A DNA stretch of 64,000 nucleotides. It comes from an uncultured Desulfurococcaceae archaeon (GTDB lineage Archaea > Thermoproteota > Thermoprotei_A > Sulfolobales > NBVN01). Positions within the stretch are counted from its first letter, which is position 1. Every line of letters starts with the position of its first letter. The translations under genes were made by a program, and so were the position numbers. Location: positions 149,144 through 213,143 of the forward strand of contig CAZXJO010000001.1 in assembly GCA_964641155.1 (NCBI GenBank). Direction: 5' to 3'. Positions 1 to 64,000 of this stretch are shown here, one piece after another. The notes below the pieces were generated by a model. It ran no database searches, was not told the origin of the DNA, and saw only the letters and a list, made by a program, of their open reading frames with translations.

Positions 1-171
1 ACGCTGACGCGTTGGCTACTACGTAAATGCGCTCAGTGCAGAGTCTACACACTTCAAGAAGTATGCCCTAAATGCGGTGGGAGTACCTCAGTAGCACATC
101 CACCTAGATTCTCACCGATGGATAAGTACGTGAGACATAGGTTTACGCTCAGAACAGCTAATGAGCCCTAA
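1..171 (+). CDS. nop10: H/ACA RNP protein Nop10 (5' end at or before the window edge)
   Basis: Frame +1 is open from nt 1 to TAA at 169-171: ..[43 protein letters not shown].. It has a CxxC..CxxC ribbon plus the AHPPRFSP motif typical of archaeal Nop10. It is absent from the ORF track because it is short and has no ATG. Confidence 0.75.
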
Positions 172-172
172 A

Positions 173-742
173 TCACCAAGGTACGTCCTTAACCCTGAGT
201 AGATAAGCCACGAAGTTTGTTAGCGGGTGCAGTACTAAAGATATAGCCATAGCTATGAGTAGGGACAGCGGTTCCAGTGGAACGTTTAGTAACGAATCAG
301 CCTTAGATAGCTTGATGATGATGTAAGAGCCCATTAAGTAGTCCACCTGATCGAACGGCGGGAATGGTGCCCCTTCCCGCATCCCTAACCTGCGTTTGAC
401 GAAGGCATTAACTAAATCACCTAATAAAGCACCCAAACCCGTGAGGATTGCGTATAAGGACCATAGAGCATTGCTGGAAACGTAAACATACCCCAACCCC
501 ACCAATGAGCCGCCCAACAAGCCCAATGCGAATCCTTCCCAAGTCTTCCCATCACCTAAAACCCTCCTACCATCAATGAAGTTCGTGTTGAAGTCTATAG
601 GATGTCTAACCTTGAATAAAACCTTCGTGAGCACCGGTAACGCGTTGGTAGCCATAGCGGGTAGGAAGGCTATCAGAGCCCACACGATTTTCAGGGCAAC
701 ATCATTCGGATCCGCAATCCAACCACTCAATACCTCCATCAC
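173..742 (-). CDS. carS: CDP-archaeol synthase (CarS/DUF46 family) membrane protein
   Basis: 189-aa polytopic protein with GKTWEG and KRRLG..G.PFPPFDQVD motifs characteristic of the CarS family. Confidence 0.7.
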   Translation of the reverse strand: MMEVLSGWIADPNDVALKIVWALIAFLPAMATNALPVLTKVLFKVRHPIDFNTNFIDGRRVLGDGKTWEGFALGLLGGSLVGLGYVYVSSNALWSLYAILTGLGALLGDLVNAFVKRRLGMREGAPFPPFDQVDYLMGSYIIIKLSKADSLLNVPLEPLSLLIAMAISLVLHPLTNFVAYLLRVKDVPW

Positions 743-1301
743 CGATCACACACCTCATCTCTAAGCTAACTTCTTTAGGGAACTCAACAAATAAGCTCCT
801 TACACCGCTATCAAGCCTTTCGAGCTTAATCACGTTATCGCACCAGTACTTAATCACTTGAAAACCACTCATCCTAACTTCATCATCGAAACCGCTTACC
901 TGAGCTGTAAGCAGGCATGTGACGCCGTTATTGACGCTCATATCTGCAAGCAGGGCCATAGCTGTGTTAAAGACCCTCCCAGCGTTCGGGTCGTAACTAA
1001 CCTCAGCCCTATAAAAATTGTTCACGGTGTCTACAGCTATCGCCTTCAAGTCTTTCTTGTAGACCTCGTGTACCTTAAGCATTAATTGAAGCAGGCTATT
1101 ACTGTCATATACCTCAGCAAACAAAGCGTTCTCCGAGAAGTTATATCTACCTAAGATGGCTGAGTATGAGGAGCCCTCAGTGCTGGCATATATGACTCTC
1201 CGGCCCGTAGTTGAGGATATGAGGCTTAGGAGGGACAGAACAAGGTTCGTCTTACCCACCCCTGCCTTACCATATATCAGTGAGACCCTGCCGTCGAGCA
1301 A
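702..1301 (-). CDS. RecA-superfamily ATPase (RadA paralog / KaiC-like)
   Basis: Walker A GKAGVGKT, a Walker B-like AIAVDTV, and about 200 aa, as in small archaeal RadA paralogs. The start is uncertain: the frame stays open 31 codons upstream of the TTG. Confidence 0.55.
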   Translation of the reverse strand: MLDGRVSLIYGKAGVGKTNLVLSLLSLISSTTGRRVIYASTEGSSYSAILGRYNFSENALFAEVYDSNSLLQLMLKVHEVYKKDLKAIAVDTVNNFYRAEVSYDPNAGRVFNTAMALLADMSVNNGVTCLLTAQVSGFDDEVRMSGFQVIKYWCDNVIKLERLDSGVRSLFVEFPKEVSLEMRCVIGDGGIEWLDCGSE

Positions 1302-1470
1302 TTTAACGAGTTCCCAGACCCTAATGATATCACCTTGAAACCAGGTTTTGGTATATTGACTCTCAATAAACTTTATTATCAGATGCCTTAATAATTATCA
1401 CGGTGGTCGCATAGCTAAGCGTAAGAGGGGTGCACCGGTAGCAGCATTCATATATAATCCCAGAGTACTT

Positions 1471-2064
1471 ATGCGATTGTTAGACACTGTTAAGGACTTC
1501 GATATAGAGCTTTTCGTACCAAATGATGTTAAATCGCTTGCGAACTACCGCGACCTACTACTAGTGGATGATGAGGGCTTAGAGATACTGAAGAGATGCA
1601 TGGACGTGGGTCGGGTCAACTACTACTTAATAAGCGATGATGCTTCGATATATAGATTCATAGTTAGAGCCTTCGGAATTGAAGACGTTAAGGTGCTTCA
1701 GGTGGGGGTGGACGCGGGCAGGAGGTTGGCGTACGTTATACTCTCCGATAACCTACTCCTTAAAGCAGGTTACATCGCAAGGCTTGAAGATTTGATAGAG
1801 ATCATAAATAGGTTTAGGAAGTTCCTAACTCCCGCCAAGGTTGTTGTAAAGTTGGGTAGCTCCACCGGTAATGATGATAACAAACTCGACACTCTCATGA
1901 AGGGACTAGTTCGATCAGGGTTTGAAGTCATAGTAGCAGATGAAAGGAACTCATCCTCTAGACTCTGGAACCCATTAAGCGGCTATAAAACCAAGTTCAC
2001 AACCGACATGTATGCTGCATTGAACATAGTGTTCAGGGAGGGAGTTAAGGTTAGCATGACCTAA
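1471..2064 (+). CDS. hypothetical protein
   Basis: 197-aa ORF preceded by a CATATATAAT TATA-like box. I recognise no motif. Confidence 0.4.
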   Translation: MRLLDTVKDFDIELFVPNDVKSLANYRDLLLVDDEGLEILKRCMDVGRVNYYLISDDASIYRFIVRAFGIEDVKVLQVGVDAGRRLAYVILSDNLLLKAGYIARLEDLIEIINRFRKFLTPAKVVVKLGSSTGNDDNKLDTLMKGLVRSGFEVIVADERNSSSRLWNPLSGYKTKFTTDMYAALNIVFREGVKVSMT

Positions 2065-2900
2065 ATACTACGTCGATAGAGCGTTGAGTATATGTCAAGT
2101 AGTGTCTCAACTTCCAGTTGGTAAACCCTCCTACTCCCAACTAAGCTGTCCAATATGGCGAGGTGCTCAGCGCTCACACCCCCATCAATACAGCCCCTCA
2201 AAACTTTCCTAGCCATCTTTCTCCTTTGATTGAACAAACACCTCACTAAGTCCTCATACCCCCTCCAACAATCACTCCAATTCCTATACCTATTTAAAAC
2301 GACTACCATAGAATCTACCTTGGGCTTTGGTACGAATGAGGTTGGAGGGTAGAGACCCCCTAATTCCACCTTCATGAACGTGTTAACCATAACTGTTAGC
2401 CTACTATAACCTCTATCACCTGGTGACGCTGCAAGCCGCTCAGCAACCTCCTTCTGAAGCGTTAACACTGCAGCTCTGCAATTAGACTTGATCACGGAGT
2501 CTATCAACGGACCGGTTATACCGTATGGAACGTTAGAAACTACGGTGTCTACACTTCTTAAACCAGACCGAAGTAGTAGAACCCCGTCCCCCACCACTAA
2601 ATCAACAGCGTTACCAACCTCTTCGTAGATGAAGTCCTTAGCGACAGTGGCTAATCTACCATCCAACTCTACAGTTGCCACGTACTTGACTATATCGCCT
2701 AGGCTTGCAGTAAGCAAGCCTAAGCCTGTACCAATCTCTATTACGTTGACTGGTTTCAACCTAGCGACATGCCCCAAAACCTCATCCAACAACTTATCGT
2801 CGACTATAAAATGCTGACTTAACTTCTTCCTAGCCTTAATACCATATGACTTTAGTAAGCGCTTCGTAACCTTTCCTAGGTCTTGATAACGCTTTCCCAT
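2061..2900 (-). CDS. rsmA: 16S rRNA (adenine-N6,N6)-dimethyltransferase KsgA/Dim1
   Basis: KKLSQHFIVD N-terminal motif, SAM-binding VIEIGTGLGLLT and NVPYGIT motif. I place the start at the internal ATG at 2900 (MGKRYQ..), because the 33-aa upstream extension of the ORF lies inside repeat copy A. Confidence 0.85.
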   Translation of the reverse strand: MGKRYQDLGKVTKRLLKSYGIKARKKLSQHFIVDDKLLDEVLGHVARLKPVNVIEIGTGLGLLTASLGDIVKYVATVELDGRLATVAKDFIYEEVGNAVDLVVGDGVLLLRSGLRSVDTVVSNVPYGITGPLIDSVIKSNCRAAVLTLQKEVAERLAASPGDRGYSRLTVMVNTFMKVELGGLYPPTSFVPKPKVDSMVVVLNRYRNWSDCWRGYEDLVRCLFNQRRKMARKVLRGCIDGGVSAEHLAILDSLVGSRRVYQLEVETLLDIYSTLYRRSI

Positions 2901-2912
2901 GACGGATAACCT

Positions 2913-3200
2913 TTCTGGTTTTGCGTTAACTTTCACCTCTCCCATCCCCCATTTCATGGGAGGACCTCCACCGTGAAGGGGTGAAGCCCCCACATCCATC
3001 GAGTACTTTCGTGGAAGGTTTTCACCGCTGTCACATCCCCACTCCTCCTAAGCCATATTTCGAACATCCCATATGCTCATACCTCTTCGGGCTTACCCCA
3101 CCAAGCATGCCGGCATAGGTGTGAGGTACCTTCAAAATCAATCATCGGCTATGGTAGTAAATAAACTTTACATTACACGGAAACAACTTACTAACTCCCG
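2913..3200 (-). repeat. Copy A of a 4-member intergenic structured element (putative ncRNA or structured leader)
   Basis: Shares conserved end blocks with 13970-14180, 50181-50370 and 57683-57850. On the minus strand it reads GTAAAGTTTATTTAC (BRE/TATA-like, about 3157-3171) .. GAAGGTACCTCAC .. CACGGTGGAGGTCCTCCCATGAAATGGGGG .. GTGAAAGTTAACGCAAAACCAGAA. Confidence 0.6.
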
Positions 3201-3309
3201 GGTCAGGGAATGAAGGTCTCAGCTCCTTAACCCGTTGACCGCCTCTTATCTATGGTTAGGGTGTCACCAAGTTTATTAGTTTAATAAGGTTTTATATCCT
3301 TGATAAAGG

Positions 3310-3969
3310 TTGAGCGTTGAAGACAGAGTCCTGAATTACTTAAGGGCTAATCCTGGGGCTACACCTAGGGAGGTCGCCGATGCGTTAGGTATGAGCCTGG
3401 CATCAGTTAGGGTAGCGATCGGCAGGCTCAGGGAGTTAGGGCAGGTTATCAGGAGTAGTAGAGGTGGTTACGTAGTCAGAGTAGCTGAAAGCCCTGTGGC
3501 TACCTATGATTACGCACATGCTACCACCACCAGCACCATCGGCGACAACCTGCTGAAGACCGTCAACGAGTTGGTCAGTAAGGTCAGTGAGTTAGAAAGT
3601 AGGATTAGTAAGTTGGAAGATGAAGTGAAAGTTATTAAGAAGTCACTGCCTAAAATACCTTCAAGGCCGCCCAGCAAAGACCTAGATAAGTTTCTGTCAA
3701 CCCTTAGGTTGAGGCATGTTATGAGTGTTGATGAGGCTAAAGGGCTGGTCGATAGACCGTTGGAGGACTACGTAAACGGGGGGAAAGCAGTCATAGTGGG
3801 AGATCTTGTAGTTTCTCCTGAGTTCCTTGACTCGTTTAAGTCTAAGTTCCCCATCAAGGTGTCAAGTATTAGCACTCTAAGCAGTGAGGAGGCAAAGCTT
3901 CTGGAGGCATTGGTTAAGACCAATCAAGCCTACCTTTTCTCAGGCGTTGAGTACAGGATCCTGCGTTAA
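3310..3969 (+). CDS. winged-helix DNA-binding protein with coiled-coil linker
   Basis: The N-terminus LNYLRANPGATPREVADALGMSLASVRVAIGRLRELGQV is wHTH-like, followed by a heptad segment LVSKVSELESRISKLEDEVKVIKK. TTG start; a TATA-like GTTTTATATCC lies upstream. Confidence 0.5.
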   Translation: MSVEDRVLNYLRANPGATPREVADALGMSLASVRVAIGRLRELGQVIRSSRGGYVVRVAESPVATYDYAHATTTSTIGDNLLKTVNELVSKVSELESRISKLEDEVKVIKKSLPKIPSRPPSKDLDKFLSTLRLRHVMSVDEAKGLVDRPLEDYVNGGKAVIVGDLVVSPEFLDSFKSKFPIKVSSISTLSSEEAKLLEALVKTNQAYLFSGVEYRILR

Positions 3970-4748
3970 ATCCTCCCCGCAAGTAGGTCCTGAATTAACT
4001 TGATAAGTCTCATTGTGAGAATTTTGACCAACTTAACACCTTTTTCATAACTAGCCTTTTCCGGGCTCCCATAACCACCTGGGAACCTCCTAAACCCCTC
4101 AAACCTGTACACGTAAACCTTAGGTCTCTTGGTGAGGTCTAAACTATGCCAAAATTCGTCATACCTCCTCTCGATCTCAGAACCCGTTACCTCCCCGTGA
4201 ACTACCCTGATACCTAAGGCTATCGCAACGCTGGTCTCAACTTCATCGGCGTGGAAGAACTTGCTCTCGAACACCTCGTTAATTGCGTCGCCTACGAGCT
4301 CCCACCAAGACGCGACCGCAACGAGCGAATTACCGCGTACTTCGTCGGCAGCTTTCCTGGCGACCAGCTTTAGGGCCTCTGAGTTGCCCCCATGACCATT
4401 AAGTATTAAGACCTTACTAATACCGCATCTCATTATGGACCTGATCACGTCGTAAACGTATTTCATGAAGGCCTCATCGCTTACCTCTACAGTTCCCGGA
4501 TTACCTGCCCACATGCTGCTTAATCCATACGGTATCGGAGGCAGTTTAATAACCTTAACCCCTGAGCTACCAGCTACTTCGACCAACTTCCTAGCCAACT
4601 CATCGACTATTAAGTAATCTAGCCCCAATGGCAGGTGAGTGCCATGTTGTTCAACACTACCGACTGGTAACACAGCTACGGTAGAATCGTCGACAAAATC
4701 CTCAAATTCTTTCCAAGTCATCAAATCCCAGAAGGACATCAATACCAC
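3966..4748 (-). CDS. creatininase-family amidohydrolase
   Basis: [24 protein letters not shown] and ILNGHGGN motifs of the creatininase/ArfB-like family. Confidence 0.75.
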
Positions 4749-6046
4749 AAACTTACCTTACTTATGGATTTAATTAGAGTTGGACTAACCTTAAACGTGT
4801 ATTTAACCTCAGTAAACCTCTTCCTAAACTCCACGACTTCCCTTTTCACTTCCTCCGGGTCTCTACGCTCAATAAGCAGGCGCCGCATAAGCCTAGCGAT
4901 TTCCTTGAAGTCACTTTCCACAGCACCGTACCTCGTCATCTCCTGAGTTCCTAACCTTATGCCGCTCGGGTTCTTAACAGCTTCGGGAGGGTCCCACGGG
5001 AGCAAGTTCTTGTTAACTATTATGTTGGCTGATTCAAGTTCTTGAGCCGCTTTAGCTCCCCCACCCAGTTCCGCAACATCTACTACCAGCATATGCGATT
5101 TGGTAAAGCCTAAGGACTCCGCAAGTACTTTGAAGCCTTCAGCACATAACGCTTCAGCGAAGGCTCTAGCGTTCCTAACCACCTGCTCGGCATATGACTC
5201 ACCGAAGTATTTCATCTCAATGGCTGTCACCGCTGTTGCAGGCAACCTGTGCAGGTGGTGGTTGCTTACAAACCACGGGAAGATGACCCTAGATATCGCT
5301 CTATATAAATCATCATTATTAGTGAATATCAAACCCCCCTGAGGTCCGGGGAATGTTTTATGAGTAGATGATGTCGACACATCAGCCCCTTCATGGATCG
5401 GGTTGGGCCACTTCCCGCCAACTATTAGCCCTAGTACGTGAGCTACGTCATGAACTACGTAAGCACCCACCTCATGCGCCGCATCCGCTATCTCCTTGGT
5501 TGGATGTGGGAACAAGTACACGCTAGCACCTAACGTTACGAATTTGGGCTTTAACTCCGCAACCATTTTAACGGCTTTATCAACGTCTATATTCCACGAA
5601 TCCCTGTCAAAAGGCATCTCAACATGTTCTATGCCTAAAGCACCGAGGGTACCGAACTTAGTGTGGGATACGTGGGCACCGGCCTGGACTGGGGCTACTA
5701 AAGCCCTGTCCCCAGGTCCTCCTAAAACCCTAAATACGGCGGCATTAGCTACCGTGCCGCTTACGGCTCTGGGTTCCACGTAATTGACTCTTAGCAACTC
5801 GCTGAATAATCTGGAAACCATTTCCTCAACGATGTCCGCATATTTAGTTCCCTGGTAGTACCTCTTACCCGGCCTCCCCTCAGCATACCTATGCATCATA
5901 TCGCTTAAGTAGGCGGACTCAGCTAACGGGGACATGACGTTCTCAGAAGCAATCAGGTTAATGCACTCAAAACCCCTCCACCTATTATGAGTTTTGACCA
6001 CATCCAGCAACCTTACTAATTCGCCGGGTAGGTCGACCTCCATCAC
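4739..6046 (-). CDS. glyA: serine hydroxymethyltransferase
   Basis: [24 protein letters not shown] and the PLP-lysine motif [13 protein letters not shown]. Confidence 0.92.
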
Positions 6047-6117
6047 TCAAACCCCTTAAACGTAAGCTCCGAAACATATATATTTATTCAACCCTAACCT
6101 ACGCACCACGGCTCAAA

Positions 6118-7869
6118 TCAGACAAACCCCACCACATACATCGTAACCAACAACATGACAACAGTCAGTAAAGTGGTCATTAGGGAATGCGTAAATCCGG
6201 CAGCTAACACCATGCGTGATGTCTTACCGGCTATCAATCCCGAGATATACGAATTAATTATAGCCCCCGTGGAAAGCATTACGAGCAGATTACTCAGCAT
6301 GTCGGGCTGCGGTGCTTGACTTGCGGATGACATCAACTGCCATATGATTACTAAGGGGGCCGAGGCAACCAGTAAGGCACCGAAGTACGGTAACATCACG
6401 TAAGCTCTTAAACTACGCCTCAGTTCCTCCTCAGAGTCGGAGAGTGCTCGAACGAAATTTGCCAAAGAATCCATGACCTCAGGGCTTCCGCCTCCGTACG
6501 TTATTGAATCCATTAAGAACCTGAAAGTGATGGCGAGGAACCAATCCCTAACCCTACCAATACTTCTAGCTAGAGCTTTCTCTAACGTAATACCCATAGC
6601 TAATCCTGCAGCTGTCCTCCTAACTATAGATGTTAAATTCCCGTAATTCCTCTCGGACACCGCTATGATGCATTTCTCTGGGCTTAGCCCGGTTTTCCTA
6701 GCCTCACTTAAGTCCCTTAGAAATTCAGCTAAGGATCTGATCATACCTTTAGTGCCTCTCATCTCTAACGTATACGCTAACGATGGAGGGATTGAAAGCG
6801 TGAGGAGTCCCACAGCTAATGAGGTCGATATGACGAGCGGGTCCCTAGGTTTGAGAATCCCCTCGAATATGTGTAGGGAACCACCTATCACTATCACAGA
6901 CATAGCGGCAAGCACAGCGAACGGCATTGACATTAGTAACATGTAGTAAGGAACTCTAACGGGTAGGGTGGTCTTCGGACTTGAAACGTGCACCAATATC
7001 AACATCAAAATACCTAACAATGGCAGTACCACACAGTTATACAGTAGAGGCATCGTTAAGTCCATTAAACTACTGAGTCTAGGACCCCCAACAATCGCTA
7101 CCGCACCACTAACAGCGAATAAAGTGAACATCGTCAGCGACGCGACAACACCGATTATGATGTACACTTCAAGGAGCCCCGCTAACCTCCCTACCATGGC
7201 TCTTATCTCCGCGGACCTATTAACGAGAGCTTCCCTAGCCTTGGTTTCGAGGTAGTGGACTACGTCACTACCTGTCCGTAACGCGGTGACGTAACCAAAC
7301 ATTATGTCCCTGAACTTACTGCTTGGATGAATGTAAGAGACTCTTTCAGCGGCAAGTAACGGGTCTTCACCAAAAACTTTTACGCGCTTTATGATTTCAC
7401 CAGCCTCCCTACTCATGTATTTAAATATCTTCATCTGGGAAACTCTCTCCAAACACCTCTCAACCGTAACACCTCCTCTAGCCATGGTCGCTATGTAGGT
7501 GATGAAGAAAGGTAGTTCGGAGTCGATGTATAGTTTCCTGAAAGATGCCATCAACGAGGGGTAAATCAGCCCGATAGCGAAGACCATTATACATGCAATG
7601 ATCGGGAGGACCAGGATGACGATCTTAGTCAATGGAGTGAGCGGTAGCATCATTACCAGTAAGCAGACGATAATAATGGAAATAAAACCAGTGAATGTGG
7701 TGAGGAGGAGTACTCTACTTGCGTAAATGTTTGGATGTATGTGGATGCCCGCTAACTTAATGCTCTTGTTCAAATCAAACGTCCTGACTAACGGTACCGA
7801 TAACTTCTCGAACAGCGTTAACGCTACGGCGTCAAGATATACCATAACAATCGACGTAGGTTTTACCAC
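6118..7869 (-). CDS. FlaJ/TadC-like polytopic membrane platform protein (type IV pilus/archaellum-type assembly)
   Basis: 583 aa with many TM helices separated by two cytoplasmic T2SS-F-like domains. Its start abuts the stop of the upstream secretion ATPase at 7869. Confidence 0.75.
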   Translation of the reverse strand: MVKPTSIVMVYLDAVALTLFEKLSVPLVRTFDLNKSIKLAGIHIHPNIYASRVLLLTTFTGFISIIIVCLLVMMLPLTPLTKIVILVLPIIACIMVFAIGLIYPSLMASFRKLYIDSELPFFITYIATMARGGVTVERCLERVSQMKIFKYMSREAGEIIKRVKVFGEDPLLAAERVSYIHPSSKFRDIMFGYVTALRTGSDVVHYLETKAREALVNRSAEIRAMVGRLAGLLEVYIIIGVVASLTMFTLFAVSGAVAIVGGPRLSSLMDLTMPLLYNCVVLPLLGILMLILVHVSSPKTTLPVRVPYYMLLMSMPFAVLAAMSVIVIGGSLHIFEGILKPRDPLVISTSLAVGLLTLSIPPSLAYTLEMRGTKGMIRSLAEFLRDLSEARKTGLSPEKCIIAVSERNYGNLTSIVRRTAAGLAMGITLEKALARSIGRVRDWFLAITFRFLMDSITYGGGSPEVMDSLANFVRALSDSEEELRRSLRAYVMLPYFGALLVASAPLVIIWQLMSSASQAPQPDMLSNLLVMLSTGAIINSYISGLIAGKTSRMVLAAGFTHSLMTTLLTVVMLLVTMYVVGFV

Positions 7870-9491
7870 TACTTACCAACCCCTAGACTCATCAACACCT
7901 CAGTCGGGTTAACGTAGTATCTGTAGATGTACTTGGCTAAGTCCTCATATGACCTTATATTGTTGACTGCTAAACGCTGGAGAATAGATTTCTTAACATC
8001 TAAGCTCTCCAACACTTCGGAGAATGTCCTATTGCTAAGCTCGGAGATCTTCCTCAACGCATAACTGTTGTCGAAGCGTGTTTCAAATGTGTCTTTAGCA
8101 GGGTTCCACCTACTTACTTCGATATACTTACCTTGTTCATCTATTTCCCACACATTGGTTATCCTCCTAACAGGTCTGGGCCTACCTTCCTCATCGATCT
8201 TAGTAACTCTCTTAATTACTAACACAGAATTTATTAAAGGTATGTACGCCTGAGGAATGTTCATAGGGGGTGAGGTCAGCCTTTTAACAGCTGCATCTAC
8301 GCTCTCAGCATGTAACGTGGTAATTCCTGAGTGCCCGGTCGCCACTGCCTGGAAGAGGACGTAGGCCTCCTCACCCCTGACCTCACCCACTATCAATACG
8401 TCAGGCCTATATCTCATAGCCAGCTTAACCAACTCAAATAAGCCGATCTCCCTTATCTCCCCGCCAGCGAGATAGGTGGACCTCGAAACTAGTTGAACCC
8501 AGTTCTCTTGAGGTAACCTTATCTCAGGCGTATCCTCCACAGTAACTATCTTGTAGGTAGGTCTGAGCAGGGTGGCTAAGGCGTTTAAAGTAGTGGTCTT
8601 ACCAGCACCTGTTGTCCCCACGACCAACGTGGTCATCTTGTAATCCATTAGTGTCCAGAAGTACGCCGCTAGTTCTGGGGATACCGTGCCGAAGTTTATC
8701 ATATCTATTATTGTTATTGGGTCTTCCCTGAACTTCCTTATAGTGAAAGAGGGCCCCTTAACCGATACCTCGCTTTGGAAGGTTGCTGCTACTCTGTGAC
8801 CTCCCGGCAGCATAGCGTCAAGCACCGGGTAGGCAAGGGATATGTGCTTGCCGGCCATATGTGCTAACTTAATTATGTAGCTGTTTAAGTCGGTGTCAGT
8901 AAGAAATTGTAGGTTGGTGGGTATGTACTCGTATTTCCTGTGCCATACGTAGATAGGCTTCCCATGTCCATTGCATGAGATGTCTTCGATGTTAGGATCC
9001 TTAAACAAAGGATCTAAGAACCCATATCCAAGAATCTCCCGTTCGACGTAATACATCATCTTAGCCCAAGACAGCTTAGGTGTCTTACCTAACTTTATCT
9101 GAAACATGGTGACAGCCCTCCTAGCATGTTTCTGGAAGTACTCACGGATATCTACACCGCTTCCGGGGGGTTCCAACTCCCATGTAAGGAAGTCGATGAT
9201 GTCCTTCAACGCCTTAGCTTCGTGCTCGCTCAACGGTACCTCATCAACGTTGTATATGATGTCCCCGCTACGTAGGTCTTCGACAATTATCGCCTCAACC
9301 CAAGGATCGACCAACGGATACCTATCTAAGACCTTAACGTCCCCTCTCAGGTACGTCTTAGTCCTAACAATCTTAGCGGACATAACATCCGACTCATGAA
9401 TGACCTCCTCAACACTAGTTTCAGCTTCAGCCTCTTTTTTCCTACCCTTAAAAAAGTTCTTAATAAAACTAATCATGCTCCTGCATACCAA
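7869..9491 (-). CDS. FlaI/TadA/VirB11-type secretion ATPase
   Basis: Walker A GTTGAGKTTTLNAL, Asp box TVEDTPEI, Walker B and His box RPDVLIVGEVRGEEA..ATGHSGITTLHA. Confidence 0.88.
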   Translation of the reverse strand: MVCRSMISFIKNFFKGRKKEAEAETSVEEVIHESDVMSAKIVRTKTYLRGDVKVLDRYPLVDPWVEAIIVEDLRSGDIIYNVDEVPLSEHEAKALKDIIDFLTWELEPPGSGVDIREYFQKHARRAVTMFQIKLGKTPKLSWAKMMYYVEREILGYGFLDPLFKDPNIEDISCNGHGKPIYVWHRKYEYIPTNLQFLTDTDLNSYIIKLAHMAGKHISLAYPVLDAMLPGGHRVAATFQSEVSVKGPSFTIRKFREDPITIIDMINFGTVSPELAAYFWTLMDYKMTTLVVGTTGAGKTTTLNALATLLRPTYKIVTVEDTPEIRLPQENWVQLVSRSTYLAGGEIREIGLFELVKLAMRYRPDVLIVGEVRGEEAYVLFQAVATGHSGITTLHAESVDAAVKRLTSPPMNIPQAYIPLINSVLVIKRVTKIDEEGRPRPVRRITNVWEIDEQGKYIEVSRWNPAKDTFETRFDNSYALRKISELSNRTFSEVLESLDVKKSILQRLAVNNIRSYEDLAKYIYRYYVNPTEVLMSLGVGK

Positions 9492-9632
9492 AGATCAATA
9501 AGCGTAGCAACATTAATTAACGTTGCCTCAATGGCTTAGAAGAACGTCGAAGTGATCGCCTACTTAACGACTAATTTTACTGACTAACCTCTAAGCCGGT
9601 AAGTTTATTATTATGTACTCGTAAAATACCCG

Positions 9633-12600
9633 ATGGGCTTGAATCTGATGTGCAGGAAGGTGAAGATACTCTGTTCTTTGATGCTTCTGATCGCAACATT
9701 AACGCCCAGCATATCGTTAATCACTTCAGCAGAGGACTTCCGCCATAGCGCGTACTCCTACGAGTTCAGCCTGGACGTCCAGGTCAATTATTTGGTCGTG
9801 CTATCGAATGATACTGTAGCCGTACTCGGCTCAGCGAACGGTACATCCGTTATACAGCTCATAAACGTCTCGGAAACCTTCTCACCGAAAACGTTGTTCA
9901 CATATCCCTTAAGTGGGGAAGTGACGTCGTACGCCGTCGATGGGTTTCCGGCAATGTACATAGCGGTAGGTACCGACCTAGGTGAGGTTGTGGTGTTATC
10001 GATCGATAGGGGCAGGCTCTACGAGAAACTCCATTACATCCAAGGCGCCGACTTCTTCATAAACTCCGTCCACCTGCTCCGAGCACCCACGACGGTTAAG
10101 CTAGTTGCTTTAAGCACTAACAAGAAGCTACCTTCGGAGAAATACCTGTACGTGTTCGATATTAACTGTAAGGGCGTCTTAAGGATTGGCCCAACCGTCG
10201 GTAACATGAGCTACGCGTTGGAGGGCATCACACCCTACGCCCTCGCCCCAGTTAAGGTAGTAGATGATGGGAGCTATTATTATGACCCTTCTAAAGTATT
10301 CCTGACATATAGCGGTCTGACAGCATCATTGAACATCAGCGCAGTATACATCTACAACAATACCGAGTATCCTGCGGGCCGCTCATACCTAGAGGTGAGG
10401 TTATATAACGTTAGAACCAACTCGATCGTGTTCTCCTACAGTGCGAACTTAGGCAATGAAGGCTGGGGGGTAGTGTTGGTCCCGCTCGGATACATTGCAG
10501 AGGTAGTCCTCTACGACATCTACGGCCACGCTTACAGGCGTACGTTAAATCTGTCAGATGTGACGAGGCCGGAGATGATACAACTCAATTTTACATTAGC
10601 GTACAGACCGAACACTAAGGAGGCTACAGAGGTCATGCCCGCTAATATTAAGGTGTTGGATTTCAGTAAAGCCCCGGTGGAATACGAAATCATCACCGAC
10701 TTAAAATTCAGTAACTATACCGGCACACCGCTCTATATATTCAGCCCCTCAAAGATGAGGGGACCTGCCTACCTGTTAATGACGGAGCACCTCAACTACT
10801 TCAACATAACGTACCTTTACAAAAACCTAACCTTCGCAGACCTCATGTTCTACGATTACTTAGGATCCGATGGTGCGAAGGTGAAATACGTGGACGTTGA
10901 TGCGAGAGGTAAGTACATAGTAACCGCTTTGAGAGATAGCAGGGTCAAGATTTACGTGTACGACGAACTAAGTAAAACGTACCGGCTCGAGCAAGAATAC
11001 ATAGCAGTTGGTGAGCCACTAAATACTAAGTTAGCGCACGTTGATGGAAGGCCCTACTACGTGATATACACTACCGAAGGTCTCCAAATACTCTCGTTGG
11101 AACCCCTCCAACTACCTCTGCTGAGGTTCAACACCTCACTCACGTATAAAGTAGGGGGGATGAGGTTCGCTGATTCGTCCCTAGATCTCTCCCTCATAGC
11201 TATTGGTGGGGGTAATAGGTTAGTAATCGTCAAGAACCTCGATAAGTACTTGATGACCTACGGTTCCAGACCCCTGGATGTGGACGCTGTGAGACTCCCC
11301 GCACTTACATTAAACATACTGACCCCCAATTACACAGGGGTGGCTAATGCTAAGGTAGTGTTCACCTATGATAACGTAAGTAAGGAGTTCACAAGCGATG
11401 AATTCGGTATGTTGAAGCTTAGCAACATCTTCCCAGGCAAGTACTTAGTGTCTATCTATCCGCAAACGCCTCAATTAAGTCCCACAAACTTAACAGTTGA
11501 AGTCCCGAAAGCTCGGGAAGTTTCATATACGGTAGTACTCAACTACACCACATACCCTGTCCACATAATCCTTTCAGACGAATACGGCGGTGGTCCTCAA
11601 GTACCACTCGAAATATACCTAAACGGCAAGCTACTGGCGAGCGGGCTGTCAGCTGAGGAGTACATAATGGAGCTCCCGTACGGGTCCCATGACTTAACTG
11701 TAAGACCCGCACGTGCCTACACCTACTTCTACGAGGAAACATCCCTACCGGTGCTAGTGGACGGGCACCGCGTCTTATACTTGGTTTTGGAAAGGAAGGC
11801 GTATGGCGTAACCTTAAACATTGTGGATGAAGTTACTAAAGAACTAACCACTGATGAAGTTATACTCTCCATCGATGAATTAGGTTTTATAAGGGTGGTC
11901 AACGGCTCACTGACAGCTACTCTGAAGGCAGGTCGGCATGAGGTCAGAATAATGATACCGCCGCATCTTAGCGATAAGTACTGCCCTACGGAGACGTACA
12001 TCAACATCATGACAAATTCGACGTTCAATATAGAAGTACCTAGGAGGACTTACACGGTAGTATTCAAGCTACTAGATCGGGTGACGGGTGAGGATGTCCA
12101 AGGACTCTACGACATATACGTGAACGATGTGAGACTCGTAAGCGGTGTTGAGAACACCTTCAACCTAACACTACCCTACGGAACCCACTCGATCAGGACC
12201 CGCCCGCAACCACCCTACGACGCCATATATACTGAGACGGGTATGTCTTTAGTGGTCGACAGAGACTTAACCAGCATTGCAAGTGTTGATAGAATGACCT
12301 ATTCATTACTCATCAGGATCCTCGACATCATCTCTAAGGTTCCGATAACGCCGGTTAAGGTAATTATTAACGACACAGTTGTGAACTTACCTACTGGCAC
12401 GCATTCTTACACCATCTCCCTACAGTACGGAACCTACAGCATTAAGGTATTACCCGACGTGGGGTACGAAGACGTTTACGAAGAGTACGCAACGACCGTA
12501 AACCTAACTACGAACAGCATCGTTGACGCTGTCCTCAACAGAAAGAAATACAACCTAGCGTTGAATCTCTATGACGTATCGGCCGGACCTCTCCTAGGCC

Positions 12601-13175
12601 TATTCGATGTACTGGCGAACGATACTATGGTCGTTGGTGGTGTGCGAGACGCAGTTAACATAACACTGCCCTACGGCATCTACGTAGTGAAGGTGAAGCC
12701 CCAACTGCAGTATATGGTGTTGTATAAGGACTACGAAGCCACTGTCAAATTATTCGCGGATACCGTTATGAACGTACCGCTAAGTAGGAAATATTATACG
12801 CTAACACTGATGGTGAGGGATGATATGAACAACCCGGTCTTCGGTGCAGTCGTCACCTTGATAGACACCGTAACAGGCTCTATGGTGGCTAGAGGGGTAA
12901 CTGATAACAACGGTAGGTATTCAGCATCAACTTACTACGGATCATTCCAGTTAATTGTTAGTTATGGGGGCTTCAACGACTATGTGAAGTCCCTTGACCT
13001 GACCACGGACATCGCCGAACGAGTGGTGCTTCAACCCCAACCCATGACAATAATAATGAGGAACATGCCCCTAATAGTCATAGCGACCTTAATAGTCGTT
13101 AGTATGGTTGTTGTAGTGAAGTTGAGGGGTAAGATTGCTGAGAGGATTTACAGGAGCGAGCATTTCGAATTCTGA
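9633..13175 (+). CDS. large secreted/anchored surface protein: signal peptide, beta-propeller-like N-half, at least 7 tandem ~85-aa beta-sandwich repeats, C-terminal TM anchor
   Basis: N-terminal hydrophobic signal (KILCSLMLLIATLTPSISLITSAEDF). Repeats of the form Y.v.l.v.D..t..p......i.vN......g......l.LPYG.H.i...P. Many N-x-S/T sequons. C-terminus MPLIVIATLIVVSMVVVVKLRGK. Confidence 0.7.
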   Translation: MGLNLMCRKVKILCSLMLLIATLTPSISLITSAEDFRHSAYSYEFSLDVQVNYLVVLSNDTVAVLGSANGTSVIQLINVSETFSPKTLFTYPLSGEVTSYAVDGFPAMYIAVGTDLGEVVVLSIDRGRLYEKLHYIQGADFFINSVHLLRAPTTVKLVALSTNKKLPSEKYLYVFDINCKGVLRIGPTVGNMSYALEGITPYALAPVKVVDDGSYYYDPSKVFLTYSGLTASLNISAVYIYNNTEYPAGRSYLEVRLYNVRTNSIVFSYSANLGNEGWGVVLVPLGYIAEVVLYDIYGHAYRRTLNLSDVTRPEMIQLNFTLAYRPNTKEATEVMPANIKVLDFSKAPVEYEIITDLKFSNYTGTPLYIFSPSKMRGPAYLLMTEHLNYFNITYLYKNLTFADLMFYDYLGSDGAKVKYVDVDARGKYIVTALRDSRVKIYVYDELSKTYRLEQEYIAVGEPLNTKLAHVDGRPYYVIYTTEGLQILSLEPLQLPLLRFNTSLTYKVGGMRFADSSLDLSLIAIGGGNRLVIVKNLDKYLMTYGSRPLDVDAVRLPALTLNILTPNYTGVANAKVVFTYDNVSKEFTSDEFGMLKLSNIFPGKYLVSIYPQTPQLSPTNLTVEVPKAREVSYTVVLNYTTYPVHIILSDEYGGGPQVPLEIYLNGKLLASGLSAEEYIMELPYGSHDLTVRPARAYTYFYEETSLPVLVDGHRVLYLVLERKAYGVTLNIVDEVTKELTTDEVILSIDELGFIRVVNGSLTATLKAGRHEVRIMIPPHLSDKYCPTETYINIMTNSTFNIEVPRRTYTVVFKLLDRVTGEDVQGLYDIYVNDVRLVSGVENTFNLTLPYGTHSIRTRPQPPYDAIYTETGMSLVVDRDLTSIASVDRMTYSLLIRILDIISKVPITPVKVIINDTVVNLPTGTHSYTISLQYGTYSIKVLPDVGYEDVYEEYATTVNLTTNSIVDAVLNRKKYNLALNLYDVSAGPLLGLFDVLANDTMVVGGVRDAVNITLPYGIYVVKVKPQLQYMVLYKDYEATVKLFADTVMNVPLSRKYYTLTLMVRDDMNNPVFGAVVTLIDTVTGSMVARGVTDNNGRYSASTYYGSFQLIVSYGGFNDYVKSLDLTTDIAERVVLQPQPMTIIMRNMPLIVIATLIVVSMVVVVKLRGKIAERIYRSEHFEF

Positions 13176-13213
13176 GGTTGTTGTGCACCAATTTTAGGTC
13201 CAAGTACTACGGA

Positions 13214-13624
13214 TTACCTAATATAGATTTCTTTGGGAAGTCCGTCAACGTATATCACTTCGATTTTCGCCTCAATTTCTGCGGCAGAAAACAGGCTCAG
13301 CTCCTTCTTCACGTTTTCCAATGCAACCATCCTACTAGTTAAGTACTCGACGAAAGACTCCAGTGAAGCCAGTTCTTGCTCAGCTGTTGGCTTTATATAT
13401 ATCTTCACCCTCTTTAAGTTAACTACGTTACTAACATGCTGCTGACTTTGAGCCACACCGACCTTAGACAGCACTTCTCTTAAAGCCCTCTCATTTTCGA
13501 CCTCAACTTTTAAGGTTTCCATCCTCCTTAACAACTCGCCTAAGACCCTCTTAACATGTGTTATGTCTTCGTCTAGGGATGTCAACATTTCCTTGAAGCT
13601 GTTGAACTCCCTAACGTAAACCAC
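13214..13624 (-). CDS. hypothetical coiled-coil protein
   Basis: 136-aa ORF with heptad-rich N- and C-terminal segments. No recognisable catalytic motif. Confidence 0.4.
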   Translation of the reverse strand: MVYVREFNSFKEMLTSLDEDITHVKRVLGELLRRMETLKVEVENERALREVLSKVGVAQSQQHVSNVVNLKRVKIYIKPTAEQELASLESFVEYLTSRMVALENVKKELSLFSAAEIEAKIEVIYVDGLPKEIYIR

Positions 13625-13679
13625 TGGCTACACACTCAAGTAACCGATCCGGTTATGTAACTTTTAAAACTATGTGGGA

Positions 13680-13928
13680 CTACCTCAAATGCGTCGACAA
13701 CGAAACTATTTTAACATCTTCCCTTGCAGTTGACACTGTTATGAAGCCCCTGATTTCCAGAATCATTAAGTACTTGAGGAAGTCAGAATAGGTTATCTCA
13801 TATCTCTTCCTAAGCACGTCATACAGGTCTTTGTCTTTTACGGTTCCACCTCCATCACCTAAAGCCTCAAGTATCTCCGCCATTACGTTGGATGGAAGTG
13901 GGTTTACCTGACGCATATTTATCCACAC
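13680..13928 (-). CDS. small hypothetical protein (possible winged-helix fold)
   Basis: 82-aa ORF immediately downstream (same strand) of repeat copy B. The start is ambiguous: GTG 13928, ATG 13916 or ATG 13883. Confidence 0.35.
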   Translation of the reverse strand: MWINMRQVNPLPSNVMAEILEALGDGGGTVKDKDLYDVLRKRYEITYSDFLKYLMILEIRGFITVSTAREDVKIVSLSTHLR

Positions 13929-13969
13929 CCCCTAACACTTTTAACCTTACCCATAGTCACCAACAACCG

Positions 13970-14180
13970 TTCTGGTTTAGCTAGCTTTCATCCCTCCGTT
14001 TCATGGGAGGGCTTCCGCCGTGAATGGGTGGGGACGGCGCATTCATCCGGTACTTACCCACCCGAACCCATTCGGGCTTAGTCCCCACATACCGGACACA
14101 GATGTGAGGTACCCTCAAATCGATCATCAGTTACTGCGGTAAATAAGCTTTACACCATTACGGAAACGACTTCACTACCC
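13970..14180 (-). repeat. Copy B (most compact) of the 4-member intergenic structured element
   Basis: The minus strand reads GTAAAGCTTATTTACC (BRE/TATA-like) .. GAGGGTACCTCAC .. CCGGTA[..GCCCGAA-TGGG-TTCGGG..]TACCGG .. CCCTCC-CATGAAAC-GGAGGG-ATGAAAGC..AAACCAGAA. Nested hairpins can be seen directly. Confidence 0.65.
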
Positions 14181-14273
14181 TTACCTAACATCGAGGACTA
14201 ATTGACGTAGCCCGCTCAGAACTCCGTAAATCACGTTAAGGATATTTCCTTAATCTTACCGGCCGGTCAGCTC

Positions 14274-16520
14274 TTAAAGGTTGGGCGTGATGTGATACCT
14301 TGGTAGTCTCTGCCTGATCTTACCTGCCCAATCCTCGTAGAATTTAATCATTTGCTTAGTTAGTGATGGTTGCACGGATTTGAGAGCTTGGGTGAAGTCC
14401 TCAAACGTTACTAAGGAGGTATTTATGTCCCTCCTTAAAGCGTTCAACGCTGCCTCCCTCACCAATGCCTCTATGTCCGCCCCTGAAAAACCGTCTGTTA
14501 TGTCTGATATTCTCTCAATGTCTACGTCCTCTGCCAACGGCACCCTCCTCAGATGTACCCTGAGTATTTCCAACCTAGCCTTCCTATCGGGGGGTGGTAC
14601 ATATATTGTCCTGTCAAATCTCCCTGGTCTGAGCAAAACGGGGTCAACTAAATCAGGTCTGTTAGTCGCAGCTATTACCGATACGTTCCTGAGTTTTTCA
14701 ATGCTGTCTAACTCCGTGAGTAGCTGGCTTACTATCCTTTCGGTCACATGTGAGTCATCGGAAACCCCTCGCACCGGAGCTATAGAATCAATCTCATCCA
14801 AGAAAACTACTGAAGGCGCATATATCCTAGCCTTCTTGAAGATCTCCCTTATAGCCCTTTCAGACTCACCGACCCACTTACTGAGTATTTCAGGCCCCTT
14901 AATCGCTATGAAGTTAGCGCCAGATTCATTAGCTACTGCCTTAGCCAGCAAAGTCTTCCCACATCCAGGAGGGCCGTAGAGCAGAACACCCTTAGGTGGC
15001 TCAATACCCAACCTCTTAAAGCTATCTGGATACTTGAGCGGCCATTCCACTGCCTCCCTTAAATACTGCTTGGCTTCCTCTAAGCCACCGATATCCGACC
15101 ACCTGACCTCAGGCACCTCTATGTAGATTTCCCTGAGACCGCTTGGTATTACCTCATTTAACGCGCTTATGAAGTCATACATGAGGACCTCCATGGAGTC
15201 TAAGAGTTCGGTAGGTATTTCACCCCTGGAGAGGTCTATTTTAGGTAAGTACCTTCTCAGTGCGTTGAGGGCTGCTTCCCTAACTAGGGCGGCTATATCG
15301 GCGCCTGTGTAACCGTGTGTTGTCTCAGCAACCTTATTTAAGTCGACGTCCTTGCCGAGGGGCATGCTCCTGGTATGGATTTGAAGTATTTCAAACCTCC
15401 CCTGTTTATCGGGAAGTGGGACCTCGATCTCCCTATCAAACCTGCCGGGCCTCCTCAAAGCTGGGTCTAAGGCGTGAGGCCTGTTAGTTGCCCCAATAAC
15501 CACGACATCACCTCTGCTCTCCAAACCGTCCATCAACGCAAGTAGTTGCGCTACGACCCTCCTCTCAACCTCACCAACCACTTCATCCCTCTTAGGAGCT
15601 ATTGCATCTATCTCATCAATGAAAATCACTGACGGAGAATGCTTCTTAGCATCTTCGAATATTTCCCTCAACCTTGCCTCACTCTCCCCGTAGAACTTGC
15701 TCATAATCTCAGGACCGTTGATGGCTATGAAGTAAGCATCTATTTCATTAGCTACTGCCTTAGCCAGCAAAGTCTTCCCACATCCAGGAGGGCCGTAGAG
15801 CAGAACACCCTTAGGTGGCTCAATACCCAACCTCTTAAAAAGTTCTGGGTACTTTAACGGAAGCTCAACCAGTTCACGCATCCTCTCGATCACGTGCTTC
15901 ATACCGCCCACATCTTCGTAAGTCACCTTAGGGATCTTAGCGAATTCCGCCGGCCTCTCAAGGATGACAATTTTAGTTGTGTCCCTAACTACTACAGGTC
16001 CTGCAGGTTTCGTCTGAACGACAACGAAGGGTACTGACTGCCCTAATACCGGTATTAAGACGTTGTCACCTTCTAGGAGGGGGTAATCGATCAACCTCTT
16101 CAGGACGTAGCTAGCGAAGTTGCTGTCCGATGATATCGAGTAAGAGGGGGACGCCACCGCTAACCTAACCATGACTGCTTCCTTAGCATCAACCCTCCTC
16201 ACAACCACCTTATCCCCAATGCTTACACCAGCATTTCTCCTCGTAATACCGTCCATTCTTATGATCCCCTTCCCCTCATCTTCAGGGTAACTGGGCCATG
16301 CAACAGCTACTGTGGGTTTCTTACCGACGATTTCTACAACATCCCCCGCCTCAATGCCTAACTCCTTCATGAGGCTCAGATCTATTCTGACCCTATTCCT
16401 AGTCGCATCCTTCTGCTTAGCCTCAGCAACCCTTAAAACTATCTCCTTCCTGACTTTCTGCTGAGGTGCTGCGGGCTTCTCAGGACTATCGCCGCCAGGA
16501 TTGTCTGTGATATCACTCAC
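14274..16520 (-). CDS. cdc48: CDC48/VCP-like AAA+ ATPase (N domain plus D1 and D2)
   Basis: 748 aa with two AAA modules, each carrying [17 protein letters not shown] (Walker A) and [12 protein letters not shown] / [12 protein letters not shown] (Walker B). The N-terminal domain is double-psi-barrel-like. Confidence 0.95.
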
Positions 16521-16767
16521 CCCTCTTCTAACGATACTACCGGCACAACAGTTTTAAACTCCCAGGATAATTGTCGGGTTTTGAAATGTTTTAAACTGTT
16601 ATGATGTAAGTTTAAGCACCTTAATCATTAACCTATTTTGACCGGCCCGGAACTCCAAGCACGGACCTCGCCACACCTCAAAGGCAAATACCTAAGCCTC
16701 AACTTAGGCTAGGGCTTGCAGAACAAGTGAACCTCGTCCTCGGCCCCATCAGCTAGGTAAGAAGACT

Positions 16768-17049
16768 TTAACTTATGTCCGTTCTAGTGAGTAGCTCGGT
16801 CTCCACGCTTTCAACACCATTTAAACCCCTTATGATGCCTTCAACCTCCTCAGTACCACCTTCAACGTCCTCAGGCATTAGTAAGTAGAGTCTAAGGACG
16901 TGAAGCCCAAATGCCACATACACCTTCTCACTTTTAACTAGCTCGTATTTAGAAGGTAACACCTTCTTCAGGTCGGCAACTACACCATCTAAATCGACGT
17001 CTACGTCTTTAGGGTAAACCTTAAGAACAGCTAATATCTTAGCCGTAAT
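16768..17049 (-). CDS. translation elongation factor aEF-1 beta (start codon non-canonical or uncertain)
   Basis: In-frame translation ..AKILAVLKVYPKDVDVDLDGVVADLKKVLPSKYELVKSEKVYVAFGLHVLRLYLLMPEDVEGGTEEVEGIIRGLNGVESVETELLTR matches the aEF-1beta pattern (VlkVmP..vdld.., iAFGl.al.., egGtd..ee.l..i.GV). The track ORF (GTG 16962) removes the conserved N-terminal strand. Confidence 0.8.
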   Translation of the reverse strand: MTAKILAVLKVYPKDVDVDLDGVVADLKKVLPSKYELVKSEKVYVAFGLHVLRLYLLMPEDVEGGTEEVEGIIRGLNGVESVETELLTRTDIS

Positions 17050-17057
17050 GCATCACC

Positions 17058-17279
17058 TCAAGGTCCTTCGAAACCGCATTTCGGACAAACGTATTTGACG
17101 TTAAACTCCCTGCACATCCTGCAACGCCATATAGTCACTGACCCACAATTAGGGCATAGAAACTTAATACCCTTCTCCAAAGGTGATACTAACTTGCCGC
17201 AACTACTGCATATTGGCGGTGTCGAAGACTCCACTATCACAGGTCCCTTACTACTGGGATGTACTTCTGACTCCATCAT
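17058..17279 (-). CDS. Zn-ribbon protein (COG2888-type, usual upstream partner of aEF-1beta)
   Basis: 73 aa with four CxxC pairs (CSSCGK, CPNCGS, CRMCRE, CPKCGF). Sits directly upstream of aEF-1beta, which I recall as the usual archaeal arrangement. Confidence 0.7.
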   Translation of the reverse strand: MMESEVHPSSKGPVIVESSTPPICSSCGKLVSPLEKGIKFLCPNCGSVTIWRCRMCREFNVKYVCPKCGFEGP

Positions 17280-17393
17280 GGGTGACCAGTACTAGTATCT
17301 CATAGCCGAGTTTAAAAATATGACATCCGCCATCGCAACATCAACTTTTAAGAGGTTTTAAACTCCTGTACAATATCATTGATGGAATCCGAA

Positions 17394-18446
17394 GTGGGTG
17401 TTAACTTAAGGGACCTAATACCTGATAATGTTGTTAAAGCTGTCAATGATTTGAGGGAATTCCACGGGAAAGTCATAGCCATAGATGCCTATAACGCGTT
17501 ATATCAATTCTTAACGGCTATTAGGCAGCCGGATGGAACACCGCTAATGGATTCGAGGGGGAGGGTGACAAGTCACTTAAGCGGTCTGTTCTACAGGACT
17601 ATAAACCTGATGGAAGCATGTATAAAACCCATATACGTATTTGATGGGAAACCGCCCGAGTTGAAATCCAAGGAGATCGCTCAGAGGTCTTTAGTTAGGA
17701 GTGAGGCCTCAGCTAAGTATAAGGAGGCCTTAGAACGTGGTGACTTGGAATCGGCATATAGATACGCCCAAATCTCCTCCAAACTCACTAACGAGATGGT
17801 TGAGGAGGCGAAGAAATTGCTGGAGTACATGGGTATCCCCTACGTTCAAGCACCTTCCGAAGGTGAAGCGCAGGCCGCCTACATGACATTAAAGAACTTG
17901 TCGTGGTCAACAGCTAGCCAGGACTACGACTCAATACTCTTCGGGTCCCCCAGACTTGTGAGGAACTTAACCATTTCAGGTAAGCGTAAATTGCCTAAGA
18001 AAGACATCTACGTTGAGGTCAAGCCGGAGGTCTTAGAACTTAACACCCTGCTAAACGCCTTATCCATAACCAGGGAGCAGTTAATAGACATAGCAATACT
18101 ATTAGGTACCGACTACAACCCAGACGGTGTCAAAGGGGTAGGCCCTAAAACAGCATTGAAACTCATCAAGACCTACGGCTCCCTGGAGAAAGCCCTTAAG
18201 GCCTTACCTGACGCTCAATTCCCCGTAGATCCTTTTAAAATCAAGGAATTCTTCCTGAACCCCCCAGTAACTGATGTGTCCGGGGTTGAGTGGGTTGAAC
18301 CTGATGTAAGACTGATCAAGGAGTTCCTAGTAACTCAACACGACTTCTCCGATGAGAGAGTGATGTCCGCGTTGGAGAGGTTGAAGAAGGCGTTCAAAGA
18401 CTGCGTTAAGTCGAGAGCTAAGGGCCTTGACGCATGGATCAAGTAA
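17394..18446 (+). CDS. fen: flap endonuclease FEN-1
   Basis: (M)[10 protein letters not shown]-terminus, [12 protein letters not shown], the YVFDG.PP..K motif, GEAQAAY, and the H3TH motif [17 protein letters not shown] chose the GTG at 17394 because FEN-1 proteins begin MG(V/A)., and the TATA-like TTTTAAA at 17356-17362 places the transcription start after the upstream TTG/ATG. Confidence 0.9.
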
Positions 18447-18449
18447 AGC

Positions 18450-19136
18450 TCAACATATCTCAGCTTCCTCTATGATTAAGTACCCGACCCAGTGGCTTGG
18501 GTACCAAACCTTCCTACCGGACTTTATGCAGACCCTCCTCCCCCTGAAAAGGGGTGAGCTGGTGACGAACGTTTCGAATTCCCCGCCCTCGCCAACAGGG
18601 TTAATGCTGTACCTTCTACAAACGTCCATGAATTCCTCTAAGTTGCTAAGATTTATCTCACTACCCAACCATTTAATACCTAAGCCGTAAGCCTGCAATG
18701 CGGTGATAATGAATCCCACCGTCCTAACCTCCTCCTGTAATAACGTGTAGGGGTCGTAACTCCATAGGGGTGCTACATGTACCAGGCCTGCCTCCTCGCA
18801 TAATCTATCCACGATTGCTTTTTGGTATCTAGACCCTACAACACCGCTGATCACGTACCTGAACCCGTAATCCCGAAGTTCCTTAAACTTCTTACCCAGC
18901 TCAACTGCCTCCACGTCCTTAATGCCGCTACAGCTCATTAAATCGTAGTCAATGTCTAACAACGTACCGTGTAGGGTAGACCAGTTGACATTCACCGCAT
19001 GGAAGAGCCAAGAATCCTGCCTCAATGGACTGACCACGAGCAACTTCCCTACATCGTAACCTAGGTTTAGAGCCTTAATCAAAGCGTAGTGTGAGTCCTT
19101 CCCACCGCTGTAGAGGACTAACGCCTTCCCACCTAT
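18450..19136 (-). CDS. PP-loop ATPase, diphthine-ammonia ligase (Dph6/MJ0570)-like; start non-canonical or uncertain
   Basis: The track ORF starts at TTG 19082, but the same frame upstream encodes ..IGGKALVLYSGGKDSHYA. This contains the SGGKDS PP-loop that defines the family. The C-terminal EGGEFETFV motif is also present. Confidence 0.7.
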   Translation of the reverse strand: MGGKALVLYSGGKDSHYALIKALNLGYDVGKLLVVSPLRQDSWLFHAVNVNWSTLHGTLLDIDYDLMSCSGIKDVEAVELGKKFKELRDYGFRYVISGVVGSRYQKAIVDRLCEEAGLVHVAPLWSYDPYTLLQEEVRTVGFIITALQAYGLGIKWLGSEINLSNLEEFMDVCRRYSINPVGEGGEFETFVTSSPLFRGRRVCIKSGRKVWYPSHWVGYLIIEEAEIC

Positions 19137-19789
19137 CGAAGAACACCTCTCAAAATATCCAGGGCTGCCTCAACCACGTACATCGAACAGTTAGGGTCCC
19201 CCTTCCTACATATGGAGGCTAAGATGCAGTCCCCACCTACGATGTCTAAGCCTCTTAACAAGTTCTTCCAGAATCCTTGGTTAGTGACCTCATGTAAGCC
19301 GTTGGAATCAGGTAATTTGAGAGATCCGTCAATGTAATACAGTATTAGCCCGCCAAGACCCCCCTTCCTAACTATTAGATCCCTAACATGTAGTACGCCG
19401 CCAACCCTTTCTACATACTTAACCCCATCCCTGAGCAGGACTAGCGATATCCTGCAGTCCCTACATACCTCCCCATCGCTTAGGTCGAAATCCCCAACGA
19501 CGTACAGCCTACTCCGCAAAGACTTAAGGACTTCAAAACCCGTATCAGTTAGTAACACGCCAGCTACCGGGTCAACTACTATTAAACCAGCTTCTGACAA
19601 CCTCCTGATCAAAGTCCTCGCACTGCCCTCACCAATGCCTAGAACGTTGGAAAGCACTTTCCTCCCTGAAGGACCCTTTGCGCACTCAGCTAGGGCCATG
19701 TAGACATGGTATCCGGTGAAGCCAGGCTTAACGTTACCCTTAGGTAGAATCACCTTATCGATGACTTTGAAGACTTCCTCAACACCCAT
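19133..19789 (-). CDS. conserved archaeal protein with N-terminal HTH (DUF4443-like, tentative)
   Basis: 218 aa. GRKVLSNVLGIGEGSARTLIRRLSEAGLI is wHTH-like. The family name comes from memory only. Confidence 0.45.
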   Translation of the reverse strand: MGVEEVFKVIDKVILPKGNVKPGFTGYHVYMALAECAKGPSGRKVLSNVLGIGEGSARTLIRRLSEAGLIVVDPVAGVLLTDTGFEVLKSLRSRLYVVGDFDLSDGEVCRDCRISLVLLRDGVKYVERVGGVLHVRDLIVRKGGLGGLILYYIDGSLKLPDSNGLHEVTNQGFWKNLLRGLDIVGGDCILASICRKGDPNCSMYVVEAALDILRGVLR

Positions 19790-19855
19790 AAACTCCCTAC
19801 ATTAAATGTCACATTATAGCTAAAATTTATTTGGATTCACGGTGAGTAGGTTGGG

Positions 19856-20800
19856 GTGAAGTTATTGAGGAAACTTAGATGTAAGGACTTGATTTCTATT
19901 TCAGACCTCAGTAGGGAAGAACTGATCAGCTTGCTGGAGACGTCGAAACTCTTTAAGACCAGGTATTACTCCGGCGAGAGGGTAATCAAAGTGTTAGCCG
20001 GTAAGTGCTTAGCGATGATATTCCAAAAACCCAGCACTAGGACCAGAGTTAGCTTTGAAGTCGCTATGTACCAGCTAGGCGGACACTCGCTCTACCTTAA
20101 TTGGAACGACCTTCAACTAGGGAGAGGTGAGACGATAGCTGACACTGCCAGAGTCCTGAGCAGGTACGTAGACGGGATAGTTGCCAGGGTTTCAAGGCAC
20201 TCAGACCTACTGGAACTGGCTAAACACTCATCCATACCCGTAATTAACGCCTTAAGCGATTTAGAACACCCATGCCAGGCGCTAGCCGACATATTCACCA
20301 TCTGGGAGAAGAAAGGGAGGTTAGAAGGCGTTAAATTAGCTTTCGTCGGAGACGGCACTGACAACGTCCTTAACTCGCTACTATTAGCCGGAGCTAAGCT
20401 CGGAATGAACATCTCTATATCAACCCCAAAGGGCTACGACCCGAGAGAGGAAGTGTTGAAGGTAGCTGAAAGCGATGCTCGAAGGCACGGGTCAACGATC
20501 GAGGTGGTTAGGGAGCCCGAAGCAGCTGTTAGGGGAGCGGACGTTGTGTACACTGATGTCTGGGTGAGTATGGGACAGGAAGCTGAGAGGGCTAAAAGGA
20601 TTGCAGACCTCAGCATGTATAGGGTCACCGTCGATTTGATGATGCTGGCTAAGGAGGACGCCATCTTCATGCACTGCCTACCTGCTAAGAGGGGCGAGGA
20701 AGTGGTTGATGAGGTAATAGACGGTAAGTGGTCTGCGGTATGGGATCAGGCGGAGAACAGGCTTCACACTCAAAAGGCGGTGTTAGCGCTTCTTCTTTGA
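19856..20800 (+). CDS. argF: ornithine carbamoyltransferase
   Basis: [20 protein letters not shown] and [13 protein letters not shown] motifs; the latter two are OTCase-type. GTG start. Confidence 0.85.
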
Positions 20801-21343
20801 CCTCCTTCTAACCCTCCTTTTCTTCCTCCTCCGCTTAACAGCCTTCTTAGGCGTACTAACCTCAGCCCTTTCACTGCTTAATAGTAGCCTAATCCCTGAC
20901 TCTGTCTTGAGCATGAGCCCTAAGCAGGCATCACAGCTCTTGAAACTTAAATCGCCTTCAAATACGTAAGTATCACTGGGCACTTCGAAATCCTTGACCT
21001 CTAGCTGGGACCCGTAAAATACGTCAACCTCCTTACCGTCAGCGGGCTTCATCAAGATTGATAAACCAACCAACTTATCGGGTCGAGGTGATATCGTCAC
21101 ACTAGGAGTCTTAAACGCCTTCACATACTCGAATACCTCACTGCACTGGGAACCCTCACAACTGCTTAGTAATACACAATCACATCGCAGAAGGTCTGAG
21201 TCCTTAAACTCACTCAAACTTAGCTGGTCCACGTTAGGGTACCCGTCGAGCACCAACTCCTTAACCAACTTCAACGCGGTGAACTTTACCTCAGCAACCT
21301 CAAGCTCGGTGATCTCGAAGCACTTTACTTTCACAGCGCACAT
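20783..21343 (-). CDS. hypothetical protein with highly basic C-terminal tail
   Basis: 186 aa ending [21 protein letters not shown]. Its 3' end overlaps the argF 3' end by 18 nt in convergent orientation. Confidence 0.4.
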
Positions 21344-21360
21344 AACCTTGCATACACTTC

Positions 21361-21849
21361 CTAGCGCTTGTACCCTATCCTCCTAAGGAACTCCTTCCTC
21401 TCCTTCTTGTCCTCCTCCCCTTCAATGCCTAAAGACTTGAACCCGTCCACAACCCCTAAAACAGACCTACCTTGATCGGTCTCAGCAACTATCAACTGCA
21501 ACGGATTTGACGTCGCCGCATATATAGTGGTGACTTCCTGAACGTGCTTCAAGGCGTTTAAGACGTTAATAGGCCAGGCATTGCTTAAGTACACTATGAA
21601 CGTGTGTCCCGCCCCGACTTTCAAGGCGCTTTCTTCGGCAAGCTTAACTAATCTCTCGTCGTTCCCGTCGCTCCTCACCAACCTCTTCCCACTAGCTTCG
21701 CAGAATGCCACCCCGAATTTAATGGAGGTCGTCGAAGTTACCAAAGCTTCGTAGATGTCTTCAACTGTTTTAATGAAGTGTGAATGACCGATGATGACGC
21801 TAGTACCCTCGGGCACCGGTATATTAACTACTTCAAACCTCAGACTCAT
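21361..21849 (-). CDS. adenosine-specific kinase family protein (PF04008/COG1839-like)
   Basis: [41 protein letters not shown] and [10 protein letters not shown] motifs. I chose the start at the second Met (MSLRFEVV). Confidence 0.65.
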
Positions 21850-21980
21850 TAAGACCCTAAAAACGATCCACACGAAACTTATTAAGGTTTTAGACCCCAG
21901 CCCAACTAAGTTGCGGGGTGCGATCGTTCAATCAAGTAGCATCGATTACTCACAAGCTACACGGCCTTAGGGACAACGAC

Positions 21981-21990
21981 TTTTATAAGT
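21981..21990 (+). promoter_or_regulatory. TATA box for tRNA-Ala
   Basis: TTTTATAAGT ends 24 nt before the first tRNA nucleotide. Confidence 0.55.
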
Positions 21991-22013
21991 CCCAACGAGT
22001 AAACACATTAATA

Positions 22014-22090
<77 letters not shown>

Positions 22091-22141
22091 ATACTTAAAA
22101 AATTAAATTAATGGGAGCGTTTCTACTTAGGATGGTGTGAA

Positions 22142-23263
22142 GTGGTTAGAGTACTAATAACTAACGCGACCGTGGTAACGCTCTCTAGAAAACATGACTT
22201 AGTAATTAATAACGGGTACGTATTCATAAATGACGGGGTGATCAAAGCTGTTGGTAGCGGCGAGGTACCTGAGGAACTCCAGTACCCCGAACTACTTATC
22301 TCGGGTAAGGGGAGGTTAGTTATCCCGGGGGTCTCCTCCGGTCACACTAAAGTTACTACTTACCCTTTAAGACATATATTGCCTTCTCTAAGTAGGGAGC
22401 AGGTTAACGACTACCTATCCACTTTAAGTAGGAGTGATGTTTACTACTCCGCGATGCTGGCCTTCACAGACTTGCTTAATAGGGGGGTGACTTCGATGAT
22501 GATTTCAGACATATACCTGGATGATGTGGCGAGGGCAGCCCACGACGTTGGGATCCCTGTGGTGCTCGCTTCGCCAATCAATACGGACTTACGTGATTAC
22601 GACCCCTACCACGAACTTAAGTTGATCATGCAGAGGTGGCATGGAAGAGTTGAAAACGTGGTTGGGGCCATCTCCGTCCACGGTAACTTGAATGAGGGTG
22701 TGGACTTAGAGGAGTTCCCGGAGTGTAAGGTCTTCGTCGTAGGGGCCGATAATTTCGAATCACTGAGGAAGTTCGACCGGAGTAGGGTCGTCGTAGTAGA
22801 CCCTATTAATGAGCCTCCAAGCGATTTAGCCGTCATAAGGACCTACAACACCTTGAAGTCGTGGAAGCCCTTCCAAGGTTTTGGGATCGGTGATAACATC
22901 ACATACGACGTGTTCGATATGTTGAGGTTCTTATTTAGGTCAGGTAGTAACAGCTTGGACCTACTCTACAGCGCGACGAGCGCTACATCACACATAATTG
23001 GTTTCGACGATATGAACTGCATCGAGGAGGGTAAGAGGGCCAACCTGATCATATATAACTTCAGGGAACCGCCTGCGTGGCCTTTAATTCCATCAGTAGA
23101 GGCAATAGCTAACGCGGTGGTGGGAGGCCAACTTAGGGTTGAGTCGGTGATCGTGGGGGACAACGTACTGGTGGACAGTGGTGAGGTCTTAAGTGTTGGA
23201 ACTGACTTAATTAGAAAAGCTACTGCCAGACTTGAAGACGTAATTAAAAAATTCATTAATTGA
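22142..23263 (+). CDS. amidohydrolase-superfamily protein (chlorohydrolase/deaminase-like)
   Basis: The N-terminus ITNATVVTL..NGYVFINDGVIKAVG and LVIPG resemble metal-dependent amidohydrolases. The usual HxH after PG is not present (GVSSGHTK). Confidence 0.6.
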   Translation: MVRVLITNATVVTLSRKHDLVINNGYVFINDGVIKAVGSGEVPEELQYPELLISGKGRLVIPGVSSGHTKVTTYPLRHILPSLSREQVNDYLSTLSRSDVYYSAMLAFTDLLNRGVTSMMISDIYLDDVARAAHDVGIPVVLASPINTDLRDYDPYHELKLIMQRWHGRVENVVGAISVHGNLNEGVDLEEFPECKVFVVGADNFESLRKFDRSRVVVVDPINEPPSDLAVIRTYNTLKSWKPFQGFGIGDNITYDVFDMLRFLFRSGSNSLDLLYSATSATSHIIGFDDMNCIEEGKRANLIIYNFREPPAWPLIPSVEAIANAVVGGQLRVESVIVGDNVLVDSGEVLSVGTDLIRKATARLEDVIKKFIN

Positions 23264-23264
23264 T

Positions 23265-23966
23265 TTACTCTTCGAACTCCTCTAACCTCTCGACCTTATA
23301 TTCCACACCGACCCTTTTCTTGACCATCTCTATGACTCTAACGGCCTCATTGAAGTCTACGTACCTAGCATTTGAGGTAAACTTATCGATGTTCTTCGCC
23401 AGCGCTTCCTCAACGCTTAAACCACCGCACTCTATCTTCAACTTGTCCATGACCATAGGTGATGGCTCTAACGCAGCTCCCCTCTTCACGAAGACCAACT
23501 CGTTGTCTACCGGGGTTACTATGAATGCGCCCACCTCCCTACCACCTAACTTCATAACGTAGACTATGTCACCGTCCTCCGTCTCACCTAGCCTCTCGAC
23601 ATTAAATGCCACCGCTGCCTCAACAACGGCTTTCACCTCCCTCTTCACCTTACTTAACACATCAATGACCTCGCTCTCCGGCAACCTCTTAAACGCCTCA
23701 ACCTTTAAGGTATCGTACAACCACTCAATACCCCCTTCCTTCACCTCATAATCTACCGATACCCTCACAACATCTCCCTTACCTAACTTCAACTCCTCTA
23801 CGAAAACCTTATACAAGACTTTATTTAATTGAGCTACCTTGAACGCTACATCGGGTCCCTTCACACTACCTTCTTTAATGAGATCTCTTAGCTGTGCGAA
23901 GGCTACCCTCCTAATCTTATCGGCGTACGCCCCCACTATTATATAACCTGACCTTAAAGTAGGCAA
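23265..23966 (-). CDS. conserved hypothetical protein
   Basis: 233-aa ORF with a TTG start and charged residues throughout. No motif recognised. Confidence 0.4.
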   Translation of the reverse strand: MPTLRSGYIIVGAYADKIRRVAFAQLRDLIKEGSVKGPDVAFKVAQLNKVLYKVFVEELKLGKGDVVRVSVDYEVKEGGIEWLYDTLKVEAFKRLPESEVIDVLSKVKREVKAVVEAAVAFNVERLGETEDGDIVYVMKLGGREVGAFIVTPVDNELVFVKRGAALEPSPMVMDKLKIECGGLSVEEALAKNIDKFTSNARYVDFNEAVRVIEMVKKRVGVEYKVERLEEFEE

Positions 23967-24038
23967 AGAACCACCCAGATTTATAACAATTCTTTAAATA
24001 TAAATTTATATTAAGACTGGAACCAACGGTAGTTAGTT

Positions 24039-24893
24039 ATGTGTGGAAGACTGCTCAGAGACATTGCGATTAGGGTTCTAGGTGAGGACGCAGCGAGCAG
24101 TATATGGAGTAGGGTGGAAATCATAGGTGACATTGCCTTAATAAGGAAACCGCCTCAAACCTCCTTAGACGTCCTAAAGCCTTTAGCCGAGGAAATTGTG
24201 AGGAAACTCCCCTACGTCAGATCTGTTTGGGCTTCGATCTCGCCCATAACCGGCCTGTACAGGACTAGGGAGTACGTACACCTAGCCGGGGAGTTCAGAA
24301 CCACCACGATTTACAGAGAGCACGGATGCTCGTTCTACATAGACATCGCAAAAGTTTACATATCCCCAGCACTCAGCTACGAACACCTGAGGGTATCTAA
24401 GGATGTGAAGGACGGTGAATTCGTAATAAACATGTTCGCAGGCGCTGGGCTGTTCTCGATAATAATTGCCAAGCATGCCAAGCCTTCCAAGGTAGTCTCA
24501 ATAGATGTAAACCCATACGCGTATGAACTCATGGTTAAGAACGTGAAATTAAACGGTGTCGAGGGAGTGGTGGAACCAGTGTTAGGTGACTCCGGCGTAG
24601 TTATCAACGAGTACGCGGGGACGGCTGATAGGGTCTTAATGCCCCTACCTGAACTGGCGTTTAAGTACTTCGAGAAGGCGGTTAATTCCGTTAGGAAGTC
24701 AGGTATAATACATGTCTACGAGTTCGAAAGAGCTCCAAGCAAGGAAATAGCAATAAATAACGTAATCAGCAAATACATGAAGAAGTGTGCTGACCTAGGA
24801 GTAGGTGCTGAGGTAGTGCTGAGCAGGGTTGTTAGGTCTGTAGGCCCTAGGACATACCAAGTGGTTGCGGACATAAGGGTGACTAAGCAATGA
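24039..24893 (+). CDS. tRNA methyltransferase, Trm5/Taw22 (Met-10+) family
   Basis: SAM-binding INMFAGAGLFSIIIAK..VVSIDVNP, NVKLNG, and the overall Met-10+ layout. Confidence 0.75.
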   Translation: MCGRLLRDIAIRVLGEDAASSIWSRVEIIGDIALIRKPPQTSLDVLKPLAEEIVRKLPYVRSVWASISPITGLYRTREYVHLAGEFRTTTIYREHGCSFYIDIAKVYISPALSYEHLRVSKDVKDGEFVINMFAGAGLFSIIIAKHAKPSKVVSIDVNPYAYELMVKNVKLNGVEGVVEPVLGDSGVVINEYAGTADRVLMPLPELAFKYFEKAVNSVRKSGIIHVYEFERAPSKEIAINNVISKYMKKCADLGVGAEVVLSRVVRSVGPRTYQVVADIRVTKQ

Positions 24894-24908
24894 ATATGTG
24901 GGTCACGT

Positions 24909-25346
24909 TCACCCCTTCCTAACCACTAAGTGGGTGACCTCATCCCTTACCAGGACAACTATGAAAATCCCCAGGGGCTCCTTACTTAAGCTCAAGCTCA
25001 ATTTAAGGTTAGCGAGTGGTGGAACAACCTCTGCCTCAGTTAATTTAATCACTTCGTAGCTTAAGTTACCGTAGAATGCGACGTACCCAATTATTTGGAA
25101 CGGCTCAGGGGACCTGCTTACTAACGTAATCACCGCAGTTCTATTTACGTATTCATACCAGCACTCAGTTGTGTATGTGATGGAGTTACGAACCACCTGC
25201 TTTTCAAACATCCTCAAGCTCATTAAGCTGTAATCCTCAACGCTTTGGTAGATGCCGTAAATCGTTGAGGATATGATGATTAACGCCAACAGCAGCAGGA
25301 CCAAACCAACTACACTGCTCAAACCACTACTCGTACGTGTACCCAT
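24909..25346 (-). CDS. putative type IV pilin-like protein (class III signal peptide)
   Basis: N-terminus MGTRTSSG/LSSVVGLVLLLLALIIISS, followed by a beta-rich domain. Overlaps the upstream pilin-like gene by 20 nt. Confidence 0.5.
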   Translation of the reverse strand: MGTRTSSGLSSVVGLVLLLLALIIISSTIYGIYQSVEDYSLMSLRMFEKQVVRNSITYTTECWYEYVNRTAVITLVSRSPEPFQIIGYVAFYGNLSYEVIKLTEAEVVPPLANLKLSLSLSKEPLGIFIVVLVRDEVTHLVVRKG

Positions 25347-25791
25347 ATGCTACCACCTCACCGCCTTCGTAGACCACCTTAACTTTGAAGACGTGTCCGG
25401 CAGCAAGCTTGACCGGTGATTTAAGGTCGACGACCCTTATGTCCAGTGGGTCTAAAACCAGATCCACACCTTCCACCGGTACATCATCGACGTATACAGC
25501 AATTACTCTGAGCTTGACGACACCGTTAGAGACGACCAGCCTAACCTCATTAGTTGACCCGCTCCCTGAAGCCATCACCACGTCCAGGGATTTCATGAGG
25601 TCCGCAGCCTTCCTCTCAACATCCGACTTAAACAGCGTGCTGACGTTATAGGAGTAGTTATCAATCATGACCACCACTACAGCACCTAGTGCTAAGGTTA
25701 TGAAGAGCACAAGCAGTGAAGAAATTAGCTCGCTGACACCGATGCGAGAACCCCCAGACGCCAGTATCCTTCGATTCCTCATCAACAGCAC
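25327..25791 (-). CDS. putative archaeal type IV pilin-like protein (class III signal peptide)
   Basis: Basic N-terminus and RIG/VSELISSLLVLFITLALGAVVVV, which fits the [KR]-G-[VIA]-S prepilin peptidase (PibD/FlaK) site followed by a hydrophobic helix. Confidence 0.6.
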   Translation of the reverse strand: MLLMRNRRILASGGSRIGVSELISSLLVLFITLALGAVVVVMIDNYSYNVSTLFKSDVERKAADLMKSLDVVMASGSGSTNEVRLVVSNGVVKLRVIAVYVDDVPVEGVDLVLDPLDIRVVDLKSPVKLAAGHVFKVKVVYEGGEVVAYGYTYE

Positions 25792-25814
25792 TGTATAAAG
25801 CTTAACTTAAGGAA

Positions 25815-27401
25815 TTATTTAAGATTATCCAAGTTAACCAATCTTAGGTTCGCCCCTTCTAGCAAGTCCTTCAGAGCCTTCCTAATGAACCTCTCAGAAC
25901 TCCAGCTGTGGCGCCTACATGTAAACACCACGACACCCTCATACCTACTTAACAACATCCTTAAGTACTTCCTAAACCTGCTTCTGAACAATGACAAAGT
26001 ACCCACATCCACAACCTCAGGCATGTTGAAGTGGGAGTATGGGTATACTGAGAGTAACAATGAGGGGATTACCGTGAAGAAGGGTACGTAGACGTAGGTG
26101 TCTTCAGGCTGCGCGTCTAACTTAACTGCGATGTTGTTGCATGCAGGATTTACCTTAGCACCGCTTCCTGTGACCAGCATGGGCAGTAATAATGCCGTAC
26201 GATTCTTTTTCCCGAACCTAAACACGTACTCCTTCAGGTACTTCTCATGCCTCACTACCTCAGGTCTGTAGTAAGACGTCTCTTCGTAAAGAAATAGGGC
26301 ATGGGAATCACCACGTATTCTGGGGTCTAGGACTTCGAACCATTTCTGAAACCCACCACGCGTGAATAGGTTGAGTAAACGCCTTAGCGACGGGTGTCCC
26401 CTCCCCCTTTCCTCGAGGAGCTCCCAAAGCCTGCCCTCCCTGATAGCGACCTTTACGTTCTTAATTTCCCTTAAAATTACGTAGAGGTTGTGGAGTGCTA
26501 CGTTACGTACCCTCTCCTCAGCACTCATCTCGAGTAGGGACTTGACGTCATACTTGCTGCATATGGAACATTCGCATGGCAGATAATCCAAGTCCTTAAG
26601 CATGTAAGTACCCCTCTCGGTCATATACCTACCACCTCTAGCGTAGAGAATGTATGAAGCGGAATCAAACATATCCACGCCCAAGGCCACCGCGTAGGGA
26701 ATTATCATCGGATGCCCGGCCCCGAACAAATGCACTGCCTTATCAATAGGTACCACCTCTTTAACGGTTAGGATCATTTCAAAGACTTTAGAGTACTCGT
26801 ACTTCTCCATGAGTAGGACTGGGCTACCGATCGCGTAAATAGAGTAACCTTCCAAGTCCTTGCCCACCATAGCACATTTCCTTACTAGGTCTAGGTGGAC
26901 CCCTCCTTGGATTGGTAAGACCCACAGCGTTTTACTACCACTTATGAGTTCTGCTGATAGCGCAGCCCTCCTTAAAGTCTCATCAACGCTGTACAACGCT
27001 TCATCGTACGTGGCGTCATCTCTGGTAGGTACGTCAGCAATGACAGCTATGTCACTGCCAACACTTTCCTGAAACCTCACTATCTCCTCAGGATCTAACC
27101 TCACTTTCTTACCGCCGTACCGTAGGAGCTGGTAGGCGCCCGAATCAGTCATCACAACCCCTCTAAACCCTAGGAACTCATGAATATCGCGGACTTCATT
27201 ACCCACGGTCTTCTTAATAATGTATGCGTTGGTGATTATCTGGGTGAAGCCTAAATCCCTCAGCAGACTCACAGGTACTTCCTTGGACTGCTTCACAGGG
27301 TTCACGACTGGGAAAAAGGCAGGTGTTTCTATAACACCGCTCTTAGTTATTAACTTACCGATCCTACCCCCTAAGTCTTTATCCCTTACCTCAAATACCA
27401 C
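25815..27401 (-). CDS. tgtA: archaeosine tRNA-guanine transglycosylase
   Basis: FEVRDKDLGGRIGKL..IETPAFFPVVNP, VMTDSGAYQ, and the zinc site CECSICS...H typical of ArcTGT. Confidence 0.9.
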   Translation of the reverse strand: MVFEVRDKDLGGRIGKLITKSGVIETPAFFPVVNPVKQSKEVPVSLLRDLGFTQIITNAYIIKKTVGNEVRDIHEFLGFRGVVMTDSGAYQLLRYGGKKVRLDPEEIVRFQESVGSDIAVIADVPTRDDATYDEALYSVDETLRRAALSAELISGSKTLWVLPIQGGVHLDLVRKCAMVGKDLEGYSIYAIGSPVLLMEKYEYSKVFEMILTVKEVVPIDKAVHLFGAGHPMIIPYAVALGVDMFDSASYILYARGGRYMTERGTYMLKDLDYLPCECSICSKYDVKSLLEMSAEERVRNVALHNLYVILREIKNVKVAIREGRLWELLEERGRGHPSLRRLLNLFTRGGFQKWFEVLDPRIRGDSHALFLYEETSYYRPEVVRHEKYLKEYVFRFGKKNRTALLLPMLVTGSGAKVNPACNNIAVKLDAQPEDTYVYVPFFTVIPSLLLSVYPYSHFNMPEVVDVGTLSLFRSRFRKYLRMLLSRYEGVVVFTCRRHSWSSERFIRKALKDLLEGANLRLVNLDNLK

Positions 27402-27402
27402 T

Positions 27403-27855
27403 CTACATCCTCTTCTTCCTTAACTCCATATATTCTTGATAAAGGCTGTAAAGCTTAGAAGCCAACGGTCCTGAACCCTCAACACCGTTCTCACTTACTT
27501 TATACTTATCATACACCACTACTAAGTTGGCTTCCTTAACAACTTTCACAGACCCGGGCGGTAGGTTTAGCTTAGACACTATGTATGATGAGAACTCGTT
27601 TGGGTCAAACATCGGTTGCTCCTTGGAAATTACCTCCGACAACCTGTCCCCATGTATTAAAACCCTATGGCATACGTTTCCACTATCATCTCTAGCGTTT
27701 CCCAACACTAGGTGGAGGGATAACCTCTCGCTCACATCCACACCTAGTAGAATGCCTTCGTAAGTCCTACCATCAACTAACTTAACAACCACGGGTTTAT
27801 CCACCAAGTTGACAACTTCGTTCACCAGCCTCTTCGCAACGTTTGAAACACTCAT
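27403..27855 (-). CDS. Sm-like archaeal protein with C-terminal extension (SmAP3-type)
   Basis: Sm1/Sm2 motifs VVVKLVDGRTYEGILLGVDVSERLSLHLVLGNA..VLIHGDRL, followed by an extra domain of about 70 aa. Confidence 0.7.
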   Translation of the reverse strand: MSVSNVAKRLVNEVVNLVDKPVVVKLVDGRTYEGILLGVDVSERLSLHLVLGNARDDSGNVCHRVLIHGDRLSEVISKEQPMFDPNEFSSYIVSKLNLPPGSVKVVKEANLVVVYDKYKVSENGVEGSGPLASKLYSLYQEYMELRKKRM

Positions 27856-27912
27856 CTCATATACCTACACTTCATAACGAAGTACATATTTTTAAACTTA
27901 GTTAATTAATTT

Positions 27913-28305
27913 TCAAATAACCTCAAGCTTGAAGTACACTTCATCCATGTAGTCGAATAAGTTGTAGGCAGTATCAGAGTTAGACTCAACTATTAAGAGA
28001 AAACCCCACAGCGAGATCAGCAACTGGTAAACACCTCCCTCAACCCCCTTGGACATTACATAACCCCTCATGACTAAATCCACGCCCTCCCTGAAGACGG
28101 GCCTGCCTTTAGATAAGGTTATCCGAACCTTGTCGTTGACTTCGAAGTTTTTGAGCATCTTATGGATGTCGAATGTGATCTCAGCGTCGTGGCTCCGCAC
28201 CGTAATTATAAATACTTGCGGGATTAGGGACCTCTCAACACTCTTAACCACACCTTCATATACCACATAATTCGACCCGCTTCCCACACTCATACCAGGA
28301 CACAC
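27913..28305 (-). CDS. rpo8: RNA polymerase subunit Rpo8 (RpoG), crenarchaeal
   Basis: Similar to my recollection of Sulfolobus Rpo8: SVERS.., ITFDI, DKVRITLSKGR, and LLISLWGFLLIVES......MDEVYFKLE compared with ISLFGLLVKIIS...MDHVYFCVKK. The start may be the internal Met at 28293. Confidence 0.6.
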   Translation of the reverse strand: MCPGMSVGSGSNYVVYEGVVKSVERSLIPQVFIITVRSHDAEITFDIHKMLKNFEVNDKVRITLSKGRPVFREGVDLVMRGYVMSKGVEGGVYQLLISLWGFLLIVESNSDTAYNLFDYMDEVYFKLEVI

Positions 28306-28385
28306 AATCCTATACTATTGAAGAACTTATAACGTTATGAGTTCCGAACCCTTTAAATACTCCCTTATTTACTGGTTGCGTTGAA

Positions 28386-28709
28386 ATGATCCTGACCCGA
28401 TCCAGAAGTGAAACACGGGAGGAGAGTACCGCATGCTTCGAACTAGTTAATGAAGGGAAAAAGAGTGATGTAAGGATTAACTTCCTAGATGTTGCGAAGG
28501 CCTTGGTCAGGATTTGCGAGGACGTACATCTGGACGTGGTGACATCCATTTCTAGAAGAGGTTATAAGTCGTTGATAGTTCTCTCATCAGTTAAGGATGT
28601 GGTGAGCTGTAAAAACATGTTCAAGGTGCTCATAGCGGCTTACGGTTACAACGTGAGGGTTAATGAGGTTAGCTGCAACGATGCTGTGGTGAAGGTCGAC
28701 CCTTTCTAA
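28386..28709 (+). CDS. hypothetical protein
   Basis: 107-aa ORF ending 29 nt upstream of the HerA-like ATPase on the same strand. No motif recognised. Confidence 0.35.
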   Translation: MILTRSRSETREESTACFELVNEGKKSDVRINFLDVAKALVRICEDVHLDVVTSISRRGYKSLIVLSSVKDVVSCKNMFKVLIAAYGYNVRVNEVSCNDAVVKVDPF

Positions 28710-28738
28710 GCAAGGTTAAGTTTAGGAAGGATACTGTA

Positions 28739-29785
28739 GTGGATTACGATTCTTTAGTAGTCAATGAGGTTGCGTCGGCTGTTTATGGTGATTTAATAGT
28801 GTTTGGATACATGCACGGGGATGGGTTTGAAAGGGTGTTTGGACTACCCGTGGGGGATTTCCTAAGACATACATTAATAGTTGGCTCCACAGGCTCAGGG
28901 AAGACCACCACCGCGGCTGTTCTCGCATCACAACTTGTTAGGCATGGACACGTATTAGTAATCGACTGGAACGATGAATACCCAACAATTTTCAAATCCT
29001 TGGCTAAAGGCGATGTAGCGACGTATAATGACTTCAAAATCCCTCTAATGTTTAAAGACTTTGAAGAGTTTATCTCAATGCTAAACGATGTTTTAGAGCT
29101 GAGCGATGCTCAGACGTACATGCTTTACAGGTTTTTGGATGATGACGGTAATGACCCAACTATACGGGGACTGATAAACTACTTGGAAAGCGTCCAGGTC
29201 GAATCTAGGTGGATGGCGGAAACTAGGACTGCCCTACTCAGGAAGCTGAAACTAATCTACAACTCTAAGACCGAGGACCTATATCAAGACCTACATCCGT
29301 CTACAGTTTTAGGACTGACCCCAATCAATTGGGGGAAGGTCCGCGTTATCTCGTTAAGCAAGTTTAAGGACCTCAAGTTGAAGAGGTTGGCAGCGTTAGC
29401 ACTCATTAAGCTGTTAGAGGACTTAAAGAAAGCTGGTGCGGAACCCCTGAGTAATGTCTTCTTGTTCATTGATGAAGCCCATCACATCGCTAACTCATCA
29501 CTTATAAGAAGGTTAGTCGCTGAAGTACGTAAGTTGGGGATAGGCCTCGTACTAATAACTCAGTCACCTTCCGCTGTAAGTAATGAGGTGCTTGCCAATT
29601 GCAACCTGAAAATAGTCCACGCGATGAAGTCTAATACCGACATAGAAGTCATAGTTAGATCTTTAGGGGTCAGCGAATTACGTGACGCATTGCCAAGGCT
29701 TAGCGTTAGTGAAGCGTTCGTGGATGCGCCAACGTTAAAGCACGTGGTTAAGGTTAGAGTTGACGTAAATCTGAACGCGCAATAA
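28739..29785 (+). CDS. HerA/FtsK-like P-loop ATPase (DUF87-type), short form
   Basis: FLRHTLIVGSTGSGKTT (Walker A preceded by RH, as in HerA), Walker B VFLFIDEAHHIAN, and LVLITQSPS. At 348 aa it is too short to hold a full HAS-barrel. Confidence 0.7.
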   Translation: MDYDSLVVNEVASAVYGDLIVFGYMHGDGFERVFGLPVGDFLRHTLIVGSTGSGKTTTAAVLASQLVRHGHVLVIDWNDEYPTIFKSLAKGDVATYNDFKIPLMFKDFEEFISMLNDVLELSDAQTYMLYRFLDDDGNDPTIRGLINYLESVQVESRWMAETRTALLRKLKLIYNSKTEDLYQDLHPSTVLGLTPINWGKVRVISLSKFKDLKLKRLAALALIKLLEDLKKAGAEPLSNVFLFIDEAHHIANSSLIRRLVAEVRKLGIGLVLITQSPSAVSNEVLANCNLKIVHAMKSNTDIEVIVRSLGVSELRDALPRLSVSEAFVDAPTLKHVVKVRVDVNLNAQ

Positions 29786-30350
29786 TGCCTAACACATCCT
29801 CAACTATGTCCTCCCTCACAAGCCAGTCAACTCCCACCTTACAGCTTACGGTGCCGTTAATCAATCCCAGAACCTCCTCAACGACCTCATCCAAATCCTT
29901 GCCGGTGACGTCCACCTCGCAGACCTTACTCCTGTCATGCTCCCTCAACGCATTGTGGGTGCAAACACCCATTAGTTCTGATTCGATGTTGTCTACGAGT
30001 TTCCTGCCGCTCCAGCCCTTACTAACCAACCTGGCATGGAGTGCTCTAGGATCTAACCTGAGGACTATTAACTTAAAGAGGCATTCATCATCAACTAACT
30101 CACCATAATGGCTGTCAATCACCAAGCAACCCCCAGAACTGCGGATAAGGTCGTTTAGAGCCGCCTTCAGCCTCTCCTCATCGATTATGAATGAGTCCGT
30201 CTCAGTATCGTAGCTGACGAAGAGTTTATTGTCTAACACATAGTTGCTTAAGTTCAGGTACTTACAGCCCAGTATCTCCGACAGTTTGAGTGCTACTGAA
30301 GTCTTACCAACCCCCGGCGTACCGCTGATCACTATAGCTTTCCCGCCCAA
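29754..30350 (-). CDS. adenylate kinase isoenzyme-6 / Fap7-like NTPase
   Basis: IVISGTPGVGKTSVALKLSE P-loop, about 190 aa, AAA_18-like layout. TTG start. The 3' end overlaps the HerA-like gene by 32 nt in convergent orientation. Confidence 0.7.
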   Translation of the reverse strand: MGGKAIVISGTPGVGKTSVALKLSEILGCKYLNLSNYVLDNKLFVSYDTETDSFIIDEERLKAALNDLIRSSGGCLVIDSHYGELVDDECLFKLIVLRLDPRALHARLVSKGWSGRKLVDNIESELMGVCTHNALREHDRSKVCEVDVTGKDLDEVVEEVLGLINGTVSCKVGVDWLVREDIVEDVLGIIARSDLRQL

Positions 30351-30373
30351 CTTACTGACACCGAATTAACTCC

Positions 30374-32356
30374 CTATACACTCCCCACTAATACGTACCT
30401 CATCGACGGAACTTTAAGCGGTTTGAACTCCCTACCACCGCCTTCGTAAAATTTCGGTAAAAACTCGACGAAACACAGCCTGAGGGAGTGTACGAAGGAA
30501 CCTATGATGCCGAAGACAAGGTTGATCGTATTTGTAAGCAGGATTATTACTAAAGCAACGACCGAAGCTGCCGCCAGGTTAATTACAGGAATGCTTACGG
30601 ATGTGCGGACCGCGTCAGCCGCCATCAACGCCAAGTCGTTGAAGTTTCTAGCCATTAAGTAGGTAGCCAAGCCTATCCCAGCTAAACGCGTGTATGAAAA
30701 CACATCGCCTAGGAAACCTGTGAGGTCGAATATCCATAGGAAGAGACCCACTGACCCGAGACCCAGGAACCTGCCAACAATCAACGCCGTAACACCTGCC
30801 AGGGATATGGAGAGCAGGTAGTTGTAGTGAGCATCACTCAAAGGTAGCAAACTCACCTTCAGGAAGTAGTACAGTATGTAGGGTAATGCTGCGAACTCAG
30901 CTATCAGGAGCCCCAGCTCTGAGAGTAAGGTGGCCTTATCCCACATCTTCAAAGCCCTCACAACACCTAAGAAGTGGCCTAAATTAACGTGTACTAGTCC
31001 TATCACCAAAGCTAATGAAATAAACGACATGGGGTCTGCTACATTGATTACTGGGTTGTAGTAGGGTAGTGGGTAACCGGCGTATGTATTGGTTAACACC
31101 CCGAAGAAGGTTGCCGACACACCTAACACCAATAACATCCCCTTAAGGCTTAAGTAACCTTCGGAGTGGGGGTTTTCAACGAAGCCCAGCCTATCCAGCA
31201 AGTATTTGACTATAAGTATTATCGCTGCGCCGTAGACCGCATCAGCAGTCATCAACCCGAAGAATATGAAGAACGAGTACGCAATCAATGCCGTCGGATC
31301 CCACTCCCCATACCTCGGAATACCGTAAAGCTTCGTTATTAGTTCGAAGTGCTTTACAGGTACGCTGTTGTTTAACTTGGTCGGCGGCTCGACTACGGCG
31401 TCCTTCAACTCCTCCACGTACACGTACTTGAACTTGCTGTATACCGTGTTGATTAAGGTGTTGTAATCCCTTTCAGGAACCCAGCCCTGAATTATGTAGC
31501 TGTAATCACTCATCACAGATTTCAACACGTTCTCAACCCTATCAACGTAGAGCTCATGTAAGAGCTTGGCCTTAGCTATCAACCCCAGGTTGTCACTGAT
31601 CGTTTTATCGAGTTCTGATGTAAGCCTATCTAAAGTAGCTTTAAGTGTGTTCACCTTAGACTCCAACTCCTTAACGAATTCTCGGATCGTTAAGTTGAGT
31701 TGCGGTACGTCTAGAACCTCAGCTTTAACCTCCGCCACAACTTCTTTAAACTTACTTAAGTCCTCCTTAAAACCTAGGTAGTTAACTAGTAGTTCATCCT
31801 CACCTACCTCAACCACGCACACTGCCTTAACACCTTGGAGTGATGATGAAATCATGTCCACCTGATCGCGTTTGGCTTTAACCAGCCTAGCGAACAGTAT
31901 CTCGCCTTCAAAGTTTAAGTTGGTTAGGAACGTGCTGCCGCATGAGGTGAGCACAGCCGTCAGATACTTAATCATGTTCGTAGATCTCTCTAATACACTA
32001 TTCACTTCACTAATGTTATTGACGATTACCTCGACTTTACTCTTTAAGGACTTAATGGACTGAAGGGTCTTAAGGAACTCATCCTCTAAACCAGTAACGC
32101 TTAACTCATCCCTAACCTCAACTAACTTCGCAGTGCCCACGTAGCTCTCAACAAATTTCAGCAGTTTTGCTAGCTCGTCAGCTGAGGCCAACTTACTCCT
32201 AAGAACTCCCAACTCCTCATCAGGTATTCCTTTAAGTTCCTCTAAGTGAACCATACCTAGTTCATGAAGTGTCGCAATCAAATCATCTGCGTAGTCCCTC
32301 AACGCGATGATCCTTACATACTTAAGTCTTTCGGGGTAGGTCAGAAGTCCAAGCAA
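30374..32356 (-). CDS. atpI: A/V-type ATP synthase subunit I
   Basis: 660 aa with a coiled-coil cytoplasmic N-half and a polytopic C-half. The conserved Arg region is SYTRLAGIGLA, with ..HSLRLCFVEF at the C-terminus. Confidence 0.9.
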   Translation of the reverse strand: MLGLLTYPERLKYVRIIALRDYADDLIATLHELGMVHLEELKGIPDEELGVLRSKLASADELAKLLKFVESYVGTAKLVEVRDELSVTGLEDEFLKTLQSIKSLKSKVEVIVNNISEVNSVLERSTNMIKYLTAVLTSCGSTFLTNLNFEGEILFARLVKAKRDQVDMISSSLQGVKAVCVVEVGEDELLVNYLGFKEDLSKFKEVVAEVKAEVLDVPQLNLTIREFVKELESKVNTLKATLDRLTSELDKTISDNLGLIAKAKLLHELYVDRVENVLKSVMSDYSYIIQGWVPERDYNTLINTVYSKFKYVYVEELKDAVVEPPTKLNNSVPVKHFELITKLYGIPRYGEWDPTALIAYSFFIFFGLMTADAVYGAAIILIVKYLLDRLGFVENPHSEGYLSLKGMLLVLGVSATFFGVLTNTYAGYPLPYYNPVINVADPMSFISLALVIGLVHVNLGHFLGVVRALKMWDKATLLSELGLLIAEFAALPYILYYFLKVSLLPLSDAHYNYLLSISLAGVTALIVGRFLGLGSVGLFLWIFDLTGFLGDVFSYTRLAGIGLATYLMARNFNDLALMAADAVRTSVSIPVINLAAASVVALVIILLTNTINLVFGIIGSFVHSLRLCFVEFLPKFYEGGGREFKPLKVPSMRYVLVGSV

Positions 32357-32358
32357 CC

Positions 32359-32649
32359 CTACATCCCTAAAACCAGCCTTAAGTACTCATCAACTACCTC
32401 TTCCTTAACTTTCGAATACCTCTCCTTAAGTACGCTGACCCTAACCTCATGCACCCTCCTCACATCAAGCAGCTTTGACATGAATTCCTCCTCTACGTTC
32501 CTGATTAATTCAGGCGGTAACTGCACCCTAACCTCCTTCTTGAGCAGCTCCTCAGCATCCTTCCTGGCCTTCGCTAAGATCTCCTCAGCCCTCCTCTCCG
32601 CTTCTCTAATTATGTTACGTGCCTCCTCCTCAATAGCCGCCAATGACAT
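32359..32649 (-). CDS. atpH: A-type ATP synthase subunit H
   Basis: 96 aa and highly charged (IEEEARNIIREAERRAEEILAKARKDAEELL). Lies immediately upstream of atpI. Confidence 0.6.
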   Translation of the reverse strand: MSLAAIEEEARNIIREAERRAEEILAKARKDAEELLKKEVRVQLPPELIRNVEEEFMSKLLDVRRVHEVRVSVLKERYSKVKEEVVDEYLRLVLGM

Positions 32650-32887
32650 CCTAATACCAAAACAAAGTGGGAGGGGGCGAATTTAAACCTTAGATGTGCT
32701 TGGCCTCTAGAACCTCGCTTGAGGAAGCTCACAACCACGAACGCAGTGAAGCTCAGCCCTCACACGGCACTTCACCGCTCCGCTCCGGAGAATTCCTCAT
32801 CACCAATACAGTAGTGATTTGAGTGTTTAAAACCTCCTGGGCTTCAAGGGCTCACGATGCCTATATAAGTGTTGAGGTTGAGTCAGA

Positions 32888-32945
32888 TACGGTGTTGAGC
32901 TCACGGATGCTGAGTGGTGATGTAGGCTCGTGTTACTGAAAAGTA
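32888..32945 (+). ncRNA. candidate C/D-box sRNA
   Basis: C GTGTTGA (32892-98), 11-nt spacer, D' CTGA (32910-13), spacer GTG, C' GTGATGT (32917-23), 12-nt spacer, D CTGA (32936-39). Short terminal complement TAC/GTA. A TATATAA box at 32863-32869 lies about 20 nt upstream. Both C boxes deviate by one nucleotide from RUGAUGA. Confidence 0.4.
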
Positions 32946-32992
32946 AGTACTTTTATTAGACTTGGAAAAGAAGTTAAATTGTAAGAATTACC

Positions 32993-33544
32993 ATGTTCGA
33001 CCTACTGTTAAGAATCGTTGACGTGATCCACTATTTGAAGAGCGTTAAGGCCGTCGTACTTAAGGATTTAGGCAGGATACCGGTTGACGGCGACGTTGTG
33101 ACGGTATCTAGGGGCCAAGAGGTTGAGCTGCCTAGGTGGTTGGCTAAGGCATTATCCGATTTGGGTGTGGTTGAGTTTAGGCACACCCCTACGACGCCGG
33201 ATGACGTAAGTAAGTACTTGATAAGTGAGAAAAGCATGGGTAAGTCTTCCATGACGAAGTTAAGAGAGGATTTCTACCACGAGATTAGGGAGTTATTGAG
33301 CACGGTCAAGGCTTCGTCGGTGGACGCTGACACCGCCATGGCTGCAATTAGGTTGGAGTCTAACCTACGTGACCTAATTAGGCTGAGGATCAATAAGATA
33401 GTTAGCGTTACTACTCTAAGCGCTAAGCTTGAGAGGTTTGAGGAGAACTTAACGATTGAGGAACTACTGCTCTACAGGTTGTTGAACGATCTACTGTCGT
33501 CATGGCTTAACCAGCTATCACCTAGGGCGGTCAAGAATGAGTGA
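32993..33544 (+). CDS. gins23: GINS subunit Gins23-like
   Basis: 183 aa with the LPRWLAKALSDLGVVE motif and a helical C-half. The stop overlaps the mcm start (ATGAGTGA). I recall the gins23-mcm operon as described for Sulfolobus. Confidence 0.6.
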   Translation: MFDLLLRIVDVIHYLKSVKAVVLKDLGRIPVDGDVVTVSRGQEVELPRWLAKALSDLGVVEFRHTPTTPDDVSKYLISEKSMGKSSMTKLREDFYHEIRELLSTVKASSVDADTAMAAIRLESNLRDLIRLRINKIVSVTTLSAKLERFEENLTIEELLLYRLLNDLLSSWLNQLSPRAVKNE

Positions 33545-36500
33545 TGGGTTGAGTGGGATCGAATCTCTTCGGCAGAGATTCGTTGAGTTCTTGAAGACGT
33601 TCAAGGACCATGAAGGAAGGTACAAGTACGAGGAGAGGATTAAGCAGATGATCGTTGATAGGAAGACAAGCATTGTGGTCGACTACGAAGACCTAGTTAA
33701 GTTCGACGTTAAGTTATTTGACGCTCTTACAGAGAAGCCCGATGAGGTCCTCCACACGTTCTCCGAGGCGATTAGGGACGTAGTTTATGAGTTCGATGAG
33801 GAGTACTCCTCATATATCGGTAGGTTCATCCCTAGGTTGAGCGGTTTACCGTTAGTTACCTCTTTAAGGGATCTCTCCAACGAACACATAAATAAGTTGG
33901 TTATGATTGAAGGGATTTTAGTAAGGGGCACACCGCCTAAGCAGAAGATGTTCAAAGCCGTTTACGCACACATCTTACCTACTGGGGAGGTACACGAGTT
34001 TGAGTGGCCCCCATTACCGTCGGATGAGATAGCTGATGAACTTGAGAGACCCGCTTACTGCCCTCTATGTAAGGAAGATGTAATGAGTGAGAAGGGCAGG
34101 GGTTATGTAAGAGGTGTTTTTAGGCTAGTAATCGAGAAGTCTAAGTACAAGAATTGGCAGAAAGTAGTCCTCCAGGAAAGACCTGAGGAAGTACCTGCAG
34201 GCCACATACCCAGGTCTGTCGAGGTAGTACTGACGGATGACATAGTCGACGTAGCCAGACCCGGTGATAGGGTATCCATCATAGGTGTTGTCAAGCTCCT
34301 GAAAGAGTCTAGGAGGAAGTCCTTCTCCCCCATCTTCGACATGTACATAGAGGCTAACAACGTTATAGTGGCTCAGAAATTCCTCGAGGAGGTTAAGCTA
34401 GGTAAGGAGGATGAGGAACTCATCAGGAAGTTAAGTAGGGACCCCCTAATAAGGAGGAAGATAATTGCTAGTATAGCCCCCTCAATATACGGTTTATGGG
34501 ATATAAAGGAATCTATAGCGCTCCAACTCTTCGGTGGAATACCTAAGATAGCACCTGACGGGACTAAAATTAGAGGGGACATACACATCCTCATAGTCGG
34601 CGATCCGGGGACGGCCAAAAGCCAACTACTTCAATACGTCTCACGTATAGCTCCCAGAGGCCTATACACAACTGGTAAGGGGTCTTCAGCCGCAGGTCTA
34701 TGCGTCGGCGGGGACACGCTCATCTACACAGGTAATAGAATAGTTAAGATGAAGGACCTCGTTGAAGAGAACTTAAGCAGTTTTGAATTGAGTGAGGGTG
34801 CTCTAATCTCAGCCAATCCTAGAAGAGTAGAGGTCGCGACATACCTAAACGGAGAAGTCCTCTACGACTCCGCACGTCAGTACTACATGCTGTGGAGTGA
34901 GAACACCTTAAAGTTAAGCACTTCATTAGGTGTTGACTTAGTAACCACTCCGGAGACTAAGCTACTAGTCTACGATGGGCGTGAGGTCAGGTGGTGTGAG
35001 GCAGGGAGGTTGAAGGTAGGTGACTACGTAATAACCGTCCGGAGGTTGCCTAAACATGCCGTTGAATTTAGAATTTTAGACGCATTTTCAGACGACGCGT
35101 ACGTGAGGGTTGGGGGTAACTTCGTCGATGAACTCACGAAAGAATTGCTGAGCAAGTTCCCCTCCCTTAACGATGCGATCAAGGCAACCCACATAAGCAA
35201 GTGGGCCTACTATAGGCTGATCCATGATTCCGTAATCCAGTTACGCTACTTGAGACGATTACTAAGTCATGTTGATATGGGGTATGAGCGTCTTCGCGAT
35301 GCAGTCCTCGAAGTAGGGCATAGGGGATTTAAGGGAGTTGAGTGGATTAAAATACCTAGACCTGATGAGGAGTTCGGTGATTTCTTAGCCCAGACATATG
35401 TCAGAGGTAGGGTAGTAATTGACAGGCACGGCAATCCTTCGGGGTTAGTTCTGAGGGCGGCCTCGTTAGATGAACTACTCCCGCTGATCGATGAGGTTAA
35501 GAATCTATTCAACCTCAACACCGTCCCTGAGATGTATGCGGATGATGGCGGATATCTGGCACTGACCAGATGTAGGCCGTTGGCCTCACTGGCATACGCT
35601 TTTGGTGTCCCGTCAACTGACGGCAGGGTGAGGTCTGAGGTACTTATCCCCAGCCTACCGGACCACGTACTGGCCTACTTCATCAGGAGGCTACTATCAA
35701 TTGCGGGGGAGGTTGGTACGGACTACGTCCGCATAACATTACCTAATAAGGACGTTGCAGTTCTAATTAACATCGTGCTAAGGAGGTTCGGCGTAATTCC
35801 ATCGCTACGTAACTCACGCAAAGGTTGGTATGAATTGATGATCCATGACCCGAGGTCTCTTAAGAACTTAAATGAGTTCGTATTAGGCATCAAAGACGAC
35901 GTTACGGCGGCCGGACAGCATAACGCATCAACCACCGATTTCATTGATATAAATGACGACTTGACCGGTGTTAAGGTCGTTGATATTCAAGAAATCCGAG
36001 GGAGTGAGGTGTATGACCTAACAGTCGATAACTCCCACTCCTTCATAGCCAATGGCTTCGTAGTCCACAACACCGCGGCTGTGATAAAGGAAAAGCAGTC
36101 CGGCGAGTACTTCCTAGAGGCTGGAGCTATGGTCCTAGCAGATGGGGGGACGGTGTGTATTGATGAGATAGATAAAATGAGGGATGAGGATAGAGTTGCA
36201 ATACATGAAGCTATGGAGCAAGGCACTGTAAGCATTGCTAAGGCCGGCATAGTTGCCAGACTCAATGCCAGGACCTCAGTCCTGGCGGCAGGTAACCCCA
36301 AGTACGGAAGGTACATACCGTCCAGACCGATTGCTGAGAACATAAACTTACCGATAACCATACTATCAAGGTTCGACCTCATATTTACGTTAAGGGATTT
36401 AGCTAACCTAGATCGTGATAAGTCCTTAGTCAGACACGTCTTGAAATCACATGAAAGCATTGAAGAGGTCAAACCTGAAATACCTCCAGACGTTTTAAGG

Positions 36501-37022
36501 AAGTACGTGGCATATGCTAGGAAGTACGTGAGGCCGAAGCTGAGTAGGGACGCTGAAATCCTGATCGAGGAGTTCTACCTGGAAATGCGTAGGAAGAGTG
36601 CTGAAGCCCCTGAAGCACCTATAGCGATAACTACTAGGCAATTGGAAGCACTCATAAGACTTGCCGAAGCACATGCACGCATGGCTCTGAAAAACTACGT
36701 TGAGGCTGAGGACGCTGCCGAAGCTATAAGGCTAATGAGCGTTATGTTGGAGAATGTCGGGATAGACCTGGAGACAGGCCACATAGACATAGACGTGATC
36801 ATGACTGGGAAACCCAAAAGTGTTAGAGATAAGGAACTAATTATAAAGGACATAATTAGGGAGTTGAGCAGCGAGTCAGGCTGCGCTAAGGTTAAAGACA
36901 TAGTCAAGGAGGCAGTAAAGAGGGGGATAGATGAGGACTTCGTTGAGAAATACGTGATGGGATTAAGGAGGGCTGGAGAGCTCTACGAAGTCCGCCCAGG
37001 ATGTATGAGCTTCGTTGATTGA
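33537..37022 (+). CDS. mcm: MCM replicative helicase, interrupted by one intein
   Basis: Zn motif CPLCKED, Walker A GDPGTAKSQ, Walker B VCIDEIDKM, arginine finger SRFDL, C-terminal wH domain. The exteins rejoin as GKGSSAAGL|TAAV. Confidence 0.95.
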   Translation: MSDGLSGIESLRQRFVEFLKTFKDHEGRYKYEERIKQMIVDRKTSIVVDYEDLVKFDVKLFDALTEKPDEVLHTFSEAIRDVVYEFDEEYSSYIGRFIPRLSGLPLVTSLRDLSNEHINKLVMIEGILVRGTPPKQKMFKAVYAHILPTGEVHEFEWPPLPSDEIADELERPAYCPLCKEDVMSEKGRGYVRGVFRLVIEKSKYKNWQKVVLQERPEEVPAGHIPRSVEVVLTDDIVDVARPGDRVSIIGVVKLLKESRRKSFSPIFDMYIEANNVIVAQKFLEEVKLGKEDEELIRKLSRDPLIRRKIIASIAPSIYGLWDIKESIALQLFGGIPKIAPDGTKIRGDIHILIVGDPGTAKSQLLQYVSRIAPRGLYTTGKGSSAAGLCVGGDTLIYTGNRIVKMKDLVEENLSSFELSEGALISANPRRVEVATYLNGEVLYDSARQYYMLWSENTLKLSTSLGVDLVTTPETKLLVYDGREVRWCEAGRLKVGDYVITVRRLPKHAVEFRILDAFSDDAYVRVGGNFVDELTKELLSKFPSLNDAIKATHISKWAYYRLIHDSVIQLRYLRRLLSHVDMGYERLRDAVLEVGHRGFKGVEWIKIPRPDEEFGDFLAQTYVRGRVVIDRHGNPSGLVLRAASLDELLPLIDEVKNLFNLNTVPEMYADDGGYLALTRCRPLASLAYAFGVPSTDGRVRSEVLIPSLPDHVLAYFIRRLLSIAGEVGTDYVRITLPNKDVAVLINIVLRRFGVIPSLRNSRKGWYELMIHDPRSLKNLNEFVLGIKDDVTAAGQHNASTTDFIDINDDLTGVKVVDIQEIRGSEVYDLTVDNSHSFIANGFVVHNTAAVIKEKQSGEYFLEAGAMVLADGGTVCIDEIDKMRDEDRVAIHEAMEQGTVSIAKAGIVARLNARTSVLAAGNPKYGRYIPSRPIAENINLPITILSRFDLIFTLRDLANLDRDKSLVRHVLKSHESIEEVKPEIPPDVLRKYVAYARKYVRPKLSRDAEILIEEFYLEMRRKSAEAPEAPIAITTRQLEALIRLAEAHARMALKNYVEAEDAAEAIRLMSVMLENVGIDLETGHIDIDVIMTGKPKSVRDKELIIKDIIRELSSESGCAKVKDIVKEAVKRGIDEDFVEKYVMGLRRAGELYEVRPGCMSFVD
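34701..36071 (+). mobile_element. intein (457 aa) within MCM
   Basis: Starts CVGGDTLI directly after ..SSAAGL and ends ..SHSFIANGFVVHN directly before TAAV. The central region has only weak LAGLIDADG-like segments (FGDFLAQTYVRG, VLAYFIRRLLSIAGEV). Confidence 0.88.
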
Positions 37023-37072
37023 TAAACACTTTTTAAGCCTGACAGATTACCCCTATACTTAGGTATTGAGCC

Positions 37073-37318
37073 GTGAGTGAGTTAATCATTAAGTTGAGCA
37101 ACGGCAAGGAAGTCAGGATAGACAAGAGTGCCTTAGAAGCCATCAATAAATACGTGAGGTTTGAAGTGTCCTTAGAGACCCTAACCAAGGAGCTCAACCT
37201 TGACAGTTGGGAGGAAGCGTACGAGTTGGTAAAGAAGATACCGGCATGGATCGCGTGGTTGCCCCCATCATTTTTCGATCATGAGAAGAGCAGAGTACTC
37301 AATAAGTTGAAGAGTTAA
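37073..37318 (+). CDS. hypothetical protein
   Basis: 81-aa ORF with a GTG start. No motif recognised. Confidence 0.35.
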   Translation: MSELIIKLSNGKEVRIDKSALEAINKYVRFEVSLETLTKELNLDSWEEAYELVKKIPAWIAWLPPSFFDHEKSRVLNKLKS

Positions 37319-37333
37319 ACAGATGTAGCGCTT

Positions 37334-37783
37334 ATGTATTCGTTGAAGGCGGTACTGACAGTTGAGTACGGTAAGGAGTTGGGAGCTTCGCTGGAGGTAG
37401 GTGATGCCCTGTACCCTTACGATAACTTAGTTAAGGTTGGGGCCAGCTCGTACGGAGGCGTGTTACTCCTATACTCATCCCTAACTTATGAGGACATAAT
37501 CAAAGTGCTTGAAAACACCCACCTAACATACGTCAGAAGCATTACTAAAGTGGATAGATGTTGCCCCGAATCTTTGGAGGGGTTAATCAGATGTATTGAC
37601 GAATACCTGAGTCTGGCTAATTTGAGGGTGAGTAAGGTTAAAGTTTTTGAAAGAGGCATCATTAAAAAGCAAGCTAGAGATCTCCTAAACATGCTTAAGG
37701 GTAGGTTAGATCCCAACTCCAACTTGAAACTGTACATCACCCCCATAGACTACAGAGTCTGCATAGGTGTTCAAGACCCCTAA
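37334..37783 (+). CDS. hypothetical protein (possibly THUMP-like)
   Basis: 149-aa ORF. The resemblance to small archaeal THUMP-domain proteins is weak and tentative. Confidence 0.35.
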   Translation: MYSLKAVLTVEYGKELGASLEVGDALYPYDNLVKVGASSYGGVLLLYSSLTYEDIIKVLENTHLTYVRSITKVDRCCPESLEGLIRCIDEYLSLANLRVSKVKVFERGIIKKQARDLLNMLKGRLDPNSNLKLYITPIDYRVCIGVQDP

Positions 37784-37896
37784 AACTTACCTGCGGATGT
37801 GTAACGCGTTTGGAACTCCTTAGCACTTACCCCGTTAACTAAGGGCGTAGATAGTGTTCGGAACTACTTATAAGTTATACCGTTGCTGTTATTTTC

Positions 37897-39246
37897 TTGA
37901 AGTTAGGGGAGAGGTCGTTGGCTTCATTCGATATAGGGGTTTTAGGATGTGGCTGGGCTGGTGCCGTAAGCAGTTACTTACTTTCTTTAAAGTATCCTGG
38001 AAGCAGCATCGTATGTATTGATAAGGACGACTCGTTGGGCGGCTTACTGAAGAGCGCCGTGGTTGATGGCTTCCTCTTCGACGTGGGTGGAAGCCATGTT
38101 ATATTCTCAAGTAACCCAAGTACCTTGAGTGAGATCCTCAGCTTCCTAGATGGGAATGTCTCACTCCATGAAAGGAAGTCCTACATACTCCTCAACGGTG
38201 AGAGCATTCCATACCCCTTCGAGAACTCCCTCTACGCGCTACCCCCTACTACAAGGGGTGAGATCTTGGTATCATTCGTTGAGAGTCTGTTGAGCAGGTG
38301 TAACGAACCGGGCTGGGAACCACGTAACCTACGCGATTGGATGTACGGTTATTTCGGAAGGGAGTTAAGCAAGCTTTACCTCGAACCTTACAACCGTAAG
38401 TTATGGAAAAGACCCTTAGAGGAGATGGATGTTGACTGGGTTCACATACCTGGTAGGTTGCCAATCCCTGATTGGAGGGAGGTTATCTTCTCAGGTGCTG
38501 GGGTGAGGACTGAAGGGTATAGGGAACAGGCAAGGTTTTACTACCCCCTACACGGCGGAATCCAATCACTCTTCAACAGCGTCCTAGGTAAAGCCCTTAG
38601 GAACGGGGTTAAAGTTGTGAGGGAGGTTAAAGTAACCAGGGTAAGGAAATTAACTGGCAGTTGGTTAGTAAATGACTCAATAGAGGTGAAGAAGTTGGTA
38701 TCTACGATACCGCTTAACGAATTGATCATGGCCATGGACCTACGTGACGATGTGCTGCTGCGTCTGTCTAAGCAACTTGATTACAACTCGGTAGCAGTTG
38801 TAGGTGTAGGACTCAGAAGGAGGGCTCCCCCAACACATTGGGTTTACAATACGAGGGACGATGTCATATTCCACAGGCATGCATGGATATCGAACTACAG
38901 CTCCTACAACACACCCAACAACGAGGAGTACTCCAGCTTAATTGCTGAGGCTACGTTCCCACCAACTAAGAAACTACCTCACGACAAACTGGTAGATGAG
39001 GTTATCTCAGGCCTAACAAAGATTGGTGTCCTGGAAAACCCTGATAAGGAGGTGATGTTCGTCAAGCTATGGACACATGAGTACGGCTACCCCATACACA
39101 CCATCAAATCCAACACAGCGAGGGATGAGTTGGTGAGGACGTTGAATGGGGAAGGCGTTACATTAATTGGCAGGTGGGGGTGTTGGAGGTACTTGAATAT
39201 TGATAGGGTTTATGAACAAGCCGTGAAGGCTGTGAACAACTTGTGA
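37897..39246 (+). CDS. FAD-dependent oxidoreductase (amine oxidase / UDP-galactopyranose mutase-like)
   Basis: N-terminal dinucleotide-binding fold IGVLGCGWAGAVSSYLL..DKDDSLGGL. 449 aa. TTG start. Confidence 0.6.
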   Translation: MKLGERSLASFDIGVLGCGWAGAVSSYLLSLKYPGSSIVCIDKDDSLGGLLKSAVVDGFLFDVGGSHVIFSSNPSTLSEILSFLDGNVSLHERKSYILLNGESIPYPFENSLYALPPTTRGEILVSFVESLLSRCNEPGWEPRNLRDWMYGYFGRELSKLYLEPYNRKLWKRPLEEMDVDWVHIPGRLPIPDWREVIFSGAGVRTEGYREQARFYYPLHGGIQSLFNSVLGKALRNGVKVVREVKVTRVRKLTGSWLVNDSIEVKKLVSTIPLNELIMAMDLRDDVLLRLSKQLDYNSVAVVGVGLRRRAPPTHWVYNTRDDVIFHRHAWISNYSSYNTPNNEEYSSLIAEATFPPTKKLPHDKLVDEVISGLTKIGVLENPDKEVMFVKLWTHEYGYPIHTIKSNTARDELVRTLNGEGVTLIGRWGCWRYLNIDRVYEQAVKAVNNL

Positions 39247-39384
39247 GTGACATGCTATTACGCATCTTGGTATTACTAGATATTTCCATCTCCCTAATGT
39301 GAGCTTAAGTAGTAACACGTTATCTGCGTGATGCCCGCTTAGTCTTAAATAATTAAGTGTTGGATTATTTACTAGGGCGCTTGC

Positions 39385-39627
39385 TTGATGAGGAAACTCG
39401 GCCACTTCTCACACAGGTCTGCTTCAGGTAGGTTAGTGGTTAAGATATCAGAGCATGTCAGACCCCCCAAACTTGGGGTTAAAGTTTTTACCTCTGATGG
39501 TAGGGTGGTGGGCTTATTGGTTGACGTGATTGGACCTACTAAAAACCCTTACGCAATAATCAAACCCCTAACAAGTGATACCTTGTTAGAACCGTTCGAG
39601 GCAGTATATTCGAGGTGTTCTACATGA
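39385..39627 (+). CDS. gar1: H/ACA RNP protein Gar1
   Basis: KLGHFSHRSASGRLVVK....PPKLGVKVFTSDGRVVGLLVDVIGPTKNPYAIIKP is the Gar1 barrel signature. It sits next to tfb, an arrangement I recall from other archaea. Confidence 0.75.
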   Translation: MMRKLGHFSHRSASGRLVVKISEHVRPPKLGVKVFTSDGRVVGLLVDVIGPTKNPYAIIKPLTSDTLLEPFEAVYSRCST

Positions 39628-40481
39628 ACTGCCCCCATTCTTCAATAATATTTGATGAACTCCACGGAGAGTACGTCTGTTTGGAGACAGGTGAGGTTAT
39701 CGAGGAGAGGGTCGTAGACCTCGGTCCTGAGTGGAGGGCATACACACCGGAGGAATTCGCGGGTAGGGCGAGGACCGGGTCACAACTGACAAATAAGGTG
39801 CATGACCTAGGTATAGCAACGACCATAGATACCTGGAGCTATGAAGGGAGGAGGCTTCAATCTATAAACAGGAAGTTGAGAATAGGTAATAACAAGCAAC
39901 GTAAGTTGGTTAAGGCTTTGAGCCTCATGAACGATGTCATCGGTAGGTTAGGACTGCCCGAGGCAGTCAACGAGTCCTCAGGCTCCATTATTAGGAGGTT
40001 GAGCGCAAAAGGCATAATCAAAGATAGAAATGCTAGGGCCTTCGTAGCAGCTTCAATAATCCTCTCATGTAATTACCTTAAAACACCTATAAACCGCGAC
40101 GAAGTGTTGAGAATTTGTGAAGTCACCAGGCATGACCTCTGGAAGGCGATGCTGAAAATCACCAGGGATAGCGGTGAGTACATTACGGTCAAAGTTCCTG
40201 ACCCCCAGATATACTTAGATAGGTTGAGGTCTGAGTTAGGGCTACGTGCTGAGGTTTCGGCCCTGGCGAGTAGGATATTAAGCATTGCTAAAAGTAGGGG
40301 TGTAACCAGCGGGAAGGGCCCCGTCGGCTTGGCAGCCGCAGCACTATACATAGCCTCCGTGCTATTAGATGATAAAAGAACCCAGCGGGAAATAGCTGAC
40401 AAGTGCAACATAACTGAAGTAACTGTTCGTAATCGGTATAGGGACCTAGTCGACAACATCACGATAGTTGTGGAGATCTAG
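39615..40481 (+). CDS. tfb: transcription factor B (TFB) with degenerate Zn-ribbon
   Basis: B-reader/linker DLGPEWRAY, two cyclin folds, and C-terminal HTH REIADKCNITEVTVRNRYRDL. The N-terminal ribbon retains only 2 of 4 Cys (NCPHS...YVCLETG). Confidence 0.9.
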   Translation: MFYMNCPHSSIIFDELHGEYVCLETGEVIEERVVDLGPEWRAYTPEEFAGRARTGSQLTNKVHDLGIATTIDTWSYEGRRLQSINRKLRIGNNKQRKLVKALSLMNDVIGRLGLPEAVNESSGSIIRRLSAKGIIKDRNARAFVAASIILSCNYLKTPINRDEVLRICEVTRHDLWKAMLKITRDSGEYITVKVPDPQIYLDRLRSELGLRAEVSALASRILSIAKSRGVTSGKGPVGLAAAALYIASVLLDDKRTQREIADKCNITEVTVRNRYRDLVDNITIVVEI

Positions 40482-40491
40482 CGGACTGCCC

Positions 40492-40527
40492 ATTGAGGTA
40501 ATTCGCTGCAGTACCAACCTCAATTTT
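40492..40527 (+). terminator. hairpin plus T-run downstream of tfb
   Basis: ATTGAGGT (40492-99) pairs with ACCTCAAT (40517-24) and is followed by TTTT. Confidence 0.4.
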
Positions 40528-40596
40528 CAAACTTACCTCAACGATCATCCATAATTAATTAAAGGCTTCACAAAGAGTTCACCTATATGGAACTCT

Positions 40597-41799
40597 ATGG
40601 AATACGTTAAGATTGTTGAGGGAAAGGCCGTACTGCTGGTACCTAACCCGGACTTATTTAGAAGACCGGACGGTGTTTACGAGCCTTCATGGGCACCCGT
40701 TTTCTATAATCCTAGAGCGTCGTTGAACAGGGACCTATCAGTAATTACCCTAACCAACATATGCGAGTATTTCGGGTTGTGCAGACTTAACGTCGCGGAC
40801 ATGCTGGCAGGCGTAGGAGTTAGGGGTATAAGGTACTGCCTCGAAGTTCCCAACATAGAGAACTTGGTGCTCAACGACATAAACAGCAATGCCGTTACTC
40901 TAATCAACGAGAACTTAGTTCTAAACAACTTAGTGGGTAGGGCAAGAGTTTACCGCAGCGATGCCAACGCGCTCCTCTACAAGCTTAGGGAAGATAAATT
41001 CAGGTTGGACTTCATTGACATAGACCCCTACGGAAGTCCAACACCGTTCATAACGAGCACTTTATCAAACGTTACGAGGGGAGGCTTCATCGGGGTGACC
41101 GCAACAGACATCGCAGCACTCTCAGGCGTTAAACACCTAGCAGGTTCGAGGAGGTATGACGTCAGACTCTCCAAGACCGACTTCAAGTACGAGGTCGGCC
41201 TACGGGTCTTACTTGGCTACATAGCTAGGAGGGCTGCTGAAATGGATAAGTACGTGGAACCTGTTATGGGAGTGTTCCATGATTACTACTACAGACTATT
41301 CTTCCGAGTTAACAGGGGTGCTAAGAAGTCTCAGGACATGCTTGCGAACGAATTGGGTTACATACTTTACTGCAGGAATTGTCTGCACAGACACCATATA
41401 AATGACTTAGCAGCGTTAAGTTTGAACTGCCCAAACTGCGGGGAGAGGTTCGAGGTCTTAGGTCCGTTATGGATCGGAAACATAACCATTAAGGAATTCG
41501 TACGTCGGTTAAAGGACGTGGCTAAGACTAGGTACGATTACCTACCTAACTTCACTAGGCTCTTAAAACTGATATCTGTAATTGAGGAAGAGGTTCAGAC
41601 CCCTTACTACTATGACATAACAACTATCGCAAGCACGTTAAAGACGGGTATGCCCAAAGTCTCCGAGGTCATCGAATGCTTGAAGAGTAGAGGCTTTAAG
41701 GGGAGTAGGACCCACTTAGCACCAACAGGTGTTAAGACTGATGCGGACTATGAATCGGTGGTGGAATGCGTTAAAGGTTCCTATCTATGTAAGCATTGA
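40597..41799 (+). CDS. trm1: tRNA (guanine26-N2)-dimethyltransferase Trm1
   Basis: FYNP....NRDLSV, DMLAGVGVRGIRY, DIDPYGSP, and the Zn-binding C..C...C..C segment (CRNC..CPNCG). Confidence 0.9.
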   Translation: MEYVKIVEGKAVLLVPNPDLFRRPDGVYEPSWAPVFYNPRASLNRDLSVITLTNICEYFGLCRLNVADMLAGVGVRGIRYCLEVPNIENLVLNDINSNAVTLINENLVLNNLVGRARVYRSDANALLYKLREDKFRLDFIDIDPYGSPTPFITSTLSNVTRGGFIGVTATDIAALSGVKHLAGSRRYDVRLSKTDFKYEVGLRVLLGYIARRAAEMDKYVEPVMGVFHDYYYRLFFRVNRGAKKSQDMLANELGYILYCRNCLHRHHINDLAALSLNCPNCGERFEVLGPLWIGNITIKEFVRRLKDVAKTRYDYLPNFTRLLKLISVIEEEVQTPYYYDITTIASTLKTGMPKVSEVIECLKSRGFKGSRTHLAPTGVKTDADYESVVECVKGSYLCKH

Positions 41800-41898
41800 T
41801 GGGCTTACATAGATGTTCATTATCTCTATCCTTCCCTACGCCCTCCTACGGAGGTCTGCCTCAAAGCATATTAGCGCTTATGAAAGCCAAAAACAGTT

Positions 41899-42300
41899 TC
41901 ACGAGGCGGTGTCCTTCATCTGTAGGAACTTGGTTAACCTGCCACACGTCAGTGGGTTGAAGTAGCTCCCCAAGCCACATTTCTCTAAATCCTTACAAAG
42001 GAAGCAAGGTATTCTCATTGCAGGGTTTAACTTGACGATGAGCTTAACATTTTCTAACTGCTTGGATACGTAGATCAACCTATACGTTTTCCTCCCCTTA
42101 GAAATTATTGGCTCCCTCTTGATCAAGCCAGACCTAACCAACTTCATAACCGCCCTACTACCTTCCCTACTATCCACTCCTAGAAGAGCCCATAGATCAC
42201 TTTGAATGACCCCTTCTTCCCCGCCCTTCTTAACTATGTCTAGTATTTTATCCTCGAAGCTTGTCTTATCCATTAAGGGCTCCTCTATAGCTATCAACAA
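41899..42300 (-). CDS. winged-helix protein with C-terminal 4-Cys cluster (TFE-beta / RPC34-like, tentative)
   Basis: wH segment ILDIVKKGGEEGVIQSDLWALLGVDSREGSRAVMKLVRSGLIKR, followed by PCFLCKDLEKCGLGSYFNPLTCGRLTKFL. This fits the PC..C.....C....i.P..C pattern I recall for the RPC34/TFE-beta FeS domain. Confidence 0.45.
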   Translation of the reverse strand: MLIAIEEPLMDKTSFEDKILDIVKKGGEEGVIQSDLWALLGVDSREGSRAVMKLVRSGLIKREPIISKGRKTYRLIYVSKQLENVKLIVKLNPAMRIPCFLCKDLEKCGLGSYFNPLTCGRLTKFLQMKDTAS

Positions 42301-42374
42301 ATATATGTGCTACAGAGGTAATATATCTTATATCCAGATACCAGCAAAAGTTTGACGAACATTCTCAAAGTTGG

Positions 42375-42941
42375 TCACCTATGCTGCTCAGGCCTCTTAA
42401 TGTCCAGACCTCCCAACAACTCACCCGTAATGATTCCCGGGAGGAGGTCCCTGTTGCTTAATGTAACTTCATACCTTACCGCCCCTTTCAGCAGTGTGAG
42501 TACGTCGTAATCATCCAACCTCCAATGAGTTACAGCAAATACGTTTCTGGAGTTTCTCAACGCATAAATTATAGCGTCCTTAAGCTGACCGACCCTCAAC
42601 TCCATAGGCCCTATCTCATCAATGCATACCACATCGGCTTTACTGACCGCCTCTAATATCGCGTTGACTCCGACGGATACCACGCCGTCCACGTCAATGC
42701 AGTACTTGCTCACCCTCAACTCCTTCGGGCAATCGACCGATGCACGTGCCAGCCATCCTTGAGAACCGCTCAATAAGTCAACCACCTTAAAGCCTGCCCT
42801 AACTCCTCCGGACCTGACTTCAGGGCACACTATACCACCAACAACAAAACCATGCTCTCTGATCTTACCCACAACCTTGGTGAAAACTGTCGTCTTACCA
42901 ATACCTGGTCTACCAGTGATAACGATCATCAATTGAACCAC
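42375..42941 (-). CDS. nucleoside-triphosphatase THEP1 family
   Basis: ITGRPGIGKTT P-loop, Walker B-like VVCIDEIGPMEL, about 180 aa. Confidence 0.75.
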   Translation of the reverse strand: MVQLMIVITGRPGIGKTTVFTKVVGKIREHGFVVGGIVCPEVRSGGVRAGFKVVDLLSGSQGWLARASVDCPKELRVSKYCIDVDGVVSVGVNAILEAVSKADVVCIDEIGPMELRVGQLKDAIIYALRNSRNVFAVTHWRLDDYDVLTLLKGAVRYEVTLSNRDLLPGIITGELLGGLDIKRPEQHR

Positions 42942-42974
42942 CGCTGATTAAATCATTGATTACCGAGAACTCAG

Positions 42975-43973
42975 CTAATTACGACCTATTATTGAAACCT
43001 TATTAAGATTCGTCCCGTGAACGGATAGTTCATCTAAGACGGCGTTCCTTATACTGCTCCCCAAAATCGTCTTAACATCCGAGGGAAATACCTTGGTTAA
43101 CTTCTCCGTCTCCAGTATTTTCCTCACTATATCCTTCAAGGTTACCTTTCCCACATCACCTTCGATTACGAAGCTAAGCTCACAGCCATCACCTGCAGTG
43201 ACTATGTAGTCCGGCGCTGACTTACTTATCTTATAAACCACTGCGTCATCTCTATCCAACTCTAACATGTCTAGTAACTTACTTGAATCCACCGATAGGT
43301 CCGGCGCCGCCTTAACGAATCCTGACCTCAAACTCTCCACGGTTATGGGCTCTATGATGTCCTCACCAAAGATGTCTATAAGGCGTTCCGCAACTTCCAG
43401 GCTTACAGTGCTGTCGCTCCTCAAGTACTCGAAGACCATCCTACGTGAGACACCGGAATTCAGCGCTATCTCCCCTAGGCTTAGACCTCTCTCCGACTTA
43501 GCCTTCTCAAGTTTTTTGGAGTTGATCCTGATGTAGAAACTGTTCTTCCTCTGAATCAAGAATATGTCTGGGGAACACCTCAGCATGCTATCTAAGGTTT
43601 TATCACTAATTACATATATGCCGTCCTTCTCATGTATCACGTTATCGTAAGTTAATTCATCGTTCAGAACCAGAGGTACTGCACGGATAGCTGATGCCGC
43701 ATTAATCAGATCGTTAACCTCATCCCTATGCATGTTTTTAATCCCCATTCTAATCCTCAGCAATAGTCTATCCCCATCCTTAACGGCCACCAAATCTATA
43801 GATCTCTCACGGTAACTACTCGGGTAATTTAGAACCTCGAATGAGTACCCATACCTGCTTAAGATATTCTTAACTCTCTCCAACAATAACTTAACTTCAT
43901 GCTTCTTCCCGCCCGAACCCCCCTGGGACATCCTATAGGACATAAAGTACCTCTGCAGGTAGTAGGTAACCAT
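42975..43973 (-). CDS. archaeal HTH (XRE-type) transcriptional regulator, COG1395-like
   Basis: Central ERGLSLGEIALNSGVSRRMVFEYLRSDSTVSLEVAERL HTH_3 motif within a 332-aa protein. Confidence 0.55.
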   Translation of the reverse strand: MVTYYLQRYFMSYRMSQGGSGGKKHEVKLLLERVKNILSRYGYSFEVLNYPSSYRERSIDLVAVKDGDRLLLRIRMGIKNMHRDEVNDLINAASAIRAVPLVLNDELTYDNVIHEKDGIYVISDKTLDSMLRCSPDIFLIQRKNSFYIRINSKKLEKAKSERGLSLGEIALNSGVSRRMVFEYLRSDSTVSLEVAERLIDIFGEDIIEPITVESLRSGFVKAAPDLSVDSSKLLDMLELDRDDAVVYKISKSAPDYIVTAGDGCELSFVIEGDVGKVTLKDIVRKILETEKLTKVFPSDVKTILGSSIRNAVLDELSVHGTNLNKVSIIGRN

Positions 43974-44001
43974 TAATTATTCGCCGACGGGTGATTTAAA
44001 C

Positions 44002-44703
44002 TTAACCCTTATATTTTGCGTAAACCATAGCATGGTCTTTGTCGAAGGGATCCAGGTGGATGACGTCCAGTATCCCGAAGCCCCTCCTCTTCAAAGTATC
44101 TATTTCACGCCTATATACTTCATCCGGTTCCTTAGTGACGTCTATGCTTCTAGCCTTAATCGCTAGGTATAGGTACCCACCGCTCTTGAGGAAGAGCTCG
44201 GCATTCATTGAAACTAGGCTTGCCTGATCTGGTTGGGCTACATCGGCGTATATGACGTCGACGGGCTCTACCATGTATTTATACCTCTGAGGGAACCTCG
44301 CATCAGACAATACTGGGACTAAGTTCTTCCTACTCTCCGCAACAGTTATGAGTTCCCTCATAACCCTAGGCGCGAATTCAACAGCATAAACCCTCCCATT
44401 CAAACCAACTATGTCTGACACATGGCTGGCCGTCGTCCCACTACCGGCGCCTAAGTAAAGCACTTTGCTACCGGCAGTAATTGCTAATTCCTTAATACCT
44501 TTAAGCAGGGCTGCAGCTAATTTGCTCCTATACGCATTCCACTCCCTATATTCAACATCACCGAACTTGAACAACCACTCATCGTAGACCTTCTTACCTG
44601 GAACTAGGTTCTTAGTCGCTAACCTAGTAGAACCATCCTCTAACTCAACTACGTACACATCCCTGTAAGTCTGATGCTCATAAACCCTCACTACCTCGGC
44701 CAC
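44002..44703 (-). CDS. flpA: fibrillarin (C/D RNP 2'-O-methyltransferase)
   Basis: YREWNAYRSKLAAALLKG, SAM site VLYLGAGSGTTASHVSDIV, YAVEF, DVAQPDQ. GTG start. Confidence 0.92.
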   Translation of the reverse strand: MAEVVRVYEHQTYRDVYVVELEDGSTRLATKNLVPGKKVYDEWLFKFGDVEYREWNAYRSKLAAALLKGIKELAITAGSKVLYLGAGSGTTASHVSDIVGLNGRVYAVEFAPRVMRELITVAESRKNLVPVLSDARFPQRYKYMVEPVDVIYADVAQPDQASLVSMNAELFLKSGGYLYLAIKARSIDVTKEPDEVYRREIDTLKRRGFGILDVIHLDPFDKDHAMVYAKYKG

Positions 44704-44846
44704 AATCTCACCATAGTATTGACGTTATTAAGGTATATAAGTTTAGATAGGTAGCACAGCAAACCAGTGGCGATCCACTGCATTTTAAGCCGGTGCGGGG
44801 GATGAAAAGCCTCAGACAAACACACGTCGGTTTTCAGGGTTAATGG

Positions 44847-45266
44847 TTAAAGAGGTGACGTAGGTCTCCTGCCCTCCTCTTCTTCATAACCTCTTAACTC
44901 CATGAACGCTGGGATCTTCCCCTCCCTAATCAACTTCTCAGCCATTTCCTTCACAGTTAAGGTATGCCTTATATCGAGCTCTAGAAGCATGTTCAATATG
45001 TTGTATGTGGTTGTCCACACATCCACCAGCATCTCCTTAGTTACGTAGTTGAGAATGAAGGGGTCGTTTAGCCACTGATCAAATGCTTTTAAAGTCTTTA
45101 TCATGTGTTGGAATGCCTGCCTGATGATGAGGACTAACGTTAGTCTGTCGGCGACTCCTGCGGTGTCGTTTATCTGGCTGAACATCTCAACAGCTTTCCT
45201 TTGCATGTCTACCCACTCACTCAGGGTTCCGAGTGACGATAGAATTCTTGATAGCCTTGATGACAT
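44847..45266 (-). CDS. hypothetical helical protein
   Basis: 139-aa ORF. No motif recognised. Confidence 0.4.
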   Translation of the reverse strand: MSSRLSRILSSLGTLSEWVDMQRKAVEMFSQINDTAGVADRLTLVLIIRQAFQHMIKTLKAFDQWLNDPFILNYVTKEMLVDVWTTTYNILNMLLELDIRHTLTVKEMAEKLIREGKIPAFMELRGYEEEEGRRPTSPL

Positions 45267-45309
45267 ATTCTCACATCCTTTGATTACTGCTTACGCACCT
45301 TATAAGGTG

Positions 45310-45693
45310 TTATGGGTTTAAACTGTGGGGCCTGCCCCTCTCTAAAACTTCCTTAGGTATCTTATCTGAAAACTTTTTGAGGAAGCTGACGTCATCAGCA
45401 GCTTTACGTAGATCGTCCGGTAACATCCTCGGGATCTCGTCTAATATCGGGTACCACCTCAAACACTTCTCACATACTAAGATCCCATCAACCACCTCAA
45501 CTTTCAAGCATTCATCGCAGGGAGTTTCCTTAACATCCTTCACGTACGCGCCCCTGTACCCGCAGTAGAGGTCGCAGAAGGGTTTCTCAACAGATGGAGT
45601 TCGTTGGTAGGTCTTCTCAGTGAAGACCACGAGTTTTAAGGGGAAGTTCTTACACATAGGGCATGCTATGATGTTGATTAGTGAGTACTTCAC
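45310..45693 (-). CDS. Trm112-like zinc-ribbon protein
   Basis: LINIIACPMCK..PL at the N-terminus and DGILVCEKCLRWYPILDEIPRML, the Trm112/UPF0434 signature. Confidence 0.6.
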   Translation of the reverse strand: MKYSLINIIACPMCKNFPLKLVVFTEKTYQRTPSVEKPFCDLYCGYRGAYVKDVKETPCDECLKVEVVDGILVCEKCLRWYPILDEIPRMLPDDLRKAADDVSFLKKFSDKIPKEVLERGRPHSLNP

Positions 45694-47072
45694 CTCCTAA
45701 TCACCTCATCTGTCAACTTCATAATCGTATTTAATAGTTTGTCGGCCGTTTCCCTATCCTTAGCTTCGATGAATATGCGTATGAGTGGTTCCGTACCGCT
45801 GGGCCTCACTAAGAACCAGTAGTTAGGGTTGATGACCTTGATCCCGTCGATATCTATGATCTCATCCTCGGCGAACGCTTCCATAAGCCTCTCCTTCACC
45901 GCGTTGAGGGCCTCATGCTTAAGCCTAGGGTCTATTCTGACCTTAGTCTTAATCACGTGTGTTTTAGGGAGCCTCTCGTACAGCTCATGGAGTCCCATCC
46001 CACTAAGCGCCACGCACTCCGACATGAGTGCTGCAGCCATAGCGCCATCCCTAACATATTGATGCCTACCATAAAGGAAGCCGCCGTTCTCTTCAAAGCC
46101 TAGTAAGGAACCTTCACGCATCATGGTTCTGGCAATGTTTATGCTTCCAACCTTAGTCCAAATCACCTCAACACCGTACTTACTTAGCACTTCAGCTATC
46201 ATCGTACTGGATGAAATGGCCGTGACCACCTTCCTGGGGACTCCGGCCCCCTTATTAGTTAGTATGTGCTCGCATAGTATGATGGCTGCCCTGTCCCCTG
46301 GCAAAACCCTACCCAACCTATCTACGAAGATGGCCCTATCCGCGTCCCCATCATGAGCAACCCCGAAATCCGCTCCTAAAGACCTCACGACTACCGGTAA
46401 ATCGCTTAAGTTTTCGGGAGTTGGTTCAGGACTACGGTATGGGAGTTGGGAGATATCACAATTAAGTGTGAGGACTTTAACACCTAACCTCCTAAGCAGC
46501 TTGGGGGTCGTTAAGGAGCCAACATTGTTGGCACCGTCTACAACGACCTTCATTCCCTTCATCATTACAGGCTCCGTGGATATGTGCTCAATAATGCTGT
46601 CCACGTAGAAGTCGTTGACATCATCAACCCCCACAACGTCGTAGCCTAAAACGGACCATGAAACCCTCCTGAACCTTAACTCATGGTAGAGTTCCTCAAC
46701 AGCTTCTTCGACCTCCCTGGTTGCCTCTACACCATCGCTTAACACCAATTTCAAACCGCTGTATTCCGGAGGGTTGTGGCTGGCAGTTATCATGATGCCG
46801 GCGTCGAATCCTCGCTCCCTAACGTACAGCTGAAGTGCCGGCGTAGGCGTTAATCCAGCGTAAAACACCTTAATGCCAGTGGATATCAGTCCGGAGACAA
46901 CCGCGTTGACTAAGAAGGCGTTGCCAGCCCTACCGTCACATCCCACTAATATCCTATCCCCTTCTTTGAAGTATGAACCGATGGCCAGGGCGAGTCTTAA
47001 CGCGTTCTCGGGCGTTAACCACTCATTAACTACACCCCTAACACCGTCGGTGCCGAAAAGCCTCTCACCCAC
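45690..47072 (-). CDS. phosphoglucosamine/phosphomanno-mutase family enzyme
   Basis: FGTDGVRG, active-site TASHNPPEYSGLK, metal site AHDGDADR, and GFEENGG. GTG start. Confidence 0.85.
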   Translation of the reverse strand: MGERLFGTDGVRGVVNEWLTPENALRLALAIGSYFKEGDRILVGCDGRAGNAFLVNAVVSGLISTGIKVFYAGLTPTPALQLYVRERGFDAGIMITASHNPPEYSGLKLVLSDGVEATREVEEAVEELYHELRFRRVSWSVLGYDVVGVDDVNDFYVDSIIEHISTEPVMMKGMKVVVDGANNVGSLTTPKLLRRLGVKVLTLNCDISQLPYRSPEPTPENLSDLPVVVRSLGADFGVAHDGDADRAIFVDRLGRVLPGDRAAIILCEHILTNKGAGVPRKVVTAISSSTMIAEVLSKYGVEVIWTKVGSINIARTMMREGSLLGFEENGGFLYGRHQYVRDGAMAAALMSECVALSGMGLHELYERLPKTHVIKTKVRIDPRLKHEALNAVKERLMEAFAEDEIIDIDGIKVINPNYWFLVRPSGTEPLIRIFIEAKDRETADKLLNTIMKLTDEVIRR

Positions 47073-47194
47073 CGTAGAACCACCTGAGGTATTAAGCCTC
47101 TAAGGAGATTTTAACCTTATCATGCCTTAAGCGCTGACAATAAACTTAAACTGGATGATGAGGTTAAAAAGAAGAGTAATATTTAATTCTACAT

Positions 47195-50152
47195 GTGTTT
47201 AGAAGTTGGGGGTTACCTATTGCTACTGAATATGTCAAATATCTAAATGATGTGTCCCGTAAATGGCAGGACGAGTGGAACAAGCGTAGGATATACGAGT
47301 CAGACCCCGAAAACAGGCCTAAGTTCTTCATAACTGCTGCCTTCATGTACCCTAACTCACCAGCGCACATAGGTCATGCCAGAGTTTACCTGATAGCAGA
47401 TGTCCTAGCTAGATACGCAAGGATGTTAGGATTCAACACCCTGTACCCGATGGGTTTTCACTACACTGGGACCCCGATACTTGCGATGTCAGAGTCCATA
47501 GCCAAGGGAGATGCAACACTTATAAAGGAATTGGAGGAACTCTATGGACTAACCCCTGAAGACATCGCATTGCTTAGAGATCCCCTGCAGCTGGCCAGGT
47601 ACTTCCACAGAAGGTCTAAGAAATCGATGATGGACTTCGGCCTAGGAATAGATTGGCGCAGAGAGTTCACGACTGTGGACCCCGAATTCCAATCGTTTAT
47701 TAGATGGCAGTTTGAGAAGCTGAGGGAGAAGAACTTCATTGAGAGGGGTTCCCACCCAGTTGGTTGGTGCCCCAATCACCAAATGCCTGTCGGCATGCAT
47801 GACACTAAGGATGATGTGGAGCCGGAGATAGGTGAGGTCACCGTAATAAATTTCATCGACTCCTCAGGGAAGGGCGTACTCTACCCGGTGGCTACGTTAA
47901 GACCGGAGACAGTTTTAGGAGTTACCAACCTTTGGGTTAGGGCTGACTCAGATTACTGCAGGTGCGAGGTATCATACAGCGATGGACGTAAGTACTCGTT
48001 GATCCTCTCATGTGATGCTGCTGAGAAAATATCATATCAGATGAGGGTTGAAATCGTTGAAAGGTTTAAGGGGTCCGAGCTAGTTGGTAGGGAAGCCGTG
48101 AACCCTCTAAGTGGGCTTAAAGTCCCTATCCTGAAGGCAGACTTCGTCGACCCTAAGTTCGGTACTGGTCTAGTCATGAGCGTTCCCGCGCACGCTCCGT
48201 ACGACTACGTCGCGTTGATGGACCACTCTGAGAAAGAAGGTGTGTCGATGCCTCCACCAATTCCTTTAATAACGCTTCAGGGATATTCCGAGGTACCTGC
48301 CAGGGACGTCGTAAACAAGCTAGGTATTAGGTCTCAAAAAGATGTTGAGTTACTTGAGAAAGCTACTAAGGAAATATACCTGGGCGAGTTCGCAAATGGT
48401 GTTATGAGGGATGATTTACAGAAGTTAGTCGCCGATGAGGTCATCCCTGGGAGTAGGGAGTTCGTAGGGAGAGAGGTCTGCGGTGCTCCAGTACCTAAGG
48501 CCAGGGAACGCATTAGGAAGTTCTTAGGGGACAACGGCTACGCTTTATCCATTTACGAAGTTATGAACAGACCCGTCTACTGCAGATGTGGGACTGAAAT
48601 AGTGGTTAAGGTCCTAGAAAATCAGTGGTTCATAAATTACGGGGACATCAACTGGAAGAAGTTAGCTTTAGAGGCCCTTAGCAATATGAAGTTAACGCCT
48701 GAGGAAACCAGGAAACAATACGAGGCGACTGTTGAGTGGTTGCAGAGGAAGGCGTGTGCTAGGAGTAGGGGTTTGGGAACAGAACTTCCTTGGGAGAAGG
48801 GCTGGATCATTGAAAGCCTGAGCGACTCAACAATCTACATGGCCTTCTACACGGTGATAAATAAGATCCGGGAGTACTCAATACCGTCCACCAGCCTGGT
48901 TAAGGAATTCTGGGACTACGTACTCCTAGGTGTTGGGGATGTTAAGGAGCTCAGCGATAAGCTTAAGATCCCTGAAGAACGTCTAAGAAGTATTCGGGAT
49001 GAATTCACCTACTGGTACCCTCTCGATGTTAGGTGCAGTGGTAAGGACTTGATACCGAACCACTTGACGTTCTTCATATTTAACCACGTTGCAATATTTC
49101 CGAAAGAGTTCTGGCCCAAGTCCATCGTCGTTAACGGCTGGGTTTTAAGGGAGGGTGAGAAGATGAGTAAGTCTAAGAGGAACATATTGACCTTAGAGGA
49201 AGCTATACGTAGGTACTCACCGGACGGTCTTAGGGCATCTTTAATGCTGTCAGCGGAGATCGACCAGGATTTGGATTTTAGGGAGGATTACGCGTACTCA
49301 GTTGTTGAACACATAAAGAACATAGAGTCCCTGATCGTTAAGGTGTACAGCAATGTCAATCGTTCCACGATTGGAGTCATGGATAGGTGGTTGATGAGCA
49401 GGCTGCAGAGACATATTAAGGAGGTTACAGAGGACTTGAACAACGTCAGGCTTAGGTCAGCTGCTGTGAGGATTTTCTACCTCATGTACCAGGACCTCAT
49501 AGACTACATCAGCATCTCGGAGAACTCATTATCGAACGTGGTTGTCGAGTACGTGAAGTCTTGGATAAAGATGATGGCGCCGTACGTGCCCCACATAGCA
49601 GAGGAATTGTGGCATCGCATAGGTAATAACACGCTGGTGGTCAATGAGCGCTGGCCTACATACATGGAAAACGAAGTTGATGTTGAGGCGGAACTATCAG
49701 TTGAGTTTGTGAAGACGTTGATAAACGATGTGAGGGAGATAGGCAGGCTTGTGAAGGAAGGTAAGGTGCTCTACTTATACGTAACCAGTAAGGAGAGGTA
49801 CGCCGACCTGATCAATGTGTTGAGGTACGTAGCTGAAGGCAGGTCGTTGAACGACATAATCAAGGACCTCAGTAAGGCTATAAGCCCTAAAGAATTAAGT
49901 GAGAGGGTTAGGAAGATTAAGAGGTTGTATGAGCTCGCAATCTCCTTAAGACCTGAGGTAAGGGAGCTTATAATGTCTTCAGGAGGTGTGGATGAGGGCT
50001 ACGTTGTTAATTCATTAGCTAACTATATTAAGGCATCACTAAACGTTAATGAATTACATACCTATTACACAGATGACGTTAATGCCCCAGACCTCGGCGG
50101 TAAGAAGCGTTTAGCACTGCCCTTCAAGCCCGGCATATACGTAAGTTCCTAA
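47195..50152 (+). CDS. leuS: leucyl-tRNA synthetase
   Basis: KWQDEWN N-terminus, HIGH variant PAHIGHARVY, KMSKS (EKMSKSKRN), and a CP1 editing domain. GTG start; the exact start is uncertain. Confidence 0.95.
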   Translation: MFRSWGLPIATEYVKYLNDVSRKWQDEWNKRRIYESDPENRPKFFITAAFMYPNSPAHIGHARVYLIADVLARYARMLGFNTLYPMGFHYTGTPILAMSESIAKGDATLIKELEELYGLTPEDIALLRDPLQLARYFHRRSKKSMMDFGLGIDWRREFTTVDPEFQSFIRWQFEKLREKNFIERGSHPVGWCPNHQMPVGMHDTKDDVEPEIGEVTVINFIDSSGKGVLYPVATLRPETVLGVTNLWVRADSDYCRCEVSYSDGRKYSLILSCDAAEKISYQMRVEIVERFKGSELVGREAVNPLSGLKVPILKADFVDPKFGTGLVMSVPAHAPYDYVALMDHSEKEGVSMPPPIPLITLQGYSEVPARDVVNKLGIRSQKDVELLEKATKEIYLGEFANGVMRDDLQKLVADEVIPGSREFVGREVCGAPVPKARERIRKFLGDNGYALSIYEVMNRPVYCRCGTEIVVKVLENQWFINYGDINWKKLALEALSNMKLTPEETRKQYEATVEWLQRKACARSRGLGTELPWEKGWIIESLSDSTIYMAFYTVINKIREYSIPSTSLVKEFWDYVLLGVGDVKELSDKLKIPEERLRSIRDEFTYWYPLDVRCSGKDLIPNHLTFFIFNHVAIFPKEFWPKSIVVNGWVLREGEKMSKSKRNILTLEEAIRRYSPDGLRASLMLSAEIDQDLDFREDYAYSVVEHIKNIESLIVKVYSNVNRSTIGVMDRWLMSRLQRHIKEVTEDLNNVRLRSAAVRIFYLMYQDLIDYISISENSLSNVVVEYVKSWIKMMAPYVPHIAEELWHRIGNNTLVVNERWPTYMENEVDVEAELSVEFVKTLINDVREIGRLVKEGKVLYLYVTSKERYADLINVLRYVAEGRSLNDIIKDLSKAISPKELSERVRKIKRLYELAISLRPEVRELIMSSGGVDEGYVVNSLANYIKASLNVNELHTYYTDDVNAPDLGGKKRLALPFKPGIYVSS

Positions 50153-50180
50153 CATACCGCAACAGCAATGCAACGTCCCG

Positions 50181-50370
50181 TTCTGGTTTGGCGTTAACTT
50201 TCATCCCTCCCCTCCTCGTCTCATGGGAAGGCCTCCCCGAGAACTCATGAAGCCCACACCCAGACCTAACCCCCCCACATACAGGACACAGCCATGAGGC
50301 ACATCCAAGAACAAACACCACGACAGCAAACAAACTCCACACAACACAGAAACAACCCCATAACCCCAAT
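50181..50370 (-). repeat. Copy C (decayed) of the 4-member intergenic element
   Basis: TTCTGGTTTGGCGTTAACTTTCATCCCTCC..TCTCATGGGAAGGCCTCC aligns with copies A and B. The distal half is recognisable but drifted (AAACAAACTCCACACAACACAGAAACAAC against AAATAAGCTTTACACCATTACGGAAACGAC), which destroys the TATA-like box. Confidence 0.5.
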
Positions 50371-50475
50371 GTAAGGTGTTGAAGAATGGCTCAAGTTAGC
50401 GCGTGATTTTATACTAAAAGCTTATAAACTCACCCCTAACATCATAACTGAGTAACCAGTAAGGAGATAGATAAG

Positions 50476-50781
50476 GTGTTAGGCATGGCTCAGTCAGGTC
50501 CGATCTCAAGTAATGTGGTACTGGTTGGTAAGAAACCTGTGATGAACTACGTACTAGCAACTCTAACATTACTAAACCAAGGCGTTGATGAGGTGCTAAT
50601 AAAGGCTAGAGGCAGGGCAATTAGCAAGGCTGTCGACGCAGTTGAAATCGTTAGGAGTAGATTCCTGCCGGACAGAGTCTTAGTCAAGGACATAAAGGTT
50701 GGGAGTCAAGTAGTGACTGCTCAGAACGGAAAGCAGACTAGAGTGTCAACCATCGAGATCTTAATATCTAAGAAAGACTAA
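50476..50781 (+). CDS. albA: chromatin protein Alba
   Basis: [51 protein letters not shown] is the Alba/Sso10b signature. The start is GTG 50476 or ATG 50485. Confidence 0.92.
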
Positions 50782-50826
50782 CAAAACACTAACCAACCAT
50801 TGTAAACAAAAATAGCTAACAAACAT

Positions 50827-50845
50827 TTCAAAACGTTTTTTGTTG
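50827..50845 (+). terminator. T-run (CAAAACGTTTTTTG) downstream of alba
   Basis: A palindromic CAAAACG/CGTTTTTTG containing a T6 run, about 55 nt after the alba stop. Confidence 0.4.
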
Positions 50846-50931
50846 GCTTAACCGTTTTCAAGGTGTATAATTCGTTAATCTAACCATACTAATATAAGCG
50901 CATACAGAGGGGTTTTAGCTGGTGTTAGCTG

Positions 50932-51612
50932 TTGGGGCCATTGATACGTAGGCTCGGTACTTTGGGCAGACCACTTCTTCAAATAGCTATGGACTTCGTA
51001 ACTTTAGATGAGGCGGTGAAACTTGTTAAGAAACTTGAAGGCTTGGACGTCGACGTGTTTGAAGTCGGAACTCCTTTAATTAAGTCTGAAGGCATCCGAG
51101 CTGTGAGGATTGTGAAGGCGTTAGCCTGCAACTCAGTTGTACTAGCTGATATGAAGACTGCTGACACCGGTGGCTTAGAAACCAGGTTAGCTGCTGAGAA
51201 CGGTGCTGACGCCATATCAGTCCTAGCCAGCGCTAACAACGAAGTAATTACATCAGCTTTGAGGGAGGCTGAGTCTTCAGGCATAGACGTCGTGGTTGAC
51301 ACCATAGGCAGGCTGAACACCTTAGACGTCATCAGGGAAGTGGTCCCGCTCGGGGTCCGAGTCGTTAACATTCACTTAGCCATTGACGTACAGATAGCCA
51401 GTGGTAAGACCATAGCAGACGTCCTAGACGTCGTAAAGGATGTGAAGAACTCATACAGCAACTTAATCATATCAGCATCTGGGGGTGTAAGACCTCACCA
51501 CGTGAGGGACTTAGTGAAGGGCGGGGTCGATATAATCGTAATGGGTTCCGCAGTAACTAAGGCGGCCAGCCCAGCTGATGTCGTTAAGGAAGCTCTTAAG
51601 TACGTAAAGTGA
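50932..51612 (+). CDS. 3-hexulose-6-phosphate synthase (OMP-decarboxylase superfamily)
   Basis: LLQIAMDF, EVGTPLIKSEGIRAVR, ADMKTADTGGLE and ENGADAISVLA match the HPS pattern (LQvAlD, GTPLIK.eG, aDmKt.DtG). TTG start. Confidence 0.7.
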   Translation: MGPLIRRLGTLGRPLLQIAMDFVTLDEAVKLVKKLEGLDVDVFEVGTPLIKSEGIRAVRIVKALACNSVVLADMKTADTGGLETRLAAENGADAISVLASANNEVITSALREAESSGIDVVVDTIGRLNTLDVIREVVPLGVRVVNIHLAIDVQIASGKTIADVLDVVKDVKNSYSNLIISASGGVRPHHVRDLVKGGVDIIVMGSAVTKAASPADVVKEALKYVK

Positions 51613-51818
51613 TGTCTAAAGTTCTTTAAAAGTGCTTAGGTCATTGCGTGGGTTTCTCATCAGTTATCAGCGCTTATATACCTAATTCATCCCATGCTTT
51701 CCTAGTATATAAAATCCTTAAAAATGCATAATAATGTGAAAGGTGGTTACGTATCCAGTTCTACGGTGGGAGGAGGTACTGGGGCCTGAGGCTGAGGATC
51801 GAAGCTGTTGAGGCCCTA

Positions 51819-52433
51819 ATGGCTTATAAGGAAGTGTTCTCCTACGAAGAGCTTTCGAATAAGTTGGGCATACATGCATCAATGCTTTGTAGATATGCCC
51901 AAGGCCTGGCAGTACCCAACGAGCAAAACGTGAGGAAAGTTATTAACTCGCTGCTAAGTAAGGAATCCGTTAAGGAATACCTGTACAGGTACCTGAGTAA
52001 GAGCGGTTGGGACCTCCCCAAAGCACTCTCGAACCACAAAGTTTTGAACCTCTTAAGCCTCTACACATCAAATAAAATGCTGAGTAACTTGGCAGGCAGC
52101 GGGCTTAAGCTACTCATCTCCTTGCCCGGCGCGTCTGCACTGATCACCTCGTTGACAGCCATTAGGTTAGGCCTACCCATATACTTAATACATCGCACAG
52201 GTGTTGAGCCACCAACTGATTCTGTCAGCGGCTATGAGAGCGTCCCAGCACGTAGGGGGGACTACGTTGCAGCTATCGTTGACATGCTCACCTTGGAGAA
52301 CTTAAACGTTATTGTGGAATACCTTAACAGACATGATTTAGTCCTCAAGTGTTTGATTACCATAGTGCTCGTTGATAAAGCGTTAGAAAAAGCTGTGGGC
52401 AACCTCACACTCTTCGATTACTTAATCCCTTAA
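51819..52433 (+). CDS. HTH plus phosphoribosyltransferase-like regulator (tentative)
   Basis: N-terminal YEELSNKLGIHASMLCRYAQGLAVP HTH. The C-half has a PRTase-like layout (GDYVAAIVDMLT). The start may lie upstream. Confidence 0.45.
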   Translation: MAYKEVFSYEELSNKLGIHASMLCRYAQGLAVPNEQNVRKVINSLLSKESVKEYLYRYLSKSGWDLPKALSNHKVLNLLSLYTSNKMLSNLAGSGLKLLISLPGASALITSLTAIRLGLPIYLIHRTGVEPPTDSVSGYESVPARRGDYVAAIVDMLTLENLNVIVEYLNRHDLVLKCLITIVLVDKALEKAVGNLTLFDYLIP

Positions 52434-52462
52434 GATCTGGACCAATATTTCACACGCATTTC

Positions 52463-53755
52463 CTAGATTAGTTTGGACTTACCCGCATATCTTGCCTCTT
52501 CACCCAACCAGTACTCAATTCTTAGGAGTTCATTGTACTTCGCAGTTCTCTCACCCCTTGCCGGTGCTCCAGTCTTTATAAGGCCTGTCTCATAAGCCAC
52601 GCTTATATGCGCTATAGCGTTATCCTCCGTCTCACCGCTTCTGTGACTTATTATTGCTTTCCTACCGGAACTCATGAGCATTTTAATGCAGTCCTCGCTT
52701 TCCGCCAGCGTCCCGACCTGATTAATCTTAATTATACATCCATCAATAGAGTTAGACGCTAACGCCTTCTTAATCCTCTCAACATTAGTCACCGTTAAAT
52801 CATCACCTATCAGCAAGACACGCCCTCTAACCGCATTACGTAATTCTGAGAACTCCTCAAACCCTTCCTCATGGAACGGATCTTCAATGATCTTTATCGG
52901 GTATATGTCTACGAGCTCCCCGTAGAATTCGACCATGTCGGAGCTACTTAGCTCTTTGCCGTCCACCTTATAAACACCTTTATCTGCGTCATATATCTGT
53001 GAGGCAGCAACGTCTAACGCTAAGAACACGTCCGCTTCCTCAGAATATCCGGCCCGCCTAACAGAACTCACTAAAGCTTCCAAAGCCTCCGTTACCTTCC
53101 TCATAGGAGGTGCGTAACCTCCCTCATCACCCACATTAATCGCTGAAGGCCCGTACCTCTCCTTGAGGTACTTCCTGAGCTCCTTATAGATCTCAACGGC
53201 CACACGCAACGCCTCTGAGAACTTATCAGCCCCCACAGGCAATATCATGAATTCCTGGAAAGATAGTTCGTTACCGGCATGCGCTCCGCCGTTGATCAAA
53301 TTCATTAGAGGTGTGGGGAGTAAGTTAGCTTTAAACCCACCCAAGAACTGGAAGAGGGGCACACCTAAAGTATCTGCTGCCGCTTTTACGTTAGCTAATG
53401 ACGTGGCAGTTAACGAGTTAGCTCCCAACCTGGATTTGTTGGGGGTGCCGTCAAGCTCCACTAACTTCCTGTCCACATATCTATACATGCTTGAGTCCAG
53501 TCCCTTAATCGCGGGAGCTATGACTTTATTAACGTTCTCAACAGCCCTTAAAACGCCCTTACCCCCATACCTCTTACCGCCATCCCTCAACTCCAATGAC
53601 TCGTAACTCCCTCTGGAAGCGCCCGACGGCGCAGCCGCCCTCCCAACACCCCCTCCCTCAGTCACAACAACTACCTCGACGGTGGGGTCACCCCTAGAAT
53701 CAATTATCTGCAATGCGTACACATCGCTTATACTGAACGCGGACACCGCACACAC
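52463..53755 (-). CDS. eno: enolase
   Basis: ALQIIDSRGDPTVEV, SGASRGSYES, active-site regions DDLTVTN and SHRSGETED, and KYNELLRIE. I trimmed the start to GTG 53755 because a TATA box (ATTTATATA on the minus strand, about 53779-53787) lies inside the longer ORF. Confidence 0.92.
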   Translation of the reverse strand: MCAVSAFSISDVYALQIIDSRGDPTVEVVVVTEGGGVGRAAAPSGASRGSYESLELRDGGKRYGGKGVLRAVENVNKVIAPAIKGLDSSMYRYVDRKLVELDGTPNKSRLGANSLTATSLANVKAAADTLGVPLFQFLGGFKANLLPTPLMNLINGGAHAGNELSFQEFMILPVGADKFSEALRVAVEIYKELRKYLKERYGPSAINVGDEGGYAPPMRKVTEALEALVSSVRRAGYSEEADVFLALDVAASQIYDADKGVYKVDGKELSSSDMVEFYGELVDIYPIKIIEDPFHEEGFEEFSELRNAVRGRVLLIGDDLTVTNVERIKKALASNSIDGCIIKINQVGTLAESEDCIKMLMSSGRKAIISHRSGETEDNAIAHISVAYETGLIKTGAPARGERTAKYNELLRIEYWLGEEARYAGKSKLI

Positions 53756-54036
53756 CAAACCATAAGTCAATTGTACAATATATAAATATGAACGCATGTG
53801 GGGGACGTGGTTAAGCAATCAGCCACCGCATCACTGGCTGGAGTCACGCATCCCCCACAATTAAAGGTTATGAAGTAAAGAAAGTTTAAAACACATATCT
53901 TAAGCTACCCTCACACCATGATTACACAACACGTCAGGACGGAACGATGTGGGGGGTCGCGGCGCTTGACGCGTGATGGATGGAAATCAATTGGTAAGAA
54001 CGTGTAAAGTTAAATAACTTCGAACCCGTAATAAAC

Positions 54037-54097
54037 GCGGAATGATGTCAACGATGGGCGATCTGATTATTGATGAATCACTGCAGCACTGAACCGG
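54037..54097 (+). ncRNA. candidate C/D-box sRNA
   Basis: C ATGATGT (54042-48), 14-nt spacer, D' CTGA (54063-66), spacer TTA, C' TTGATGA (54070-76), 12-nt spacer, D CTGA (54089-92). Flanking CGG/CCG complement. A TATA-like AAGTTAAATAA at 54008-54018 lies about 20-25 nt upstream. Confidence 0.5.
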
Positions 54098-54420
54098 CTT
54101 ACCGGCTAGTCAGCCCTAAACCCTTGCCACTTTCAATTAAAATCAACATAGTTTAAACCATAGACTTCAGTGTTAAATGGTTTGAGCCGTTGCTATGTCC
54201 CCAGGGTTCATGAATATGTGTTATGAAGCTACTCTACTTCTGTGTGGAGTGTAAGGAGACAGTATGTGGTTTAAGATAGGGGCATAGTAGCCGTTAAAAC
54301 CCTTCAGCTGGACAGAAGCACCGTCTTCGATCCTCCGCGACGGAAGTCCCACGGAATAGGAAGGAAGGAGTGGAAGTCAACGATAGAATGGAACGAATGC
54401 GGTACGCTTAAGCTATCGGC

Positions 54421-55599
54421 TTACTGCCTCTTACGCTTCTTTTCCTTTTCCTTGACGTCCCCAGCGGTCTCTATGGGCACCACCTTAACCCCGACGCCTA
54501 ATAACCTCTTAACAACGCTGTCTAGGTACCTTATATATGATCCTCTCTGGCCCATGAACGGGCCTAGCACGTCATCAGATATTTTCACGACCAAGTACGC
54601 GCCGACGAAGTCTACGTCCTTGACCCTCTTCCAAACCCATGAAATCGGGTGGAGTGCTCTGATGAGCTGCGTGAAGTCTAAAGTCAGTTCCACTACCCTG
54701 ATCTTCTTATTTAAATCCTTCTCCATGGCGTTAATCCTCTCACCTCCCTTCCCTACCAACCTGCCCAGGTGGCCTTGCTTAACAATTACGAGTAGACTTG
54801 GCACATGCTCCGATGAGAGCTCGTACTTCTTAATGATGTCATCTAACTCAACTATGGTTACTATGTCAGCATCCGGTGCGTGGGCTCTGACAACCTCCAA
54901 TGACTTAGCCTCATTCTCACTTAGGCTACGGCTCCTCATGAGGTACTCTATAGCTAGCTTAATACCCCTCTTAGCCCCTGCCCTTACGATATCCTTAATA
55001 CCCAAGTCAACTACTTTGGCCTTAGACTCACTTGCCAGCACATCCCTAAGCAATGACATGGGGTCCTGGAGGCCCCTACCTCTCAGTGATTGGAATATGG
55101 GGTCAGCAGCAACTATCAACCTACTGTTCCTCCCAACCCTCAAAATAACTTCGATCAGCGACTCTATCTTAACCGATTGTGCGTCATCTATGAATACTAA
55201 GGAGTCGTCGAAGGTCCTGCCCTTGAGGTAATGGGTGTCCACGAAGACCAGCTTCCCCTCACTCATTAACTTAGCTATGGCGTCCCACGAGATGAACGCT
55301 CCCAACACATCAACCACGTACGACTTAATCAGCTCCACGTACTGGGGTCCGGCCCTAGCCAGCGTCAACTCCTCCCCAGTCGTAACGTCTATTAGGGGCT
55401 TCACCACCACTAATTTCTTAAACTTACCCTCCTCTAAGGAATCTATGCCGTAGGCAAGGCTAAACAACGACTTCCCACTTCCCGTAGGTCCGAAAATACC
55501 AACTATTTCATACTCACCGTTACTTAATGCGTTGACCAGGTCTTCCTGACCAGACGTCAACGGCTTAATAGTATGCAGTAACTTCAACCGCATCACCAT
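54421..55599 (-). CDS. PhoH-like P-loop ATPase with C-terminal KH domain(s)
   Basis: GIFGPTGSGKSLFS Walker A, Walker B-like LVFIDDAQS, the KH GxxG motif LVGKGGERINAMEKDL, and a basic tail KEKEKKRKRQ. Confidence 0.7.
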   Translation of the reverse strand: MVMRLKLLHTIKPLTSGQEDLVNALSNGEYEIVGIFGPTGSGKSLFSLAYGIDSLEEGKFKKLVVVKPLIDVTTGEELTLARAGPQYVELIKSYVVDVLGAFISWDAIAKLMSEGKLVFVDTHYLKGRTFDDSLVFIDDAQSVKIESLIEVILRVGRNSRLIVAADPIFQSLRGRGLQDPMSLLRDVLASESKAKVVDLGIKDIVRAGAKRGIKLAIEYLMRSRSLSENEAKSLEVVRAHAPDADIVTIVELDDIIKKYELSSEHVPSLLVIVKQGHLGRLVGKGGERINAMEKDLNKKIRVVELTLDFTQLIRALHPISWVWKRVKDVDFVGAYLVVKISDDVLGPFMGQRGSYIRYLDSVVKRLLGVGVKVVPIETAGDVKEKEKKRKRQ

Positions 55600-55735
55600 T
55601 ACTACATAGGGCGTTGGGCTAAAAACTTTTTAAACCTTCCCTTAGCTACTGGGAGCCCTGAAGATATTTTAGCGGCGTCCCTAATGCATCATAGTATTTA
55701 AGCGTCAAACACCACATACGGATCGGTGTTTAAGT

Positions 55736-56908
55736 TTGGTTGAGGGTAAATTAACTACGGTTTCAGTTATTAAAGCTGATATCGGTTCATTAGCTGGGCA
55801 TCATGTCGTCCACCCAGACACCTTAGCTGCCGCTACTAAGATTTTAGCTGAGGCGAAGATTAGGGGTTTAATAGAGGACTTCTACGTGACCAATGCGGGA
55901 GATGATTTAGAGCTCATAATGACCCACCGTAAGGGGGTTGACTCACCTGAGGTGCACGGCATTGCCTGGGAGGCATTCAAGGAAGCTGCTAAGGTATCTA
56001 AGGAGTTAGGCCTGTACGCCGCAGGTCAGGACTTATTGAGCGATGCGTTTTCAGGCAATGTCAGGGGGCTGGGACCTGGGGTGGCTGAGATGGAGTTCTT
56101 GGAGAGGCCTTCAGAACCTATAGTCGTATTCATGGCTGATAAGACGGAGCCCGGGGCATTCAATCTACCCATGTTCAAGATATTCGCAGACCCCTTCAAC
56201 ACAGCTGGCCTGGTAGTGGATCCCAAGTTGCATGATGGATTCAAGTTCGAGGTCTTCGACGTCTTCGAGGGCAGGAGCGTGGAGCTCTTCCTCCCTGAGG
56301 AGACGTACGACCTGCTAGCAATTATAGGAACTACGGGTAGGTACATCGTCAGGAGGGTCCGGAGGAAGAAGGACGACGAGATAGCGGCCGTCGTTAGTGT
56401 GGAGAGGTTGAGCCTCATGGCCGGTAGGTACGTGGGTAAAGACGACCCCGTAGCTATTGTTAGGGCTCAGTCAGGGTTCCCAGCAGTCGGCGAGATACTG
56501 GAACCTTTCGCAACACCGCACTTGGTTGCCGGTTGGATGAGGGGATCGCACTACGGGCCCATCATGCCAGTACCCCTGAGGTACTCTAAATGCACTAGGT
56601 TTGACGGGCCCCCGAGGGTCATAGCGTTAGGCTTCCAGGTTAAGAACGCAAAACTCGTAGGTCCTGCAGACCTCTTCGACGACCCAGCCTTCGACAACAG
56701 TAGGAGGACCGCTGAAATAGTCGCTGATTACATAAGGAGGATGGGGCCGTTCATGCCGCATAGGTTGGGTCCTGAGGAAATGGAGTACACGACGCTGCCC
56801 GAAGTCCTTGAAAGACTTAAGGGCAGGTTTAAAGTCGTTGCAGGGGAGCCTAAAGCTAAGAAGCCTAAGGTGGAGTCAGAGCTCCTTAGTACCCACACCT
56901 CAGAGTAG
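55736..56908 (+). CDS. fbp: bifunctional fructose-1,6-bisphosphate aldolase/phosphatase (class V FBPase)
   Basis: VSVIKADIGSLAGHHVVHP, THRKGVDSPEVH, GAFNLPM, GWMRGSHYGPIMPV. TTG start. Confidence 0.95.
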   Translation: MVEGKLTTVSVIKADIGSLAGHHVVHPDTLAAATKILAEAKIRGLIEDFYVTNAGDDLELIMTHRKGVDSPEVHGIAWEAFKEAAKVSKELGLYAAGQDLLSDAFSGNVRGLGPGVAEMEFLERPSEPIVVFMADKTEPGAFNLPMFKIFADPFNTAGLVVDPKLHDGFKFEVFDVFEGRSVELFLPEETYDLLAIIGTTGRYIVRRVRRKKDDEIAAVVSVERLSLMAGRYVGKDDPVAIVRAQSGFPAVGEILEPFATPHLVAGWMRGSHYGPIMPVPLRYSKCTRFDGPPRVIALGFQVKNAKLVGPADLFDDPAFDNSRRTAEIVADYIRRMGPFMPHRLGPEEMEYTTLPEVLERLKGRFKVVAGEPKAKKPKVESELLSTHTSE

Positions 56909-56937
56909 GGTTAAACAGTTTTTCCCATGGTGTTATA

Positions 56938-57639
56938 ATGTCTTTAAAGCCCCCCATCATCGTAGTCAACTATAAGGTATATAACACGTCATTCGGGGCT
57001 GCAGCTCTATCGATAGCTAAGGTAGCTGAGGAGGTTGCTGAGGAGGTGGGGGTGGCCGTAGTGGTGGCGCCGCCATTCACGGAACTGAAGACCTTAGCCA
57101 CAAGCACCAAGGTGCCCATCTTCGCACAGCATGTGGACCCTGTAGACCCCGGCCCCTACACGGGGCACATACCTGCCGAGGCCGTCAAGGAGGCCGGTGC
57201 GAAGGGGTTCATAGCGAACCACAGTGAGAGGAGGTTAAGGATCGATGAGATAGCGAAACTTGTAAAGAAGGCGAGAGATTTGGACTTGAAAACACTCGTA
57301 TGTGCTGACGTACCTGAGGTAGCTGCAGCTGTTTCGTTACTGAATCCTGACATGATAGCCATAGAACCGCCGGAGCTTATAGGAACGAGTATGGCTGTGT
57401 CGAAGGTAAAGCCTGAGGTAATACGCAATACCGTGCTGAAGGTGCGTGAGGTTAATAAGGATGTCGTGATATTGACTGGGGCCGGAATATCATCAGCTGA
57501 AGACGTAGCTAAGGCTGTGGAGTTAGGGACTTCAGGCGTCCTAGTATCATCAGCCATTATGAAGGCCAAAGAACCTAAGAAAGCCATATACGAGATGGCC
57601 AAGGCAGCACTAGAGGCGACATATAGGTCAAGTATGTGA
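56938..57639 (+). CDS. tpiA: triosephosphate isomerase (archaeal short form)
   Basis: IVVNYKVY, ANHSERR, IAIEPPELIG, ILTGAGIS. Confidence 0.9.
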   Translation: MSLKPPIIVVNYKVYNTSFGAAALSIAKVAEEVAEEVGVAVVVAPPFTELKTLATSTKVPIFAQHVDPVDPGPYTGHIPAEAVKEAGAKGFIANHSERRLRIDEIAKLVKKARDLDLKTLVCADVPEVAAAVSLLNPDMIAIEPPELIGTSMAVSKVKPEVIRNTVLKVREVNKDVVILTGAGISSAEDVAKAVELGTSGVLVSSAIMKAKEPKKAIYEMAKAALEATYRSSM

Positions 57640-57682
57640 ACCCGTCATAAAGCCCTAACCCAAAGACCGCTCTGATCTAGCA

Positions 57683-57850
57683 TTGTTTTCACTTCTTCCA
57701 TCCCCATTTCATGGGAAGCCCACCATGAACTGGTGAAGGTGCACATCTCTACTAATACTCACCCGACACACCCATACGCGTTCGGGATTAGCTCCCCGGT
57801 TGGCGGAGCCTGCTTGGAGGGTTTATTAGGACATAATCAGACATTACCCT
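57683..57850 (-). repeat. Copy D (diverged) of the 4-member intergenic element
   Basis: TTGTTTTCACTTCTTCCATCCCCATTTCATGGGAAGCCCACCATGAACTGGTG aligns to the proximal block of copies A-C. CACCCGACA..CGTTCGGGATTAGCTCCCC aligns to the CCCGAA/TTCGGG hairpin of copy B. Confidence 0.45.
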
Positions 57851-57975
57851 GCAAACTTCCTACTTCGCAAGACAGGTCCTACCTCCTCACAATCTCAGTC
57901 TAACTCCGAAGCTCTAACACACATGTGATTAAACTGTCCCAAGGCTCATTAGAAAGTAGGGGGATGAGAATGGAA

Positions 57976-57985
57976 GAAATAAATT
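57976..57985 (+). promoter_or_regulatory. TATA box for tRNA-Arg
   Basis: GAAATAAATT ends 22 nt before the tRNA 5' end. Confidence 0.5.
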
Positions 57986-58006
57986 GATGGTTGAGTAGGG
58001 AAAGTC

Positions 58007-58081
58007 GGGCCCGTGGCTCAGCCAGGACGGAGCGCCGGCCTTCGGAGCCGGAGGTCCCGGGTTCAAATCCCGGCGGGCCCG
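58007..58081 (+). tRNA. tRNA-Arg (anticodon UCG), no intron, CCA not encoded
   Basis: Hand-folded: acceptor GGGCCCG/CGGGCCC, anticodon arm CCGGC-CTTCGGA-GCCGG, T arm CCGGG-TTCAAAT-CCCGG, discriminator G. Confidence 0.93.
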
Positions 58082-58827
58082 CCTAACGCTTCATGGTGAT
58101 TCCCTCAACACAGTTCTTCAACTTATATGCGAGGCCGCTAATGGTAAGCCGGTTAGCAGGGTCGCTCGTTGGCCTGAGTTCATTGGCCTCATGAATACAC
58201 CACAGCTTCATGTTGAGTTCTCCGCCACTTAAGCCTCCTTCGGTAAGAACGTATCTGATTTCCATCAAATGGGAATCACTTCAAAACTCATTCCTTTTCG
58301 ATATTAATTACTCTTAGGCATACCGCCTAGACGTCTAAAGCTTGAATAGAGCCCAGAATCGGGTAGGGTGGGAGCTCAGGCATTTAGCGCAAGATTTCTT
58401 CATGAACGAAGAAACAGTCAGCGTACTGCCGACACAACTCTTGCAGTCGGATTCAGACTTCAGAAAGATAAACACCAAAGCAATCACACCTCAAATGTTG
58501 AAGGAGTCGAGAGCGAGGGGTTCCAGCTTCAACCTTGGGAACCTTAATTAATCGAACCTCCGCACAGTTCTCTAACACCCCTAACCTATTTATCCCCCTT
58601 CCCCATCACATAGCCAATCATCAGGGGAAGGCAACCCCAATTATCTGAGCCCTGAGCAACAGGGCGTTGACAGGAGAAAGTCAGTAAATCATCACCAGTA
58701 AGTGAACGTGGAGAACCACAGATCCGCTTGCACTGACCGAAAAACACCAAGCCAAATGTCAGAAATCGCAAACCTAATAACTCCATAAAGATTTCGACGC
58801 ACTAATAACGGACCTATAGATGAAGGG

Positions 58828-59118
58828 ATGTATACGTGGGACATATATGCTGCTGCGGGATTAAACAACCTCAGTAAAGGGATTAAGGTTGGAAATGTAA
58901 GTATAAACTACACCGGCGGTACTCTCGCTTGGGAGATAACTTTGGGGAGCCCCTACATGCTTCAAGATGGTGAACATAAGGGGCGAACGACGGTGCAAAC
59001 AGTAGCTCCAGGGCAGTATCCATATAGGGGCAGCGTAGGCAGTGTTTCAGGACTTTCAGACAGAGTATACGTGATCGTATACGCTGTCGTAGGTATACCG
59101 TGTGAGCCGACGTCTTAA
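58828..59118 (+). CDS. hypothetical small protein (orphan)
   Basis: 96-aa ORF in the tRNA-Arg-adjacent island, followed by a very AT-rich spacer. No motif recognised. Confidence 0.3.
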   Translation: MYTWDIYAAAGLNNLSKGIKVGNVSINYTGGTLAWEITLGSPYMLQDGEHKGRTTVQTVAPGQYPYRGSVGSVSGLSDRVYVIVYAVVGIPCEPTS

Positions 59119-59237
59119 ATGATTCGAGTGAATGAAATAAAAAATAAAATATTTTAGAAATTCATTATCCATAGCTTATTCGATTATACGGTGCCATGCA
59201 CATTACTTAATTGTCATAATATTTCTCTGATACCGCC

Positions 59238-60665
59238 CTACGTGTAGATGGTTTTCATTATTTTAACTAGTTTTAAATATTTCTCTAAGCAATGACTGTA
59301 CGTTACGCAGTCCGCAGCGCTTGGGTGTATGTGGGTGAGTTGGTCGTAAGTAATCTTCCTTATTTCTTCTAAGCTTTTTACGTGTCCGAGCGCTTTCATA
59401 GCAATGTTTGATGCCCCTATGACTACGGCATCACGTGGGCTTGCGTGTATGACTATGGGCTTACATAACGCTTTGGAGAACACTTCGACTAAGTCTTCGT
59501 TACTACACCCTCCTCCAGCACAGTAAACTCTCTCTACGTTAACCCCGTTTTCCTCCATTGCTGCAAGGATCGCCCTAACGGTAAGCGCCATACCCTCCAT
59601 AACAGCGCGTACGAGTTCACCTCGTCCATGCTCTAGCCGAAGTCCGAGTAATGTTAGAGCTAGGTTGGGGTCTCTGAAGGGGTATCTCTCGCCAGCGAGG
59701 AATGGGAGCGCGTAAATACCCTCCTTACACATGATATTCTTAACTGCTGAGACAGTGCCTCCCTCCAAAACTTTCCTGAGCCACTCCACTACCACCATAC
59801 CGTTGTTTGATGCACCACCAATCGCACTATATCCGTCGGCGGCGTAATACGCGAAAAATCTAGCGTCGGGACTCCTATCAATTACCACCTCAGGAAGTAG
59901 TGTCCTTAGGACAGCTGTAGAGCCTAAGTTCAGAACGGCGTCTGACCCGAATACGCCGTAGCCGATGTTCTGAAGTGCTCCGTCGAAGGATCCGAGCACT
60001 AACGCCACCTTATCGTTAATTCCGGCTTCATTTAATCTGATGTAGTCGTACACCTTAGCTCCTTCATAGAGCTCTGGAAGCATTCCCTCATCAACATGGG
60101 ATAACTCCAACGTGAGGGTATCCCACTTCAGAGTGTGGATGTTTAGAAAGCCTGTGCCCGATGCCACCCCGTAGTCGACTACGTGGCGTCCCACTAACTT
60201 GTAGGATAAATAGTCCTTAACGAAGCACAGCCTTAGGTTCCGCATCAGTTCCCCCTTACTCCTTAACCACAGCGCCTTACATAGCGGGGATACGAAAATC
60301 GGTGGACAACCGGTCCTTCTGTAGAGCTCCCCTCCGAATCCTTCTAAGAGTTCCTGCGCCTTCGCCGAACGCCTGTCTAAGTGAGTCATGACGTTGGCAA
60401 CTACTTCGAAGTTTTGGTCGAGCAGTGCTAGACCGTGAAGGTATGTACTGAGTGATATTGCCTCAACCTTACCTTCATACCCCTTAACCACTTCCCGGAT
60501 TCCCCGCAGCGTCAACTCCCACAACATTCTTAGATCGTGTTCGGCAGCTGGTGGAGGCTCCGTAATTAGGGGGACATTCAATACGTAGCTCCTCAGAACC
60601 TTGAAGTCGTAACTGACCAAGCCTACCTTAATGCTCGAAGTTCCCACATCAACTGATACAATCAT
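59238..60665 (-). CDS. FGGY-family carbohydrate kinase (xylulokinase/gluconokinase-like)
   Basis: N-terminal VSVDVGTSSIKVGLV, the ASKHA fold motif, and C-terminal CAGGGCSNEDLVEVFSKALCKPI. Confidence 0.8.
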   Translation of the reverse strand: MIVSVDVGTSSIKVGLVSYDFKVLRSYVLNVPLITEPPPAAEHDLRMLWELTLRGIREVVKGYEGKVEAISLSTYLHGLALLDQNFEVVANVMTHLDRRSAKAQELLEGFGGELYRRTGCPPIFVSPLCKALWLRSKGELMRNLRLCFVKDYLSYKLVGRHVVDYGVASGTGFLNIHTLKWDTLTLELSHVDEGMLPELYEGAKVYDYIRLNEAGINDKVALVLGSFDGALQNIGYGVFGSDAVLNLGSTAVLRTLLPEVVIDRSPDARFFAYYAADGYSAIGGASNNGMVVVEWLRKVLEGGTVSAVKNIMCKEGIYALPFLAGERYPFRDPNLALTLLGLRLEHGRGELVRAVMEGMALTVRAILAAMEENGVNVERVYCAGGGCSNEDLVEVFSKALCKPIVIHASPRDAVVIGASNIAMKALGHVKSLEEIRKITYDQLTHIHPSAADCVTYSHCLEKYLKLVKIMKTIYT

Positions 60666-60879
60666 CTTTAATTCCGATATCTACTTAGACTTAAAGAAAT
60701 TTAACCTTGACCTCAAACCACCCTCCCGCTTTGGTGTAGGTACGTATGTTTATGTGGGGAGGGATGTGAGACGTCATCCCCTTGGTTAATGGTTATCGGT
60801 CATCAACCTATGAAAAGCTTTTTAAGTTGCTGGCTAAAGAGTTCTTAGGACACTCACGGGTAGTGTGAGCTGACCTATA

Positions 60880-61395
60880 GTGAAGATACCGTTAGACCAG
60901 ATATGTGTTAAGTCTGGTGTCCTCTGCCCACGATGTCAGGGGTTAGTCGATAGTAGAGTTGTCGAGCCCTACGAAATTGAGGTTATGAATGCCTTACTTG
61001 AGTTGGAGAACAACACCGAGTTCAAATTCCTTAAGGAAGCAACCTACTACAAGGCTGTCAGGTCTGATGGTTTTATGGTACTCCTGATCGAGTTACCGGA
61101 CTCATACACAACCCCACGGCTCATTAGTAAGCTGGACAAACAATTGTCTGAGATCTTAGGCGTTAAAGTACGTGTAATAGACAAATCCTCAAACAACATT
61201 AAACATATAGCACTCCAACTAATTATGCCTGCTAGGGTTTCAGGAATAAACACCTTATGGCTTCCCGACGGGTCCACGCAGTACATAGTCAGGATCCCTA
61301 AGTCTGATAGCAGGTACTTACCGGCAAGTAAGGAGGTCATTGAGGAGGTCCTCACCAATTTAATAGGGAACAGCGTTAGGATCAGGACTGAGTGA
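60880..61395 (+). CDS. hypothetical protein with N-terminal CxxC ribbon and KH-like C-half (tentative)
   Basis: 171 aa with CVKSGVLCPRCQ and a NusA-KH-like segment LIMPARVSGINTLW. GTG start. Confidence 0.35.
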   Translation: MKIPLDQICVKSGVLCPRCQGLVDSRVVEPYEIEVMNALLELENNTEFKFLKEATYYKAVRSDGFMVLLIELPDSYTTPRLISKLDKQLSEILGVKVRVIDKSSNNIKHIALQLIMPARVSGINTLWLPDGSTQYIVRIPKSDSRYLPASKEVIEEVLTNLIGNSVRIRTE

Positions 61396-61406
61396 AGTGA
61401 TCTGGT

Positions 61407-62708
61407 ATGAGCCCATTCAGAACCCACCTATCTAGTGATATCAATAAATCGCTGGTTGGCTCTGAAGTGGTTGTTGCCGGCTGGGTTCACAATAAAAGAG
61501 ACCTGGGAGGTAAGAAATTCCTCATAATTAGGGATAAGGACGGGTACCTGCAAGTAGTTATAAGCAGGTCCGACCCTGAAGACCTGGTAAAGAAGTTCTA
61601 CGAACTAACGCCTGAGTCCGTCGTCAGCGTTGAAGGTGTTGTGAGGGCTGATGAGAGGGCTCCAGGAGGTTTTGAGATAGTACCGCGTTCAATCGTAGTT
61701 CACAGCATAGCTAAGGCACCACTACCGCTGGACGTTACAGGTAAGGTGAGGGCTGACATAGATACAAGACTCCGTGAGAGGGTGCTTGATCTAAGGAGGG
61801 ATGAGAGTAGGGCAATATTTAAAATAATCTCAGTAACCCTTAAGTCTATAAGGGAGGAACTCTACAACAACGGCTTCGTAGAGGTTAACACGCCTAAGAT
61901 AATTGCCACCGCAACTGAGGGAGGTGCGGCCCTATTCCCGGTCATTTACTTCGGTAAGGAAGCCTTCCTAGCTCAGAGTCCACAGCTATATAAGGAATTA
62001 CTAGCAGGTGCTTTCGAAAGGGTTTTCGAAATAGCCCACGCGTGGAGGGCTGAGGAATCAGACACCCCCTACCACCTATCCGAATTCATAAGCGTTGATA
62101 TTGAGATGGCGTTCGCGAACTATGAGGACGTAATGGGGATTTTAGAGAAGGTGATTTACAGGGTTATCAAGAACGTTGGTGAGGAGTGCCTCAAAGAACT
62201 TAAGATACTTAACCATGAGTTACCGCAAGTGAGGATCCCCTTAAAGAGGTTCAAATACGTGGACGTTGTGGAGTCACTCAAAGGCTTGGGTTCGAATGTC
62301 AGCAGAGGTGATGACATAACAGCCTCAGACCTCAGGACGTTCTCCAGAGAAGTTGGTGAGGAACTATACTTCATAGTTGATTGGCCTTCAAATACGAGGC
62401 CGTTTTATACAAAGTTACGTGACGACGACCCCGAGTATACGGAATCCTTCGACTTCATATACAACTTCCTGGAGGTTGCCTCAGGCAGCTCAAGAATACA
62501 TAGGAAGGAAGTCCTCATCACCAGGCTGAGGGAGAAAGGGTTAAACCCCGAGAGCTTCAACTACTTCCTGAAATGGTTTGATTACGGAATGCCTCCCCAT
62601 GCTGGGTGGGGCATGGGCCTGAACAGGTTGGCATTGATGGTCACCGGAAAGAACAACGTCAGGGAGGTAACCCTATTCCCACGCGATAAGAAGAGGTTGG
62701 AACCCTAA
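61407..62708 (+). CDS. aspS: aspartyl-tRNA synthetase (archaeal type)
   Basis: OB-fold N-domain ([22 protein letters not shown]) and class II motifs [25 protein letters not shown], and [15 protein letters not shown]. Confidence 0.95.
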
Positions 62709-62760
62709 TCACCGGAGTTACTTGCGATACATATTTAAACAGACCTCGTAACTAGCTTAT

Positions 62761-63081
62761 TTGATGACACGTAAGAAACTAGTGTTCAAGAGCAAATATT
62801 TGAAGGACATACTCTTCGGGAAGAAGGTCACGACGATAAGGCTTAGAAGTAACGTCAATGTAGGTGATGTCGTTGAGATAATAGCAGGTAACTTGAGGGT
62901 CGGGACAGCTGTGGTGGAGACCATTAGGACCAAGAGATTGGATGAGCTGACGGATCATGACGCTTTATACGACGGATATAGCAACAGGGAAGAACTAATC
63001 AAGGACCTGATTAAGATATACGGCAACAGGGTTAGAGGTAACGTCGAAGTTAAGATAATTCGCTTCAGGTTGCTTACGTAG
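62761..63081 (+). CDS. ASCH (PUA-like) domain protein
   Basis: 106 aa. [19 protein letters not shown]....GDVVEI and ...[14 protein letters not shown] are typical of small ASCH proteins. Confidence 0.55.
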
Positions 63082-63173
63082 AGCCTATCAGCCACAGCGT
63101 TTTTAAAGCCCACGGGGCTTACAGTATATATGCTTTCTTAATGTTTATTTTAATAGTGGTGTGGTGTGTGAGC

Positions 63174-64000
63174 GTGTCTGAAGATCGTGAGAGGAGATAC
63201 CAAGACCTCCTTGATTACGTGAGGTACTTAGAGCAGAGGAATCAGGAGATGGAGGCTGAGATCTCCCTCTTAAGGAGGGAGATTAAGTACTACAAGCAGG
63301 AAATAGATAAGCTTATGGCGCCCCCGCTAATTGAGGGCATACTCCTAGAGGTGTTGGAGGGTGATAAGGCCGTCGTTAAGAGCACCACAGGCCCTAACTT
63401 AATAGTGAGTATCAGCGGTGGCGTCGATAGGGGGAAGTTACTTCCAGGCACCTATGTGGCATTGAATCAAAGAGGTTCAGCCATAGTTGATGTCCTCCCC
63501 AATAGAGAAGACCCGACCGTTAGAGCCATGGAGGTCATCGAAAGACCTAAAACTAGGTATGAGGACGTAGGGGGTCTGAGCAGACAAATACAGGAACTGA
63601 GGGAGGTTATCGAACTGCCCTTGAAGTACCCCCACATCATAAGGGAGCTGGGTATAGAGCCTCCTAAAGGAGTGCTGCTTTATGGGCCCCCCGGCTGCGG
63701 TAAGACGTTATTGGCTAAGGCAGTGGCTGGGGAATCAGAAGCGACTTTCATAAGATTGGTGGCTTCAGAATTAGCTCAGAAGTTCGTCGGGGAGGGGGCC
63801 CGGATGGTGAGGGAGTTGTTCGCCCTAGCTAGGCGCAAGGCACCCTCAATAGTTCTAATAGATGAGATCGATGCTATAGCTGCTAAAAGACTTGACATAG
63901 GCACCAGCGGGGAGAGGGAAATACACAGAACCTTAACGCAATTACTTGCTGAGTTAGACGGCTTCGACCCACTAGATAACGTTAAAGTCATAGCAACGAC
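63174..64000 (+). CDS. pan: proteasome-activating nucleotidase PAN (3' end beyond window)
   Basis: Frame open to the window end. Coiled coil [29 protein letters not shown], an OB domain, Walker [16 protein letters not shown], and Walker [12 protein letters not shown]. Start ambiguous among the GTGs at 63156-63174. Not in the ORF track because no stop lies in the window. Confidence 0.9.

Follow-up and report, generated by a model that had tools for sequence, protein, structure and literature searches.

Upstream of ksgA, the 16S rRNA adenine dimethylase gene of an uncultured Desulfurococcaceae archaeon, lies a stretch of about 290 nt that its sequence identifies as a miniature element of the IS607 family. 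We denote it copy A (positions 2910-3199, minus strand, of the 64,000-nt stretch of DNA analysed here, hereafter the window). The element sits between ksgA and the ancestral TATA box of the gene, and we consider it likely that it has given ksgA a promoter and a structured leader. An earlier note on this DNA had offered two readings of the region, a cis-regulatory leader resembling a riboswitch or attenuator, or a mobile cassette that donates a promoter. The second reading holds for the identity of the element, which is an IS607-derived miniature whose box matches the TATA box of the transposase gene tnpA in both sequence and position; its functional part, promoter donation, appears plausible.

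A dispersed family of IS607-derived miniatures

Copy A belongs to a family with about 40 loci in the 1.39-Mb genome assembly (11 contigs, 91% complete), which we collected by BLAST and two rounds of nhmmer with E values down to 1e-57; the match of copy A to the family HMM is C1:152049-152340, with an E value of 1.6e-57. Twenty-five of these loci are full-length copies, and the remaining ones are 5'-only or 3'-only fragments. Copy lengths range from 165 to 292 nt, with classes at about 165 and about 215 nt, and copy A (292 nt) is the longest. We took its left boundary from the logo of the family's left junctions, and its right boundary from the family alignment and the right ends of full-length relatives; between the two ends there is no intact open reading frame. 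The window also contains a further full-length copy at 50178-50366 (minus strand; nhmmer C1:199321-199509, E 2.8e-29) and copies retaining only the 3' part at 57664-57797 (minus strand; C1:206807-206940, E 9.5e-21) and 54308-54395 (plus strand; C1:203451-203538, E 3.3e-10). The flanks of the family members are unrelated beyond the element, and we saw no target-site duplication in them. The downstream neighbouring gene is co-directional with the family copy at 24 loci and convergent at 16.

Within the 165-nt class, about nine copies differ very little from each other and carry a weak left-end box (GAGGTTTGTTTACT, about 3 bits on the promoter matrix described below). Their near-identity points to recent mobility or a burst of transposition, for which no matching full-length element has been assembled. 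This sub-family includes the copies at C1:102130, C1:123564, C1:61781, C1:67266, C3:128904, C3:154037, C3:194175 and C3:195426, among others.

The family is patchily distributed. Three different queries were used for BLAST, and it turned up in 3 of 41 relatives, in 2 of the 52 genomes at the family level and in 7 of 325 at the order level, all counts that include the present genome; among the same-genus genomes it was found by BLAST in one of four (G002, as a single partial copy). This G002 copy (L222, region C9:85807-85886) is a longer remnant of the family, which aligns by tblastn to TnpB residues 276-343 with an E value of 1e-4. A metagenome scan with the left-end pattern returned 120 chance matches, none of which fits the family HMM.

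The origin of the family was traced through full-length relatives in other genomes. In G006, a 194-aa protein with HTH_17 and Resolvase domains is followed directly by a protein with OrfB_IS605 and Cas12f1-like-TNB domains (Pfam), and this gene pair is the tnpA and tnpB of an IS607 element. Searching 151 genomes of the order at the protein level recovered three more close complete elements (in G035, G154 and G043), with TnpB identities of 71-80%, and all four encode an HTH_17+Resolvase TnpA and an OrfB_IS605+TNB TnpB. In these four only, the family HMM recognises the 3' coding part of tnpB, with E values from 1.8e-9 to 8e-7. The reciprocal comparison gave the same picture: an HMM trained solely on the 3'-terminal 262 nt of the four full-length elements, and thus independent of the family (the IS-only HMM), aligns in a single piece to copy A, its positions 16-213 covering 3128-2926 with an E value of 3.9e-8 in a small sequence set and 2.6e-5 genome-wide. 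We therefore read the stretch 2926-3128 (minus strand) as what decay has left of the final ~200 nt of tnpB, the part coding for the Zn-ribbon and RuvC-III. Decay has gone far, as copy A is only about 52-54% identical to the full-length 3' ends.

In all four full-length relatives the tnpB stop codon is immediately followed by (T/C)CAGAACGG, and the family terminus, ...ACCAGAACGG, is the same as this right end, giving the family an IS607-type right end of the form ...CCAGAA(C/A)GG. The terminus of copy A, assigned from the right ends of the full-length relatives, is CCAGAAAGG (2910-2918, minus strand; family consensus CCAGAACGG), the final GG being the core dinucleotide. At the other end, the left junction reads W-G-R-G-G-Y-TATGAAG; the junction logo, W(21/31)-G(25)-R(28)-G(24)-G(26), becomes random further out, and within it the TAM and the element boundary are inseparable by sequence alone. 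For an IS607-family element of Clostridium botulinum, a strict GG core dinucleotide, a 5'-TGGG-3' target or TAM, and an omega-RNA scaffold ending in ...UCGG have been described (PMC10690162), and the ends of the present family fit this pattern of TGGG target and GG core.

Copy A retains a left end of about 55 nt, which includes the putative transposase promoter. This part has motifs in common with the full-length relatives, namely GGGG..CTGTTTC and, some 20 nt later, a TATA box. Local alignment of the left ends to those of the full-length relatives was not significant, the fraction of background alignments reaching the observed score being 0.02-0.8, so homology of the left ends is putative and drawn from position. 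We also considered a classical MITE with terminal inverted repeats and target-site duplications, and rejected it: on the left side, the inverted similarity that links GCTGTTTC.. with ..GAACGG has a subterminal position, and there is no flanking duplication. The family has no long terminal inverted repeats. The homologies of interior and right end mark the family as miniatures without protein genes that descend from an insertion sequence of the IS607 family, one that carries a serine-recombinase tnpA and a tnpB.

Copy B, at 13967-14182 (minus strand), belongs to the same family. The two copies are 73% identical by alignment column, with a gap of about 62 columns in copy B, and they are true homologues, as the earlier note had held: their similarity is far above chance, and family matches reach E values of 1e-57. 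The note had also described a ~90-nt insertion in copy A relative to copy B. The length difference is there, but its direction is reversed. The IS-only HMM runs continuously through copy A and is split in copy B into two pieces (16-67 and 165-214), which indicates that the extra block of copy A is ancestral tnpB sequence and that copy B has lost about 97 nt of the tnpB remnant. The block lost by copy B and by most other copies corresponds to the second CxxC and the RuvC-III region. A vestige of the motif ..YTSxxCPxCGxxLSPNG.. of TnpB survives in copy B, where it reads TSHLCPVCG (E values of 0.002 by tblastn and 4e-8 by blastn).

The insertion upstream of ksgA

The ksgA gene occupies 2061-2900 on the minus strand and encodes 279 aa (Pfam RrnaAD, E 4.2e-42), with ATG 2900 as its true start; the orthologue in the sister species G003 begins at the equivalent codon. 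In the open reading frame track the ksgA frame runs from 2061 to 2999, and its 33 additional codons lie entirely within copy A. These coordinates confirm that the N-terminal extension is an artefact encoded by the element, as had been suspected. A search of the genome contigs for loci related to KsgA gave no confirmed match. The upstream neighbour, a gene for a wHTH/MarR-like protein (3310-3969, plus strand), is divergent from ksgA; operon read-through into ksgA is therefore excluded, and the ksgA promoter must fall within 2900-3310.

Copy A fills most of this interval. Its right end lies 9 nt ahead of the ksgA ATG, and its conserved 3' block (...GTGAAAGTTAACGCAAAACCAGAA) ends at 2913, 12 nt ahead of ATG 2900, as previously noted. 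Comparing orthologous ksgA upstream regions, a check the earlier note had suggested, was informative. The site is empty in G003, where the flanking genes are syntenic: the alignments of the divergent gene and of ksgA end 42 nt apart there, versus 365 nt in our genome. The G003 sequence upstream of ksgA is ..ACAATTTAAGATATGGGTAAAGTGG|TCACCGTCTATGG, with a TATA-like site that begins 34 nt before the ATG. In the present genome GGTTATCCGTCATGG, which is homologous to the G003 ksgA upstream sequence, directly adjoins the terminal GG of the element, a junction which indicates that copy A entered ksgA's upstream region at a GG lying downstream of the TATA box and ahead of the start codon.

The homologue of the G003 ksgA TATA box (CAATTTAAGATATGG) is found here at 3243-3262 (minus strand), where it reads CCATAGATAAGAGG and has ceased to rank as a promoter. 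This loss would fit decay of the box after the insertion had displaced it from ksgA. In two other species of the genus, G004 and G001, the ksgA intergenic site is filled by something else: the spacers (L028 in G004:C5 and L027 in G001:C11) are about 330-490 nt long, AT-rich and unrelated to copy A.

To score promoters we trained a BRE/TATA matrix on 260 upstream regions of this genome (consensus AAAGTTTATAAACT). Real promoters have a median score of 7.9 bits on this matrix, and random 70-mers have their 99th percentile at 10.7 bits. The left end of copy A contains a BRE/TATA-like box, GTAAAGTTTATTTAC (3156-3171, minus strand), which the earlier note had placed correctly at 3171 to 3157 and which scores 12.3 bits, above the random 99th percentile. 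By position, this box is the counterpart of the tnpA promoter of the parent insertion sequence: the full-length relatives have ATATTTAAATAC or ACATTTATATAC at the same place ahead of tnpA, and miniature copies in other genomes have GTAAAGTTTTATTGAC or ATAAAGTTCATTAAC, the box GTAAAGTT(T)ATT being present in those of G011 and G255. Archaeal promoters obey a spacing rule from the BRE/TATA box to the transcription start. This rule, together with the median position of matrix sites relative to start codons, would put the start of the copy A RNA at 3130-3140 (minus strand).

On the minus strand between the copy A box and the ksgA ATG, the matrix scan found no further site above 4 bits. The sites at 3268-3299 score best in plus-strand orientation and, as in G003, are those of the divergent gene. 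The copy A box is thus the sole promoter-like site left for ksgA, which makes promoter donation likely. The best-supported reading of these sequences is that ksgA is probably transcribed from the element's own promoter.

The following course of events would account for these observations. Copy A is very probably a non-autonomous, protein-less deletion derivative (a MITE or PATE-like element) of an IS607-family insertion sequence; it inserted into a GG dinucleotide that precedes the ksgA start codon by 9 nt, between the gene and its ancestral TATA box. Its BRE/TATA box would start an RNA near 3130-3140 that runs through the scaffold remnant and, encountering no oligo-T terminator, continues into ksgA. 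The gene would now be expressed with a structured leader of about 230 nt that comes from the transposon, and its structure is a legacy of the transposon and no sensor specific to ksgA.

It is possible, if unlikely, that the same miniature IS607 element is neutral for ksgA. The gene would then be served by a weak and non-canonical promoter in the right end of the element (GAAAGTTAACGC) or by the decayed ancestral promoter, and the copy A box would yield only a short separate RNA. The position of GAAAGTTAACGC, about 25-30 nt before the ATG, is the distance expected for a leaderless transcript. Left-end boxes are moreover weak in most of the family: a strong box is present in only 3 of the 31 copies that bear a left end (copy A with 12.3 bits, copy B with 11.9 and C2:229934 with 12.1), most others scoring about 3 bits. 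A strong promoter is therefore not something that the family shares as a whole. Against neutrality, matrix scores near the right end of copy A do not exceed 1.7 bits, the sites above 4 bits do not include the ancestral TATA position (CCATAGATAAGAGG), and no terminator-like run of at least five T residues separates the predicted start at about 3130-3140 from ksgA. One of the strongly boxed copies, C2:229934, was tried as a second case of promoter capture and rejected, as its own TATA-like TTTACATA lies between the copy and the likely start codon about 52 nt downstream.

Since the insertion parts ksgA from its ancestral TATA box, it could also have silenced the gene, leaving it unexpressed or on its way to becoming a pseudogene. 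We regard this as very unlikely: the open reading frame is intact, with 279 aa and a strong RrnaAD match, and it is still open next to a copy A that is old and decayed.

At copy B the situation is different. The earlier note considered the two copies to be arranged in the same way, and copy B does lie upstream of a small open reading frame; functionally the two differ, because a promoter-like site of 7.9 bits (13949-13936) intervenes between copy B and this frame, 33 nt before ATG 13916. With such a site located after copy B, the small frame does not need the element. This 74-aa frame (region 13883-13949, minus strand) has no Pfam match, and its start is probably ATG 13916, or 13883, rather than GTG 13928.

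Predicted RNA of copy A and potential partners

In full-length elements, the stretch corresponding to the tnpB remnant of copy A serves as template for the omega-RNA scaffold. By homology, copy A has the organization of such a template: its stretch 3128-2926 aligns collinearly with the final ~200 nt of tnpB, and the right end comes next. RNAalifold applied to the four full-length 3' ends together with three miniatures predicted 3 helices comprising 26 pairs, 6 of them with compensatory changes, and many of the predicted G.U pairs are valid only on the tnpB-sense strand, in seven sequences from a region that is partly coding. The predicted fold agrees with an omega-RNA scaffold, within a set of seven sequences in which it partially overlaps with coding constraints. 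We were not able to obtain a consensus structure with RNAalifold from the 25-copy alignment of the miniatures or from its 3' block, and copy A lacks the terminal hairpin that full-length elements have before CAGAACGG.

According to the TnpB model, the flank of the right end acts as the guide (PMC10690162, PMC10055086). The flank that follows the right end of copy A, defined by its position, is TTATCCGTCATGGGAAAGCG (2890-2909, minus strand) and covers the ksgA start codon; by analogy it would be the guide part of an omega-RNA made from copy A. The RNA leading into ksgA, if processed, would thus also be an omega-RNA, its guide being the first ~20 nt of the flank.

The 91%-complete assembly was searched for the protein partners of such an RNA. 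We did not find a full-length parent element in it, nor any similarity to the family around the resident tnpB and tnpA loci; the 5'-only and 3'-only family fragments have no adjoining transposase genes, and there are no extra CAGAACGG ends beside tnpB in the genome. Blastx of the miniatures against the resident TnpBs gave only short, non-significant matches. A cognate TnpB was likewise not found in the assembly: none of the resident TnpBs exceeds 35% identity to the parent lineage, and the flanks of the best one (C6:6644-7993) show no DNA similarity to the family. The one TnpA(Ser) homologue, at C8:34230-34805, is 58% identical to the G006 TnpA; its element is cut by the contig end, and its flanks have no similarity to the family. 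As the parent and a cognate TnpB are both absent from the assembly, omega-RNA activity may be vestigial, or the parent may be unassembled.

Two resident loci deserve mention. At C6:7960-7995, the last ~30 nt of an intact 449-aa tnpB (GGGTTCTGGGGTTTGTGTTGTGTTTAG) resemble the 5' end of the miniatures (GGGGTTATGGGGTTGTTTCTGTGTTGTGTGG), which could reflect a left-end-like sequence abutting the element or two elements in tandem. At C8:34011-36045, the resident IS607-like element that is cut by the contig end has TnpA(Ser) and the N-terminal ~240 aa of TnpB in one frame of 541-546 aa, with the rest of tnpB in another frame; the joint frame may stem from a fusion, from a frameshift or from misassembly.

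Other kinds of RNA were also considered. GATGA-like motifs, GA-rich loops and a TATA-like box of its own would suit a free-standing multi-copy small RNA family of the kink-turn or C/D type, unrelated to transposons. This reading is extremely improbable, and we rejected the C/D-box or kink-turn candidate drawn from the GATGA motifs: the D box is absent, there is no Rfam match, the ends are of IS607 type, and the interior comes from tnpB, being collinear with its 3' coding part in elements that pair tnpA(Ser) with tnpB. We give virtually no credence to the cis-regulatory leader proposed in the earlier note, a dedicated riboswitch or attenuator for ksgA and for the frame after copy B, in spite of the conserved hairpins and of the position of copy A directly upstream of ksgA in the same sense, given that the element is a dispersed repeat of about 40 copies in both orientations (24 and 16, the latter pointing at the 3' end of their neighbour), does not occur at the orthologous site in G003, has an interior homologous to tnpB coding sequence, precedes in copy B a frame with a promoter-like site of its own, and has no Rfam match (at gathering thresholds the whole window yields two tRNAs only, and at E-value thresholds the region 2800-3400 yields chance matches).

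Relation to known elements and significance

Insertion sequences and MITEs that donate promoters, either outward-reading or hybrid, are well known, the Correia elements of Neisseria being an example. Copy A resembles them in lying between a gene and its old promoter, with a promoter of its own facing the gene. It differs from them in that its promoter is an archaeal BRE/TATA box and that the putative donated leader is the remnant of a guide-RNA scaffold.

Among characterized elements, the family shares with the IS607 insertion sequence of Clostridium botulinum (IStron/IS607; PMC10690162) an interior homologous to the tnpB 3' end, a right end in ...CGG with a GG core, a W-G-R-G-G left junction akin to the TGGG target or TAM, and the lack of target-site duplications and long terminal inverted repeats; unlike it, the family is gene-less, archaeal and only 165-292 nt long, and has no group I intron. 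Compared with its own full-length relatives, copy A is without the terminal hairpin, and its genome assembly is without the parent and the cognate TnpB. The family is also similar to the PATE-like IS200/IS605 elements of Geobacillus stearothermophilus (PMC10055086), which are protein-less, preserve the transposon ends as well as the template of the guide RNA, reach high copy numbers within a genome and need TnpA and TnpB in trans. Those elements are moved by a Y1 (HUH) transposase through single-stranded hairpin ends, whereas the present family has serine-recombinase (IS607) ends; PATE-like elements encode omega-RNAs only, while the omega-RNA of our family is a prediction from sequence.

Copy A is thus an ordinary kind of element in an instructive position. 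Its identification removes a false lead, as the ksgA leader is not a new riboswitch or RNA class, and the family accounts for both the spurious 33-codon extension of ksgA and about 40 unannotated repeats. Structured 'intergenic RNAs' in metagenome-assembled genomes of hot-spring archaea should accordingly be checked against tnpB 3' ends first. The approximately 25 full-length copies represent natural deletion variants of an archaeal TnpB guide-RNA region, and could define a minimal scaffold if the cognate TnpB is recovered.

The locus provides a natural example of an archaeal IS607 miniature that has split a housekeeping gene from its promoter and has probably replaced that promoter. A bolder proposal, which we consider unlikely, is that ksgA, an essential-type gene of ribosome biogenesis, has co-opted the promoter and guide-RNA scaffold of the transposon, which would now serve it as sole promoter and 5' leader. 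If this were true, ksgA expression would be coupled to the transposon, and binding or processing by TnpB would cut off the leader or block the message; this archaeon would then offer a naturally occurring instance in which an omega-RNA/TnpB module governs a housekeeping gene.

Follow-up and report, generated by a model that had tools for sequence, protein, structure and literature searches.

Structured intergenic elements of an uncultured Desulfurococcaceae archaeon as probable miniature derivatives of an IS607-family insertion sequence

Four intergenic loci in a 64-kb stretch of DNA from an uncultured Desulfurococcaceae archaeon (the whole stretch is called the window here) have sequence blocks in common, and the question which they raise is what kind of element they are. 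A first-pass annotation, made from the letters of the sequence, had proposed a new non-coding RNA or a structured leader, with the copy at 13970-14180 (copy B) as its best example. We argue here that each copy is very probably a non-autonomous, MITE/PATE-like miniature derivative of an IS607-family insertion sequence.

The copy family in the window

When the 64-kb window was searched by nhmmer with a profile of the four copies, the four loci proved to be homologous and all on the minus strand, which bears out the claim of a four-copy family in one orientation. Copy A was matched at 2888-3217 (E 3e-70), B at 13953-14199 (E 1e-61), D at 57646-57900 (E 1e-60) and C at 50154-50387 (E 2e-52). Beyond these the profile matched nothing in the window except a weak fifth site at 54292-54414 on the plus strand (E 6e-4). 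A degenerate pattern of the 3' block matched at exactly the sites of A-D, with 0 matches expected (100 shuffles), and pairwise identity among the four copies is just 45-65%. The limits of the elements are as follows.

2910-3199, minus strand: copy A, 290 bp, the most complete copy
13967-14180, minus strand: copy B, 214 bp, with left end, tnpB 3' remnant and right end
50178-50367, minus strand: copy C, 190 bp
57667 to about 57888, minus strand: copy D, about 220 bp, the left boundary approximate, the most diverged copy
54309-54396, plus strand: fifth, decayed right-end/omega-RNA-like block, a more distant relative (E 1e-6 with the covariance model R1 described below)

The window therefore holds four to five copies per 64 kb, 190-290 bp in length and with broken frames, i.e. 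a short multi-copy family without an intact ORF. Neither tnpA nor tnpB was found in the 64 kb by the ORF list, by Pfam on ten ORFs of ~300-450 aa or by tblastn. The sequence items quoted for copy B were all present, namely the BRE/TATA-like GTAAAGCTTATTTAC, GAGGGTACCTC, CCGGTA...TACCGG, GCCCGAA-TGGG-TTCGGG, CCCTCC-CATGAAAC-GGAGGG at 14011-13992 and the tail ...AAACCAGAACGG, which ends at 13967. Same-strand genes lie downstream of A and B, each of which has a promoter-like box. Next to C and D we noticed the 3' ends of converging genes, and hence these two copies cannot be leaders. Between copy B and the ATG of the gene downstream of it there is a TTAAAA box of that gene's own.

The statement that the elements are none of the recognised standard RNAs holds, as no Rfam family matched them. 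The Rfam gathering scan of the window returned two tRNAs only, and in E-value scans of copy B and of a full-length relative from outside the window (L036) the best sub-threshold matches had E>1. Two readings as known RNAs were rejected. In a C/D-box reading, with UGAUGA near the 5' end and CAGA near the 3' end, the bases in question are those of a tnpA ATG remnant and of the right-end terminus described below. For type T RNase P RNA or SRP RNA, Rfam models exist and the scan was without match, and four copies would be implausible.

Ends, tnpB remnant and intact relatives

Outside the window, the conserved 3' block was found at ten loci in one Archaeoglobales MAG, at four in an Archaeoglobi MAG and at one in a Bathyarchaeota MAG, where it comes after TnpB Zn-ribbon coding sequence and tnpA fragments. 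None of these first 15 genome loci has a full-length tnpB, only fragments, and the close database proteins are likewise fragments (88 of 88, 38-123 aa); the profile search of the databases extends to full-length TnpBs of 380-430 aa. A metagenome scan, with hot-spring metagenomes among its sources, gave 80 loci, many of them with a tnpB of ~400 aa, and at about 20 of them a complete tnpA-like ORF of ~196-217 aa lies directly upstream of tnpB. The tnpA of these relatives scores 219.8 bits with NCBIfam NF033518 (IS607 family transposase), where the cut-off is 110, and carries the domains Resolvase PF00239 and HTH_17/MerR PF12728. Their tnpB, an open frame of ~385-415 aa, matches NF040570 (RNA-guided endonuclease TnpB) with 150.6 bits against a cut-off of 100, and PF07282 as well. 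The TnpB of the family is only ~25-33% identical to annotated TnpBs, and with the NCBIfam IS607_TnpB exception model it reaches 31 bits, far under the cut-off of 350. None of the full-length relatives that we found is closer than the Archaeoglobi family (~63% nucleotide identity), and a search with the frame-corrected window peptide gave only the same Archaeoglobi fragments. Viral contigs searched with right-end and left-end patterns gave no match, and a plasmid collection gave no DNA match and only distant TnpB proteins of 25-33% identity.

The relatives define both ends of the element. Their similarity stops at ..CAGAACGG, beyond which the flanks are unrelated and differ at every locus; AGAACGG is the right end in 74/74 of the relatives' ends, most often 26 nt past the tnpB stop, and GGGG starts 29 of 31 left ends. 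In full-length relatives the left end runs in the order GGGG..GAAGCAGTTTC..GCGTAAAGTTTATTAAC..ATG(tnpA), with GCGTAAAGTTTATTAAC some 45 nt upstream of that ATG. In published IS607 elements the hallmarks are an insertion site with GGG and a CGG that precedes the guide (ISXfa1, 10.1101/2023.08.09.552727; CboIStron, 10.1101/2023.11.20.567912). In the window the left ends of A, B and C start with GGG(G), and the right ends read ACGG in B and C, AAGG in A and GCGG in D. A left-end HMM made from the relatives had A (E 0.017) and B (14129-14180, E 0.095) as its best and second-best matches in the window, the latter on the strand and at the distance expected. Terminal inverted repeats are at chance level (no more than 9-11 matches among 30 terminal bases), and no flanking direct repeats were found as target-site duplications. 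Neither feature is expected of an IS607 derivative, and we therefore call the elements MITE-like and not strict MITEs.

The interior is homologous as well. The C-terminal peptide of the Archaeoglobi TnpB, which is Pfam PF07282 (C-terminal Zn-ribbon, E 5e-11), matches A, B and C by tblastn, and the remnants in the window are frameshifted and cover roughly the last ~70 codons of tnpB. For copy B the parts are as follows.

14125-14180, minus strand: left end, which aligns with the left ends of full-length relatives
14180-14178, minus strand: GGG boundary, in the left end
14153-14139, minus strand: BRE/TATA-like box GTAAAGCTTATTTAC, in the left end
14127-14125, minus strand: remnant of the tnpA ATG, in the left end
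13985-14124, minus strand: frameshifted tnpB 3' remnant, from tblastn with the Archaeoglobi TnpB C-terminal peptide and from alignments
14016-14039, minus strand: hairpin H_a, in which CGCCGU (14039-14034) pairs with ACGGCG (14021-14016)
13992-14011, minus strand: hairpin H_b, CCCUCC-CAUGAAAC-GGAGGG, the terminal hairpin of the first-pass annotation
13967-13975, minus strand: right-end terminus CCAGAACGG, with AGAACGG invariant in 42 relatives, whose similarity stops there
13947-13966, minus strand: flank, the would-be guide TTGTTGGTGACTATGGGTAA, assigned from omega-RNA architecture

Peptide traces of tnpB in copy B are EGTSHLCPVCGD, LSPNGF and KYRMNAPSPPIHGGSPPMKR, and the second half of the Zn finger and the DRD motif are deleted. 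Reading frames are thus indeed broken in the window copies, as had been claimed, but the homologues keep the TnpB frame (PF07282), and this runs against a family without a conserved frame. Homologues that mark the copies as decayed protein genes were an outcome which the annotation itself had named as refuting its proposal. Similarly, the BRE/TATA-like box is present in B, but it is the promoter of a transposon left end, and the segment described as G-rich is the 3' end of tnpB together with the transposon right end, where the guide RNA of TnpB (omega RNA / reRNA) is known to lie.

In copy A the left end begins at 3199, the TATA-like box lies at 3171-3157, the tnpB remnant extends from 3142 to about 2930 and the right end reads ..CCAGAAAGG at 2910; the TnpB C-terminal peptide matches it by tblastn with 65% identity over 26 aa (E 2e-7). 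For copy A, the would-be guide extends over the start of a ksgA/Dim1-like gene. Copy C has a larger internal deletion and its TATA-like box is destroyed (GGAGTTTGTTTGC); copy D has lost the box, and its right end reads ..TCAGAGCGG. About 55-90 nt upstream of H_a are missing from B, C and D. The fifth block has a tnpB remnant from near 54215, with a tblastn match DRGIVAVKTL at 54275-54304.

Right-end hairpins and their covariation

Covariation of H_a and H_b was tested in a set of 42 diverse relatives of <90% identity. In these relatives 98.4% of the cells of the two hairpins were paired, against 94.5% in shuffles, and double changes occurred at 7 pairs and in 19 cells, which was reached by 0/500 shuffles; slid controls were 48-62% paired. 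H_b had double changes at 4 of its 6 pairs, and the terminal hairpin CCCTCC/GGAGGG of the earlier proposal is thereby upheld. The helix of H_a covaries between GGGG/CCCC, GCCG/CGGC and GCCC/GGGU, and the switch from GGGG/CCCC to GCCG/CGGC swaps Gly and Pro in the TnpB tail. To this extent the argument for RNA over protein was right, as the conserved stems do reflect selection on RNA. This second covariation-supported hairpin, CGCCGU...ACGGCG at 14039-14016, was absent from the earlier list. On the other hand, the helices CCGGTA/TACCGG and CCCGAA/TTCGGG, which had been taken as conserved, are copy-specific and not conserved outside the window copies. The CCCGAA/TTCGGG helix sits at an internal-deletion junction apparently common to B and D. 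A terminal stem, H_c, was seen in 11 different versions of 8-13 bp.

A covariance model, R1, which was built from the relatives only and contains no window sequence, matched all four window copies with E-values from 1e-16 to 1e-10: B at 13967-14049 (E 1e-16), A at 2910-3002 (E 6e-16), C at 50178-50268 (E 2e-15) and D at 57667-57751 (E 1e-10). In the alignment to the model, 5/5 modelled pairs of H_a and 6/6 pairs of H_b are standard in copy B. By this alignment together with manual reading, H_b is kept in A, B, C and D, and H_a survives in B and D but is shifted in A and broken in C. The single-sequence fold of copy B has no extra stability over shuffles (z -0.84; other strand z -0.92), and folding therefore gives no information on strand or structure.

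In 42/42 relatives there is complementarity between CCGUUC in the H_a loop and the terminal GAACGG, and the two segments could form a pseudoknot. Both strands are invariant and hence show no covariation, so that the pairing is proposed on complementarity. In copy B the terminal GAACGG, of which CGG would be an IS607-type scaffold end, is complementary to the H_a loop, where CCAUUC (14027-14022) is the counterpart of the CCGUUC strand of the family and leaves one A-C mismatch; every window copy has 1-2 mismatches in this putative pseudoknot. The two right-end hairpins, the terminus AGAACGG and the putative pseudoknot match the scaffold of a TnpB omega RNA.

Proposed mechanism, rival explanations and meaning

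We propose that the parent element had the order left end, tnpA (serine transposase with a MerR-type HTH), tnpB (RNA-guided nuclease) and right end, and that the miniature has lost nearly everything from the tnpA start codon as far as the '(V/I)D..GTS' codons of tnpB. In the miniature form the left end, with its archaeal-type BRE/TATA promoter, is joined straight to the last ~200 nt of the element, which on this view are the template of a TnpB guide RNA (omega RNA / reRNA) with H_a, H_b and AGAACGG as its terminus. A transcript begun at the left-end promoter would cross the right end into the flank, and the product would be an omega RNA with a guide of ~16-20 nt matching the DNA beside that particular copy. 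TnpB from a full-length copy elsewhere would load this omega RNA, recognise a TAM of GGG type and, once the element is excised, cut the site left empty, whereupon recombination would restore the element. The TnpA serine recombinase, acting in trans, would mobilise the element through recombination at the GG core. Most of the window copies are probably relics, old and damaged, given their mutual identity of 45-65%, the loss of the TATA box in C and D and the mismatches in the putative pseudoknot of each; A and B are the best preserved.

The elements are like the IS607 family with TnpB and omega RNA/reRNA (H. pylori IS607, ISXfa1, Clostridium IStrons) in the MerR-HTH serine transposase (NF033518) and TnpB (NF040570) of their relatives, in the GGG left boundary and the ..CGG scaffold end before the guide, in having no TIRs and no TSDs, and in a guide RNA that overlaps the 3' end of tnpB. 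They are unlike it in that the window copies are without both genes, that they come from an archaeal thermophile lineage whose TnpB is as distant from annotated TnpBs and from the IS607_TnpB exception model as given above, and that their omega RNA is in no curated RNA family. Minimal PATE elements 'often encode omega RNAs', which are acted on in trans by TnpB (Meers et al., PMC10055086). These PATEs, or minimal IS200/IS605-type elements, are similarly gene-less miniatures that keep both ends and the omega-RNA template and need TnpA and TnpB in trans, as the window copies presumably would. However, their parents are HUH (Y1) transposase elements with palindromic ends, in contrast to the serine-recombinase IS607 parent here, and the window elements have the left-end promoter fused directly to the RNA template.

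The omega RNA of ISDra2 TnpB is known from solved ternary complexes, as described in 10.1101/2023.08.09.552727. By that description the two are alike in stem-loops encoded in the tnpB 3' end and in a guide that is the right-end flank. The putative pseudoknot of our family, suggested by invariant complementarity, would sit where that of ISDra2 lies, between an apical loop and guide-flanking nucleotides. The two differ in sequence, with no detectable similarity to the RNA described there, in TAM type (probably GGG here) and in transposase class. SMN1 of Sulfolobus islandicus is described as an active non-autonomous element of ~320 bp mobilised by ISC1733 (PMC3718332). Likened by this description only, it too is a crenarchaeal miniature of similar size and without ORF, which relies on the transposase of a two-gene IS. 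ISC1733 we take to be a resolvase+OrfB (IS607-like) element, and we know of no description of omega-RNA content in SMN1.

It is unlikely that four full-length insertions decayed independently and that the copies are dead pseudogene stumps which never spread as miniatures. The low identity of the copies, their frameshifts and their differing internal deletions would agree with such a history, as would the Archaeoglobi loci, which show many ad hoc deletion variants keeping only the right end. Yet A and B have the same junction, in which the tnpA ATG region is fused to the '(V/I)D..GTS' codons of tnpB, and this junction is also present in the Archaeoglobi miniatures L001, L007 and L010, which belong to another phylum; moreover, one internal deletion is apparently common to B and D. 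Independent decay is not expected to repeat the same junctions, although microhomology at the junction (GATG) could cause recurrence. The shared junctions and deletions may be taken as indirect support for mobilisation by TnpA in trans.

We consider it quite improbable that at least copy A has been co-opted, either by providing the adjacent ksgA/Dim1-like gene with its promoter or 5' leader or through a guide which overlaps the gene start for regulation. The right end of A is 9 nt short of the ATG at 2900 and hence leaves the gene without space for a promoter of its own, the TATA-like box of the left end is undamaged, GAAAGTTAAC lies inside the right end about 30 nt upstream of the ATG, and the TnpB-tail frame is open into the gene. 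This support is purely positional, however, and any insertion near a start codon would give the same picture; furthermore, the gene downstream of B has a box of its own, and C and D are without such a gene. We regard as very unlikely the wider reading that the miniatures are stand-alone guide-RNA genes, retained for use by a protein encoded elsewhere (a TnpB, or a TnpB-like protein without nuclease activity), with guides acting on host loci, or else co-opted host promoters or leaders. If it were true, selfish omega RNA would here have moved a step toward a dispersed guide-RNA system used by an archaeal host. The original proposal, by which the copies are a new structured ncRNA standing on its own or a structured 5' leader that host genes share, is hardly credible. 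In its favour, no Rfam family matches, A and B have a promoter-like box upstream of same-strand genes and the hairpins differ between copies by compensatory changes. Yet the compensatory changes belong to the omega-RNA hairpins of the transposon itself, the two ends and the interior, TnpB reading frame included, are homologous to an IS607-family element, C and D face converging 3' ends with no downstream gene, and unrelated archaeal phyla contain the family in multiple copies, with flanks that differ at every locus.

As miniature derivatives of an IS607-family parent, the copies fall within a known kind of mobile element; they do not form a new RNA class, and a false 'new ncRNA' lead is removed. 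Structured multi-copy intergenic elements in archaeal genomes should be tested first as omega-RNA-bearing transposon stumps. A further outcome is the definition of an uncurated omega-RNA family that belongs to a TnpB clade of IS607 type in thermophilic archaea and occurs in Archaeoglobi, Bathyarchaeota and this Sulfolobales-like genome. The boundaries of the family are clear (GGGG ... AGAACGG), its TAM is probably GGG, and it could go into Rfam or be mined for heat-stable compact editors. The Gly/Pro swaps in the TnpB tail, which preserve H_a, provide a clean case of RNA structure overriding protein sequence, and a miniature reduced to 'promoter + guide-RNA template' fits the view that the omega RNA is what such elements must keep.

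Homology of the four loci and their tnpB remnant

A profile of the four intergenic copies (A to D) was searched against the window and gave the matches bracketed below, the last of them weak and on the opposite strand.

2910-3199, minus strand: copy A (2888-3217, E 3e-70)
13967-14180, minus strand: copy B (13953-14199, E 1e-61)
50178-50367, minus strand: copy C (50154-50387, E 2e-52)
57667-57888, minus strand: copy D (57646-57900, E 1e-60)
53950-54396, plus strand: fifth, more decayed relative, core 54309-54396 (54292-54414)

The four loci are homologous and share the minus orientation, as the first-pass annotation had claimed (E 2e-52 to 3e-70), with a pairwise identity of only 45-65%, and a degenerate pattern for their 3' block gave exactly four matches in the window and none in 100 shuffles. 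The orientation of the four against the decayed fifth may be chance, the copies being few. Every motif that had been quoted for copy B was found in the sequence, the reading frames of A-D are indeed broken, and with Rfam the window yielded two tRNAs and no other family, copy B no credible match, in keeping with the reported lack of a standard RNA family. The minimum-free-energy fold of copy B was not better than that of shuffles on either strand.

The first lead to relatives was an exact-pattern scan, in one genome per species, for the 3' block TCCCATGA..TGAAAG..GC.A.ACCAGAAC. It was found in three MAGs (Archaeoglobales, 10 loci; Archaeoglobi, 4; Bathyarchaeota, 1), besides one chance match, directly after sequence translating to the C-terminal zinc ribbon of TnpB (VDAKGTSSLCPICGEKLSPNGYRRMKCSECGLEEDRDVIAVKNLLRRYQMDVGASSVHPEGPPMKRGGKG*), and several loci had N-terminal MerR-HTH/serine recombinase fragments upstream. 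The TnpB C-terminal peptide belongs to Pfam PF07282 (E 5e-11), and its tblastn matches in the window copies are spread over several shifted frames: ENLPRKYSMDVGASPLHGGGPPMKWG in A (65% identity, E 2e-7), EGTSHLCPVCGD, LSPNGF and KYRMNAPSPPIHGGSPPMKR in B, and ASWLCPVCG in C. The G-rich structured segment, proposed as a novel RNA, therefore derives from the 3' end of tnpB, of which it is a frameshifted remnant.

A word-indexed protein search gave 88 relatives, all fragments of 38-123 aa; the matches of an exhaustive profile search included TnpBs of full length (380-430 aa). Furthermore, 80 loci were obtained from metagenomes, many with an open tnpB frame of about 385-415 aa and about 20 with a complete tnpA-like ORF (196-217 aa) immediately upstream. 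The tnpA of the relatives scored 219.8 bits (cut-off 110) with the NCBIfam equivalog for IS607 family transposase and carries Resolvase and HTH_17/MerR domains, while their tnpB scored 150.6 bits (cut-off 100) as RNA-guided endonuclease TnpB family. Neither a tnpA nor a tnpB gene was found in the 64-kb window, and a search with the frame-corrected window peptide gave no closer full-length partner of its copies.

Element boundaries and the miniature form

At the right end, the terminus after tnpB, similarity among 74 loci stops at ...CAGAACGG; the commonest distance from the tnpB stop codon is exactly 26 nt, and outside this point the loci have unrelated flanks. The left end starts with GGGG in 29 of 31 elements; its GCGTAAAGTTTATTAAC, which precedes the tnpA ATG by about 45 nt, aligns with the BRE/TATA-like box of the window copies (A GTAAAGTTTATTTAC, B GTAAAGCTTATTTAC). 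A left-end HMM built from external elements only had its two best window matches at copy A (E 0.017) and copy B (E 0.095), in each case on the correct strand and at the correct distance from the right-end match. Published signatures of the IS607 family are a GGG insertion site and a guide-RNA scaffold ending in CGG (10.1101/2023.08.09.552727; 10.1101/2023.11.20.567912); in ISXfa1 the TAM is GGG, not CGG, and CGG flanks the guide (10.1101/2023.08.09.552727), and in CboIStron the target sites are TGGG and the scaffold ends in UCGG (10.1101/2023.11.20.567912).

In copies A and B the left end extends as far as what is left of the tnpA start codon (..CCGATG and ..CTGATG, respectively) and is followed directly by the codons for (I)D.(E)GTS of tnpB, a junction also present in the Archaeoglobi miniatures L001, L007 and L010 (..ACGTTGATGCTAAGGGAAC..). 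Copy A retains the tnpB 3' region whole, B and D apparently have in common an internal deletion of about 55 nt that removed the second zinc-finger half and the DRD motif, and C has a larger one. Such sharing of junctions and deletions speaks for proliferation in the miniature state; a GATG microhomology at the junction is another possible cause of its recurrence. In intact elements the left-end promoter drives tnpA; in the miniature form the junction follows this promoter after about 25 nt, so that transcription would run straight into the right-end region.

A ksgA/Dim1-like methyltransferase gene starts (ATG at 2900) 9 nt beyond the right end of copy A, whose TnpB-tail frame is open into it (ORF 2061-2999). 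Since the original promoter of this gene must have been displaced, its expression may depend on the left-end promoter of copy A or on GAAAGTTAAC within the right end, which precedes the ATG by about 30 nt.

Among the Archaeoglobales/Archaeoglobi MAG loci (L005, L006, L008, L009, L012), several truncated copies have a tnpA fragment ending ..AAGAGCAAGGG, joined to left-end-like GTTA.. or directly to tnpB 3' sequence. The internal GGGGTTA-like tnpA site (codons KSKGY) thus seems to have served repeatedly for recombination or insertion, perhaps as a pseudo-left-end for the serine recombinase.

Covariation of the right-end RNA

Helices of the right-end region (H_a, H_b, H_c) were examined in an RNA alignment of 42 relatives of less than 90% identity, pairs being counted on a fixed structure.

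Helices and candidate pseudoknot of the right-end region in relatives
Feature; sequence or position; variation
H_a; UGGGG...CCCCG; GCCG/CGGC, GCCC/GGGU, GGAG/CUCU
H_b, terminal hairpin of the first-pass annotation; CCCUCC...GGAGGG; CCUCCC/GGGAGG, CUCCUC/GAGGAG, CCCUCA/UGAGGG, short CCC/GGG form
Pseudoknot candidate; CCGUUC (H_a loop) with terminal GAACGG; complementary in 42/42, invariant
H_c; stem just before AGAACGG; 11 unrelated versions of 8-13 bp in 15 loci

Paired cells amounted to 98.4%, against 94.5% in shuffles, and double changes occurred at 7 pairs (19 cells), no measure being reached by any shuffle (0/500); slid controls were only 48-62% paired. The compensatory changes in H_a alter the C-terminal tail of TnpB (DVGASSVHPE to DVPASTVHGE), which places the constraint on the RNA. 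The change from GGGG/CCCC to GCCG/CGGC or GCCC/GGGU is a Gly/Pro swap in that tail (loci among L020-L099, e.g. L092, L096, L099, L051, L062; alignment A3 columns 215-238), and the Val codon within the H_a loop is GUU without exception, so that RNA-structure and pseudoknot constraints dominate this coding stretch. The CCGUUC:GAACGG pseudoknot is plausible but not proven; it would occupy the same place as that of the ISDra2 omega RNA, formed by an apical loop and guide-flanking nucleotides (10.1101/2023.08.09.552727). Since the RNA overlaps the tnpB 3' end, reaches the right end and is followed by locus-specific flank, the arrangement in the relatives is that of a TnpB omega RNA.

H_c, which adjoins the guide junction within the ~45 nt that precede AGAACGG, covaries strongly (L053, L059, L063, L067, L069, L070, L072, L076, L086, L088, L090-L092, L098). 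Its 5' strand is absent from the main, most abundant subfamily and from every window copy.

Covariance model R1, built from the 42 external sequences only with H_a and H_b as its structure, was searched against the window with filters off and matched B at 13967-14049 (E 1e-16), A at 2910-3002 (E 6e-16), C at 50178-50268 (E 2e-15) and D at 57667-57751 (E 1e-10). Copy B has standard pairs at 11/11 modelled positions. Its H_a is of the GCCG/CGGC type; that of D can form as CACC/GGUG, that of A is shifted and that of C broken. H_b, which covaries in the relatives, can form in all four copies (A CCUCCC/GGGAG(A)GG, B CCCUCC/GGAGGG, C CCUUCC/GGAGGG, D CUUCC/GGAAG), and the terminal hairpin proposed earlier is thereby upheld. 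Two other proposed helices, CCGGTA/TACCGG and CCCGAA/TTCGGG, are not conserved among relatives, the latter sitting at the B/D deletion junction. The putative pseudoknot has 1-2 mismatches in each window copy (A CCCUUC with GAAAGG; B CCAUUC; C GAGUUC; D CAGUUC with GAGCGG), and the TATA-like box is gone in C and D.

R1 also matched the plus strand at 54309-54396 (E 1e-6). This right-end/omega-RNA-like block belongs to the fifth relative, which lies between ORF 52463-53818 and the PhoH-like ORF 54421-55599, 600 bp apart, and also carries a tnpB remnant (DRGIVAVKTLQLDRSTV..) and a possible left-end TATA-like GTGTAAAGTTAAATAACTT at 54002-54020, not significant alone. Copy C has 18% A on the element strand, against 25-26% in the other copies, and 50 differences from the consensus, of which 14 are A>G and 2 are G>A; at its TATA-like box it has GGAGTTTGTTTGC. 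A mechanical ORF overlying it (50124-50369, 81 aa, TTG start) is probably spurious.

Place among known elements and proposed action

The family is of the IS607/TnpB/omega-RNA kind, no testable defining feature having failed. Since the window copies, unlike a classical MITE, have no terminal inverted repeats and no target-site duplications, they are MITE-like rather than classical MITEs. Archaeal precedents are SMN1 of Sulfolobus, described as dependent on ISC1733 (PMC3718332), and the omega RNAs of IS200/IS605 elements reported in archaea. Minimal PATE elements 'often encode omega RNAs', for which TnpB must act in trans (PMC10055086).

The window copies are best explained as trans-dependent miniature IS607 elements whose retained cargo is an omega-RNA template. 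If active at present, such an element would be transcribed from its left-end promoter through the scaffold into the flank, which would become the guide, and would be moved by TnpA supplied in trans. The TnpB of a full-length copy, with this RNA, would cut the vacated GGG-flanked site after excision, and the element would then be restored by recombination. Their divergence and defects make it probable that the window copies are relics, A and B being the best preserved. What is new lies at the level of the family: a thermophilic archaeal clade has an omega-RNA family that is uncurated, this family occurs across phyla, and its miniature form consists of promoter plus guide template.

What the first reader, a model, noticed from the sequence alone, without database searches (positions are those of the whole stretch)
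16960..17060. aEF-1beta has no canonical in-frame start codon upstream of its conserved N-terminus
Between the in-frame TGA (17055-17053) and the GTG at 16962 used by the ORF track, the frame reads C-I-T-A-K-I-L-A-V-L-K-V-Y-P-K-D-V-D-V-D-L-D-G-V-V-A-D-L-K-K. This contains no ATG, GTG or TTG. The segment is the conserved first beta-strand/helix of aEF-1beta (pattern ..VLKVxP..vdld..), so a start at 16962 would truncate the fold.

The upstream Zn-ribbon gene stops at TGA 17060-17058. The context is TGAGGTGATGCATTACG, with a strong GAGGTGAT Shine-Dalgarno-like motif just ahead of ATT (17049) and ACG (17046). The only ATG here (17053-17051) is out of frame and opens a 4-codon ORF. This points to AUU or ACG initiation, or to termination-reinitiation coupling.
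Basis: partly seen in the sequence, partly recalled or inferred. Interest (0 to 1): 0.6.

Follow-up and report, generated by a model that had tools for sequence, protein, structure and literature searches.

The report
aEF-1beta gene starting at ACG
In this uncultured hot-spring archaeon the elongation-factor subunit aEF-1beta has ACG exactly where 29 relatives have ATG, TTG or GTG. About 16 other genes of the genome have ACG, ATA, ATC or CTG at the same kind of position, so these codons very probably act as weak start codons that gene finders miss.

Summary
On the minus strand the aEF-1beta frame is open from TGA 17055-17053. It has no ATG, GTG or TTG before GTG 16962, and starting there would remove strand beta1 and most of helix alpha1.

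In all 29 relatives fetched, the protein begins M-A-K-(I/V)-L at an ATG, TTG or GTG directly before GCT AAG. The window has ACG (17046-17044) in that column.

ACG lies 7 nt after the GGTG core of a 9-nt Shine-Dalgarno match (TGAGGTGAT). Seven nt is the most common spacing of canonical starts in this genome. ATT (17049) lies at 4 nt, a spacing seen in 0 of 49 canonical starts.

The case is not isolated. Of 499 genes with same-genus orthologues, about 16 have ACG, ATA, ATC or CTG at the start column. These codons are often conserved across species: ribosomal protein S26e has ACG in 5 genomes, and GatD has ACG in 8 genomes of 3 genera.

Best reading (0.72): Shine-Dalgarno-directed near-cognate initiation at ACG, possibly helped by coupling to the upstream zinc-finger gene.

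The scan has reported the same phenomenon in other archaeal lineages. I found no published account of ACG starts in Archaea.

The parts
17058..17279 (-). Upstream gene for a small HVO_2753-like zinc-finger protein (73 aa). It starts at ATG 17279, and its TGA stop at 17060-17058 is the first triplet of the Shine-Dalgarno match.
   Evidence: ORF list. PF07754 E 1.8e-20. The same C-terminal ...CGFEGP-stop precedes aEF-1beta in most of the 30 relatives.
17052..17060 (-). Shine-Dalgarno match TGAGGTGAT (9 nt). Its GGTG core is at 17057-17054.
   Evidence: Sequence. GGTG lies 5-8 nt before 41 of the 49 orthologue-anchored canonical starts of this genome that have GGTG within 22 nt, with 7 nt the most common spacing. 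That it is complementary to the crenarchaeal 16S 3' end is my own knowledge: the 3' end of the 16S gene is not assembled here.
17044..17046 (-). ACG, the proposed start codon of aEF-1beta. It is read as Met by the initiator tRNA, with a C:A mismatch at the middle position.
   Evidence: It occupies the column where 29 of 29 relatives have ATG (23), TTG (4) or GTG (2). It lies 7 nt after GGTG. ACG is conserved as the start column of S26e and GatD in this clade.
17047..17049 (-). ATT, an alternative near-cognate start one codon upstream. It is less likely than ACG.
   Evidence: It lies 4 nt after GGTG, a spacing seen in 0 of 49 canonical starts. The corresponding triplet is ACT in the closest relative (L003), and its position falls on or before the in-frame stop in several others. 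In GatD the triplet before the conserved ACG is ATT in genus g1 but AAT in G008 and G019.
16768..17046 (-). aEF-1beta coding sequence as proposed: 92 codons plus the TAA stop, reading (M)AKILAVLKVYPKD...TRTDIS.
   Evidence: Translation. PF00736. PDB 2yy3 and 1gh8. It is the only copy in the genome. Changes specific to the G000 lineage are 8 synonymous to 2 non-synonymous.
16960..16962 (-). GTG, the first canonical start in the frame (the start used by the ORF track). It is most likely an internal Val codon.
   Evidence: A start here would delete residues matching Pfam profile positions 2 to about 24 and PDB residues 6-30, which are strand beta1 and most of helix alpha1. The upstream 28 codons are conserved at protein level, with synonymous differences between species.
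17039..17053 (-). Out-of-frame mini-ORF ATG CAT TAC GGC TAA (M-H-Y-G-stop). Its ATG abuts the GGTG core and starts 4 nt after the upstream stop.
   Evidence: Sequence. An ATG-initiated mini-ORF in this frame was seen in L003 but not in L005 or L006, where the frame opens with ATT or ATA; the other 26 relatives were not checked. I treat it as a by-product or a minor reinitiation relay.
19134..19136 (-). A second case in the window: ATA as the start of the Dph6-like diphthamide synthase (CDS 19136..18450). It overlaps the upstream TAG stop and lies 7 nt after GGTG.
   Evidence: The start column is ATA in 4 of 5 same-genus genomes, and in G004 a TAA stop lies directly before it. PF01902 profile position 2 aligns to residue 4; the first canonical start would delete the SGGKDS loop. 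Spacing.
1411..1413 (+). A third case in the window: ATA as the start of a conserved 217-aa protein of unknown function (CDS 1411..2064), 5 nt after GGTG.
   Evidence: ATA is conserved in 4 same-genus genomes. In-frame stops lie 4 codons (G001) and 15 codons (G003) upstream of it, and the first canonical start is 20 codons downstream.
51753..51755 (+). A fourth case in the window: ATC as the start of a 226-aa protein (CDS 51753..52433), 7 nt after GGTG.
   Evidence: The start column is ATC in G000 and G001 and ATA in G002, where a TAG stop lies directly before it. The first canonical start is 22 codons downstream.

Best explanation
aEF-1beta is an intact, single-copy gene whose ancestral ATG start has become ACG (17046-17044) by one T-to-C transition. 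Translation most likely still starts there.

Proposed mechanism:
1. The 9-nt Shine-Dalgarno match TGAGGTGAT pairs with the 3' end of 16S rRNA. This places ACG in the P site, 7 nt after the GGTG core.
2. Met-tRNAi pairs with ACG at codon positions 1 and 3 and tolerates a C:A mismatch in the middle.
3. The product is Met-Ala-Lys-Ile-Leu..., made at a lower rate than from ATG.
4. Ribosomes ending the upstream zinc-finger gene stop inside the Shine-Dalgarno match, 11 nt before ACG, and may help by raising the local ribosome supply or by reinitiating.

Shown here: the orthologous position, the spacing, and conserved use of ACG, ATA, ATC and CTG at the start column of other genes in this clade.

Inferred, not shown: that Met-tRNAi decodes ACG, the reduced output, and any contribution of coupling.
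For: 1. In 29 of 29 relatives the column holding ACG is ATG (23), TTG (4) or GTG (2), directly before GCT/GGT/GGC AAG. The closest relative reads AAGGTGATGCACTATGGCTAAG against GAGGTGATGCATTACGGCTAAG in the window.
2. The gap from GGTG to ACG is 7 nt, the most common spacing among orthologue-anchored canonical starts; 41 of 49 fall at 5-8 nt.
3. ACG is conserved at the start column of ribosomal protein S26e in 5 genomes of 2 genera. One further genome has ATA and 24 others have ATG, TTG or GTG, while neighbouring synonymous sites vary.
4. ACG is conserved at the start column of GatD in 8 genomes of 3 genera.
5. About 16 of 499 testable genes of this genome carry ACG, ATA, ATC or CTG at the start column. 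In 11 of the 12 that have GGTG, it lies 5-8 nt upstream. In several genes an in-frame stop lies within 0-4 codons upstream of the non-canonical codon in at least one species.
6. Pfam domains begin at residues 2-6 of several proteins read from these codons.
7. AAG and AGG make up 8% of sense codons but never occupy a start column.
8. The gene is single-copy. It was found in 39 of 41 genomes searched, and the two misses are 56% and 77% complete. In the G000 lineage it shows 8 synonymous to 2 non-synonymous specific changes.
Against: - There is no direct evidence of translation: no reads, RNA, ribosome footprints or peptides.
- ACG occurs at this gene in only one metagenome-assembled genome, and read support could not be examined.
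- No strain-level relative was found to confirm the base independently.
- Published work describes archaeal start codons as AUG, GUG and UUG, and describes aIF1 as discriminating against non-canonical codons (PMC7531240, PMC6237735).
- aIF1 is present and starts at a normal ATG in this genome, so nothing seen here explains relaxed selection.
- The N-terminal part alone has too few lineage-specific changes (2 synonymous, 1 non-synonymous) to show selection since the mutation.
Confidence: 0.72

Rival explanations
1. Initiation is at ATT (17049-17047), one codon upstream, giving Met-Thr-Ala-Lys-Ile-Leu. Alternatively, ATT and ACG are both used.
For: - ATT is a recognised rare start in NCBI table 11, and in E. 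coli it gives about 0.3% of the ATG level (cited in PMC10666635).
- It lies in frame directly after the Shine-Dalgarno match.
- The closest relative has ACT here, so ATT may have arisen together with the loss of ATG.
- One extra N-terminal residue fits the solved structures, which have 3-5 residues before strand beta1.
Against: - The gap of 4 nt from GGTG was seen in 0 of 49 canonical starts.
- In GatD the conserved ACG is preceded by ATT in one genus and by AAT in another, so there ACG is the constant element.
- ATT is not at the orthologous start column.
Confidence: 0.08
2. The C at 17045 is a consensus or assembly error, or a minority allele of the population. The real gene starts with ATG like its relatives.
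For: - A single T-to-C difference separates ACG from the ancestral ATG.
- The genome is a metagenome-assembled genome of 11 contigs.
- Read support could not be checked, and no second assembly of the same species was found.
Against: - ACG, ATA, ATC and CTG occupy start columns of about 16 other genes in this genome.
- The same codons recur in independently assembled genomes from other studies: S26e in 5 genomes and GatD in 8. The codon class is therefore real in this clade.
- By my own estimate, a random substitution error hitting exactly this base is far less likely beforehand than one more ACG start.
Confidence: 0.08
3. The start codon has been lost and the gene is impaired. Either it is decaying, or a shortened protein is made from ATA 17037 (Met-Leu-Ala-Val-Leu-Lys...) or from GTG 16962.
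For: - No canonical start remains.
- ATA 17037 is in frame and lies 1 nt after the TAA of the mini-ORF.
- A protein starting there would lose only three residues that precede strand beta1.
Against: - The frame is fully intact over 92 codons.
- Lineage-specific changes are 8 synonymous to 2 non-synonymous.
- The gene is single-copy, and it was found in all 31 searched genomes that are at least 90% complete and at most 5% contaminated.
- ATA is 16 nt from GGTG, outside the 5-8 nt range that holds 41 of 49 canonical starts.
- A start at GTG 16962 would delete strand beta1 and most of helix alpha1.
Confidence: 0.07
4. Translation starts at the out-of-frame ATG 17053 after termination of the zinc-finger gene. 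It then reaches the aEF-1beta frame by a +1 shift at GGC TAA G, or by reinitiation backwards onto ACG (an 8-nt overlap).
For: - The ATG starts 4 nt after the upstream stop, and its mini-ORF stops at a TAA overlapping GCT AAG.
- In this same order the aRF1 gene does appear to use a mini-ORF plus a +1 shift at a stop codon.
- Overlaps of 8 nt are among the common coupled arrangements, and reinitiation tolerates gaps of about 13 nt in Haloferax volcanii (PMC10666635).
Against: - An ATG-initiated mini-ORF in this frame was seen only in G000 and G003 among the four loci I checked; in L005 and L006 the frame opens with ATT or ATA, and the other 26 relatives were not checked.
- The TAA is an automatic by-product of Ala-Lys coded as GCT AAG.
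- A glycine tRNA on GGC cannot re-pair on GCU.
- Unlike aRF1, the column here holds only single-base variants of ATG, which is the signature of a start codon and not of a shift site.
Confidence: 0.05

Closest known systems
Weak non-canonical bacterial start codons, such as the AUU starts of E. coli infC (IF3, autoregulated) and pcnB, and the alternative starts of NCBI table 11 (CTG, ATT, ATC, ATA)
   Same: A single-base variant of AUG sits behind a Shine-Dalgarno site, is decoded by the initiator tRNA and gives reduced output. It is conserved in particular genes, several of them translation factors. Gene finders miss it.
   Different: The codon here is ACG, which table 11 does not list. The machinery is archaeal (aIF1, aIF1A, aIF2), not IF1-3. 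No feedback loop has been shown. That infC is autoregulated through its AUU start is from my own knowledge.
Eukaryotic and viral near-cognate initiation at ACG or CUG (for example AAV VP2 and Sendai virus C'; review PMC5666671)
   Same: ACG is read by Met-tRNAi with a mismatch at the middle position. Fidelity is controlled by the eIF1/aIF1 family, which archaea share with eukaryotes (PMC6237735, PMC6412873).
   Different: In eukaryotes the codon is reached by scanning and helped by Kozak context. Here a Shine-Dalgarno duplex fixes the position, and the mRNA is polycistronic. The AAV and Sendai examples are from my own knowledge.
Near-cognate putative initiation sites seen by ribosome profiling in Haloferax volcanii (PMC7261190)
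   Same: This is an archaeon in which about 30% of newly detected initiation peaks lay on near-cognate codons.
   Different: Those sites were set aside as possible false positives, and none was tied to a conserved essential gene. The evidence here is comparative (orthologous start columns), not experimental.
ACG start codons of plant organelle genes, repaired to AUG by C-to-U RNA editing (for example ndhD and psbL; my own knowledge)
   Same: The genome has ACG exactly where relatives have ATG.
   Different: I know of no C-to-U editing of mRNA in Archaea. Editing would not explain the ATA, ATC and CTG starts found beside the ACG ones. It cannot be excluded without RNA data.
Translational coupling by termination-reinitiation in archaeal operons (PMC10666635)
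   Same: The upstream stop lies 11 nt before the proposed start and inside the Shine-Dalgarno match. In H. volcanii, 13-14 nt still allowed 40-60% of reinitiation.
   Different: Coupling explains ribosome supply, not codon choice. S26e appears to use ACG without an upstream gene close by.

Membership tests
aEF-1beta (EF1_GNE, PF00736) | Match to the guanine-nucleotide-exchange domain profile above the curated cut-off | tested here: met
   63.4 bits against a cut-off of 20.8; profile positions 2-87 of 88 on residues 8-90.
aEF-1beta (EF1_GNE, PF00736) | Sequence similarity to solved archaeal aEF-1beta structures over the whole fold, including strand beta1 | tested here: met
   2yy3 (E 1.9e-12, residues 6-90 on 6-90) and 1gh8 (E 5.5e-11, 6-86 on 4-83).
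aEF-1beta (EF1_GNE, PF00736) | Nucleotide-exchange activity on aEF-1alpha | not testable with these tools
   A biochemical assay is needed.
Non-canonical (near-cognate) start codon | No ATG, GTG or TTG between the upstream in-frame stop and the conserved N-terminus | tested here: met
Non-canonical (near-cognate) start codon | A single-base variant of ATG in the column where orthologues have their start codon | tested here: met
   ACG against ATG, TTG or GTG in 29 of 29 relatives.
Non-canonical (near-cognate) start codon | A ribosome-binding site at the spacing used by canonical starts of the same genome | tested here: met
   GGTG is 7 nt upstream of ACG, and 7 nt is the most common spacing among 49 canonical starts.
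Non-canonical (near-cognate) start codon | The same codon is kept as a start in other genes or species, which argues against a one-off lesion | tested here: met
   S26e has ACG in 5 genomes. GatD has ACG in 8 genomes. At aEF-1beta itself ACG is seen only in G000.
Non-canonical (near-cognate) start codon | Direct evidence of initiation: an N-terminal Met peptide, an initiating-ribosome footprint or a toeprint | not testable with these tools
prfB-like +1 programmed frameshift at a stop codon | A conserved shift heptamer with a stop codon in the zero frame, and a canonical start conserved in the mini-ORF frame | tested here: not met
   An ATG-initiated mini-ORF (ATG..GGC TAA G) was seen only in G000 and G003 among the four loci checked. 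The P-site codon GGC cannot re-pair in the +1 frame. By contrast, aRF1 of the same order meets this test.

The most novel reading that the evidence does not exclude
In this clade of uncultured hot-spring archaea, ACG, AUA, AUC and CUG are regular, selected start codons on about 3-4% of genes. They are concentrated on the translation apparatus: S26e, aEF-1beta, GatD, the diphthamide enzyme Dph6, Rio kinase, and the tRNA modifiers Trm61 and TtuA. That is 7 of the 16 curated cases by my own functional assignment, not tested against a background. They would form a regulon whose output reports the stringency of start-codon selection (aIF1 activity). This would be an archaeal, genome-wide counterpart of the bacterial infC AUU feedback.
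Probability: 0.15. Interest if true: 0.8.

Novelty: new variant of a known kind. Interest (0 to 1): 0.5.

Why it matters
Textbooks and current reviews give AUG, GUG and UUG as the archaeal start codons, and gene finders consider only these.

If ACG and the other near-cognate codons are genuine starts that are conserved across species, two things follow:
- A few percent of the proteins of such lineages are truncated or missed in databases. Here that includes aEF-1beta, S26e, GatD and Dph6.
- The eukaryote-like archaeal initiation machinery tolerates, or exploits, near-cognate codons when a strong Shine-Dalgarno duplex fixes the P site.

The second point can be tested with the existing Pyrococcus and Saccharolobus in-vitro systems. 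It bears on how start-codon fidelity evolved between archaea and eukaryotes.

For this gene alone the practical result is a corrected gene model: CDS 17046..16768, 92 codons.

Tried and rejected
- **Independent assemblies.** An exact look-up of the zinc-finger protein found nothing. Scans of metagenome and genome contigs found only other species, at most 86% identical.
- **Anti-Shine-Dalgarno sequence.** Only the 5' third of the 16S gene is assembled, at a contig end. I used the spacing of GGTG before canonical starts instead.
- **First genome-wide screen.** Using all stop-to-stop ORFs, it was swamped by shadow ORFs. I replaced it with longest-ORF selection and reciprocal best hits.
- **Automatic calling of the near-cognate codon.** It failed because conserved Shine-Dalgarno regions were counted as homology. 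The final list of about 16 genes is curated by hand, so the count is approximate.
- **aRF1.** I first counted it as an ATA start. I rejected that because its 'start' column varies among ATA, GTA, GGA and GCA while the heptamer A-TTT-AGC is conserved. It reads as a +1 frameshift site.
- **Missing or odd aIF1 as a cause.** aIF1 is present in all 41 genomes and starts at ATG in this one.
- **tRNA scan.** The set is incomplete (36 genes, and introns probably hide others), and I did not identify the initiator tRNA.
- **Selection on the N-terminal 28 codons in the G000 lineage.** Only 3 lineage-specific changes, too few to decide.
- **Literature.** Searches found no report of ACG starts in Archaea, but the library is incomplete.
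Full report
**1. The observation**

On the minus strand the window reads ...GGACCT TGA GG TGA TGC ATT ACG GCT AAG ATA TTA GCT GTT CTT AAG GTT TAC CCT....

- The upstream 73-codon gene ends at TGA 17060-17058. It is a small HVO_2753-like zinc-finger protein (PF07754, E 1.8e-20).
- The aEF-1beta frame opens after TGA 17055-17053 and reads CITAKILAVLKVYPKDVDVDLDGVVADLKK before the first canonical start, GTG 16962.
- The only ATG (17053) is out of frame and gives M-H-Y-G-stop.
- The protein is aEF-1beta: PF00736 with profile positions 2-87 on residues 8-90, and the solved structures 2yy3 and 1gh8 align from residue 6.
- A start at 16962 would therefore delete strand beta1 and most of helix alpha1.
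- The gene is the only copy in the genome.

**2. What the relatives show**

The window lies in a metagenome-assembled genome of 1.39 Mb in 11 contigs, 91% complete. Record titles of its congeners call them uncultured 'Sulfolobales archaeon' or 'Desulfurococcaceae archaeon'.

I fetched aEF-1beta loci from 29 relatives in the same genus, family and order and read each junction.

- All 29 have the zinc-finger stop, a GGTG-type Shine-Dalgarno motif and then a canonical start: ATG in 23, TTG in 4 and GTG in 2.
- In most of them the start directly precedes GCT/GGT/GGC AAG, giving M-A/G-K-(I/V)-L.
- The closest relative reads AAGGTGATGCACTATGGCTAAG. The window reads GAGGTGATGCATTACGGCTAAG.
- ACG (17046-17044) therefore occupies the ancestral start column, in frame and one transition away from ATG.

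**3. ACG or ATT**

I anchored 151 canonical starts of this genome on orthologues. Of these, 49 have GGTG within 22 nt. The gap from GGTG to the start is 5-8 nt in 41 of the 49, most often 7 nt, and never 4 nt.

| Candidate | Position | Gap from GGTG |
|---|---|---|
| ACG | 17046 | 7 nt |
| ATT | 17049 | 4 nt |
| ATA (next in frame) | 17037 | 16 nt |

GatD gives an independent test. Its start column is ACG in eight genomes of three genera. The preceding triplet is ATT in the window's genus but AAT in G008 and G019, so ACG is the constant element. I therefore place the start at ACG and keep ATT as a minor rival.

**4. The case is one of many**

A note from the same scan pointed to a second start-less gene in this window. 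I therefore compared all long ORFs of the genome with four large contigs of same-genus genomes.

Of 499 genes with reciprocal orthologues:
- 386 are compatible with their first canonical start.
- 35 show protein-level homology extending at least 8 codons upstream of it, without overlapping another ORF.
- After removing shadow ORFs and conserved leaders by hand, about 16 remain.

The start-column codons in the curated genes are:

| Gene | Start-column codon(s) |
|---|---|
| Ribosomal protein S26e | ACG |
| GatD | ACG |
| Endonuclease V | ACG |
| Two small conserved proteins | ACG |
| Dph6 | ATA |
| Rio kinase | ATA |
| TtuA | ATA |
| Two unknown proteins | ATA |
| One protein | ATC in G000 and G001, ATA in G002 |
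| HIT protein | CTG, CTG, ACG, ATG in four species |
| Phosphoribosyltransferase | CTG in three species, TTG in one |
| Winged-helix regulator | CTG |
| Trm61 | CTG |

Supporting points:
- In 11 of the 12 genes that have GGTG, it lies 5-8 nt upstream of the codon.
- In several genes an in-frame stop lies within 0-4 codons upstream of the non-canonical codon in at least one species.
- Pfam domains begin at residue 2-6 for S26e, GatD_N and Dph6, and at residues 11-13 for the TtuA LIM domain and the phosphoribosyltransferase domain. The first canonical start would remove the PP-loop of Dph6, the zinc finger of TtuA and half of GatD_N.
- ACG, ATA, ATT, ATC and CTG together are 9.6% of sense codons.
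- AAG and AGG are also single-base variants of ATG, but are known as the poorest initiators. They make up 8.0% of sense codons and never occupy a start column.

**5. Conservation**

- For S26e the start column is ACG in four genomes of the genus and in one genome of another genus, and ATA in the fifth congener. It is ATG, TTG or GTG in 24 other relatives. The neighbouring synonymous sites vary.
- For GatD, ACG holds in eight genomes.
- The congeners come from different studies and assemblies. The codon class therefore cannot be an assembly artefact, and it is kept by selection.
- At aEF-1beta itself ACG is confined to this one genome. Here the evidence is the clade's precedent plus the intact gene: changes specific to this lineage are 8 synonymous to 2 non-synonymous.

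**6. Mechanism**

The best-supported reading is Shine-Dalgarno-directed near-cognate initiation:
1. The 9-nt duplex fixes ACG in the P site.
2. Met-tRNAi pairs at codon positions 1 and 3.
3. The product starts Met-Ala-Lys.

These steps are inferred. The literature says that aIF1 destabilises complexes on non-AUG codons (PMC6237735) and that archaeal starts are AUG, GUG and UUG (PMC7531240). In Haloferax volcanii ribosome profiling, about 30% of novel initiation peaks lay on near-cognate codons but were set aside (PMC7261190).

aIF1 is present in all 41 genomes searched, and in this genome its gene starts at ATG. I therefore have no molecular explanation for the tolerance.

The upstream stop codon lies inside the Shine-Dalgarno match, 11 nt before ACG. 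In H. volcanii, reinitiation still works at 40-60% with 13-14 nt between genes (PMC10666635). Coupling may therefore add to the ribosome supply. It does not explain the codon, and S26e appears to use ACG without a close upstream gene.

**7. Rivals**

Given about 16 similar genes, I give it 0.08.
- Initiation at ATT: 0.08.
- A crippled or shortened gene: 0.07.
- A route through the out-of-frame ATG, by +1 shift or backward reinitiation: 0.05. An ATG-initiated mini-ORF in this frame was seen only in G000 and G003 among the four loci I checked. Its TAA is a by-product of GCT AAG, and GGC cannot re-pair in the +1 frame.

**8. A correction made on the way**

I first counted aRF1 as an ATA start. 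Across the order its 'start' column varies among ATA, GTA, GGA and GCA, while the heptamer (A/G)TT TAG (C/T) is conserved. A canonical GTG or ATG lies 3-4 codons upstream in the other frame.

Five genomes of family f13 read ATG AGT CTT TGA C, which contains the bacterial prfB heptamer CTT TGA C. One of them has a contig of 2,225,959 bp, the size I remember for Sulfolobus acidocaldarius.

This is a +1 frameshift site, not a start codon. The scan had already reported it on other genomes. The contrast is useful: a shift site leaves the preceding triplet free to vary, whereas the aEF-1beta, S26e and GatD columns hold only single-base variants of ATG.

**9. Novelty and verdict**

Near-cognate initiation is a known kind of event in bacteria and eukaryotes. 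ACG is not among the starts of table 11, and I found no paper describing ACG starts in Archaea.

Earlier notes of this scan describe the same pattern in a Micrarchaeon, Bathyarchaeia, an Asgard archaeon and the related genus Zestosphaera. I did not test those claims.

I rate the finding a new variant of a known kind, with interest 0.5. Direct evidence is lacking.

Noticed in passing
G000:C5:~66,675-66,720 (minus strand; outside the window); loci L131-L160 and L163-L182: aRF1 has no in-frame start. In 27 of the 30 relatives first fetched, a conserved heptamer (A/G)TT TAG (C/T) ends a mini-ORF, which has a canonical GTG or ATG start in 24 of them, usually 3-4 codons long. The aRF1 body continues in the +1 frame. 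Five genomes of family f13 read ATG AGT CTT TGA C, which contains the bacterial prfB shift heptamer CTT TGA C. This reads as an autoregulatory +1 frameshift. The scan found it before on other genomes (e1-2532509, e1-2617389). PMC3521657 states that such recoding is absent from archaeal release factors.
   Followed up: partly
window 19134-19136 (minus strand), CDS 19136..18450: The Dph6-like diphthamide synthase starts at ATA, which overlaps the upstream TAG stop (ATAG) and lies 7 nt after GGTG. The start column is ATA in 4 of 5 same-genus genomes and GTA in the fifth. The first canonical start would delete the SGGKDS PP-loop.
   Followed up: yes
window 1411-1413 (+) and 51753-51755 (+): Two further genes in the window lack a canonical start. 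A 217-aa protein of unknown function starts at a conserved ATA. A 226-aa protein starts at ATC, with ATA in one congener directly after a TAG stop.
   Followed up: partly
G000:C1:147,568 (+), about 1.6 kb before the window starts; loci L101-L130: Ribosomal protein S26e starts at ACG in 5 genomes of two genera and at ATA in one. It starts at ATG, TTG or GTG in 24 other relatives. The Shine-Dalgarno motif GAGAGGTG is conserved, with GGTG 7 nt upstream.
   Followed up: yes
G000:C1:270,736 (+), outside the window; loci L183-L190: GatD starts at ACG in 8 genomes of three genera (GGT GGT ATT/AAT ACG). The first ATG lies 24 codons downstream and would remove half of the GatD N-terminal domain.
   Followed up: yes
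window 17058-17279 with 16768-17046; loci L003-L031: The gene pair 'HVO_2753-like zinc finger, then aEF-1beta' is kept in most of the 30 genomes of the order that I examined. The zinc-finger stop codon usually lies within or next to the Shine-Dalgarno motif of aEF-1beta, which suggests that the two are expressed together.
   Followed up: partly
the curated list of about 16 non-canonical starts, genome-wide: Seven of the 16 are translation-related: S26e, aEF-1beta, GatD, Dph6, Rio kinase, Trm61 and TtuA. This hints at enrichment, but it was not tested against a background set.
   Followed up: no
G000:C7:1-650: Only the first ~590 model positions of the 16S rRNA gene are assembled (two pieces), at a contig end. 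The anti-Shine-Dalgarno tail of this organism therefore cannot be read from this assembly.
   Followed up: yes

What the first reader, a model, noticed from the sequence alone, without database searches (positions are those of the whole stretch)
19080..19172. Dph6-like PP-loop ATPase: the SGGKDS motif lies upstream of any canonical start; candidate AUA start overlaps the upstream stop
The frame of ORF 18450..19082 stays open back to TGA at 19172-19170. It encodes G-S-P-G-Y-F-E-R-C-S-S-I-G-G-K-A-L-V-L-Y-S-G-G-K-D-S-H-Y-A before the TTG at 19082, and this stretch has no ATG, GTG or TTG. SGGKDS is the ATP-pyrophosphatase loop that defines the family, so it must be translated.

The position expected for the start (M-GGKALVLYSGGKDS) is an ATA at 19136-19134. 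This overlaps the TAG stop (19135-19133) of the upstream gene as ATAG. GAGAGGTG lies 7 nt upstream. Together with aEF-1beta this is the second case in the window of an SD-like motif plus a near-cognate AUN codon at an operon-internal junction.
Basis: partly seen in the sequence, partly recalled or inferred. Interest (0 to 1): 0.6.

Follow-up and report, generated by a model that had tools for sequence, protein, structure and literature searches.

The report
Dph6 gene starting at AUA codon
An enzyme gene needed to finish the diphthamide modification of elongation factor 2 in a hot-spring archaeon has no normal start codon and almost certainly starts at AUA behind a strong ribosome-binding site; dozens of other genes in this genome do likewise, and gene finders cut them short.

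Summary
The minus-strand frame is open from TGA 19172-19170. It has no ATG, GTG or TTG before TTG 19082. It encodes the SGGKDS PP-loop at 19109-19092. ATA 19136-19134 overlaps the upstream TAG as ATAG, and GAGAGGTG ends 7 nt upstream.

The protein is a bona fide archaeal Dph6 (TIGR03679 above cut-off). Family and PDB alignments put residue 1 at or next to the ATA. Six related genomes from two genera also lack a canonical start there (ATA, GTA or ATT). Two further lineages use CTG or ATA. About 45 other orthologs have ATG, GTG or TTG at that position. The pattern of substitutions across codon positions switches to the dph6 frame exactly at the ATA.

This is not an isolated case. eS26 (ACG), aEF-1beta (ACG), aRF1, GatD, HMG-CoA reductase and others show the same arrangement. 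About 2-3% of genes have a near-cognate codon 5-9 nt behind GGTG, in frame. This is far above the out-of-frame background and higher than in two control genomes.

Public databases hold only the truncated 210-aa product. Earlier reports of this scan describe the same phenomenon in other archaea, including Zestosphaera.

The parts
18450..19136 (-). dph6 (diphthine-ammonia ligase) coding sequence as proposed: 228 codons from ATA 19136-19134 to the stop at 18452-18450
   Evidence: TIGR03679 scores 217.6 bits (cut-off 197.3) and PF01902 gives E 4e-46. PDB 2D13 and 3RJZ align from query residue 17 = chain residue 8. It is the only DUF71-family gene in the genome.
19134..19136 (-). Proposed AUA start codon, overlapping the upstream stop as ATAG
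   Evidence: The homologous codon is ATA in 3 other genomes, GTA in 1 and ATT in 2, and ATG/GTG/TTG in about 45 others.
19144..19151 (-). Shine-Dalgarno-like GAGAGGTG, 7 nt before the ATA, inside the end of the upstream gene
   Evidence: In this genome the GGTG spacing before canonical starts peaks at 5 and 7 nt. The same GAGAGGTG-7 nt arrangement precedes ACG of eS26 and ATA of dph6 in an unrelated Sulfolobales MAG.
19092..19109 (-). SGGKDS PP-loop (ATP pyrophosphatase motif), codons 10-15 of the proposed protein
   Evidence: It is invariant in all orthologs as [ST]GGKDS.
19080..19082 (-). First canonical start (TTG), used by gene callers; it gives a 210-aa product without beta-strand 1 and the PP-loop
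   Evidence: The exact 210-aa sequence is in the public protein collection and the 228-aa one is not.
19170..19172 (-). In-frame TGA that bounds the dph6 frame upstream
19133..19789 (-). Upstream gene of the two-gene unit: PH0730-like winged-helix N-domain plus DUF4443; its stop is TAG 19133-19135
   Evidence: Pfam PF22167, PF14544 (below cut-off) and PF21715. It is the conserved immediate upstream neighbour of dph6 in most Sulfolobales/Desulfurococcales loci examined.
   Evidence: NF001670 profile position 2 matches residue 4 of the stop-to-stop translation. Relatives have ATG/TTG/GTG at the codon homologous to ACG.

Best explanation
The gene is an intact, functional dph6. Its mRNA is the second cistron of a conserved DUF4443-dph6 unit. 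Translation starts at AUA 19136-19134. Shown: no canonical start is available. The coding constraint begins at this codon. A GAGAGGUG Shine-Dalgarno sequence sits at this genome's preferred 7-nt spacing. The same arrangement is conserved in related species. Inferred: the 30S subunit is positioned by SD/anti-SD pairing. It is probably also delivered by ribosomes terminating on the overlapping UAG (AUAG has the same geometry as the common AUGA overlap). Initiator Met-tRNA (CAU anticodon) then pairs with AUA through a third-position mismatch, giving M-G-G-K-A-L-V-L-Y-S-G-G-K-D-S. This is one instance of a habit of this genus and its neighbours, in which ACG, AUA, AUU, CUG, GUA and AUC behind GGUG serve as start codons for roughly 2-3% of genes.
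For: No ATG, GTG or TTG lies between TGA 19172 and TTG 19082. Pfam profile position 2 aligns to residue 15, TIGR03679 position 2 to residue 18 and PDB chain residue 8 to residue 17, so residue 1 falls at residues 10-14; the ATA is residue 12. Orthologs in G001-G004 (same genus) and G008/G019 (a second genus) have ATA x3, GTA x1 and ATT x2 with no canonical start. G004 has TAA immediately before the ATA. Genus g3 has only CTG, and the unrelated MAG KC_007 has GAGAGGTG-7 nt-ATA. Mean pairwise differences at dph6-frame codon positions 1/2/3 are 0.61/0.41/0.39 upstream of the ATA, which is the upstream gene's frame. They are 0.09/0.08/0.35 for codons 2-18. dph2 and dph5 are present and this is the only DUF71 gene, so the pathway needs it. 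Genome-wide, 44 genes have an in-frame SD-anchored near-cognate codon ahead of the first canonical start, against 16 and 7 in the other two frames (p = 6e-8). Controls G032 and G027 show 6 vs 5/1 and 5 vs 3/3. For 9 of 10 sampled genes, NCBIfam homology begins upstream of the first canonical codon. eS26 has ACG or ATA in 6 genomes where 20 others have ATG/GTG/TTG.
Against: In Sulfolobus solfataricus, aIF1 discriminates against AUU in vitro (PMC4705826), and aIF1 is present here. Near-cognate starts should therefore be weak unless this lineage differs. GTA in G002 differs from AUG at two positions. The SD lies inside the upstream gene's conserved C-terminal codons (LRG), so part of its conservation may be protein-coding constraint. 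SD-led initiation and termination-reinitiation cannot be separated by sequence alone. The 16S rRNA 3' end is missing from this MAG, so the anti-SD is assumed from knowledge of related archaea.
Confidence: 0.8

Rival explanations
1. Initiation is non-canonical but uses another codon between 19136 and the PP-loop, for example AAG 19127-19125 or TTA 19121-19119, rather than the ATA.
For: AAG is also a one-base neighbour of AUG. A second GGTG (ATAGGTGGG) lies 8 nt before TTA (one search lists it as an SD-anchored hit).
Against: AAG is AAA or AGG in relatives. Only the ATA/GTA/ATT position is conserved as an NUN codon in all seven genomes. Canonical starts of other lineages align to this position or one or two codons from it, 7-10 codons before the motif. 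A start at TTA would shorten beta-strand 1.
Confidence: 0.07
2. The mRNA is edited at the start codon (A-to-I turning AUA into AUI, which reads as AUG; C-to-U turning ACG into AUG), so initiation is in fact canonical at the RNA level.
For: ATA, GTA and ACG would each become a canonical start after one deamination. ACG-to-AUG start-codon editing is known in plant organelles (own knowledge).
Against: ATT, ATC and CTG starts, seen in the same genomes and at the same dph6 position in genus g5 and g3, cannot be repaired by deamination. No mRNA editing system is known in archaea (own knowledge). This could not be tested here because there is no RNA data.
Confidence: 0.05
3. A programmed -1 ribosomal frameshift at the end of the upstream gene makes a DUF4443-Dph6 fusion protein, so no start codon is needed.
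For: The dph6 frame is the -1 frame of the upstream gene, and in this genome it is open for 12 codons before the upstream stop.
Against: No slippery heptamer is present, and the last upstream codons differ between species (CGA TAG, CAG TAG, AAA TAG, ACA TAG). In G004, G008 and G019 an in-frame stop lies 0-1 codons before the candidate start, leaving no room for a shift. No fused homologs were seen among 96 loci. All other lineages have a separate canonical start.
Confidence: 0.03
4. The gene is decaying. Only the 210-aa product from TTG 19082 is made (inactive, no PP-loop), or nothing is made.
For: Gene callers chose this start, and the public collection holds only that product.
Against: There is strong purifying selection on codons 2-18. 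The PP-loop is invariant in 7 genomes without a canonical start. In G003 the first canonical codon is 28 codons after the ATA (codon 40 of the stop-to-stop frame). dph2 and dph5 are retained and there is no paralog.
Confidence: 0.03
5. A sequencing or assembly error removed an ATG.
For: The genome is a metagenome-assembled genome, and reads could not be inspected.
Against: The same absence of a canonical start is seen in six other assemblies from different studies and sites, plus two further lineages.
Confidence: 0.01

Closest known systems
Rare non-canonical start codons of bacteria (AUU of E. coli infC and pcnB, own knowledge; the non-canonical initiation codons found by N-terminal proteomics in Deinococcus deserti, PMC2830850)
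   Same: A one-base neighbour of AUG is used behind a ribosome-binding site. It is conserved among relatives and missed by gene finders.
   Different: This case is in an archaeon with aIF1/aIF2-type initiation. It involves AUA, ACG and GUA as well as AUU and CUG. It affects an estimated 2-3% of genes, including eS26, aEF-1beta and aRF1. There is no sign of infC-like autoregulation.
Translational coupling by termination-reinitiation at ATGA/TGATG overlaps in archaea and bacteria (Huber et al. 2019, PMC6728339; PMC10666635)
   Same: The second gene of a co-directional pair overlaps the first by 4 nt (AUAG here, AUGA there). An SD lies inside the upstream gene.
   Different: The restart codon is AUA, not AUG. 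Dependence on upstream translation is untested. Other near-cognate starts in this genome (eS26) are not at gene overlaps.
Archaeal Dph6 / DUF71 PP-loop ATPases (TIGR03679; PH1257 PDB 2D13; PF0828 PDB 3RJZ; de Crecy-Lagard et al. 2012, PMC3541065)
   Same: Full-length match with the SGGKDS PP-loop and the GEGGEFETF motif. Single copy in a genome that has dph2 and dph5.
   Different: Only the start codon differs. The conserved upstream DUF4443 partner gene is not mentioned in the passages of that paper that I searched.
Near-cognate starts reported earlier in this scan for other archaea (Zestosphaera rad50, Bathyarchaeia purF/dnaG, Micrarchaeota leuS; unchecked AI notes)
   Same: ACG, ATA, ATT or CTG 5-8 nt behind a GGTG-type SD where relatives have ATG.
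   Different: Different genes and genomes. Here the frequency was measured against out-of-frame and control-genome backgrounds.

Membership tests
Dph6, archaeal diphthine-ammonia ligase (TIGR03679 / PF01902) | Score above the curated equivalog cut-off over the full length | tested here: met
   TIGR03679 scores 217.6 bits against a cut-off of 197.3, covering profile positions 2-218 of 218. PF01902 gives E 4.4e-46.
Dph6, archaeal diphthine-ammonia ligase (TIGR03679 / PF01902) | N-terminal PP-loop SGGKDS after beta-strand 1 | tested here: met
   LVLYSGGKDS is encoded at 19121-19092 and aligns to VLYSGGKDS of PDB 2D13 and 3RJZ. It is present only if translation starts upstream of TTG 19082.
Dph6, archaeal diphthine-ammonia ligase (TIGR03679 / PF01902) | Genomic context: dph2 and dph5 present, with no second DUF71 paralog that could take the role | tested here: met
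Dph6, archaeal diphthine-ammonia ligase (TIGR03679 / PF01902) | ATP-dependent amidation of diphthine on EF-2 | not testable with these tools
   Needs an enzyme assay.
Genes with a conserved near-cognate start codon | No ATG/GTG/TTG between the upstream in-frame stop and the conserved N-terminus | tested here: met
   The same holds in 6 related genomes.
Genes with a conserved near-cognate start codon | Coding constraint begins at the candidate codon | tested here: met
   The codon-position pattern of substitutions switches frame at the ATA.
Genes with a conserved near-cognate start codon | Ribosome-binding site at the spacing used by canonical starts of the same genome | tested here: met
   GGTG lies 7 nt before the ATA. 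Genome-wide spacing peaks are at 5 nt (84 genes) and 7 nt (86 genes).
Genes with a conserved near-cognate start codon | Protein N-terminus or initiating ribosomes mapped to the codon | not testable with these tools
Termination-reinitiation coupled gene pair | Co-directional pair with a 4-nt stop/start overlap | tested here: met
   AUAG at 19136-19133. Relatives have ATAG, GTAG or ATTAG. G010 has the canonical ATGA at the same junction.
Termination-reinitiation coupled gene pair | Downstream translation depends on upstream translation | not testable with these tools
   Needs a reporter with a premature stop in the upstream gene.
Programmed -1 frameshift fusion | Conserved slippery heptamer in an overlap that is open in both frames | tested here: not met
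   There is no X XXY YYZ site. In-frame stops lie 0-1 codons before the candidate start in G004, G008 and G019.

The most novel reading that the evidence does not exclude
In this uncultured hot-spring genus and its neighbours (Sulfolobales/Desulfurococcales MAGs), start-codon selection is relaxed as a lineage trait. Near-cognate codons (ACG, AUA, AUU, CUG, GUA, AUC) placed 5-8 nt behind a strong GGUG Shine-Dalgarno work well enough to drive even highly expressed, essential genes (eS26, aEF-1beta, aRF1, GatD, HMG-CoA reductase). Genes also flip between canonical and near-cognate starts on short evolutionary time scales: aEF-1beta has ATG in the relatives examined and ACG here. This would imply a change in the initiation fidelity machinery (aIF1, aIF2, initiator tRNA modification or the 16S decoding site), not gene-by-gene down-tuning.
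Probability: 0.5. Interest if true: 0.72.

Novelty: new variant of a known kind. Interest (0 to 1): 0.55.

Why it matters
There are three reasons.

1. Annotation. The public protein for this gene lacks its catalytic PP-loop. By my estimate 30-45 genes per genome in this clade are truncated in the same way, including ribosomal protein eS26, aEF-1beta, aRF1, GatD and HMG-CoA reductase. Pathway reconstructions and structure predictions from these MAGs inherit the error.

2. Mechanism. Reviews of archaeal initiation list only AUG, GUG and UUG (PMC7531240). In vitro work shows that aIF1 rejects AUU (PMC4705826). A lineage that keeps ACG or AUA on essential, abundant proteins gives a natural system for asking what sets start-codon stringency in the aIF1/aIF2 machinery shared with eukaryotes.

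3. Gene finding. A simple rule (GGTG, 5-9 nt, in-frame near-cognate codon, no canonical start upstream of the conserved N-terminus) recovers these genes and could be added to archaeal gene callers.

Tried and rejected
- 16S anti-SD: the MAG has no 16S 3' end.
- Initiator tRNA: aragorn found only one tRNA-Met(CAT), with G1-C72, which is elongator-like. By eye, a gene at C3:106353 reads as an A1:U72 initiator tRNA with three introns and a CUCAUA anticodon loop. aragorn does not confirm this, so I use it only as a hint that the anticodon is unchanged.
- aIF1: it is present and well conserved. A genus-specific K-to-W change (DLWK) has no known meaning, and I draw no conclusion from it.
- First ortholog screen: it was swamped by shadow ORFs because the two genomes are similar at the DNA level. 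It became usable only after removing ORFs overlapped by longer ones.
- Literature: four full-text searches for archaeal AUA/ACG/near-cognate initiation found no paper describing this in Thermoproteota. Absence from an open-access library is not proof of absence.
- Bacterial-type promoter/terminator scan of 18300-19950: it found nothing and is not suited to archaea.
- Rejected readings: frameshift fusion, pseudogene and sequencing error (see the rival explanations).

Full report
**The observation**

On the minus strand, the frame of ORF 18450..19082 stays open back to TGA 19172-19170. It reads GSPGYFERCSSIGGKALVLYSGGKDSHYA before TTG 19082, with no ATG, GTG or TTG in between. ATA 19136-19134 overlaps TAG 19135-19133, the stop of the upstream ORF 19133..19789. 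GAGAGGTG occupies 19151-19144, which leaves 7 nt (TTCTTCG) before the ATA. Every element of the finding is therefore present at the stated coordinates.

**What the gene is**

- The stop-to-stop translation matches Pfam PF01902 (E 4e-46), starting at residue 15 on profile position 2.
- It matches the NCBIfam equivalog TIGR03679 'Dph6_archaeal' at 217.6 bits against a cut-off of 197.3.
- Its closest solved relatives are PH1257 (2D13) and PF0828 (3RJZ). Chain residue 8 aligns to query residue 17, so chain residue 1 falls at residue 10. The ATA is residue 12.
- The genome has one DUF71-family gene only, and it has dph2 and dph5. The pathway therefore needs this gene.
- A product starting at TTG 19082 would lack beta-strand 1 and the SGGKDS ATP-pyrophosphatase loop.

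**Source organism**

The genome is a 1.39-Mb, 11-contig MAG. Its nearest named relatives are hot-spring 'Sulfolobales archaeon' and 'Desulfurococcaceae archaeon' MAGs.

**Comparative evidence for dph6**

I extracted the junction from 30 relatives and from 66 loci of the species-representative collection. About 45 archaeal orthologs have ATG, GTG or TTG 7-10 codons before [ST]GGKDS. The exceptions are:

- Four genomes of the window's own genus. The homologous codon is ATA in G001, G003 and G004, and GTA in G002.
- Two genomes of a second genus (G008, G019), which read TAA GTA ATT AGT GAG.
- Genus g3, which has only CTG CTG after the in-frame stop.
- The unrelated MAG KC_007, which has GAGAGGTG-7 nt-ATA again.

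None of these has a canonical start between the upstream stop and the PP-loop. In G004 an in-frame TAA directly precedes the ATA, so the reading frame cannot begin earlier. These assemblies come from different studies, which rules out a sequencing error.

**Selection test**

I aligned the five genomes of the genus and counted mean pairwise differences by dph6-frame codon position.

| Region | Position 1 | Position 2 | Position 3 |
|---|---|---|---|
| Upstream of the ATA | 0.61 | 0.41 | 0.39 |
| Codons 2-18 | 0.09 | 0.08 | 0.35 |
| Codons 19-70 | 0.28 | 0.18 | 0.48 |

Upstream of the ATA, the peak at dph6 position 1 corresponds to the third codon position of the upstream gene. The coding constraint therefore switches to the dph6 frame at the ATA. 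The segment that gene finders discard is the most conserved part of the protein.

**Ribosome-binding site and coupling**

GGTG lies within 20 nt upstream of the first canonical start of 344 of 1358 gene-like ORFs. The spacing peaks sharply at 5 nt (84 genes) and 7 nt (86 genes). The dph6 ATA sits at 7 nt.

The AUAG overlap has the same geometry as the AUGA overlaps that support termination-reinitiation in archaea (PMC6728339). G010 has ATGA at the same junction. A single G-to-A change, ATGA to ATAA or ATAG, would keep the upstream stop while degrading the start. I cannot tell from sequence how much initiation is SD-led and how much is reinitiation.

**Rivals**

- **Frameshift fusion.** A -1 frameshift fusion with the upstream protein is unlikely. 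There is no slippery site, the last upstream codons differ between species, three genomes have a stop 0-1 codons before the candidate start, and no fused homolog was seen.
- **Pseudogene.** This reading conflicts with the selection test and with the retained pathway.
- **RNA editing.** Deamination could repair ATA, GTA or ACG, but not the ATT and CTG found at the same position in other genera.

**The case is not isolated**

The frame reads TGA | TGC ATT ACG GCT AAG, and NF001670 profile position 2 aligns to residue 4. All relatives with a readable N-terminus have ATG, TTG or GTG exactly where this genome has ACG. The closest one, G003, reads ACT ATG GCT AAG. The ACG is 7 nt after GGTG.

A screen of 363 ortholog pairs between this genome and 390 kb of G003 found further genes whose conserved N-termini have no canonical start in both genomes:

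- eS26: GAGAGGTG-7 nt-ACG. The first canonical codon is number 55, and NF006816 position 2 aligns to residue 12.
- PorC: ATT is the first codon after TAG.
- aRF1: ATA.
- A CdvB-like protein: ATA is the first codon after TAA.
- Rio1: AGGTGG-6 nt-ATA.
- A protein at window 1360-2061: ATA.

For eS26, six genomes carry ACG or ATA where 20 others carry ATG, GTG or TTG.

**Genome-wide count**

I counted gene-like ORFs with ATA, ATT, ATC, ACG, CTG or GTA placed 5-9 nt after GGTG and at least 3 codons ahead of the first canonical start.

| Genome | In frame | +1 frame | +2 frame | Binomial p |
|---|---|---|---|---|
| This genome (about 1360 gene-like ORFs) | 44 | 16 | 7 | 6e-8 |
| G003 (390 kb) | 11 | 5 | 2 | 0.014 |
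| Control G032 (400 kb) | 6 | 5 | 1 | 0.11 (controls pooled) |
| Control G027 (400 kb) | 5 | 3 | 3 | (pooled with G032) |

A Fisher test of this genome against the two controls gives p = 0.004. The excess, about 30 genes or 2-3%, is a lower bound, because leaderless genes and other spacings are not counted.

I checked ten of these genes against NCBIfam. For nine, family homology begins upstream of the first canonical codon: GatD, NcsA, HMG-CoA reductase, threonine ammonia-lyase, an MTH1187-family protein, a 2-oxoacid oxidoreductase gamma subunit, an iron alcohol dehydrogenase, a HIT-family protein and a P-type ATPase. For six of them, profile position 1 falls within two residues of the near-cognate codon.

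**Machinery**

aIF1 is present and conserved. By eye, a three-intron initiator tRNA gene at C3:106353 has A1:U72 and a CAU anticodon, but no program confirmed it. Nothing at the DNA level explains the relaxed choice of start codon.

**Literature**

The archaeal initiation review PMC7531240 names only AUG, GUG and UUG as start codons. PMC4705826 reports that S. solfataricus aIF1 rejects AUU in vitro. Non-canonical starts have been shown by proteomics in the bacterium Deinococcus deserti (PMC2830850). My searches found no paper describing this in Thermoproteota.

Earlier notes of this scan, which are unchecked AI notes, describe the same pattern in Zestosphaera, Bathyarchaeia, Micrarchaeota and Asgard genomes, and in other windows of this genome.

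**Consequence and verdict**

The public protein collection contains the truncated 210-aa product and not the 228-aa one.

dph6 most likely starts at AUA 19136-19134; I put this at 0.8. The single gene is a new member of a known kind, a non-canonical start codon. The clade-wide frequency, the inclusion of ACG and GUA, and the use on abundant essential proteins make it a new variant. It is worth experimental follow-up.

Noticed in passing
window 16768-17060 (minus): aEF-1beta has ACG 17046-17044 where all relatives examined have ATG/TTG/GTG. The ACG is specific to this genome; G003 has ATG. A 4-codon out-of-frame ATG mini-ORF (ATG CAT TAC GGC TAA) starts directly after the GGTG of the SD.
   Followed up: yes
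G000 C1:147538-147843 (+), 1.3 kb before the window: Ribosomal protein eS26 has its first canonical codon at position 55. GAGAGGTG-7 nt-ACG sits where other genera have ATG. ACG is found in 5 genomes and ATA in 1. An AT-rich promoter-like stretch lies about 35 nt upstream, so this is not a gene-overlap case.
   Followed up: yes
window 1360-2061 (+), candidate start ATA 1411-1413: A 234-codon ORF with no family match. Its N-terminus is conserved with G003 for 20 codons before the first canonical start (codon 38). CACGGTGGT-CGC-ATA is found in both genomes.
   Followed up: partly
window 1323-1325 (minus): A KaiC/RadA-like ATPase ORF (Walker A GKAGVGKT). An in-frame ATT lies 6 nt after GGTGAT, 8 codons ahead of the first canonical start.
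   Followed up: no
window 51753-51755 (+): A 232-codon ORF with ATC 7 nt after AGGTGG, 22 codons ahead of the first canonical start.
   Followed up: no
window 19133-19789 (minus) and loci L001-L095: The PH0730-like winged-helix/DUF4443 gene is the conserved immediate upstream neighbour of dph6, usually overlapping or abutting it. This holds in most Sulfolobales/Desulfurococcales loci examined but in none of the Pyrobaculum/Thermoproteus, Woesearchaeota or bacterial loci. It may be functionally linked to diphthamide synthesis or its regulation.
   Followed up: partly
G000 C3:106353-106550 (+): By eye, this is an initiator tRNA-Met gene (AGCGGGG...CCCCGCTACCA, A1:U72, anticodon loop CTCATA) interrupted by three introns. 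aragorn does not call it.
   Followed up: partly
G000 C1:273997-274332 (minus), aIF1: The five genomes of this genus share a K-to-W change (FDLWK versus FNLKK) and KDGH versus KNNH in an otherwise highly conserved aIF1. The meaning is unknown.
   Followed up: partly
G000 genome-wide: The spacing between GGTG and canonical starts is bimodal (5 nt and 7-8 nt, with few at 6 nt). This may reflect two registers of SD/anti-SD pairing.
   Followed up: no
G000 C1:270712 region (+), gatD: GatD reads GGTGGT ATT ACG GCT, the same 'ATT ACG' pair as aEF-1beta. NF003217 position 3 aligns to residue 13, so the start is ATT or ACG (codons 8-9), and the first canonical codon is number 33.
   Followed up: partly
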